Positions 1-64,000 of a stretch of 64,000 nt of DNA are shown in pieces. This DNA is from Eledone cirrhosa (taxonomy: Eukaryota), in the NCBI GenBank assembly GCA_964016885.1, contig OZ024755.1, positions 11,470,001 to 11,534,000 on the forward strand, in the 5' to 3' direction. The notes under the pieces are model-generated. The model searched no databases, was not told the origin of the DNA, and worked only from the letters and a program-made list of their open reading frames with translations. The first letter of the stretch is position 1. Each line of letters opens with the position of its first letter. The position numbers were made by a program, and so were the translations under genes.

Positions 1-1017
1 TACTCTTCCTCTCACCCCCCCACCTAAATTCTTCATCCACCCCCACCCCTTTATTTTCTGTTCATATTATGTGTTTCTACCTCCTCCTCTAGTCACATAC
101 GCCCCTAACACTGCCGCAACCGTCTCTCTGCCGCCACCATCCCTCTAACCACAACAGTAACTAAATAAAAAGCACAACGACCACCAAAATAACAACCACC
201 CACACAACTAACACAACCACCAACAAAACAACCACAACCACTACCCCCCCCCCCTCCCCCCCAAAAAACAACCAACAACTACCAACACACTAACCACCAC
301 AACAAGCACCATCAACAGCCCACAGCCACCACCAACACCACCACCACCACCACAACCTCAACTATCACAAAAGAAAAAAAGAATCTACAATCATTAATAT
401 TACAACACTACCACCAATACATTAACTCGCACTATCCATTACCGCCTTTTTGAAAACTACTACCTATACACCACTTACAATCACTGTTTATCACTATCAC
501 TAGGTACAGAGCTGTATATAGAACCATTTATATGTTATGTATAATAAATGTACACAGTCACCAGTTTTAGAACCACCACTACGACCAGCTTGAGTACTTC
601 TTATACAAGTGATGCTCCAATCTTAAAACCTTAAACAGTGTAAGTGGCGAATTGTCAGAGTCATTAGAGCGTTAGATAGAATGTCCTATCTTCATTTTGG
701 CTCACTGTGTGCGAAGTTCAAGTCTCACAGAGGCCAACTTTGTCTTTCATCGATAAAAAAAAGTAGCAGTCAAGTACCGGAGTCGATTCTTCCTCTATCT
801 CTTCCTCACTTCCAAGCTCTCACCCTCTATCATTATCTGGAAGAAATCTGCTGTATTCAGACCTGAGAGATGGGTTTCTGCTAGATTTAAAAAGTGCCCT
901 AGAAACGCCGTACGTCAATATGGTCTCCCTACGATTCCCACGGGTGTTACGGGGCCATGCATGAAAGCATTCCACATCATGTGAACATTATTCTATCATA
1001 AATCAAAGTGGATGCAG

Positions 1018-1190
1018 ACATGGCTGCGTGGTTAAGGCTGTTAAATTCGTAATCAGAAGACTTGGGATTTGATCCCATTGCGTGGAATCTTGATGAAGTG
1101 TCTTTACCATAAGCCTCAGGTCAACCAAAGCTGAGGACCAAAGCTTTGAGTGAAATTGAATAGACGGAAACTAAAGAGAAACTCGTCTTT
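1018..1190 (+). mobile_element. Older tRNA-derived SINE family 3
   Basis: TGGCTGCGTGGTTAAG A-box and a degenerate B-box. Diverged copies near 6880-7035, 18020-18175, 29830-29975 and 35800-35935. Confidence 0.65.
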
Positions 1191-1379
1191 CATTCTTTCA
1201 AGTTCGATAAATGAAGTATCAGTCAAGCACTAGGGTTGAGCCTACACACCACCTATCCCCTCTCTCTCTTCTACTCCCTCTCATACCTACACACTCTCCT
1301 CCTCCTGAATCGCAAACGAAAAAGGGGTAAAAAAAGGAAGGGTCGCATAACGACACCAACAACCCTTTCATCCCTTCAA

Positions 1380-2935
1380 AGAGGGGGGGGGGGATAAGGG
1401 AGGCAATGGGAAAAGAGGGAGATGGAGAGAGGGAGGGTGAGAGAGTGAGAGGGAGATGGAGAGAGGGAGGGTGAGAGAGTGAGAGTGAGAGTGAGAGGGA
1501 GAGAGAGGGGGGGGAGAGAGGGAGGGCGAGGGAGGGGGAGAGAGGAGGGGAGGGGAGGGGGAGATAGGGGGAGGGGGGGAGATAGGGAGGGGGGGTGGGG
1601 AGAGATGGAGGGAGAGAGGGAAGAGAGGGAGGGAGAGGGAGGGAGAGAGAGGGAAGAGAGGGAGGGAGGGAGAGGGAGGGAGACGGGGAGAGAGAGATAC
1701 GGGGAGAGAGAGAGATACGTGGAGAGAGAGAGACGGGGAGAGAGAGAGAGAGACGGGGAATGAGAGACAGGGAGAGAGAGAGAGAGAGAGACGGGGAGAG
1801 AGAGAGACAGGGAGAGAGATTTGTCCGCCCCCAAATACTCCCCCTCATCCTTTCACTCATTCTCTCACTAACTCGAGTGAGATAGGTGGGCATAATCCGC
1901 ACATTTTTACAGAAGATCCAAGTGCAAAATATGGCGAGGGAGGGGGGGTATAGTGAACGAAAGTGTGCGGGGGTGGGGAAAAAAGGGTTAAGACAGGAAA
2001 TAAAATGCTAAAAGAGAGAGAAAGGGAGAAGGAGGCGGATAAAGAGACGGACAAAATAGAAAGGAGAGAAGGAGCAGAAAGACTGACAAACAGAGAGGAG
2101 AGAGACAGGGAGAGAGAGGCGGAGAAAGAGACTGACAGAAAGAGAGAGGAGAGAGACTGACAGAAAGAGAGAGTGATAGAGATAGAAAGAGAGCGTGAGA
2201 GAGCGATAGAGATAGAAAGAGAGCGTGAGAGAGCGAGAGATAGAAAGAGAGCGTGAGAGAGCGAGAGAGATAGAAAGAGAGCGAGAGAGATAGAAAGAGA
2301 GCGTGAGAGAGCGAGAGATAGAAAGAGAGCGTGAGAGAGCGAGAGAGATAGAAAGAGAGCGAGAGAGATAGAAAGAGCGCGACAGAGAGAGCGCGAGAGA
2401 GAGAGAGCGAGAGAGAGCGAGCGAGAGAGAGAGAGCGAGAGAGCGCGAGAGAGAGAGCGAGAGAGATAGAGCGAGAGAGATAGAGCGAGAGAGATAGAGA
2501 GAGAGAGAGATAGAGAGAGCGCGAGAGAGATCAGTTAGGGGAGAAGGGTAAAGAAGAAAAAAAATAAGAAAGAACAAGATTAGTGAGGAGAGAAGAAGGA
2601 CGAGGTTGAGGCGGAGGAGCAGGAGGAGAAAACAGATGAGGAACGGAAAGAGAAAGACTAGAAATTAGAACGAGAGGAAAGAGAAAGGGTAGAGAGACAG
2701 AAAGAGAGAGTGGAGAGACAGAGAGAGAGTGGAGAGACAGAGAGAGTGTGGAGAGACAGAGAAAGGGTGGAGAGAGAAAGGGTGGAGAGAGAAAGGCTGG
2801 AGAGAGAGAGGGTGGAGAGAGAGAGGGTGGAGAGAGAGAGGATGGAGAGAGACAGAGAGAGGGCGTAGAGACAGAGAGAGGGTGGAGAGAGAGACAGAAT
2901 GAGCAAAAAAGAGAGAGGAAGAGTTGGAGAGGTAG

Positions 2936-2985
<50 letters not shown>
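1380..2985. repeat. Polypurine (GA)n/G-rich compound microsatellite ending in (GT)n
   Basis: Directly visible. Confidence 0.95.
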
Positions 2986-2987
<2 letters not shown>

Positions 2988-3128
2988 ATTACAGTTGTGT
3001 TTATAGCTTTCCATGTGTGTGCGAGGATTTCCACACCGATCCATGTATGCGTGTGTGTCCTTCCGTGCGTCCATAACTTTCCATGTGTGTTCGTCCATTA
3101 AATACAGATCTGTGTGTGTTTCTGAGTT

Positions 3129-3215
<87 letters not shown>

Positions 3216-3641
3216 CTTTCCATGTGTGTATGTGTTATTTTCATAGAGATCCATGTAGATGTGTGTATCTGATCATTTAGTTGTGTGTATGTTTGTATTT
3301 GTGTATCTGTTATAGCATTTTATGTATGAGCGAGAAATGCTACAGCGATCCATGTATGTGTGTTCGTTTAGTTTGTTCGGGTGTATGTTTGTAACTTTCC
3401 ATGTGTATGTGTATATCCATAGATCCATGTACATATATATATATGTGTGTGGGTGCGTGAGTGTGTACGTGTGTGTGTGTCTGTGTTCATATAATTTGTA
3501 TATGTTTATCGTTACATGTATATGTGTGTACACCCCATCCAAATCCATGTTGTGCGTGTGTGTTTGTGTGTTGGTGACTGACCAATCATTTGTGCGTGTG
3601 TAAGTTCCTATATATCCATGCCATTGTGTGTGTGTATCTTT

Positions 3642-3687
<46 letters not shown>

Positions 3688-3689
<2 letters not shown>

Positions 3690-3823
3690 CGAAGGAGGTT
3701 TGGTAAGGAGCCAGATGGACCATAACCCACCAGAGTACTCAATATTTAGGGTAGTAGAGTGGGTACGTCCAGAAATAGCTGTCGAAACGGCTTGAGCTCT
3801 GCCGTCGGGGTCTAACATTTTCC
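3688..3823. mobile_element. (TA)n-embedded element family A, internally inverted copy
   Basis: Shares AACGAAGG..GGACCATAAC..GTACTCAATA..GTAGAGTGGGTA and GAAACGGC..GCCGTCGGGG with the copies at 8.0-8.65, 19.1 and 61.1 kb. (TA)n on both sides. Confidence 0.8.
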
Positions 3824-4120
3824 TATATATATATATATATAAATTCAGCGAGAATCGCATTTCTGCGGGTACAAAAAGCGAAACGAAACGCAAAAATCAT
3901 AAATATGCTGGCAAGCGCTCTATAGTTAAAAAACCAGAGCTAAACAATATGTTAAAACTCCCATACAAAACTGAAAAAGTGGTCAAGAAAGCATCAACCA
4001 CCTAAGCCAAAAAGCAAATCAAGCTAAACAGGTCAAAACAAAATAATTGATAATATATATATATACTACCATGACTGAATCTTAACCATCTACTATGTCA
4101 GGGTATGTCATGCATTATCT

Positions 4121-4187
4121 TATTTTATCTGATGAGGACGTACTGTTGAAGTTAACTCAGTACCTCTGAAATATGTATAATAAAATA
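4121..4187 (+). ncRNA. Minimal type I hammerhead ribozyme
   Basis: Stem I TATTTTAT/ATAAAATA; CTGATGA 4129-4135; stem II GTACTG/CAGTAC with an imperfect base; GAAA 4168-4171; quasi-palindromic stem III ATATGTAT; AUA triplet. Stem I is nearly the same as in the 57-kb copy. Confidence 0.7.
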
Positions 4188-4231
4188 TACTTGATCACAA
4201 GAATATCTATTTTGTTAATATTTTGAATTAA

Positions 4232-4272
<41 letters not shown>

Positions 4273-5830
4273 CCGTATATGTTTGTCGGCTGAGAGAAAA
4301 AGGTACTCAATACCGAAGTAGAGTTTTAATATTCATTTTCGATGATCCTGTGATAAAACAGGCGAAACTCCATAGTAACAAGACTCACTATTTAGCTTTA
4401 ATAAAATGAGTATATTCGTATGTGTGTGTGTGCGTATACACACAGATAGAAATAGCAGTAAAATCTCCTCAAGATCACACCTTATGTCAATTAAAATTGA
4501 AAACATTTCTGAAAATACCTCTAGTATAATCTGCTACTGATTTCTACCAGACTGCGGTCAAGCTGGGGAAACTGACTTGAAGCGACTTACACAATCATAT
4601 CAACTCCATTGCTTATTTATTTCAACATTGATATTTATTTTATCTCTTTTTGTTCAGGCGTTTCCGTTGGTTAAAACACAGACATGTACGCAGGCACACA
4701 AATACATACATAGGTCAGATCATTTGGCATAACATTAAAAAGACCATTTATTCAGCTTGGAACTCTCCATACTCAAGGAAAGTATAATGCATATATTACT
4801 GTAAGATAAATAGGCCCTACGGTCAAGGTCAAACCTAAACAGATTCGATGGCGATAGATAGATAAATAGATAGAAAGACAGATATAAACGTTTCCCTTGT
4901 GTGTGTGTATGTGCGTCTGTCTGTGTTAGATGTAGAAATTTGTATAAGTAAATTTCTGGTGTATGCGTTTGTATGAGATGAGATTATGTGTGTGTGTGTT
5001 AGTTTTTTAATCCTTCGGTTATTGGCTCCCACGTGAAAACCACACCATCTCGTCCCTCAGCGAAACTTAACCTACAAGCCGCTATAACCATTACCACCAC
5101 TACCACTAACAAAAACATCATCATCATCATCACCACCACCACGACCAACAACACAGTCACCATCCGCACCATAACCATCACCAACACCATCTTCAGCCCC
5201 AATGCCACCAGCACCATGACTACCACCACAAAACGTGAATGACAAGAATCACAGCACGTGGATGGGTTTAGGTCGGGGTGTTTTGTTAGTATTGTTAAAC
5301 AAACATCGAAAAAGGGTCTGGAACATTCTCTTGACCCAGTTCTTGAGGAGATGAGTGCTATACCAAACTTCTTGGTATTTTTCTTTTTACTAACACCACA
5401 AACAACAAAAACATCGGCTGTTGTTATTGTTGGTGGTGGTGGTGTTGCTTATGTTAGTGACTATGTGGATGATGAAGCCACCGTCGATTTCGACGATGAA
5501 CATTCAGTTATCCGAATGAATAACTGAACATACGACTATATGTAAGTGGTTGAGTATTCCATAAGTAGCTCAAACCAGTTTGTGTAACATTGTGACAAAG
5601 TTGAACCTTTGAATTATCGGCTTAGTTAATCAGATTAGCTTCTAAACAGTTTCTATTCCCCCCCCCCCCATTTCATACCTAAGTCTTGGATTGACTCAAG
5701 TCTATCCTAACAACACTTGCTCAATATGCCACGTATTGGGACTGAACCCAGGATATCAGAATTGGGAAGGTATGTCTCTTTTGATAAAGGTATCCTTGAG
5801 ATTAAACGACATAATGCGCACGCATATATA

Positions 5831-5907
5831 CAGGGTATCCCGAAATGTATATAAACACTTCAACACAAATATAATCAAAATATGTCTACATTTTTGGGGA
5901 CACACTG
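5831..5907. mobile_element. Tiny Tc1/mariner-type MITE
   Basis: TA|CAGGGTATCCCGAAATGTA...TACATTTTTGGGGACACACTG|TA: imperfect TIRs and a TA target duplication. Confidence 0.6.
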
Positions 5908-7494
5908 TATTACACACAGGTGTATTCAATTTACGCGCTTTTATATCTACACTCACACACATGCATGCATGCATACGACAACTTTACATACGTCTACATC
6001 TACATACACACAATACTTTCATGTATATCGATATATAGCTTCTCACATATGCCTACAAGAACCTCACACACACACACACACACTTTGCATCATCAGCATT
6101 ATCACACTCGCCTATACACTATCGTTCAATTAAGCACCAGAATACAATTTAAGTCGGAGAAATTGTGTGATAAAGAAAATAGAAGATGAAAAAAAAATTC
6201 TTGAAATTTAAAAAAGAACAAGAGAAGACGTAAAAGAGAAAACAAATAAGCAAGTAGAGATAGTTTAGGTAGACAGAAAGATTAATTAAAATAATACATG
6301 TTAGACGAAACTAGATGAGATGCAATCGACGAGATAAGAAATACATTATTAGTTTCGTATTTAATGTTTTTTTTTGTTTTTTTTTAATATAAAAAACAAA
6401 CCAAATGGTAACTTGATCAATGATTGCTTGTGATATCTGGTATTTTCAGTGCCGAGGTGTGTGTGTGTGTGTGTGTATACACACACACACACACAATATA
6501 TATATATACACACACACAATATATATATACTGTATATATATATATAGTAAAATTGGAATTGGAATGGACCTCAGTCGGTTTCGTCGATGAGTGTTCCGAT
6601 TATTCGCTCAAAGGAATAACCAGCTTATGGAAAAAAAAAAATAATAACGAGCAAGTGGCTGAACATTCCACAAAGCCGTGTACCCTCAAGACAGTTCTTG
6701 AGGGGATTCGGTGTGGCACACTGTGTGACAGAGTTGGAATTACAGGTACAGTCGATTTAATATTATAGTATTAAGGGCTAAATATTACACAGTTACATGT
6801 ATTCTTAAGGAGATTCAAGGTGACAGTGTGTGTGTATGACAATGCTGATCTTTTGAATTATACCTACAGTCCACTCTATTGGGTTTCCAAACAGATTCCA
6901 TCAACCAATTTCTAGTCACGTAGTCGACCTGTGGCTATTGTATATCACACTTGTGTAAGATGCCACGCTGCCTGATCAAATCCTAGGTCTTATGATTGTG
7001 AAGCGAACTTCGTAACCATTCGACCATGCCTGCGTCCATATCATTCTGAGTTCAAATCCCGCCAAGATTAGCTTAGCCTTTCATCTTTAAGGGGTCAATA
7101 AAATGTAATACCAGTAACGCACAGGGATCGATTTAGTCAACTTACCCCTTCCCTTCAAGTTGCTGGTCTTGTGCCAAAATTAGAAACAAACAAATATATG
7201 CTACGGAAGGAATCTTATTATCGTCGGTGGAATAGCTAGAAATAGCAGCCAAATCTTCAATCAAATGACTACGTCTTACAAAAATGAAGACTCACTGGAT
7301 AACACACACACACACACACTCATACAGGGTGAGATATTAACGGCTAAAACACATTCGACCAGATCAGACCTAAGGCTTGAACGACGATAACAACTGTGAC
7401 ATGATCGCCAGCTGATTTCAGAGTTTATTTTGGCTCTCAATACTTAAGGGTTTGTTTCAATCATAAGATATATGTCGTATGATAGCAATTCTAA

Positions 7495-7686
7495 GGTGGA
7501 TTGGCAGTATCGGTAGAGGCTCGGACGCCATGCTTTGCAGCAAAGAGTTACGGCCCTTTATGATCTGAGTTCAAATTCCGCCGAGGTTAACTTTGCCTTT
7601 CATCCTTACGGGGTCGATAAAATAAAGTACCAGTAATGCACTGGGTATTTGCTGGCCTTGTGCCTAAGGTAGAAACAATTATTATT
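7495..7686 (+). mobile_element. tRNA-derived SINE family 1 (about 190 bp)
   Basis: A-box-like TGGCAGTATCGG, B-box GAGTTCAAATTC/CC, central GCCTTTCATCCTTACGGGGTCGATAAAATAAAGTACCAG, (ATT)n tail. More than 20 full or partial copies in the window. Confidence 0.9.
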
Positions 7687-8015
7687 TCTGATCTTCTCAA
7701 TAAGGGGAAACCTATGATCAAAGACATTCCAGCTGTGACCATAACAAATGTTCTCCACCCCATCGCCCAGACAATGTAACAGAAAACTAACATAAGATTC
7801 ATTCATTTTATATCGCCTCGTTGCTTAGTAGACTGCAAATCCTTCGCTTTGTGCGTTTGTTTGTTTTACTTTTAAATTCCAGCCAGTCGACATTACAACG
7901 TGGCAACGTGATAGCATTATATGTTATTATATAATACTCTAATATTGAAATCTCTGTGGAAATAGTTATATTGATAGTGCACACAAGTGATATATATATA
8001 TATAAATATAAATAT

Positions 8016-8653
8016 AACGAAGGAAGTGTGGTAAGGAACCAGATGGACCATAACGCACCAGAGTACTCAATACTTAGGGTAGTAGAGTGGGTAATAGGAA
8101 AATATATGACCCCGACGGCAGAGCTCAAGTCGTTTCGACGACTATTTCTGGACTCAGTCCAGAAATCCAGAAATAGCCGTCGAAGCGATTTGAGCTCTGC
8201 CGTCGTAATACATTTTCCTATATATATATATAGATATAGGAACCAGTAAGACCCCGACAGCTGAGCTCAAGCCGTTTCGACGGCTAATTCTGTCCAGAAT
8301 TAGCCGTCGAAACGGCTTGAGCTCAGCTGTCGGGGTCTTACTGGTTCCTATTACCCACTCTACTACCTCAAGTATTGAGTACTTTGGTGCGTTATGGTCC
8401 ACCTGGTTCCTTACCACATTTCCTTCGTTATATATAGATATATATATACAACATATGTCTGCGTGCATGTGAATATGTATGTGCATATATATGTGTGTAT
8501 GTATATATAGATACATATAACGAAGGAAATGTGGTAAGGAACCAGGTGGACCATAACGCACCAAAGTACTCTATACTTAGGGTTGTAGAGTGGGTAATAG
8601 GAACGAGTAGGACCCCGACGGCTGAGCTCAGCCGTCGGGTTCCTACTCGTTCC
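8016..8653. mobile_element. Three adjacent fold-back copies of family A (8016-8218, 8238-8429, 8519-8653)
   Basis: Each copy is a palindrome with one long and one short arm, separated by TA-rich tracts. They carry the HHR 3' half GAAAC-GGC..GCC-GTC. Confidence 0.85.
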
Positions 8654-8699
8654 TATATATATATATATATATATATTATATACACACACACACATTCAT

Positions 8700-8743
<44 letters not shown>

Positions 8744-8746
<3 letters not shown>

Positions 8747-9390
8747 TCACAAGAATCAAAGCTATGTTAAAAGCATTTATTCACTTACAATTGTTTCATC
8801 CAAACCTAGGCTTGGAGTCTTCGGAGCATTTTTCAATGTTTGTACACATAATTGACCTCCTTTCCAACGCAAGAGACATACAGATACATATGTATATATT
8901 GATGTACAGTGGAGTGACATATATTATACTATATTATTTCTGTATAGCAATTCAAATTCAAAATCGAAATCAAATTAAAATTAAAATTAAAACAAAATTA
9001 CAATACATTCGGCAGTTAACAGATAATGCAAGAAGATAGTTTGTTAGTCAGATGTAGTAGTTAGTGTATGCGTTAGTTACACGTGGGGCATGCAAGTGTG
9101 TCCCATTTATATATGATTATTGTGTGGCAGGGTGTTACATGTAATACAAGCACTTTAAGCGGTTTGGATGAAACAATTGTAAGTGAATAAATGTTTTGAA
9201 CACACCTTTGATTCTTGTGAATTCTATATAACTGCTCTGTAGAACAACTGATGTTATTACATTGAGCTATTTATCTTACTGGTAATAAGGTAGTAATAAA
9301 TTACTGACCTTCACTGTTTAGGGTTTAAAATATATATAACTATAAAAAGTTTTAGTATATGCATAACCATAAATAGTATCGTTAATATTA
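8744..9390 (+). mobile_element. (TA)n-embedded element family B with inverted 5' arm
   Basis: 8744-8806 is the reverse complement of about 9161-9223. The body is nearly identical to 63489-63753 and carries the HHR 3' half GAAA-CAATTG-TA. Confidence 0.75.
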
Positions 9391-9894
9391 TATATATATA
9401 TATATACACACACACACAAATATAAACAGAGTCATAGACTTGCGTTATTCCCTGTGTTTTGATCGCACACACTCTCTCTCTAGTGTGTTATATTTTCTAC
9501 ATATTGTATATATATATATATACATATATAGGCTAGGTAAGCACTATCTGAAGAATATATAACATTGTAACACACAAGGGGAAACTCCATAGTATATCAT
9601 TAACTATTCAATTTCTACAACATATTAACAGTAGTCACTGCAAAGTGCAACTAGTACACAGTCGTGTAAAGAAGTACACAGTCAGCAATAAAGAAGCAAA
9701 ACGAAAGTTACAAATTTACGCAAACTATGCGTGTGAGCAATTATATATACCATATCTAAGATATTTAATTCCTGATATTTAAAATGAGACATCTGATCTG
9801 AATGTACGGATTATTGTATCAACCTGTTGAAAACAATTGACGAAACGGCCGTCATATTCCCACCATATTGTATATTTTAGTATAATCCATATTA

Positions 9895-10187
9895 TAATTG
9901 TTTCTACTTTTGGCACAAGGCCAGCAATTACGCCAGTGCATTACTGGTACTTTATTTTATCGACCCCGTAAGGATGAAAGGCAAAGTTAACCTCGGCGGG
10001 ATTTGAATTCAGAACGTAAAAAGTCATAACCCTATGTTGCAAAGCATGGTGCCTGACGCTCTACCGATACTGCCAATCCATATTATAATTGTTTCTACTA
10101 TTGGCACAAGGCCAGCAATTACCTAGTACATTACTGGTACTTTATTTTATCGAGCCCGTAAGGATGAAAGGCAAAGTTACGCTCGAC
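9895..10187 (-). mobile_element. SINE family 1, full copy plus truncated tandem copy
   Basis: Reverse complement of the family consensus. Confidence 0.88.
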
Positions 10188-10930
10188 CAATCCATATTAT
10201 AATGATTGTACAAAAGTATTAGGTGAGCGCTGCATCTTGCGTAAATATTTCTTCAATAGACTCGGTCGATACAAACATCGAACAGACTGTATCTGTAATT
10301 CAAAGCTCCAGTTTGATTATACATTCTATCACATCGACTCCACATGGAAATTACATTATCTGAGGAATACTCAGCCACTTAGACGTTAAACCACGAATCA
10401 GACGTCCTGTTGATAAAACAATTGATTGCTCATGGGCGGGGGAATCTACTAATGACCATGTGCGTGTATCTGTATGAACGCGTAAAATTGTGCGGGGGAG
10501 GGCGAATGCGTGTGCGAGAGAGAGAGAGAATGTAAGTAAGCATGCGCATGCGTGAGAATGCGTGGTTGCATACTTGCGTTCATACGGAAATATTGAATGT
10601 GCGTACTTGCATGTTTATATGCGTGCGTTCAATACTGAGTGTGAGTGACCGTGCGTGTGTGCGTGCGCGCGTGTGCGTAGAATCTCTATTAAAATGTACG
10701 TAAGAATGTGTGTGAACTTACGCATTATATTCTTTAATGCATGTGCATGTGAGTGCACGTATGTGCATACATGTATATGCCTGAGGGCAAGTATACAAAA
10801 TTGGGTGAGGTCATGGTTGTGTTTGGTGTGTGATTCAGCGAGTTTTTCTATGAGCTTTAGTATAACCGTTCGCCCGTTCGTGTCTTCAATGAAAGTGCTT
10901 GGATGAACGACAAAGTATGTGTTTGTTCAT

Positions 10931-11772
10931 GGGTGAGATAGCTAGAGAGTGTGTGGGTGAAATAACTAGAGAGTGTGTGGGTGAGATAGCTAGAGAGTGT
11001 GTGGGTGAGATAGCTAGAGAGTGTGTGGGTGAGATAGCTAGAGAGTGTGTGGGTGAGATAGCTAGAGAGTGTGTGGGTGAAATAGCTAGAGAGTGTGTGG
11101 GTGAGATAGCTAGAGAGTGTGTGGGTGAAATAGCTAGAGAGTGTGTGGGTGAGATAGCTAGAGAGTGTGTGGGTGAGATAGCTAGAGAGTGTGTGGGTGA
11201 GATAGCTAGAGAGTGTGTGGGTGAGATAGCTAGAGAGTGTGTGGGTGAAATAGCTAGAGAGTGTGTGGGTGAGATAGCTAGAGAGTGTGTGGGTGAGATA
11301 GCTAGAGAGTGTGTGGGTGAGATAGCTAGAGAGTGTGTGGGTGAGATAGCTAGAGAGTGTGTGGGTGAGATAGCTAGAGAGTGTGTGGGTGAGATAGCTA
11401 GACAGTGTGTGGGCGAGATAGCTAGAGAGTGTGTGGGTGAGATAGCTAGAGAGTGTGTGGGTGAGATAGCTAGAGAGTGTGTGGGTGAAATAGCTAGAGA
11501 GTGTGTGGGTGAGATAGCTAGAGAGTGTGTGGGTGAGATAGCTAGAGAGTGTGTGGGTGAGATAGCTAGAGAGTGTGTGGGTGAGATAGCTAGAGAGTGT
11601 GTGGGTGAGATAGCTAGAGAGTGTGTGGGTGAGATAGCTAGAGAGTGTGTGGGTGAGATAGCTAGACAGTGTGTGGGTGAGATAGCTAGAGAGTGTGTGG
11701 GTGAGATAGCTAGAGAGTGTGTGGGTGAGATAGCTAGAGAGTGTGTGGGTGAGATAGCTAGAGAGTGTGTGG
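10931..11772. repeat. 24-bp minisatellite GGGTGAGATAGCTAGAGAGTGTGT, about 35 copies
   Basis: Directly visible and near perfect. Confidence 0.97.
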
Positions 11773-11850
11773 TTTGGAATCCCCGTGATCTGGCATGGGT
11801 TTTGGTATTTGAGAATGCACAGACGCACACCTTTGTTTGTGAACGCAATT

Positions 11851-11881
<31 letters not shown>

Positions 11882-11882
11882 A

Positions 11883-11915
<33 letters not shown>

Positions 11916-11949
11916 GCGTGTGCGTGTGTAAATATATATGTGTGTATGT

Positions 11950-12040
<91 letters not shown>

Positions 12041-12297
12041 AGCACACGTGTAAACGCATAGGGTATATATGTGTGTGTAAATATATATGTGTGTGTGTGA
12101 GTGTGTGCGTGTGTGTATATATATATATATTATATATATAAGCACACGTGTAAACGCATAGGGTATATATGTGTGTGTAAATATATGTGGGTATATATGT
12201 GTGTGTAAATATGTGTGTATGTGTGTGTATATATATATATAGGCACACGTGTAAACGCATAGGGTATATATGTGTGTGTAAATATATGTGTGTATGA

Positions 12298-12336
<39 letters not shown>

Positions 12337-13080
12337 GGCACACGTGTAAACGCATAGGGTATATATGTAAGAGTGTCACGTGAAAGAATATGTGCGCACG
12401 GATAAACATGGGCACGCGAATGCACATTTGTGCACATCATGCATGTAAGAGCTTTAGTGTCATCGAATGCGTGCTAAAGTGCATTAGCGATTGACTAAAC
12501 ATCAACCAAATCGATTTCAACAGTTCGAGAAGGCCTACACAAACCACCTCTGATTGAATTATTTTTAAAAAGAGAGATGACAAATAAAGAAGTATATGTG
12601 TTTCGGGGTTCCATTCACTAAACAGTAATTAGATCGATATAACCAATCAGAGGATACCTCGTAGAGGACCTGCGCAGTTCATGGACATCCTCATCTTCCA
12701 CCTCATCTGATTGAATTATTTCAAAATATGATATTACAAATATATAAGTTTATCTATTTGGCAAATACATAAGCAGAAATAATAGTGTGTACCTACCTGA
12801 TAGAGGTATATCGTGTAAGTCCCCAAAGATACACACACAAAAGTATATATCGTACGAAAGTTGGATGAAAAGTTCATATGCTTACTATGAAGGATTGATG
12901 CTAGAGCTGTGAAATCTTGCATACACTAATTTCAACTCATCTTATTACTAACTAGAAAGACCAATGGATATATTGTTTCCTCCGTCCGATTTGACGATCG
13001 ACTTCTTATTAGTAACTGCACGGTTCCTTTCCAGTGACTATTTTGACCCCCCCCCCCCACACACACACACATATATACAC

Positions 13081-13114
<34 letters not shown>

Positions 13115-13473
13115 CAATAAAAAAGGACATTCCTAAGGCTAGATATATTTAAATCATATTGACTTAACGAAGAAAGACAAATTGTATTGACTATTTGTTG
13201 GGCTAATCCCTACATCCGATTTTTTTATTAACCCTACAACATTTCAATTCATTAATGAAGAACTTGGAGGGATTTACTAAAATTATTATTTCCTCACTCA
13301 GATAATAATAACAGCATCTGGTTATTATATATAATTATGTTGGAAGATTTTAATTTAGATAGGAAACCTTTACAATGTATGATATTGTTTCATGGAACCA
13401 GATCCGGTTTTAGCGGAGTTGGTATTAAAAGGATTTTAACTTCTCTGATTGATGAAATCAACAGTAGTAATAA

Positions 13474-13904
13474 CGGTTTCTGATTTAGGCACAAGGACAA
13501 TTTTTTGGGGGGAGGGGGGGGGGGGATTTACCTCAGTGCGTTACTGGTACATTATTTCATCGCCCTCGTAAGGATGAAAGGCAAAGCTAACCCCAGCGGA
13601 ATTTGAACTCAAAACGCAAAGGGTCGTAAACTTTAAGCTACAAAGCATGTCATTCGACGCTCTACCAAGATACTGGCAATCCACTACCGTTACAACAACA
13701 ACAATAATGATAATTGTTTCTACTTTTTGCACAAGGCCAGCAATTATCCCAGTGCATTACCGGTACTTTATTTTATCGACCACGTAAGGATGAAAGGCAA
13801 AGTTAAAAGTTAACCTGAGCGGGATTTGAACTCACACCGTAAAGGGCCGTAATTCTAATCTGCGAAGCATGTTTTCCGACGCTCTACCGATAACTGCCAA
13901 TCCA
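13474..13904 (-). mobile_element. SINE family 1, two tandem copies
   Basis: Reverse complement of the family consensus. Confidence 0.85.
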
Positions 13905-14282
13905 ATACTCTTACAACAACAACAATAATAATGATGATAACAACTTACTCAGAAATGACAGCCAGTTAGAGTCAAAAGTCAACAACGAAAGAAATGTCAG
14001 CGACTTACCTAAAACGACATAAAGAGAATTTTAGATTATTGATGAGATTTTTACTAAACTAAATTTAACAAGACAAAAACAAATTCTCAAAAGAAATATC
14101 ATCGTAAGCATCCCCAAATTTAACATACACTAAATCAATATTATAATAATAATATTCGACATTCATCTCATCGTCTTCATTATCTCGTGTTTTATTTATA
14201 AGAATTGCATAGCCCATTGATTTATGGACTGAATAAGTAATATTCGGTTTCTTCACCAAACTTCAAAACTATATATATGCAC

Positions 14283-14343
<61 letters not shown>

Positions 14344-14526
14344 GGAGCGAGAGTATATATATATATATACACGCGCAATTCTCGTATAAATTATAGATGC
14401 TCCCGTCCTTTAATCTTACATTTGTCTTACGTGATTTCTAAATAAAAATTTAGATCGTTTTTGACAGATCATAGCGGTGGTATGAGACGGACAAAAGACC
14501 CAGTACAATCATTATTATAGAGAGGG

Positions 14527-14716
14527 CGGTGAATTGGCAGTATCTGTAGAGGGTTGGACGCCATGCTTTCTAGCATAGTTACGTCCCTTTACAGTCCGAG
14601 TTCAAATCCCGCCGCGATTAACTTTGCCTTTCATCCTTACGGGGTCGATAAAATAAAGTACCAGTAATGTACTGGGTAATTGCTGGCCTTGTGCCTAAAG
14701 TAGAAACAATTATTAT
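14527..14716 (+). mobile_element. SINE family 1
   Basis: Matches the family consensus. Confidence 0.88.
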
Positions 14717-14960
14717 AGAGATTTATATTTCATATCTCGTCTCCACCCCCTAAATTCCTTGCAATGCACACGGCTTTGACACGCCCACTTGGGGTGGGTA
14801 CTGATGCTGACCTCAACACAATACTGAAGAAGCAGATTTATGATGAAACGTAGTGCAGTCTTTGTATATATCAGGGTAGACGCGGGGATGATTGAGTGGT
14901 TAATATGCTTGCTTCTTAAATATCAGGACTTGTGGCATTTTGTAAGAGTCTCTTGACCAT

Positions 14961-15256
14961 CAGGATTGGATTTAGACCTTGGGGGACCCGGGGCACTTTA
15001 GGTTTGGGGTATCTCTCATACAGAAAAAAAATAGAATACACAGCAGCGCCCCCAACGACCAACAATTTAATATATCAAAATTAGCTTAGCGCAAGTAATG
15101 GAAATTGAAAAGTTATACGTACAGGTATCAAATTCTAAATTTCTAACCATCCTAAAATTAAAAAGCACAGCTGAGGGCACAAATAAATTGCTACCGCCGT
15201 CGACAGTAGGGAACCCACGTCAATTGCCCCCTTCCCCCCAACTAAATCCGGCCTTG
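14961..15256. mobile_element. hAT-like MITE relic
   Basis: CAGGATTGGATTTAG ... CTAAATCCGGCCTTG imperfect TIRs. Flanks TTGACCAT / TTCATCAT resemble a decayed 8-bp TSD. Confidence 0.5.
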
Positions 15257-15479
15257 TTCATCATAACAATGGGTTTATCCAAGTCTTCTGAGTAAAAATG
15301 GATAGATGGAAACTGTTAAGCCCGCTTAATGAATTGTACCTAAAATAGATATCAATTATGTAGGGTATACGAAAGTCGACATCTCATAATGGTCAGTGAG
15401 GAAGACCATATGAGAACCTTGCGAATCACAGACATCAACAATGTAAGGCATGTCATGGTATTCTGTATCAAAGATGTTA

Positions 15480-15667
15480 ATAATTGTTTCAACATTTGGC
15501 ACAAGGCCAGCAATTATACCAGTGCATTACTGGTACTTCATTTTATTGAACCCGTAAGGATGAAAGGCAAAGTTAACCTCGGCGGAAATTGAACTAAGAA
15601 CGTCAAGGGCCGTAACTATGCTTCAAAGCATGCCGTCCAACCCTCTACCAATACTGCCAATCCACCG
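15480..15667 (-). mobile_element. SINE family 1 inserted in an old minisatellite
   Basis: Matches the family consensus. Confidence 0.88.
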
Positions 15668-17692
15668 TAGACAATATGATAATCTTGTATATCTCATACA
15701 TTAATGTAGGCCATGAAATAACTTTCCATATCACAAATCTTAACAATGCTAGCCATATCGTAACCTTCCATTTCATAGGTGTTAACTATATAAGTCATAC
15801 CACAACCCTGCATATCATGGATCTTAACAATAGAAGCTACGTCGTAAACGTTGCATTTATAGTTAATAATACTGGATATGTCATAACTATTCATTTTATA
15901 TGTGTTAACCTTGCACCTCACAGACATTGACAATTCTGAGCATGTCATAACCTTCTGTATCAGACGTTAACAATGCATACCAGATGTTAAACTTGCATAT
16001 CAACCGTTTTACAATGCTGTACATGTGATAACGTTGCATATCAAAAGACATAATGCTGGAAAAACGTGAGCAGTACAAACCACTTCATATGCATGTATGT
16101 CAGAAGCTTTGACAATGCAGGCCTCATATTTGTGTATCTGTAGTTGTCAACGGTTAAGTTCACCTGATAATAATGCATAACAATGTCAACAATTTGTATT
16201 TATTATGCACACGTATGCAACACCAAGGTTTGGCTCACCGAATTCACTTGTTCTACATTCCTGGCAATGCGTTCCTAAACCCACCCACAAGCAGTCCTTT
16301 AACTATCCATCTGTTTGATAGTTTAAAATAGGGAAGATAACGGAATATTGAGAAGGGGGGGGGGTGATAAAAATCAATTGAAACTCAACAAACATAAAAA
16401 ATCTAAAGATGAAAGAATAGAAGAAAAAGAATAAACTCTATGAATAACCAACAAAGAGGTTCTTATGGGAGAGGAAGGCCTGCACGGTAGGTAGCTAGGC
16501 ATGTACTAACGCACTATAGATCAGGCGTGTGCAACCTTTTTCGAGCAGTGGGCCGCATATGATGTGACTCCTCATAAGTCGGGCCGAACTACTAAAACAG
16601 AAGGCACTTGCAATGCAAAGGGACTGAAAACGAAACCACGTGGCTGCGAATCAAACTCTTTAACCACACAGCCAGTAGTGTTTATCGCGAAGATTGGACA
16701 GCAATTTCTGGCAGGTTGAGCGATGAGTGTAAGCGATATAAGTGGTGTTTTCGTTTAAGAATTTTCTGATTAAAAATAAGAGCAGTATTTGTGGTGAGGC
16801 TTATTATTTTCATAGGTGGTTACTGTGTTAATATAGAACCTAAATGAAGGTAGCGTAAATGTGTTGTGTTTGTATAGTACTGTGTTAGTATGATATTTTT
16901 ATAGAAGCTGTGTCAGTACAGCTGTGTTAGTATAGCGCTGTGTTAGTATAGTACTGTGTTAGTATAGTACTGTGTTAGTATAGTACTGTGTTAGTATAGT
17001 ACTGTGTTAGTATAGTACTGTGTTGTTGGGTTGGTACAGAAACCGTGTGTCGTGAGGTTAGTATAGTACTGTTGTGACAGTACAGGACTGTGTTGGTATA
17101 GAAGCTGGGCGTGCTGAGGTTAGTGTGGTAGTGTTGTGTTGTTATAGTACTGTATTAGTGTTGTGTTAGTATAGAAGCTGTATATAGTGAATGCCACTTC
17201 TAGTTCTAACTCCATGAATGGAATTCCGAGAAAGTAAAGACAAAAGTTCCAAACATATAAGTAAAGAAGATAGAGTTTCTGGGATTCTTTACAAATATTT
17301 TGTTTAGACATACCAAAAACAAACCGCCCACGCTGAGAGGAATCTAAAATATTTCACCTACCCGTGTACCCTACAGCTGGCCAATAAGTCTCGTATCATA
17401 TTACCAGCCCCTGACCAATTTTTCACACCTTAGAAAATAGAGAAATCGCTTAGAAGCCTAGAAGTTCTAGAGCAGTGTTTCTTAGGGTAGTATGCATGAA
17501 GGCACCGGTGAGGTCTTACAAATATTTTGGTGGTGGGTCGGACTTCAGAATGGGGCATATGTATTTGGCTATATACGTATAGCTTAGTGGTTAGAGTGTT
17601 GGACTCACAATCGTTATCTTCTTATTGTAGCAACATGACTGATGGAGGAAATGTATTGTGTGTATGTTTGTAAATTTTAATAACGCGCACAC

Positions 17693-17740
<48 letters not shown>

Positions 17741-18536
17741 GTAAAACTAATATATTTCTTCATTGTACTGTAATGTTTGCTTTGTTGTTTCCGTTTACTT
17801 TTTGCATACACACACATGCCGTAGTCTTATGGTTGATACTAACTTTGTCCAACCATGGTGGGGCACATGCTTTTCTTTTTAAATCAATGTTCGTTGTTGA
17901 ACGGAAAGGTTGGGAAATACTCTTCTTGGGAAATAAACGTGTCAGCCTCTTTAACACTTTTATACTAAACCAGCACAAACTACACCATGTTTTATAATAC
18001 AAAGCCTATCTGTTGAAGTTAGTATCTTAATAACTCAGTATATACGGAACGCTCCGAGAAGATTTTTGAAGTTATTTGCGCAAGATGTCTTACAGTAGGA
18101 AAAAGTGGTGGGGGAGGATCGAATCTGGGAACTCATAATTGCGAACCGAACTTCTTAACCACTCAGCCATGTCTATGCCCATCCATATACATGTCATACT
18201 TGCAAAGATACAAACATACGAATTATTAGGGAACATTGCGAATTAAACTTACGACTCTCAATGAAACATTTAAGCATATGAGAGTATACAAAAAGAGATT
18301 CCTACATGTCATAAATAAAACAATATGGTGGCATCTAATGTCATGACAGAAGTTAGGAGCAACATTTTTTTAGTTTGGGAGAAGAGTTGGAAATAGAGAT
18401 TTACCAAAAAACATGAAAATAAAAATAGAAATATAAGATTATAAAAAAACAACGCAAAATGAGGCAAAAAAAAAAAAAAAAAAATGTCAGTTTTATACCA
18501 CTGTCGAATGAATAGGTAAGTTGTATAACATTGCCT

Positions 18537-18591
<55 letters not shown>

Positions 18592-18771
18592 CATATTTGT
18601 ACTTGCTCACGAGTAAGCTCAGATGCACATACATTCCTCTATACATACACACACAAACAGACTAACGCAGATATATACATACATGCACACACACACAGAT
18701 AAGTATGTGTGTGTGTATATATATATATATATATGTATAACATTGCCTTATGATGTATTTGTGGGTGTGTG

Positions 18772-18808
<37 letters not shown>

Positions 18809-18922
18809 TTGTGCTTGCTCACGAGTAAGCTCAGATGCACATACATTCCTCTATAAAATATACACACACACAAACAGACTGACGCAGATATATACATACA
18901 TGCACACACACACAGATAAGTA

Positions 18923-18962
<40 letters not shown>

Positions 18963-19054
18963 CATACATACATATAGACAGTCACAGATATATACATACC
19001 TGCACACATAACTACATTTGCACACGAACACACACGTATGTATGTGTGTGTGTG

Positions 19055-19125
<71 letters not shown>

Positions 19126-19128
<3 letters not shown>

Positions 19129-19428
19129 AAAAAGTTTAACCCCGACGGCAGCGCTCAAGCCGTTTCGAAGGCTATTTCTGGACTATTTCGAGAAATAGCC
19201 GTCGAAACGGCTTGAGCGCTGCCGTCGGGGTTAAACTTTTTCCTGTTACCCACTCTACTACCCTAAGTATTGACTACTCTGGTGAGTTATGGTCCATCTG
19301 GTTCCTTACCACACCTCTTCGTTATATATACACATATATATATATGTGTATATATACATATATGTATGTATATATATATATATATGTGTGTATATATATA
19401 TATATGTATGTGTATATATATATATAGA

Positions 19429-19467
<39 letters not shown>

Positions 19468-19512
19468 ATATATATATGTGTATATATATATATATATATG
19501 TGTGTATATATA

Positions 19513-19551
<39 letters not shown>

Positions 19552-19692
19552 ATATATATATATAACGAATGAGGTGTACTCAATACTTATCTATATATAT
19601 CTATATACCGCACCAGAGTACTCAATACTTAGGGTAATAGAGTGGGTAACAGTAAAAAGTTTAACCCCGACGGCAGAGCTCAAGCCATTTCG

Positions 19693-19693
<1 letters not shown>
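19126..19693. mobile_element. Family A fold-back copy (19126-19323) and partial copy (about 19564-19693)
   Basis: Same sequence family, palindromic, within (TA)n. Confidence 0.85.
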
Positions 19694-19734
<41 letters not shown>

Positions 19735-19959
19735 CATACACACACGCATACATACACACATACATACATACATACATACATACATACACACAGAGATGAT
19801 AGGCAGGGCACGCTATTCTTTATGTGGAAGGCGTCTCTAAGTAACTCTCTGCCAATGATTTATATGTAATAATGAATAATGTTTGAGCATGTTTCATTTG
19901 TAGGCTCATACACGACAGACATGTGGTGAACACGTGTATATGTACAACTACATGACCAT

Positions 19960-19982
19960 GTTTGGAGTTTACATATATACAT

Positions 19983-20018
<36 letters not shown>

Positions 20019-20030
20019 TACATATACAGT

Positions 20031-20071
<41 letters not shown>

Positions 20072-20172
20072 TACATATACACTATACATATATATATATA
20101 TACATACATACACACACATACATATAGAGTATACATATATATATATATATACATACACACATACATATACAG

Positions 20173-20204
<32 letters not shown>

Positions 20205-20224
20205 CACACACATACATATACAGT

Positions 20225-20261
<37 letters not shown>

Positions 20262-20515
20262 CACACATACATATACAGTATACATATATATATATATATA
20301 TATATACATACACACACATACATATACAGTATACATATATATATATACACATACATGCATATACAGTATACATATATATATACACATACATATACAGTAT
20401 ACATATGTATATATATATACACATACATGCATATACAGTATACATATATATATACACATACATATACAGTATACATATATATATATATACACATACACAC
20501 TCATATACAGTATAC

Positions 20516-20548
<33 letters not shown>

Positions 20549-20977
20549 GTATACATATATATATATATACACACACACATATACAGTATACATATATATA
20601 TATATATACACACACATATACAGTATACATATATATATATACACACACATATACAGTATACATATATATATATATACGCACACATACATATATATATACG
20701 CACACATACATATACAGTATACATATATATATACATACACACACACATATACAGTATACATATATACACACACACACACACATATAGTATACACACACAC
20801 ACACCAGTATCGGTAGAGGGTCGGACGCCATGCTTTCCAGCATAGTTACGTCCCTTTGCGATCTGAGTTCAAATCCCGCCGAGGTTGACTTTGCCTTTCA
20901 TCCTTACGGGGTCGATAAAATAAAGTACCAGTAATGCACTGGGTATTTGCTGGCCTTGTGCCTAAAGTAGAAACAAT

Positions 20978-21009
<32 letters not shown>

Positions 21010-22770
21010 CATATATATATTATATATAATATATATATATTATATATATATACATACATATATAATATATATATACATTATATATATATACTATATATAT
21101 ATACATACATATATAATATATATATACATACATATATATACTATATATAATATATATATACTATATATATATACATACATATATAATATATATATACTAT
21201 ATATATATACATACATATATAATATATATATACTTTATATATATACATACATATATAATATATATATACTATATATATATACATACATATATAATATATA
21301 TATACTATATATATATACATACATATATAATATATATATACTATATATATGTACATACATATATAATATATATATACTATATATATATACATACATATAT
21401 AATATATATATACTATATATATATACATACATATATATACTATATATTATATATATATACTATATATATATACATACATATATAATATATATATACTATA
21501 TATATATACATACATATATATACTATATACTATATATATATATACATACATATATAATATATATATACTATATATATATACATACATATATATACTATAT
21601 ATTATATATAGATACTATATATATATACATACATATATAATATATATATACTATATATATATACATACATATATATACTATATATATATACTATATATAT
21701 ATAATATATATATACATCCATAATATATATATACTATATATATATACATACATATATATACTATATATATATACTATATATATATACATCCATAATATAT
21801 ATACATATACATCCATAATATATATATACTATATATATATACATACATATATATACTATATATATATACTATATATATACATATACTATATATATACATA
21901 TACATCCATAATATATATATACTATATATATATACATACATATATATACTATATATATATAATATATATATATATACATCCATAATATATATAATATACA
22001 TATATATATAGTATATATTATATATATATAATATATATATATACATACATATATAATATATATATATACTATATATATAGTATATATTATATATATATAA
22101 TATATATTATATATATATTATATATATATAATATATATTATATATATATAATTTATATTATATATATATAATATATATTATATATATATAATATATATTA
22201 TATATATATAATATATATATAATATATATATAATATATATAATATATATATTATATATATATAATATATATTATATATATATAATATATATTATATACAT
22301 ATAATATATATAATATATATTATATATATATAATATATATTATATATATATATAATATATATATATATAATATATATTATATATATATAATATATATTAT
22401 ATATATATTATATTATATATATATAATATATATTATATATATATATAATATATATTATATATAATATATATTATATATATATAATATATATTATATATAT
22501 ATTATATATATATAATATATATATAATATATATTATATATATATTATATATATATAATATATATTATATATATATAATATATATTATATATATATAATAT
22601 ATATTATATATATATAATATATATTATATATATATATAATATATATATATATATATAATATATATTATATATATATATAATATATATATATACATATATT
22701 ATATATATATATACATATATTATATATATATATACATATATTATATATATATATAATATATATATATATA

Positions 22771-22801
<31 letters not shown>

Positions 22802-23184
22802 ATATATACATATATATATATACATATATATATATACATATATATATATACATATACATATATACATATATATATATACATATACATATATATATATACA
22901 TATACATATATATATATACATATATATATACATATATATATATACATATATATATACATATATATATACATATATATATACATATATATATACATATATA
23001 TATATATACATATACTATATATTATATATATACTATATATATATATAATATATATATATATATATACACATATATATATATATACACATATATATATATA
23101 TACACATATATATATATATATATATAGTATATATCATATATATATAGTATATATTATTTATATATAGTATATTATATATATATA

Positions 23185-23228
<44 letters not shown>

Positions 23229-23240
23229 ATATATATAGAT
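19960..23240. repeat. Large compound (TA)/(CA) microsatellite tract interrupted by one SINE
   Basis: Directly visible. Confidence 0.95.
20805..20980 (+). mobile_element. SINE family 1
   Basis: Matches the family consensus. Confidence 0.88.
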
Positions 23241-24341
23241 ATGCAAATATATGTACACCATTAGCAGCTGCAATGCAGTGTGTTATCCACAGCTGTTATT
23301 GTCAAGAGTGGTGGCGGTGGGGTTGGCAATCACAATCGCCATTGCATCTACAACATGGCACAATGAAATATGTGATGTGTATGCATATGTATACTGCTGA
23401 CTGCACAAGTGCATCAGCTACTGGGTGGGATTTTTTTATAGCCTCATGATTGACATCTTTATAGTACAGCTACTGCTGTTGCTCGCGGTGGCAACGACCC
23501 TACTCGTTTTGGCGGTGTTGTTGCTGTTGATGGTGCAGTTTATGGTGTTGGTGCCAACGTTGCAGTTTATGGTGGTGCAGTTTGTGGTGGTCGTGCTAGT
23601 GTGTCTGATATACCTCATAGACCTACTGCTGATTTCACAGATGCAGAGAGGAGAGGAGATAGAGAGGGGAAAGAGAGGAGAGGAGAGGAGAGAGAGAGAG
23701 GAGAGAGAGGAGAGAGAGAGAGGAGAGAGAGGAGAGAGAGAGGAGAGAGAGAGGAGAGAGAGAGGAGAGAGAGAGAAGAGAGAGAGGAGAGGAGAGGAGA
23801 GAGAGAGAGAGAAGAGAGAGAAGAGAGAGAGGAGAGAGAGAGATGGAATGGATAGCTTTCGATTTCAACGAAAAGTGTTTTGGAACAGCTTGCAATTGAA
23901 ATTTACGTGTGTGGCTAAACATTTCACTGTCGCGTGTAGTTTTGGTGTAATTATTGGGGCGATCCAATGTGTGACTAGACTGACCGTTTGAATTACAGGT
24001 GCCAGACTTTTTCAAATGTTTTTCAAGTAATGGGTCTCATAACTTAACTAGCACAGGGCCACATTTATCCTAAATCCGGCGCAGTCCACAGGGTTTGGAA
24101 GCCACTGAAAGGGATAATTGTAAGGAAAAATAGTACATATAAGCATTTCCTTCAATTCATCGGAATTGCAACAGCCAACGAAATCTAGATATTTTATTGA
24201 TTGCAAATGACACTCAGTGCCGCATGTGGCCACCCGGTAAATTATTATGGTGTGTCGCAGGAAATTGAAATTTCCGCTCATAACTGAGCTCATGTCCAGA
24301 TTAAAAGAGGTGTTGGACTACCTGTAGTTGCTAATCTGATT

Positions 24342-24512
24342 TCATATTACCACCCGGGATTGCTCAATTTCGTTTACAACCTACCCCATCGCTGTTCATA
24401 TTACCACCCGGGATTGCTCAATTTCGTTTACAACCTACCCCATGGCTGGTCATATTACCACCCGGGATTGCTCAATTTCGTTTACAACCTACCCCATGGC
24501 TGGTCATATTAC
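24342..24512. repeat. 54-bp tandem repeat, about 3 copies
   Basis: TCATATTACCACCCGGGATTGCTCAATTTCGTTTACAACCTACCCCAT repeated. Confidence 0.9.
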
Positions 24513-25504
24513 CTCCCCTCTCTAATTTATCATAAATATATTCTTATGTTAACACATGATACATCTATTGCAATATAACACATGAAATGAAAGCTCGTCT
24601 GAAAGTCTGAAGGAAAACAAATTCCCCAAAAATGTTAATTATATTAAAACCCAAATAAAATATATCAAAACAGGCTCATAATATATTACAGAGAAACATT
24701 ATATAGTCGATTCAAGAGAGGAAGGTTTAGAATGTCCCATTTAAATTTATTTATGAGACACTCGATTAAAAATAAGGGTAAGATTATTATTATTATTATT
24801 GGGTAATTGCTGGCCTTGTGCCAAAAGTAGAAACAATTATTATCAAATCCAAATCCTGCCGAGGTTAGCTTTGCCTTTCATCCTTACGGGGTTAATAAAA
24901 TAAAGTACCAGTAATGCACCGAGGTGGATTTAATCGAGTTTCCCTTCACCCAAAATTGTGGTCCGACGCTCCACCCATTTTGCCAATCATCCAGCTTAAT
25001 ATTAAAACAGTTACATTGTTGATTACTTTCAAAATTAATTGAAAATCATAGGTAGTGTGTTTCTTTAGAAATATAGTAACACAAGGTTTATACTATACTT
25101 CCAAATGTCAGTATAATATGAATGTTATCTTAATAAAACCTTCTTGATAAAACCTTCTTGATTAGCTTGTGTGCTTCATTAGAAAAAAGATAACAAAAGG
25201 TGGGCGGGGGGGGGGGGGGGGTGAATTGAAACTAAAGGATAAAAGGTGTGGTGTCAGTACTTCAGAACAACGGAGGGGAGGGTGGCGTAGGAGTTAGCTG
25301 GATTTGAAACTGGGTCGTAATTAAATTACTCTGCAAAGTACATAAGCCTATATTTTCATTGCCCGTCCCCTTGTATATGACAGTAAGGTAGAGAAAATTG
25401 AACAGATTAGAATAGAACAGGGCCACATATTTTGTTGAACGTTCCTTGTATGCATACAAAAGTGTATATATACATACACACACACATCTATCTATCTATC
25501 TATC

Positions 25505-25548
<44 letters not shown>

Positions 25549-26383
25549 AATACGTATCTACACACGCATAAATACGTATAGATACTAACACCACAAACAC
25601 ATTCGAATAAATAGGTACAAACACATACATAAACACACAACGATATGTACATATCCATGAACTCATACAAACACAATCACACACTAATATAATCATCAGC
25701 GACCCTTACACATCTTAGGAAACGCTATTTACTACGACTACGACAAGAATCTTTCTGTGGCATTCCATTGCCTGTTATTACTGGAAGCCATGTGGAGCGA
25801 ACACAAGATATTATTTTCATTCTGGCATAACTGACGGTCATCCTAGAGTGATCTAAAGTATTTTGCTTTTCAGCTTGACATCATTCCGATGGTTATGTTG
25901 CGTGTTTCCCTTTCCATTTATTATTATTATTATTTGAGAAAAAGGGGTCGGGAGTTATCGTTTTAGAATTTTGGAAAGGGGCTATTCTATTCTACATTCA
26001 ATTATGGAACCAAGGCAGTAGGCACTAGACAGCTGTGCCGGTTGTCTGTTGTCACGGTCGAACGCTTCTGTATATATAACACACATATATCGTTTTCTGA
26101 GTAAAAACGCGGTAGTGACTTCGAAGTTTCAGCTAGGGTTTTAAAAAAACTTTGCGCTTCATCTGGCAGCCAGATAAAGTAACGAAGCTGAAACTTGGAA
26201 GACAGTGCTACTTTTCTACTAAATACATATAAACTACAGTCTACCTACAAATGTTGAGTGCTCATCCAATGTTAATGTTTGACATTTTAGTCTAGATTGA
26301 GTAATATGGTATTTTAAACTCCCGATCTTCTAATTATATATATTCTAGATTGAGTAATATGGTATTTTAAACACCCGTTCTTC

Positions 26384-26423
<40 letters not shown>

Positions 26424-26959
26424 GAAGAACGGGTGTTTAAAATACCATATTACTCAATCTAGACTAAAATCTCAAATATTAATAGAGAGAGAGTCTGCGG
26501 TAAATAACTGGAACATTCATTTTTATTTAACTGCCACGGACAGAATGGATAATACGGTTCAAGGAAAAACAACGAGCTATTGACTGAGCGAAATACCGAC
26601 TGTTTGAATTTACAAGTGCAGTCCAATTTTACTCACAAAAGTCAATAATAAGGGCGAATACACATACAAACCCATAAGGTAATAATTATCATTCCAATAT
26701 TCCGAAAACATAAAGAACATTCTGCGTGACTCAGTGTGTGACAAATTTGGCCTTTCGAATGACTTGTTCAACTCATATTTTGACAGCTGAGTGAACAGTG
26801 AAATAATGTGTCTTGCTCAAGGACACAAGGCGTCGCCTGGAATCAAACTGACGACATTACAATCATGAATTAAACGCCCTATCAACTAAGACACACGATT
26901 TCACAGTAATATACGCAATATTTAATTCATAGTAATATCTAAATATATAATATAGTTAT

Positions 26960-27240
26960 GTTGGTCCCACAACATCCAGGCCGAAACAAATGAGATCGTG
27001 TAGGTGTCACGACAAAAAACACACAGTCCACGCTGTAAATGTGGCCGTGTAGGCAACACGGTAAAAACCTCCCAGCCCCACACTGTAAATGTGGTTGGTG
27101 TTAGGAAGGGCATCCAACTGTAGAAAACCCGCCAGACAGTCCTATGCGAGCAAGACAACCACTCTTGCCTCAAGTGGGAAAACCCCCGTCCAAACCCATG
27201 CAAGCGTGGAACACGGACGCTAAACCTGATGATGATGATA
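26960..27240 (+). mobile_element. SINE-like family 4 with RTE-type 3' tail
   Basis: TGGTTGGTGTTAGGAAGGGCATCCA core and ACCCATGC..GGACG.TAAAC(GAT)n tail. Inverted copy at 49672-49970. Confidence 0.7.
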
Positions 27241-27435
27241 TAACAATGTCTAAATATATAACAATAAATTTGTGGATTTTTTAGCACAAGATGTTCAAGC
27301 GTTTAGCTATAAAGAAAGGCGAGAACGGGCGTTCAACTACGTATGCACAACACTAAGGAAGTTGTTTCTAATCGATAGGTCACCCTGTTCTATATAGCAG
27401 TTAAATATCTCACAAATCACACACAGTAACAATTG

Positions 27436-27625
27436 GCACTCCGTCAGTTACAACGATGAGTGTTCCAGTTGATCCGATCAATGCAACAGCCTGCTTGTGA
27501 AATTAACGTGCAAGTAGCTGGGCATTCGACATACACGGGTATCTTTGACGTAGTGTTCAGGGAGATTCAGCGTGACCCAGAATGTGACCTGGCTGGCCCT
27601 TCGAATTACAGGTGCAACTCATTTT
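27436..27625 (+). mobile_element. Older interspersed repeat (SINE-like family 2)
   Basis: CCGTC..ACGATGAGTGTTCC..GAAATTAACGTGCAAGT..GAATTACAGGT. Diverged copies near 5480, 6570, 34570, 50810 and 61930. Confidence 0.7.
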
Positions 27626-27748
27626 TACCTTATATTGCCGTTTTCACTCCTATATTTCTACCTTCCATTAGACTGGTATTCCTAAAGCAATTTCAACCTC
27701 ATATGTGACAATTCTTCATTAAGTCATTGCACATAATCCACATGACAG

Positions 27749-40558: not shown

Positions 40559-42177
40559 TATGTGTGTATGTGTGTGTGTGTGTGTTTCTCTGAGCGTATA
40601 TATTGTGGTAAGGGCGTGGTAGGGGGACGGAGATTATCATAAACTGTGCAGAAAGGTAAGAGTGTGGAGTGGGGTGGGGTATGGAGAGGGGAGGTATGTG
40701 TGTGTGTGTGTGGAGTGGGGGACGTTGGGGTGGGGTGGGGTATGATGAGGGGGTGTATATGTGTGTGCGTGAAGTGGGGACGTTGTTGTGTGGAGAGGGG
40801 AGGTATGTGTGTGTGTGGAGTGGGGGACGTTGTTGTATGGAGAGGGGAGGTATGTTTGTGTGTGGAGTGGGGGACGATTGTGGGTGGGGTGTGTGTGTGG
40901 AGTGGGGGACGATTGTGGGTGGTGTGTGTGTGGAGTGGGGGACGATTGTGGGTGGGGTGTTTGTGTGGAGTGGGGGGACGTTGTTTTTGTTAGGTTTTAC
41001 AAATCTTTTCTACTAACTCAATCAGTAACTCAATCTGTGTTAAACGTATGTGTGTGTGTATATGTATGTATGTGTGCATGTATGTGTGCATGCATGTGTG
41101 TGTGTGTGTGTGTGTATGTACACAGTTTGGACGTGCGTACGTGTGAAGGCATACATATATTTGTATATATATACACACATTTCAATGTGCCTCCATATGT
41201 ATACATACATATACATATATATATATATATATATATTTTATAAATACATACACAAATATGTATGCGTAATACTATGTTTATCTATGTACACAAATGTATA
41301 CGTGGACCCAAAGGAGTGTATATACGCACGTACTCATTAATGATATGTATGTGTATGTATGATTGTATGTATGTATGTATGCGTGTGTGTGTATGCATGT
41401 ATGTATGATTATATGTAGTGTATGTATGTATGTATGTATGTATGTATGATTGTGTGTATGTATGTATGTAGTGTATGTATGTAGTGTATGTATGTATGTA
41501 TGTATGTATGCGTGTGTGTGTGTATGCATGTATGTATGATTATATGTAGTGTATGTATGTAGTGTATGTATGTATGTATGTATGTATGTAGTGTAGTGTA
41601 GTGTAGTGTAGTGTAGTGTATGTATGTATGTATGTATGTATGTGTGTATGTATGTATGAATGTATGTAGTGTATGTATGTAGTGTATGCATGTAGTGTAT
41701 GTATGCATGTAGTGTATGTATGCGTGTGTGTGTATGTATGTATGATTATATGTAGTGTATGTATGTGTATCTTCATACAGGCAAGCACATATGGCAAAAC
41801 GTTAACCTGAAAACAATTGACTGCCGAAGCATATCGTCAGATGGAATCACTTGGGTATGAGGTGGAAAGTCAGGTTGTGGGGTAGGCGGGGCTGTGGTAC
41901 AGGTGTAGTTATAGGCAAGGATGGGGGAGTGAAGGGGAGAGTAGAAAGAGAAGGGAAGGCTGGAGTCAGAAGGTCAGGTCATGTAGAGTAAAGTAGGAAA
42001 TGATGGTGGTGGTGAAGGTGGTGTGGATATAGTGGTAATGGTGCTGCTGGTGGTTTAGGTGGAGTAAGGGCAGATCTGAAGATCCAGGTATGGCCTATAA
42101 ATAGAGTGGGAAATGAGAAGTTCTGGTGGGTTGGGGTCTTCAATTCTGGGTAGATAAAGGTGTCAGGTTTATTAAGT

Positions 42178-43712
42178 TAAGGTGTCGAGCTTGGTGGATC
42201 AAGGAGTCGAGCTTAGTGGATCAAAGTCTCGAGCTTAGTGGATCAAAGTGTCGAGCTTAGTGGATCAAAGTGTCGAGCTTAGTGGATCAAAGTGTCGAGC
42301 TTAGTGGATCAAAGTGTCGAGCTTAGTGGATCAAAGTGTCGAGCTTAGTGAATCAAAGTGTCGAGCTTAGTGAATCAAAGTGTCGAGCTTAGTGGATCAA
42401 AGTGTCGAGCTTAGTGGATCAAAGTGTCGAGCTTAGTGGATCAAAGTGTCGAGCTTAGTGGATCAAAGTGTCGAGCTTAGTGGATCAAAGTGTCGAGCTT
42501 AGTGAATCAAAGTGTCGAGCTTAGTGGATCAAAGTGTCGAGCTTAGTGGATCAAAGTGTCGAGCTTAGTGGATCAAAGTGTCGAGCTTAGTGAATCAAAG
42601 TGTCGAGCTTAGTGGATCAAAGTGTCGAGCTTAGTGGATCAAAGTGTCGAGCTTAGTGAATCAAAGTGTCGAGCTTAGTGGATCAAAGTATCGAGCTTAG
42701 TGGATCAAAGTGTCGAGCTTAGTGGATCAAAGTCTCGAGCTTAGTGAATCAAAGTGTCGAGCTTAGTGGATCAAAGTGTCGAGCTTAGTGGATCAAAGTG
42801 TCAAGCTTAGTGGATCAAAGTGTCGAGCTTAGTGGATCAAAGTGTCGAGCTTAGTGAATCAAAGAGTCGAGCTTAGTGGATCAAAGTGTCGAGCTTAGTG
42901 AATCAAAGTGTCGAGCTTAGTGAATCAAAGTGTCGAGCTTAGTGAATCAAAGTGTCGAGCTTAGTGAATCAAAGTGTCGAGCTTAGTGAATCAAAGTGTC
43001 GAGTTTAGTGGATCAAAGTGTCGAGCTTAGTGGATCAAAGTGTCGAGCTTAGTGAATCAAAGTGTCGAGCTTAGTGGATCAAAGTGTCGAGCTTAGTGAA
43101 TCAAAGTGTCGAGCTTAGTGAATCAAAGTGTCGAGCTTAGTGAATCAAAGTGTCGAGCTTAGTGAATCAAAGTGTCGAGCTTAGTGAATCAAAGTGTCGA
43201 GCTGAGTGGATCAAAGTGTCGAGCTTAGTGGATCGAGGTGTCGAGCTTAGTGGATCGAGGTGTCGAGCTTAGTGGATCAAGGTGTCGAGCTTAGTGGATC
43301 GAGGAGTCGAGCTTAGTGGATCAAAGTGTCGAGCTTAGTGGATCAAAGTGTCGAGCTTAGTGGATCAAAGTGTCGAGCTTAGTGGATCAAAGTGTCGAGC
43401 TTAGTGGATCAAAGTGTCGAGCTTAGTGGATCAAGGTGTTGAGCTTAGTGGATCAAAGTGTCGAGCTTAGTGGATCAAAGTGTCGAGCTTAGTGGATCGA
43501 GGTGTCGAGCTTAGTGGATCAAGGTGTTGAGCTTAGTGGATCAAGGTGTTGAGCTTAGTGGATCAAGGTGTTGAGCTTAGTGGATCAAGGTGTCGAGCTT
43601 AGTGGATCAAGGTGTCGAGCTTAGTGGATCGAGGTGTCGAGCTTAGTGGATCGAGGTGTCGAGCTTAGTGGATCGAGGTGTCGAGCTTAGTGGATCAAAG
43701 TGTCGAGCTTAG
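42178..43712. repeat. 22-bp minisatellite GTGTCGAGCTTAGTGGATCAAA, about 70 copies
   Basis: Directly visible. Confidence 0.97.
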
Positions 43713-44791
43713 ATAGATCAGAATCTCAAGTTCCGGGTGGATTGGTTTATAATATATGTCCCAAGCCTGAAGACTCATCAGGCCAGATCTTATCTCAGTT
43801 GACATTAAGTGACTGAGAGTACAAAGCCATCCGCTAGTTGACAGCACAACAGTCCGTTACTTGTTTACCTCAAACCCACCCCAGTCGTTATTGGTACTCA
43901 TTTTCAGTTGAGTTAACTAAAATGAAATATTGTATGCCCCAAAACACTTGACACCCAACTAGAAATCGAACCCAAGATATTACGATCATAAGCCTAAAAC
44001 TCTGACCACTTGGCGGTGGTGGATTGAGATAACAAGTGTAAGTGAACTGAATCAGAGATAAGCAACAAATGGATCAGGTATTGAATGTGCTAAGAACAAA
44101 GTGTCCTCCTTACACTATGTTATCTCAATATTCAGTATTTTACTGAAGACACCACTAAATTACAGGTATTTAACACCCCAAAACACTGATAACTTAAAAG
44201 TGACGAAATACTATAGAAGTATATGACAAAGGTGCAAATAATAAAAACAGATGAAATGATGAAAATGCAGAAAGTAGTTCAACAGTGAGGGGTTACACTA
44301 AGCTGAAAGGAGATAAAAAAAAAACAATGGTGGAGAGATCAGGACTTCAAAGTCAAGACCATGAGCAACAAAATAAGTCATTCCTTTTAAGAATGTTGCT
44401 AATCACTGACAGAAAGGGGAGAGAGAGAGTGGGTGATAGGGAGAGAGAGTAGGTGATAGGGAGAGAGAAAGGGAGAAAATTACAGAAATGAAAGAAAATA
44501 ATGAGAAATTACAAAGGGTGAAGGAAAATAATGAGTGAGAGAGAGAAAGAGAGACAAACAGATAAGGTGAGAGAGAGAGAGAGTGGGTGAGAGAGAGAGA
44601 GAGTGGGTGAGAGAGAGAGAGGGTGAGAGAGAGAGAGAGTGAGTGAGAGAGAGAGAAAGAGAGAGAGTGAGAGAAAGAGACTGAGAGAGAGTGAGAGAAA
44701 GAGAGTGAGAGAAAGAGTGAGAGAAAGAGAGTGAGAGAAAGAGTGAGAGAAAGAGTGAGAGAAAGAGTGAGAGAAAGAGAGAGAGAAAGAG

Positions 44792-44822
<31 letters not shown>

Positions 44823-45867
44823 GATAGGATGAGAGAGTGAGTGAGTGAGTCAGAACGAAATGCAGAATGAAAAAAGAAATAATAATAATAATTAGCTCTA
44901 CAAAGACCAGCAATTTGAAGGGGAGGGAAAAGTGGAATAAATCAACCTCAGTGCATTACTGGTGTTACATGTTATCACCCCCATAAGGATTAAAGGCAAA
45001 GCTAACCTCGGCAGGATTTGAACTCAGAATGTAAAGAGATGTGAACAACTTTAATTAAACAAAGTGTGTGAGAGAGAGCAAGCAAGCAGGCAAGCGTGTG
45101 TGCGTTTGGTAGTAGTAGTAGTAGTAGTATCCGCAACATTTATCAACATTTCAGCATTATTTTATCTGTGCTCTGTTCCAAGTAAGGAATGGAATGGAAG
45201 TTAGCAAGATCACAACACTTTGAAGTGGAGCTGTTATATGTAATATACAGTCAACTTTGCCCAGTAATGCTACGGTTTGAAAAAGTTAAAACATGAGGAT
45301 ATCACAGAGTGGGCAGAAGCCAATGCCATTGAGATTGTATGGAATATCACTTTGAACACTGACAAAGACTTGATGATGACTGAGCTAAGATATTGTCATG
45401 GAATGGAAGTTGTTATATAACTGTAGTTTGGACAATGGTTGAGTTATCAGAGAGAATATTTAGGAGTAAGAGGTGGGGGGAGGGAGAAGAGGGTATAAAG
45501 AAAGGTAAGAAAGAAAGGTAAGAAAGAGAGATAAAAGAAAAGAGAGATAAAAGAAAGGAGAGAATTAAGAGAAAGAAGAGAGGAAATGAAAAAGAAGGAA
45601 AGAGAATGAAAAAGAAGGAAAGAGAATGAAAAGAAGGTGAGAGAAAATGATTAAAACAACAAAAGAGAGGATATGGAAAAAACAAAGAAAAGGGGAATGA
45701 AAAAGAGAGAGAATGAATAAGAGAAACAAGGAAAATAAATGGAAAGAAGGTAGGAGAATAAAATACATGAAAGTGAAGAAAGAATGAAAGTGAAGAAAGA
45801 ATGAAAGTGAAGAAAGAAAGAAAGAAAGAAAGTGAAGAAAGAAAGTGAAGAAAGAAAGAAAGAAAGT

Positions 45868-45908
<41 letters not shown>

Positions 45909-46369
45909 AATGACAAAGAATAAAAGTGAAGGAAAAAAAGAAAGAATGAATGAAAGAGAGATAAAAAGGAAAAAGAATGAAAGAGATATAAAAAAGAAAA
46001 AGAATGAAAGAGATATAAAAAGAAAAATGAAAAAAATAATGATGACAACGACGGTGATGATGATGATGACTGTGATGATGATGGATTATTTCATTGAATT
46101 TTCTCTTACTCTTTACTATTTAAAACATTGTATGGTTTAAATTAGAATAATAAGAGATAATATGCAGTCGATCAACAAAATCCCAGACCTCATTCCCTTA
46201 ATTGGTGGGGTGGAGCTCATCTCAGACCAAGAAAAAGATGTTTCCATTGGTCTTTCCAATTACTAATACCTTCTACTTGTCGCAAATCCAGACAGAGGGA
46301 GCAATGTGAAATAAGGTACCTTGCTCAAGACCATAGCGCCCCCACAAGGATGATTAAAAATCATTATTA

Positions 46370-46920
46370 TGGTGGATAATCCCACCGAGATTGACTTTGC
46401 CTTTCATCCTTAAGGGGTCGATAAAATAAAGTACCAGTAATGTACTGAGTGATTGCTGGCCTTGTGCCTAAAGTAGAAACAATTATTATGGTGGATTGGC
46501 ATAGAGGGTTGGACGCCATGCTTTGACGCATTGAGTTACGGCCCTTGCCATTCTGAGTTCAAATTCCGCCGAGATTAACTTTGCCTTTCATCCTTACAGG
46601 GTCGATAAAATAAAGTACCAGTAATGCATTGGGTAATTGCTGGCCTTGTGCCAAAAGTAGAAACAATTATGATAACTACATTATATTACTATTTAAAGTC
46701 TTTACTCTAGGTCTGCTAATTTTTACAACAATCTGTACACTAGTATAGATACTATAAACAATTGAATTAATTGTTTCTACTTTAGGCACAAGGCCAGCAA
46801 TTACCCAGTGCATTACTGGTACTTTATTTTATCGACCCCGTAAGGATGAAAGGCAAAGTTAACCTTGGCGGGGTCTGAACTCACAATGGCAAGGTCCGTA
46901 ACTCTATACGTCAAAGCATA
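46370..46920. mobile_element. SINE family 1 cluster (two plus copies, one minus copy)
   Basis: Matches the family consensus. Confidence 0.85.
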
Positions 46921-47201
46921 TTGAATTAATAACACATCTTTAGATATTTCCAGCTAAATTATTAGAAGATATTAAGAGTTAATTAAATTTCATGAGAGAA
47001 GAAGAGACATATAGATTACCCCGCCTCCATACCCAACTCAATGCCGGTGTCTTTACTTGTGAACATTCCATAATGAATCTATCCCTACATTACCTGGAAG
47101 TATGTGCTTCTCAGATAAACTACAATGCAGCTGCTAGTGAAATTGAATTTTTCATGTAAAATCTGATAGTCCAATATTACATCCAATCTTCCATTTTACT
47201 T

Positions 47202-47264
<63 letters not shown>

Positions 47265-47739
47265 CAAACATATGCACACATACACAGATATACCCACACA
47301 AATAAAACTAAATACATACAGCACACACAACATATTCACACATCTACATACACGCAATCACACACACATATATCCACACAAATAAAAGGAAATACAAACA
47401 GCACAAACACACACTCATGCATGTATTTACATATATATATACACACATACATATACACCACAACCACAACACAAACTAGTGGTGCAACAGCTGCACATTA
47501 TACTATATGAGAAACTGCAGTATTGTTTCTTGTATGAATTATATGATGGATGCTTGATATTTAATCCAATTTGGAATTAATATAAAATATAATTATCAAA
47601 TATGTGAAAACAATTTATTATAATTATGAAACATTTCTCTTTTCAGAAAGTATACAAAAATTAGGTGGTAATGCCTTGTGGTTTTTGTTTCAACACTCTG
47701 CTCTCTGAGTTCAAATCCTGCTGAGGTCAACTTTACCTG

Positions 47740-48420
47740 TCCCCCACTCAATATGGTCCTTTGCTATCTCAACTGTGAGCTTTAACAATTTGTGATTAGC
47801 TCTTCTCGCAACCTTTGTCAATGCCTTCCTTGGTTTCTCTCCTCTGCAGTTTCCTTCCACTGGGATTTCATAGCACATTTTCACCCAACGGACATCATCC
47901 ATATGTGCTACATGTCTGTACCATCACAGTTTTCTCTATTGCACACTACATCTGATTCCTCTCACCCAGCTTTTCTATCATCTCATTTATGCTTCATTGT
48001 TCATTACTATTGTATATCAATCAGAGCATGCTCAATTCATTTCTCTCCAACCTTTGCAAATCATCAGCATTCATTGCTCATGTCTCACTTCCATGCAACA
48101 TCATGCATTGCCCCCAGGCAATCTACAGCTGACCTTTCATACATAGTCAGAAAAAAATTTGTTGTAAAAAATGGTAGCAGTCCCCTGACCACTTTCCACC
48201 TTGTTCGAGTTGCTATGCTCACAAAACAACCCCCATCATTGCTAATAGGTCACCTAGGCAACAGAAGCTATCAACCACTTCTATTGATCCTTCTTGTGAT
48301 TGTAAAAAGTTTATTTTACTGATGTTCTTACTACAAACTATCTCTATTTGTTTGCTACACACAAAGTCTACCTTTTCTATTAGTCTAGTTTTAACCTTGT
48401 TTGTAAAATGGGAGTGCAAC
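47740..48420 (-). mobile_element. Degenerate RTE-clade LINE, 3' part of the RT ORF
   Basis: Frameshifted peptides SIEVVDSFCCLGD (VxxFxYLG motif) and MDDVRWVKMCYEIPVEGNCRGEKPRK (RTE C-terminal W.K...VEG.R.RGRPRKTW). Confidence 0.75.
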
Positions 48421-49671
48421 TAGCATGATAAAACATCTAGTATAGTTTATAAACAGATACAGACAGCACACTCTATAAAGTGGTTGATAATAGTAAGAGT
48501 ATCAAGTCATAATAGAAAAATGCCAAAACAAGCTTCAGGAGGACTCTTTAGTTGTATCAAAGACATGACAGTCTGCCTAATGATGGGGCCATGATAAAAT
48601 GCCCTTGGTAGAACACAGGAATGTATATAAGTGTGATGTAGAACCCCCAGCCCATCTGAATGGTCAGTAACTCCACTTGAATATTAACTCAGCCTGTGAA
48701 AGTCTATCAAACTCTTGTTAACAGGGAAAACAGATGTTACATGATGATGATAATGACTCAATTCACTTTACATTCAATTTAGAAATATTTTCGCTCTCAC
48801 CCGATTAAGGCTTTTGCTACCAATCTCACTCAAACTAAATGTCTACATGTCTTTCTACAATACTAAACCATTTATTTTAAAATGTTTATGTTTATTTCAA
48901 AACCTTCAATGAACATTTTATGTTAGAACATCTTATTCAGTTATGTTCCTAACACCAGCCTAATAATGAGAAAGTTAATTATATTACTAAATTACTTTGA
49001 ATTCTTGATTATTTTCAAAATTATTTGAAAATCAAAGACAGTACCTTTCACTAGAAATATGGTAACAAAAATTTAACAACATTTCACTAGTGCTATGAGC
49101 CAACCATTCTGTCTGCCGGGGCTGTGGGTGGTCCCCATCGCGTATCACTTTTGTAAATATGACAAGAGTTTATGATTTAACAATAAAGTTTACAACAGCT
49201 TAAGTAAAAAAAATCAAAAGTATAAAAAAAAAATCCCCCCCAAAAATCCCCAAAAAATGTAAATAAATTACAGAGGTTAGGCAGCATCCATGGAGTCCTT
49301 TGAACTGCTAAAAATAATAAACAAATTGCCCTCAAATTACACAGTACTGTCTTTCATAAAGAAGAATGCACTTAAGAATTTGTCTTATGCTAATCAAAGG
49401 GATGAGATGATCTAGAATTATAAAAGCACAACAACCCACCCAAGCTAAACACTGCTTTAAAAAAACATTTTTTGATTTAAAGTGTATTTTCATCAGTGTG
49501 TGTGTGTGATGAAGCCTCTCCAAGCTGGTAGTGTGAAATATAGGCTCTCCATGTTGGAAATAGTCCTAGGCCTGGACCAGATGTGAAATGTAAGCTTGCC
49601 AAGCTGAAAACAACCCATAACATCCTCTACATTTTAGTGATTTATATATTTATTGGTTAGTGAAAAGTATT

Positions 49672-49970
49672 CATCATCATCATCATCCTCGTTTAACGTC
49701 CACTTTCCATGCTAGCATGGGTTAGACGGGAGTTGTCCCACTTGAGGCAAGGTTGGTCGGGTGACTGTGTCTCGCTCATATAGGACTATCTGGCAGTTTT
49801 TCTACGGCTGGATGCCCTTCCTAACACCAACCACATTTACAGTGTGGAACTGGGAACTTTTTACCATGTTACCTACACGGCCACATTACAGCGTGGACTG
49901 TGTTTTTTTCTCGTGACACCTACACGATCTCGATCTCATATATTTGGACTGGATGTTGTGGTACCAACTT
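49672..49970 (-). mobile_element. SINE-like family 4
   Basis: Reverse-complement match to 26960-27240. Confidence 0.7.
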
Positions 49971-51858
49971 TATAGAGAAAGTGTTGGTGTTGGTGGGAGT
50001 GGGAGGATAGGGTAGGGGTAGTGGATTGGGGTGTATATTTGGTTAAGAGGTGCCTACTGAGTGTAGGTTTCACTTTGTACATAGGCAAGGCGGGTCTTCT
50101 GTATTACTGCATAGCTCCAAAGATCTCAGTCCAGTGACATTGTCTTAGAGAGGTGCAAGTGTGTAAGGTCGGAATTTATCAGATCGTCTCAGGTTTTTCT
50201 GGGTCTACCTACTCCGTAACTACCATCAATTTTGATCACCCTGCACTTTTTTATATATCTTATTCAATTATACAAATTTGTATAATATTGTGGTCCTTTA
50301 ACCTTTTTGATTAACAAACTGCCTGAAACCACTTCTAGTTTTATATAAAACTGTTTTAAACTATTTATATCTATATAAAAATCTTCTACCATTATATGTC
50401 AGAAACATTTATATTTCAAACACTATCTTTATAATTAGGTCAGTTATATTACTAAAGCTTTCCAAACACTTGATTATTTTCAAAATGTTTTGAAAATCAT
50501 AGGTAGAGTCTTTCATTAGAAATATGTTAATGGAAGGATTAAGATTTAGTAATGCATCCCAAGCGACCCCCTAGTTGACCTTTAGAGTAACACCGGACCT
50601 GAGCGTACATGAAAGTGTGGAAATATAGTGAGGTTCGCTTGAGGGAAGGGGTGGTGGGCTTTATTGAACTTTCATCTAGATCAAAGTTTATAACATAATA
50701 ACTATACTCTCTCTCTCTCTCTCTCTCTCTGGAAAGCAATGAACGTGCATTTCTGTGGTTTATCACCTAACTAAAACTGACTCACTTAATACTAGACATG
50801 TGGTTGTGTTGGACCTTCGTCGCTGACGACGAGTGTTCCAGTTGATGCCATCAACGGGACTACCAGCACGTGAACGAGATTAACGTGCAAGTGATTGAAC
50901 TCTCCACAAACACGTGAACTCTTAGGGAGATTCGGCGTGACACATTGTGTGACGGGTCAGTACCTTTGCATTACAAGTACAGGCCATCTTTTATTATAGT
51001 GCAAGTGGTTGTGTATTCCACAGACACGTGTACTCTTACAATCGTGAGGTGAGTACGCTAACCACTAGGCCACTCACATTCACCACAACTGGACATATAT
51101 AGATACGAACTTCATATGAATACACAGAGACAAGACGATAACAAGTCTGTGTCTGTGTAGTACACGACCGCGTCTGGGGAACAAGAACCCGTATTTGCAT
51201 GAAAATCATGACTGAATAAAAGGCACCTGGGATAAAAAGGATCACACCGACACACACCTGTGCCTTACACGTGGTTGTGCCCCCTGAAACTTCAGTCAAC
51301 TCATCCTCATGAATAACACGGCCCTGCCTAGCAGTAGTGGTTAAAGCTGGGCAGTATTAATCCACGCCGGGGACTCTAAGCTTTCATGTAGCTCAGGCCC
51401 TTTCTGGCACTTCAGTCTGATTAAAACAATTGACAGGCCCCTAGGGTTTCAGACTAGGCAGCCTTATGTATAATACAGTCCTGTCACCATCAGAGCCACC
51501 ATCACATGTACATTCCGACAACTGTAACGACTGGAATTTAATAGAGCCACATATATGTGTATAGAAATGCTAATGAGACGGGATAGACACACGCGGGACA
51601 ATTTATAAAATATACACTTGTACTTTTCTGTCATATATATACAGCCACTTCACACGTAAGAGCATGTGACATACACATATACATATATATATATACACAC
51701 ACAGACAGACAGACAGTCATATATATATATATATATATATCTGTCTGTCTGTCTGTCTGTATATATATGTCTCTCTCTCTATATATATATACACAGACAG
51801 ATATATATTATATATATAGACAGACAGACATATATATATATATATATATATGACTGTC

Positions 51859-51892
<34 letters not shown>

Positions 51893-51916
51893 CACACAGA
51901 CAGACAGACATACATA

Positions 51917-51957
<41 letters not shown>

Positions 51958-52088
51958 GGAATAGAATGAAACGAAATTTCATTTCTCACCCTTAGTACGG
52001 CACTTAACTCACTCGATATGCAAATTAGGCTGCTCAGCCGTTAATATGCATAAGGAAAGTATATACTTTCAGACGTTCAACCATCTGG

Positions 52089-52147
52089 CAGGAAGGTATA
52101 CGATGCTGACGATAGCTAATAAGCTTGAAACTAGTACATCGTTCCTG
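52089..52147 (+). ncRNA. Minimal type I hammerhead ribozyme
   Basis: Stem I ACGATG/CATCGT, extended by CAGGA/TCCTG beyond a bulge. Core CTGACGA 52106-52112; stem II AGCT-aata-AGCT; GAAA 52127-52130; palindromic stem III ACTAGT; GUA cleavage triplet. Confidence 0.8.
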
Positions 52148-52327
52148 TGACGTAGTTGCCTAAACACTGTACGGCGTAATTCGAGATGTTTGTTTACAAA
52201 CAAACAAACCAAGCATTATAATAAATGTTCGGTAAACTGATACGTGCATATATATATATATATACATACTACTGTGCGTCTGTATACATATATGTATGTA
52301 CGTATACATATATACATACATACTTAC

Positions 52328-52376
<49 letters not shown>

Positions 52377-52471
52377 CATACATACAACCGTACGTCTGTA
52401 TACATATATGTATGTACGTCTGTATACATATATGTATGTACGTACGTATACATACATACATACCTACTTAC

Positions 52472-52512
<41 letters not shown>

Positions 52513-52724
52513 CATACATACAAGCACTATGCGATGACACAGATACATACAAGCATGTATGTGACAGTACAACATTCATAAGATCATGTAACACACACAC
52601 ACACATACATACACGGGACGATGTGACACACAAATGGGCATTGGTGTAGTAAGCAACGTACACATACAAGCATGGGAAAATGAACACACATACACACGTG
52701 TCAACTATCTCACACACATGGATC

Positions 52725-55090
52725 GGACAGAAGTATACACCTGTATGTAGATGGGACAGTGGAAAAGACATTCATACATAGATGGACAGAAGTATACACC
52801 TGTATGTAGATGGGACAGTGAAAAAGACATTCATACATAGATGGACAGAAGTATACACCTGTATGTAGATGGGACAGTGAAAAAGACATTCATACATAGA
52901 TAAACAGAAGTATACACCTGTATGTAGATGGGACAGTGAAATAGACATTCATACATAGATAGACAGAAGTATACACCTGTATGGAGATGGGACAGTGAAA
53001 AAGACATTCATACATAGGTGGACAGAAGTATACACCTGTATGTAGATGGGACAGTGAAAAAGACATTCATAATAGACAGACAGAAGTATACACCTGTACG
53101 TAGATGGGACAGTGAAAAAGACATTCATACATAGATGGACAGAAGTATACACCTGTATGGAGATGGGACAGTTAAATAGACATTCATTTATAGACAGACA
53201 GAAGTATACACCTGTATGTAGATGGGACAGTGAAATAGACATTCATACATAGACAGACAGAAGTATACACCTGTATGTAGATGGGACAGTGAAAAAGACA
53301 TTCATACATAGATAGACAGAAGTATACACCTGTATGTAGATGGGACAGTGAAAAAGACATTCATACATAGATGGACAGAAGTATACACCTGTATGTAGAT
53401 GGGACAGTGAAAAAGACATTCATACATAGATGGACAGAAGTATACACCTGTACGTAGATGGGACAGTGAAAAAGACATTCATACATAGACAGACAGAAGT
53501 ATACACCTGTATGTAGATGGGACAGTGAAAAAGACATTCATACATAGATGGACAGAAGTATATACCTGTATGTAGATGGGACAGTGAAAAAGACATTCAT
53601 ACATAGACAGACAGAAGTATACACCTGTATGTAAATGGGTCAGTAAAATAGACATTCATACATAGATAGACAGAAGTATACACCTGTATGTAGATGGGAC
53701 AGTGAAAAAGACATTCATACATAGATAGACAGAAGTATATACCTGTATGTAGATGAGACAGTGAAAAAGACATTCATACATAGATGGACAGAAGTATACA
53801 CCTGTATGTAGATGGGACAGTGAAATAGACATTCATATATAGATGGACAGAAGTATACACCTGTATGTAGATGGGACAGTGAAATAGACATTCATACATA
53901 GATAGACAGAAGTATACACCTGTATGTTGATGGGACAGTGAAATAGACATTCATACATAGATATACAGAAGTATACACCTGTATGTAGATGGGACAGTGA
54001 AATAGACATTCATATATAGATGGACAGAAGTATACACCTGTATGTAGATGGGACAGTGAAAAAGACATTCATACATAGATGGACAGAAGAATACACCTGT
54101 ATGTAGATGGGACAGTGAAAAAGACATTCATTTATAGATGGACAGAAGTATACACCTGTACGTAGATGGGACAGTGAAAAAGACATTCATACATTGATGG
54201 ACAGAAGTATACACCTGTATGTAGATGGGACAGTGAAAAAGACATTCATACATAGATGGACAGAAGAATACACCTGTATGTAGATGGGACAGTGAAAAAG
54301 ACATTCATTTATAGATGGACAGAAGTATACACCTGTACGTAGATGGGACAGTGAAAAAGACATTCATACATAGATGGACAGAAGTATACACCTGTATGTA
54401 GATGGGACAGTGAAATAGACATTCATACATAGATGGACAGAAGTATACACCTGTATGTAGATGGGACAGTGAAATAGACATTCATACATAGATGGACAGA
54501 AGTATACACCTGTATGTAGATGGGACAGTGAAATAGACATTCATACATAGATGGACAGAAGTATACACCTGTACGTAGATGGGACAGTGAAAAAGACATT
54601 CATACATAGATAGACAGAAGTATACACCTGTATGTAGATGGGACAGTGAAAAAGACATTCATACATAGATGGACAGAAAAATACACCTGTATGTAGATGG
54701 GACAGTGAAAAAGACATTCATACATAGATATACAGAAGAATACACCTGTATGTAGATGGGACAGTGAAAAAGACATTCATACATAGATATACAGAAGAAT
54801 ACACCTGTATGTAGATGGGACAGTGAAAAAGACATTCATTTATAGATGGACAGAAGTATACACCTGTATGTAGATGGGACAGTGAAATAGACATTCATAC
54901 ATAGATGGACAGAAGTATACACCTGTACGTAGATGGGACAGTGAAAAAGACATTCATACATAGATATACAGAAGAATACACCTGTATGTAGATGGGACAG
55001 TGAAAAAGACATTCATACATAGATAGACAGAAGTATACACCTGTACGTAGATGGGACAGTGAAAAAGACATTCATACATAGATGGACACA
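52725..55090. repeat. 59-bp minisatellite, about 40 copies
   Basis: Unit GACAGAAGTATACACCTGTATGTAGATGGGACAGTGAAAAAGACATTCATACATAGATG. Confidence 0.97.
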
Positions 55091-55149
55091 GATAAGGGAC
55101 AGTTGCGCAACGTACACGTATATGGGATATCATCAATACATACATAAGT

Positions 55150-55805
55150 ACATACTTGGGACAATGAGTAATATATACACATATATACATACATAAGACA
55201 CACACACACACACACACACACGGGATAGGTGAACCACACATATATACATATATGGGACAATGAATAACACACACACATGGGACAGGTGAACTACACATAT
55301 ATACATATATGGGACAATGAATAACACACACACATGGGACAGGTGAACTACACATATATACATATATGGGACAATGAATAACACAGACACACGCATATAT
55401 ACACATATGGGACGATGAATAACAGACACACACACACACATACATACATGAGATAGGTGAACCACACATATGTACATATATGGGACAATGAACACACACA
55501 CACATACTTGGGACAGGTGAACCACACATATACACATATATGGGACAATGAACACACACACACATACTTGGGACAGGTGAACCACACATATATACATATA
55601 TGGGACAATGATTAACAGACACACACTCACACATACATACATACATGAGATAGGTGAACCACACATACATACATATATGGGACAATAAATAACACACACA
55701 CACACACATACATGAGATAGGTGAACCACACATACATACATATATGGGACAATACATAACACACACACATACTTGGGACAGGTGAATCACACACATGGGA
55801 CAAGT
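55150..55805. repeat. Degenerate tandem repeat of about 55-75 bp with variable (CA)n
   Basis: Recurrent GGGACAGGTGAACCACACATAT..ATGGGACAATGAA. Confidence 0.9.
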
Positions 55806-55988
55806 AAACGGCATGCTTCAGAAAATCGATGACTATATATACATACATGAGAACAGTCATTGATCGCGTGATAAAATACACTGTGTGTATATATATATAT
55901 ATATATACACACATATTTACATTATTCTATGTACTATACATGCACCTTTGATGAGTTGTAGTGCACCTGAGCACTGTACACAATAATT

Positions 55989-56020
<32 letters not shown>

Positions 56021-56136
56021 TATAGTACCACACACACATGCATATATATATATATATATAACGGACATGCAAGTGCTCATAATGCGTACTACGTCTTACA
56101 CATTTATAAAATATGAACAAAATGTACCGTACACAC

Positions 56137-56191
<55 letters not shown>

Positions 56192-56292
56192 CTCTTACCT
56201 GTTCCAGCCATCCGGCTGAGGCCACGCTGGGGCATATATATATATATATACACATACACACACACACACACATTGAAACGTGTACACGTACA

Positions 56293-56478
56293 CAGTATCG
56301 GTAGAGGGTCGGACGCCATGCTTTGACGTATAGAGTTACGGCCCTTGCCATTCTGAGTTCAAATCCCGCCGAAGTTAACTGTGCCTCCTTTCATTCTTAC
56401 GGGGTCGATAAAATAAAGTACCAGTAATGCACTGGGGTATTTGCTGGCCTTGTGCCAAAAGTAGAAACAATTATTATT
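56293..56478 (+). mobile_element. SINE family 1
   Basis: Matches the family consensus. Confidence 0.88.
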
Positions 56479-56667
56479 GCAACTACATAAATATCCTACA
56501 AGCATGAAACCGTATACACACACACATTGACAAAACATAGTGGGGGCTTAATATATACATACATACGCATAACTACAAACATATCTTTCTCTGTAGCTGA
56601 ATGATATATACCTACCTACCTACCCAGATATTCTAAACACACAGTCACATAGGCATAACTATCAGTT

Positions 56668-56723
<56 letters not shown>

Positions 56724-56888
56724 TATATATATATATAAATATATATAATATAAATATATATAATATAAATATATATAAATATATATAATATAAATATATA
56801 TAATATAAATATATATAATATAAATATATATAATATAAATATATATAAATATATATAATATAAGATCAAAAGATGGTTAAAGGAGTTC

Positions 56889-56973
56889 CATGTATTTTAT
56901 TATGCGCATTTCAAAAACAAACATCATCATGCAATAATATTTGTGTTTTCATCAGATAAAACAGGAGAACATG
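56889..56973 (-). ncRNA. Minimal type I hammerhead ribozyme (left arm of palindrome)
   Basis: Reverse complement of 57093-57177. Confidence 0.8.
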
Positions 56974-57092
56974 ATATGAAGGCTAAAAAACACTTGTGGA
57001 TAGTGCAGTTTTAAATCAACATTTATGTTTTAAATCACCTGATATGTTGATTTAAAACTGCACTATCCACAAGTGTTTTTTAGCCTTCATAT

Positions 57093-57177
57093 CATGTTCT
57101 CCTGTTTTATCTGATGAAAACACAAATATTATTGCATGATGATGTTTGTTTTTGAAATGCGCATAATAAAATACATG
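57093..57177 (+). ncRNA. Minimal type I hammerhead ribozyme (right arm of palindrome)
   Basis: Stem I TGTTTTAT/ATAAAATA plus CATG/CATG beyond a bulge. CTGATGA 57111-57117; long stem II CAAATATTAT/ATGATGTTTG; GAAA 57154-57157; palindromic stem III ATGCGCAT; AUA triplet. Confidence 0.8.
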
Positions 57178-58164
57178 GAACTCCTTTAACCATCTTTTGA
57201 TCTTATATTATGTATACTCCAGTCCTACAAACTGTAGAGTGCTTCTTATCCGATATCTGCATTGCTTTATTGTACTACAATAAAACTCACCTCCTACATA
57301 TAAATATATATATATATATGCATACACATACACACAAACTGATAGTTATGCCTTTTACAACATAGACGATATATACAGGCCTACTACATACATAGTGGCG
57401 AATAAGTTTACGTTAACACCCACACAAACTAACATTCACACCTTAACAACACAGGCATCAACACCTTTACAACACATTACATATATTCACACACAAATAC
57501 CTTCCTTCGACACCACCACCACCATCATACACACTCACACACGGTGTGACTGACATCTTCACAACATTACTATGTACACACTTTGTAAGACAAGACTGAC
57601 ACCTTCACAAGATAATACTATACACATTCATAGATACATACATAGTCAAACTGACATTCATAGCTTTTCAGCATATATTTATATATGTATATCTATACCT
57701 CCATACACACCCGCACGTGCAAGTAACAGATGGGAGGTTGTTGCCGTATTACTAGATAGAAATACTACAACTTATCGTCCCGGGACATGTGATATACCAA
57801 CTTACTACTGTTACTACTACTGTTACAACTACTATTACTACAATTAGTAATGTGTACTGCTATTAGTCTTAGTCGTTACTACATGTGTGCTTTAATTGAT
57901 AGCAGCACCAATACCTCCACCAGTACATTTACTATTACTGCTACCACCAGTTTCATGTATTGGAGGGTCCGAGAAACGATAGACACGTGCGTTCTCTCAT
58001 GTATGTATGATATATATATATATAAATATATATATATATGTGTGTGTGAGGGAGGGAGAATAAGCGTATATATATATATATGAAAACATATACAATCATT
58101 ATGTATAATAAATACACACAAACATACATAAGTCTCGCTGTGAATATTTAAAGATGTGATCATG

Positions 58165-58204
<40 letters not shown>

Positions 58205-58398
58205 GTTAGTACAGCATTAACGAAGCTTTAGATCGCGGCCAAGCTAACGAATGCAAATTCGGCCTGTAGCTTTAGCACTCGGATGGGTAGGTACCCCAGA
58301 GTAATAACAATACGTTTAGAGAGCTTAGCAAATCAAATATAGCGATCGGCAGTCCAGCCGCATCACTAGAGCAACGAACATACAGGACCCAGGAAAAG

Positions 58399-58459
<61 letters not shown>

Positions 58460-58944
58460 TGAAGAGTGGCGAATGTATTATGCACTGGTGTACATAATAA
58501 TAATGATTTAATCGTTTATAGCGGACAATGTTATATTTTCGAGGACTTGGTAATTATGCCTACAAAACACTTTATACGTATTCCGAGATACACCAACGTC
58601 CCCGGGTCCTAGGGAGCCTGTCAGTTATTTTTATATATTCATTTCTTTTTTTTTTTTTTTTGCTGTGGTGAGATTAAAGATTAAAGTGACAGAAGGGATC
58701 CGAAGTACCTGAAATCAAAAAGCCCGGGGCATTGTTTAACACCGCCCAGCCATACATGAGAACATCATTGGTTATTTTATCGAGCCGACCATAGTGATAT
58801 TTAGACCGACAACGTGAAAGGGACGTTAAATGAATACGCCAAGTCAATGAAACTTAAGTTACACAACAGATAAGGGAAAAAAAACTAGATCCTTTATGGT
58901 GGCTGGTGGTAACAGCAAATGTGTAGTGTTGAGTGTGTTTAGCG

Positions 58945-58987
<43 letters not shown>

Positions 58988-59236
58988 TAAACAAAAAAGA
59001 TTTCAGAGATTCTAATCCTAAACATATGCATGTGTGTGTGTGTATATATATATATCCGGGGTTGTGTGCACATGTATCATATGACTGTATTATTAGTGAT
59101 TGCACCCATGTGTGTGACTACTATTATAGCGGCTGTTATATACATACGTGTATAAATATATGTAAAATAACCGTATATCCATCAATAAAGTCTATTTGAA
59201 AATGTTACTGGAAAAAGTGGAAGACTATCTCTCTGT

Positions 59237-59287
<51 letters not shown>

Positions 59288-59320
59288 GTGTGTCTGTATG
59301 TATGTGTGTGATTCCACCGT

Positions 59321-59352
<32 letters not shown>

Positions 59353-59580
59353 TTGGCCGGCGTAAGTACGGTAACAACAACAATATGTGTTTGTTAAAAG
59401 CTGGCAGTGGAAGTAAATGAAAAAATATCAATAATAATACGCGAGAGAGAAAGAAAAATTAGGTACTATGATAAGAAAAAACAGTGAAAGAACGAAAGAA
59501 GACAGGCGTTTTTTAATCTTTCTATTTCGCTGTCCGGTGTAAAAGGAAAAATGGTCCTTCTCTGTCCCGAGAAAACTTAC

Positions 59581-59728
59581 CTGATCCAGTAATGAGTACA
59601 GTCTCCCCTGAAACATCCTTGGCATAGAAAGATCCTGGTAGGATGGCCCGTATAATTCCTTCCAGTAGGTAATAAAAAAAGGCCAAAATTGTTAGAATAA
59701 TTTCCTTTACGAAATCCCAGTCGACCAT
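59581..59728 (-). CDS. First coding exon of a short-chain dehydrogenase/reductase, SDR16C family (RDH10 / SDR16C5 / HSD17B11-like)
   Basis: Translates MVDWDFVKEIILTILAFFYYLLEGIIRAILPGSFYAKDVSGETVLITGS(G). It has an N-terminal hydrophobic anchor and KxVxGExVLITG leading into the Rossmann TGxxxGxG motif. Start context is ACGATGG, and a canonical phase-1 donor TCAG|GTAAGT follows 59581. Confidence 0.9.
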
Positions 59729-61112
59729 CGTGGAGGAGTGAGTTTGTATGCCTGGTTATTAATTTGTAAATAATATATATATTTTTTTAATCCGAGATAA
59801 TACGGTTTCGTTTTACGCAGATGTATGTTTGTGTGTATTTTCTCTTCTATGTACGTTTCTAATGATAATTATTCTTCGCCTTTCATATATATATATATAT
59901 ATGTGTGTATATATTTCTTTCGTCCACTCCCTTCAATGTATTTGAATTAATTTTCAACTTCTGTAAAATAAAATTTTAAATAAATTAAATAAAGAGTATT
60001 TGTTGAATGTATATATGTGTGTGTGAGGATGTTGGTGTTTATAGGACGTCCGGGTGTGTCACAGATGGTCAGATATCTATCTATAAATATATATATATAT
60101 ATAAATATATATATATACACACACACGGTTAAAGTCTGCGGGATATTATGAGGTAGGGGTTCATGTATATAATAGAAAAAAATTATATAAACAATTCAGA
60201 TGAAAAATATATAATTTCGGACGTCAGAAAATCCCCGGGCATTTGGCGGAATACATATATTTATTTATTTATACACACAATAAATATATGTATGTATATA
60301 TATTTATATTAAATAAAATATATTATCTACCAGATGATTGCATTATATGAGGATATCCATTCAAACAATTATATAATGTGGTCAGCGTCGGAAAAGAATG
60401 TTTTAATTTGTTGTTATTGTTTAAGGTCCTATGTCGAAAAGGAAGTCGTGTTGTATTGTAACAGATGAGGGCAAGATAAAGTTTTTTTTCTTCTTGCTCG
60501 CTTTTCTTTCATACATTATATATCTATCAATTAATTTATCATTTGTAATTGTTTTCGACTACTACTTCTACTACTATTTCTGGTCATTGTTGTTGTCGTT
60601 GCCATCATCGTTGTATAATAGGTTTGTTTTTATGCCAAGTTTTGTTGGGACTTCACAGGACGAACGAAAGTGCTTTTTCGTCTCTTTCTGTTTTTATACC
60701 TCATTTCTCAATGTTGTCAGTTTCTCTCTCACACACACAGACCGACAGACACACAGAAGATATACACACATTTACTTTCTTTTTTCTTTCTTTCTTCCTT
60801 TCCTTGCTTCAAGCACTGCAGAGGCAAGAGAAGTGTGTGTGTATGGAGAAAGCAATATTTTTTTTTTTCTTCCCTACTATTTTCCTTGATTAGATTTTAC
60901 GTTCATACTCACAAACGCACACATTCTTTTCTTCTTTTACGAGTTCTACTCACTAGACTGCGACCATGCTGGGGCACTACATTGAAAAGATCATATCGGC
61001 TCCAGTACTTATTTATTAATATTTTTCTGAAGTGTGATACTTATTTCACCCCCACTAAGTTAGGGGACAACAACATGAAAAGTAAACACACACACACGTG
61101 TGAGAGAGACAG

Positions 61113-61290
61113 AAAAGATTCAGGACCCCGACGGCTGAGCTCCGGCCGTTTCGACAACTAGATCCGAACTAAGTTCGTGTCTAGTTGTCAGGGGTCCTGA
61201 CTCTTTTCATATTACCTACTCTACTACCCCAAGTATCGAGTACTCTGGTGGGTTATGGTCCACCAGGTATTATACCACACCCTTTCTGAT
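61113..61290. mobile_element. Diverged family A fold-back copy
   Basis: TCAGGACCCC..GGGGTCCTGA and GACAACTAGA..TCTAGTTGTC inverted pairs, followed by the ACTCTACTACCC..GAGTACTCTGGTGGGTTATGGTCCA body. Confidence 0.75.
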
Positions 61291-62201
61291 TATATATAAG
61301 TTCTCCCAAAAGGTATTAATAAACGCGAGTCTATAGTATCGAAGACACTTACCAGGCAATGCGATCAAGTACGAATATATACTCGTTTTTTTTTGTGTGA
61401 TTTTGTAAGAAGTAAAAAAAAATAATAAAAAGATTAATAAAAGGTAAATTAAGCTACCAGCGAGTCGTGGTCTACTATTGTATTTGTGACTCGGTTTCGG
61501 TCCCAGTTTGGATCTAGTTCAAACTTACTCGAGAAAAAACAAACTTTTTAACCATCCCTTCATAAAATTCACGCTGTCCCCACCTACCCTAATATGTTTA
61601 ATCAGTGAAATAACAGACAGCGTTCAGTTTTTTTTAAGGAATGGATGGTGAAATGAAAAGAGAGGAAATAATTTAGATTACTAATTTTTAAAATAATATT
61701 ATTACTTAATTAATTAAATTAATTAAATATGTAACCGGCAAATATATATAGGTTAATGTGTTAGTGGAGCTTTCTCCGACACAATGAACCAGTTGTACTT
61801 GAAAATTTGAAATTGAACCAATATCGATTAATAACGTTTCTTTTTCTTTTCTTTCTTTTCAACAGTATTGGCACGAAGCTACGATATTCCATGTAGTTAT
61901 GTGTCAGTAATATTATTAGTACTAGTGATGGACCTTCGTCGGTAACGACGATAAGTGTTCAACATCCTTAATTTAGTTCTCGGGAAGAGTCAACATGACA
62001 CAGTGTGTGTGGTGGGGATAAGGTTGACCGTTTGAATTACGTATAGTCCACTCGACGGGCTTCGAAGTGTTTTCCGCCTACCAAATTCCATTCACAAGGC
62101 TGGTAAATGACCCCCCCCCCCACACACACACACTGTATCGTCCTCTTTAATGTCACCTTAATATGAGCCCCGTGTGGCTAATAAAGAAAATATTATTAAT
62201 A

Positions 62202-62902
62202 ATAATTGTTTCTACTTTTGGCACAAGGCCAGCAAATATCCAGTGTATTACTGGTACTTTATTTTATCGACCCCGTAAGGATGAAAGGCAAAGTTAACCT
62301 CGGCGGGATTTATTATTATTAATAATAATAAAAATAATAAGGTTAGTTAAAAAAATATTAGACCAGCCCCCTTTTTTGGAACACCCCAAAAGCCATACCT
62401 ACTGGGAACAGCAAGGGACCCTCCGATACGTCCTGAATTTGAGGCTGCAGGTAGCGGCTTGATGCTCATTAGGGAACAGTTTCCGTTTAAATAACATCTA
62501 TGACTGAGATATCAAAGTAATAATTGTTTCTACATTTGGCACAAGGCCAGCCATTACCCAGTACATTACTGGTACTTTATTTTATCGACCCCGTAAAGGA
62601 TGAAAGGCAAAGTTAACCTCGGCGGGATTTGAACTCAGAATGGCAAGGGCCGTAACTATATACGTCAAAGCATGGCGTCCGACCCTCTACCGATACTGCT
62701 GATTTCTAGTATAGGCACAAGGGACAGTAATTTGGAGGGAGACAAAGACGATTAAATCGACCCCAGTGCGCTACTGGTACTTTATTTTATCGGACCCCGT
62801 AAGGATGAAAGGCAAAGTTAAACTCGGCGGGATTTGAACTCAGAACGTAAAGGACCGTAACTCTATGCTGCAAAGCATTGTGTCTAACGCTCAATAATAC
62901 TG
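62202..62902 (-). mobile_element. SINE family 1 cluster (three copies)
   Basis: Reverse complement of the family consensus. Confidence 0.85.
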
Positions 62903-63488
62903 AGGTACAGTTTCAAAAATATTTCGATATTTTAACATTATATATATCTACATATATATATATATAATCGATATTGGTGGTGTAGTTGAAACAAAATCAA
63001 AACAAAGGAAAGGCACAGATTGTAAGAATAATCATTGAGAAGGGGACAGAGTGTGTGATGAAAGATTTGACGATGAAATAATCGGGTTATTAAACTAATC
63101 GATGAATGGATTAGTTTCTTAAATAATGATGATAAAGACCGAATTGAAAATCACCTGGTGCGTGTATTTTTGTTGGCAGCCCGACTCTCCCGAACTATAT
63201 TAACTTTTTCATCACACAATTTCAAATGCATTTTGCAAGAATAAATATATATATATATATTTATTAAAATAACAGATTAAAGTTTAAGCAAAGAATCGCT
63301 GCTTTCACCCTTAACGGGATCTTCTGAAACTCGATTCAACTCGATTCTTTGCTTAAACTTTAATCTGTTATTTTAATAAATATTTGCTCTACGGTTCTTA
63401 TATATTTGATATATATTTATCCTTATCGAGCCCTCTTTGGATTTTAGTCTTCAAATTTATTATTATTACTATATATATATATATATAT

Positions 63489-63751
63489 AATTCACAAGAA
63501 TCAAAGCTATGTTCAAAGCATTTATTCACTTACAATTGTTTCATCCAAACGAAATGCTTTGAACATAGCTTTGATTCTTGTGAATTCTCTATAACTGCTC
63601 TGTAGAACAACTGATGTTATTACATTGAGCTATTTATCTTACTGGTAATAAGGTAGTAATAAATTACTGTCTTTCACTGTTTAGGGTTTAAAATATAAAT
63701 AACTACAAAAATTTTTAGTATATACATAACCATAAATAGTATCCTTAATAT

Positions 63752-63753
<2 letters not shown>
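63489..63753 (+). mobile_element. Family B second copy (fold-back with internal deletion)
   Basis: Same AATTCACAAGAATCAAAG start and same ATAACTGCTCTGTAGAACAACTGATG body as 8744-9390. Confidence 0.75.
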
Positions 63754-63793
<40 letters not shown>

Positions 63794-64000
63794 AACACCC
63801 ACACACATATATACACACTCATATGTGTGTGTAAATATATTGCTTGCACAAGAGTGATTTTTCAGACCAACACCTCCGCCATCACCACACACGCGTACAC
63901 CGAAAAACAAGCCCCCGGTCCCTGCCTGCTTATATTAACCGACCTGTTGTGGGATGAATAAACGCAAAGTTGATCTTAAAGGAGAGGGTAGGAATTGAAC

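What the first reader, a model, noticed from the sequence alone, without database searches (positions are those of the whole stretch)
56855..57211. Near-perfect 357-bp palindrome holding an intact hammerhead on each strand, 2.4 kb into the SDR intron
Seen: 168-bp arms each contain a full CTGATGA..GAAA core with palindromic stem III ATGCGCAT. The spacer repeats TTTTAAATCA from the arm end, which looks like a template-switch scar. The left-arm ribozyme is sense to the SDR pre-mRNA. In either transcription direction the antisense arm is made before the ribozyme. Inference: the ribozyme is self-sequestered in a long dsRNA, which could also be an ADAR or Dicer substrate.
Basis: partly seen in the sequence, partly recalled or inferred. 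Interest (0 to 1): 0.75.

Follow-up and report, generated by a model that had tools for sequence, protein, structure and literature searches.

The report
Mirror-image stump of Penelope retrotransposon
This mirror-image DNA is one of many short stumps of a very abundant Penelope-like jumping gene; it was likely made on the spot by copying the start of the element's RNA onto both cut ends of the DNA, so its two ribozyme motifs are likely passengers, not a control switch for the host gene.

Summary
The palindrome is real: 168/168-bp arms, each with a type I hammerhead motif, in the ~204-kb first intron of an SDR gene. It is not a one-off. The arm is the end (pLTR) of a Hydra-clade Penelope-like element with 14,874 exact hammerhead 21-mers in this genome and an intact 800-aa RT/endonuclease ORF in a sister copy. 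Head-to-head copies are the rule: 52 of 57 sampled pairs carry the tail on exactly one arm, and 842 sites have a perfect centre. About 6,400 arms start at one base (window 57042), often behind an extra G (44 of 100 listed), the mark of a copied mRNA cap. Best reading: both cut DNA ends primed reverse transcription from two fixed sites to the capped 5' end, and the two copies were joined. Sequestration in the pre-mRNA is predicted but is a by-product of this geometry; ribozyme activity, expression and editing are untested. The architecture is published. This scan reached the twin-priming reading before on other DNA; I did not find the cap-G evidence in print.

The parts
56675..56854 (.). (TA)n target, left side, partly expanded as a 15-nt TA-rich unit
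   Evidence: 41 of 41 sister insertions have (TA)n on at least one side, 38 on both
56855..57022 (-). Left arm: inverted pLTR end without tail (positions 3476-3643 of reference copy L032:1317-5047)
56893..56963 (-). Type I hammerhead motif, sense to the SDR pre-mRNA; core starts 56955, predicted cut after 56901
   Evidence: activity untested
57023..57040 (.). Junction insert, unique in the genome; holds an 11-nt copy of the arm end
   Evidence: (1 match)
57041..57041 (+). Extra G where the full element has C; inferred copy of the mRNA cap
57042..57211 (+). Right arm: pLTR end from the family's fixed 5' start (ref A3474) to 3643
57103..57173 (+). Type I hammerhead motif; core 57111, predicted cut after 57165; palindromic stem III (dimer type)
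57212..57299 (+). 88-nt tail, on one arm only; in tandem copies it runs on into the 5' UTR and ORF
   Evidence: L035, L044, L066, L067; 10,703 exact 27-mers
57300..57318 (.). (TA)n target, right side
56651..56674 (+). Left copy of a 24-nt host inverted repeat around the insertion (right copy 57330-57353); found only here
59581..59728 (-). First coding exon of the SDR16C-like host gene; donor GTAAGT at 59580

Best explanation
The palindrome is a short head-to-head insertion of the pLTR end of an abundant Hydra-clade Penelope-like retrotransposon, likely made at this site by twin priming on the element's capped RNA. Shown: family identity, copy number, (TA)n target, two fixed outer ends (with and without tail), one fixed inner start, variable centres. 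Inferred steps: (1) the element is transcribed by Pol II from ref A3474 and capped; (2) its protein nicks both strands of a (TA)n tract; (3) each 3' end primes reverse transcription, one at the pLTR end and one at the tail end; (4) on the 5' pLTR both run off at the cap and often add a C, which reads as the extra G; (5) the two cDNA ends are joined through the self-complementary ATAT or with a short templated insert, as here. The hammerheads ride along. In host pre-mRNA they would be zipped into a 168-bp hairpin and would also lack a dimer partner, so they are predicted not to cut.
For: Family: 14,874 exact hammerhead 21-mers. The arm is the 3' end of copies with an 800-aa ORF bearing RW, DKT, YRDD, CxCx5C, CxxC/CxH and no CCHH, the Hydra diagnostics of PMC8557442 section 11. 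Tail on exactly one arm in 52 of 57 pairs (3 both, 2 neither; p 6e-11). Fixed start: 4,746 arms with a non-template base before A3474, plus 842 perfect centres (2 arms each), against 4,580 read-through arms; 30 of 30 inspected were true junctions. Extra base G in 44 of the 100 listed (T 39, A 17; hand count; p 2e-7 against 0.21, p 0.026 against 1/3). In fetched loci, G in 12 of 21 junctions at 3474 against 0 of 17 elsewhere. An extra G is the cap signature of full-length L1 insertions (PMC11702581). The tail-less arm reaches further 5' than the tailed arm in 22 of 52 pairs, by over 800 nt in 14, with no overlap in 5. Short and long copies share at least 5 haplotypes. In vitro, a PLE protein nicks and extends both strands and starts at two sites that bound the tail (PMC11167929).
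Against: No RNA data: start site, cap, cleavage and expression are inferred. Both arms nearly always share a haplotype (44 of 49 pairs differ at <=1 of 14 sites, against 14% of random pairs), which fits fold-back or gene conversion equally well. 23 of 116 rarer variants are shared by both arms. Central deletions in palindromes could mimic some asymmetry. T is almost as common as G before A3474. No TATA or promoter was tested. 5 of 57 pairs break the one-tail rule. The pair sample comes from the first 43 Mb of one contig.
Confidence: 0.75

Rival explanations
1. Same element, but the second arm arises by fold-back (snap-back) self-priming of one cDNA or of an antisense template, as proposed for Penelope in Adineta.
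For: Arms share haplotypes (44 of 49); 842 perfect centres on a self-complementary word; the window's 11-nt insert looks like a short snap-back, as seen for R2 (PMC11371274); proposed in PMC3846280 Discussion.
Against: A copy cannot hold sequence that its template lacks, yet the tail is on one arm while the other reaches further 5' in 22 of 52 pairs, 5 without overlap. Both outer ends are fixed and abut (TA)n. The extra G points to a capped sense template.
Confidence: 0.15
2. A MITE-like or SINE-like palindromic element that copies itself as a whole unit.
For: About half of sampled pairs are short (31 of 57, my count) and of similar size; 842 share one centre.
Against: Centres vary from copy to copy and this one is unique; the tail side switches (30 vs 22); short copies fall in the same haplotypes as long ORF-bearing copies.
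Confidence: 0.05
3. One reading: a host-relevant, self-sequestered ribozyme or dsRNA switch in the SDR intron.
For: Predicted full pairing of the core in pre-mRNA; intronic and sense orientation confirmed; palindromic repeats and lizard Penelope elements are known hyper-editing targets (PMC5625713).
Against: One copy per ~200 kb genome-wide matches one copy in this 204-kb intron; arms are identical and of the haplotype of the ORF-intact copy, so it is very young; other sense hammerhead motifs sit in the same intron.
Confidence: 0.03
4. Assembly artefact (a fold-back chimera).
For: Perfect arms; this centre was not bridged in the four contig sets laid.
Against: Hundreds to thousands of such loci with orderly, one-sided tails and arms that differ by age; public contigs show many head-to-head joints of the family.
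Confidence: 0.02

Closest known systems
Hydra clade of EN+ Penelope-like elements, e.g. Hydra-1_Obim (Craig et al. 2021, PMC8557442; section 11 and supplement rows seen)
   Same: Single ORF with RT and C-terminal GIY-YIG-like endonuclease; RW, DKT, CxCx5C, CxxC/CxH, no CCHH; hammerhead in the pLTR; (TA)n target. DKTNNLY is shared with Hydra-1_Obim.
   Different: A different family: its hammerhead and linker words were absent from the supplement and the proteins differ widely by eye (not aligned by a tool). Unit ~3.7 kb rather than <3 kb, tail 88 nt rather than 30-40, and an Asn-rich stretch of ~80 aa before the linker.
Inverted pLTR plus one-sided tail of Penelope insertions (PMC3846280; PMC8557442 Fig. 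2 legend)
   Same: Head-to-head inverted 5'-truncated copy, palindrome at the junction, tail at one end.
   Different: Here the commonest product is a minimal form in which both arms stop at one base, often with an extra G; those papers favour self-priming or leave the mechanism open.
Minimal / palindromic-helix-III hammerheads of metazoan PLEs (Cervera and de la Pena 2014, PMC4209133)
   Same: Type I motif, long helix II, short helix I, palindromic helix III; that paper already reports dual motifs 100-700 bp apart on opposite strands and low activity needing dimers.
   Different: A10.1-U11.1 instead of the usual G-C; no sign that the cut site defines copy ends.
LINE-1 twin priming with 5' inversion and cap-derived extra G (PMC11702581 passages)
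   Same: Two primed DNA ends, inverted cDNAs joined by end joining, extra G at full-length 5' ends.
   Different: L1 arms cover different parts of the RNA; here they overlap and start at two fixed sites 88 nt apart.

Membership tests
Hydra-clade Penelope-like element | Single ORF with RT and C-terminal endonuclease | tested here: met
   800-aa ORF in L032 with FDIAS/TMGAS/YRDD/FLDV and LIY-x12-YFG; Pfam gave no hit, so this rests on motifs and on visible homology to the Hydra proteins
Hydra-clade Penelope-like element | RWK motif and DKT in place of DKG | tested here: met
   DKT at aa 123; RW at aa 37-38 but followed by T or I, not K
Hydra-clade Penelope-like element | CxCx5C linker, no CCHH, CxxC and CxH around E/N | tested here: met
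   CNCRIKNKC aa 659, CNLC aa 759, CLH aa 787; one Cys only between LIY and YFG
Hydra-clade Penelope-like element | Hammerhead in pLTR and (TA)n target | tested here: met
Hydra-clade Penelope-like element | Length under 3 kb (generally) | tested here: not met
   unit is ~3.7 kb; the paper gives this as a tendency
Hydra-clade Penelope-like element | Placement in the RT phylogeny | not tested
   reference proteins lie only in a paper supplement and were not entered into tools
EN+ PLE insertion architecture | Inverted 5'-truncated copy and tail at one end | tested here: met
   52 of 57 pairs; window copy included separately
Type I hammerhead ribozyme | Conserved core and three helices | tested here: met
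   core intact in 80 of 86 arms not selected on it; common stem variants keep pairing (AT/GT, TA/TG, TG/CG), none lies in the core, no two-sided change
Type I hammerhead ribozyme | Match to an Rfam hammerhead model | tested here: not met
   no hammerhead family at gathering score or E<=10
Type I hammerhead ribozyme | Self-cleavage | not testable with these tools
   needs an in vitro assay
MITE | Copies move as a unit with shared internal sequence | tested here: not met
   centres differ, this one is unique, haplotypes are shared with long copies
Non-LTR retrozyme | Tandem head-to-tail hammerhead repeats | tested here: not met
   arms are head-to-head and single

The most novel reading that the evidence does not exclude
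Thousands of these stumps are a genomic record of an unresolved step of Penelope transposition: a capped, uncleaved, sense RNA is copied twice, from two fixed internal sites to the cap, on both ends of one cut ('double strong-stop'), which rules out antisense self-priming and ribozyme-cut templates for this product. If the promoter is internal, each stump could be transcribed outward from its centre, escape its own hairpin and seed new palindromes, while read-through turns thousands of introns into perfect ~170-bp dsRNA.
Probability: 0.4. Interest if true: 0.62.

Novelty: new member of a known kind. Interest (0 to 1): 0.38.

Why it matters
This one locus is ordinary. The family matters because the origin of inverted Penelope insertions is called open in PMC8557442, and here a fixed inner start with an extra G names a base to test (window 57042) and argues for a capped sense template. 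It also predicts roughly 3,000-4,600 near-perfect hairpins in this genome (my extrapolation), a possible large source of dsRNA for editing or silencing.

Tried and rejected
Rfam: no hammerhead hit; the miRNA hits are below gathering score and reflect the hairpin. A DNA search of the own genome returned nothing, not even the window, because common words are skipped. Pfam found nothing for the element ORF, two homologs or the SDR exon (the exon query was in the wrong frame). Ribozyme cut site as a copy boundary: 221 sites with a non-template base before it against 4,746 at A3474, and only 13 of 30 inspected were junction-like; no hotspot. Telomerase-like stutter as the source of the left 15-nt repeat: 0 of 40 other tail-less ends show it. 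Outer inverted repeat as a family feature or TSD: unique to this locus; 2 of 41 loci have any inverted flank match, 1 of 41 a direct one. Sequencing runs: no RNA holder listed. The centre of this copy was not covered in 4 contig sets, which shows nothing either way. A direct genome-wide count of short pairs was not obtained; the number is an extrapolation. Literature searches with no relevant paper on twin priming, strong-stop or cap copying in Penelope elements: (open-access library only); one search found no octopus-specific hammerhead study beyond PMC8557442.

Full report
Observation. The palindrome is as described. Arms 56855-57022 and 57044-57211 are perfect reverse complements around a 21-nt spacer. 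Each arm holds a type I hammerhead motif with predicted cuts after 57165 (+) and 56901 (-). As a monomer, stem III has only 2 bp; the 8-nt palindrome pairs between two copies at -10.5 kcal/mol. Rfam has no matching hammerhead model. The host exon at 59581-59728 (-) resembles the start of HSD17B13 (E 0.05-0.11). The exon that continues its GxGxG motif lies ~204 kb away, followed by further SDR exons. The left-arm motif is therefore sense to the pre-mRNA.

What it is. An exact 21-mer across the hammerhead core occurs 14,874 times in the 3.0-Gb genome. I fetched stretches around the listed hits from the first 43 Mb of contig C1. Long copies show that the arm is the 3' end of a ~3.7-kb unit with one ORF; L032 has an open 800-aa frame, and a 20-mer at the RT active site occurs 995 times. 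Pfam does not recognise the protein. Its motifs match the Hydra-clade diagnostics in PMC8557442 section 11: RW, DKT, CxCx5C, CxxC and CxH, no CCHH. It is visibly homologous to, but distinct from, Hydra-1_Obim in that paper's supplement (judged by eye). 18 unnamed homologs of 29-38% identity were found among 7,995 candidates scored. The host is probably an octopod; this is a guess from a recalled SINE likeness and was not tested.

The element continues to 57299 as an 88-nt tail on the right arm only, and both ends abut (TA)n. The tail 27-mer occurs 10,703 times. Of 57 head-to-head pairs sampled, 52 have the tail on exactly one arm, 3 on both and 2 on neither (p 6e-11). 31 of the 57 are short forms like this one (my count). 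41 of 41 insertions whose two ends could be located have (TA)n on at least one side (47 loci were given). This layout is published for Penelope-like elements (PMC8557442 Fig. 2 legend; PMC3846280), and dual hammerheads 100-700 bp apart on opposite strands are in PMC4209133.

The fixed inner start. 45 of 128 sampled arms begin within ref 3470-3479. Genome-wide, 4,746 arms have a non-template base just before A3474 and 842 sites have a perfect palindromic centre there, against 4,580 read-through arms. All 30 inspected were true junctions. The extra base is G in 44 of the 100 listed, T in 39 and A in 17 (hand count). That is p 2e-7 against 0.21, about the share expected from base composition, but only p 0.026 against one third. 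In fetched loci, 12 of 21 junctions at 3474 have G against 0 of 17 at other positions. The window copy has this G at 57041. An extra G marks copying of the mRNA cap in L1 (PMC11702581). I infer that A3474 is the capped transcription start. The perfect centres follow if two cDNA ends anneal through their ATAT. The ribozyme cut site is no such boundary: 221 sites, 13 of 30 junction-like. This agrees with the in vitro finding that cleavage is not needed for insertion (PMC11167929).

Twin priming or fold-back. The two arms of an insertion share a haplotype: 44 of 49 pairs differ at no more than 1 of 14 diagnostic sites, against 14% of random pairs (pairs with under 100 shared positions were dropped). 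This fits either model. But a fold-back copy cannot contain what its template lacks. In 22 of 52 one-tail pairs the tail-less arm reaches further 5', in 14 by over 800 nt, and in 5 the arms do not overlap; 20 are equal and 10 have the tailed arm longer (one duplicate row and 5 both-or-neither rows set aside). Central deletion could explain some of this. A purified PLE protein nicks and extends both strands and starts at two sites that bound the tail, which fits the two fixed outer ends. Short and long copies share at least five haplotypes, centres vary, and this centre is unique, so the stumps are made afresh rather than copied as a MITE. Whether one RNA or two sister RNAs serve as template is not resolved.

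The ribozyme. The core is intact in 80 of 86 arms not selected on it. Common variants fall in loops or keep pairing, with no two-sided changes; variants in the core are 7 of 946 letters against 121 of 7,138 outside it. This points to selection on the element's RNA. It follows from the insertion geometry. One copy in a 204-kb intron is the genome average, the arms are identical and of the same haplotype as the ORF-intact copy, and the intron holds 10 hammerhead-like motifs, 5 of them sense. Palindromic repeats and lizard Penelope elements are known hyper-editing targets (PMC5625713), so editing here is plausible. It could not be tested.

Novelty. The architecture, the hammerheads and the clade are known; this family was not found in the one supplement checked. 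Three searches found no paper on twin priming, strong-stop or cap copying in Penelope elements (open-access library only). Earlier notes of this scan reached the twin-priming reading on other genomes and on other repeats of this genome. I had noted that reading before seeing them; they are not independent support, and the excerpts shown did not mention an extra G.

Papers seen. PMC8557442: abstract, passages, section 11 whole, supplement searches. PMC11167929 and PMC4209133: parts 1-2 of 4 (main text). PMC3846280: passages and Discussion. PMC5625713, PMC11702581, PMC11371274 and bioRxiv 10.64898/2026.07.22.740005: passages only. Supplements other than that of PMC8557442 were not read and could list this family. 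Hammerhead numbering, the usual G10.1-C11.1 pair and the SDR motifs used as regexes are partly recalled.

Noticed in passing
window 4121-4187 (+): Hammerhead motif of a second, unrelated family (core 4129, stem III ATATGTAT) near the end of a ~550-bp insert in (TA)n; its core 20-mer occurs 6,830 times in the genome.
   Followed up: partly
window 52106 (+); G000:C15:11443337 and 11442845 (-): Third hammerhead family (stem III ACTAGT); two copies 492 bp apart in tandem and sense to the SDR pre-mRNA, retrozyme-like and a better candidate for dimer cleavage of the host intron than the palindrome.
   Followed up: no
G000:C15:11372628 (-) and 11372976 (+): Another head-to-head hammerhead pair, 348 bp apart, of a further family in the same intron.
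   Followed up: no
window 56651-56674 and 57330-57353: 24-nt host sequence duplicated in inverted orientation on both sides of the insertion, unique in the genome; origin unexplained. L045 shows a similar inverted flank match.
   Followed up: partly
window 56725-56854: About seven copies of a 15-nt TA-rich unit that contains the arm's terminal 9 nt; not seen at 40 other tail-less ends.
   Followed up: partly
L032:1392-3791, aa ~590-655: Asn-rich stretch of ~80 aa absent from homolog P0003, recalling the N-rich inserts of Adineta Penelope ORFs (PMC3846280).
   Followed up: no
window 59580 to G000:C15:~11325340: SDR16C-like gene with a first intron of ~204 kb.
   Followed up: partly
window 62200-62900, 56400-56470: Several copies of a dispersed SINE-like repeat; likeness to octopus SINEs is recalled, not tested.
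   Followed up: no
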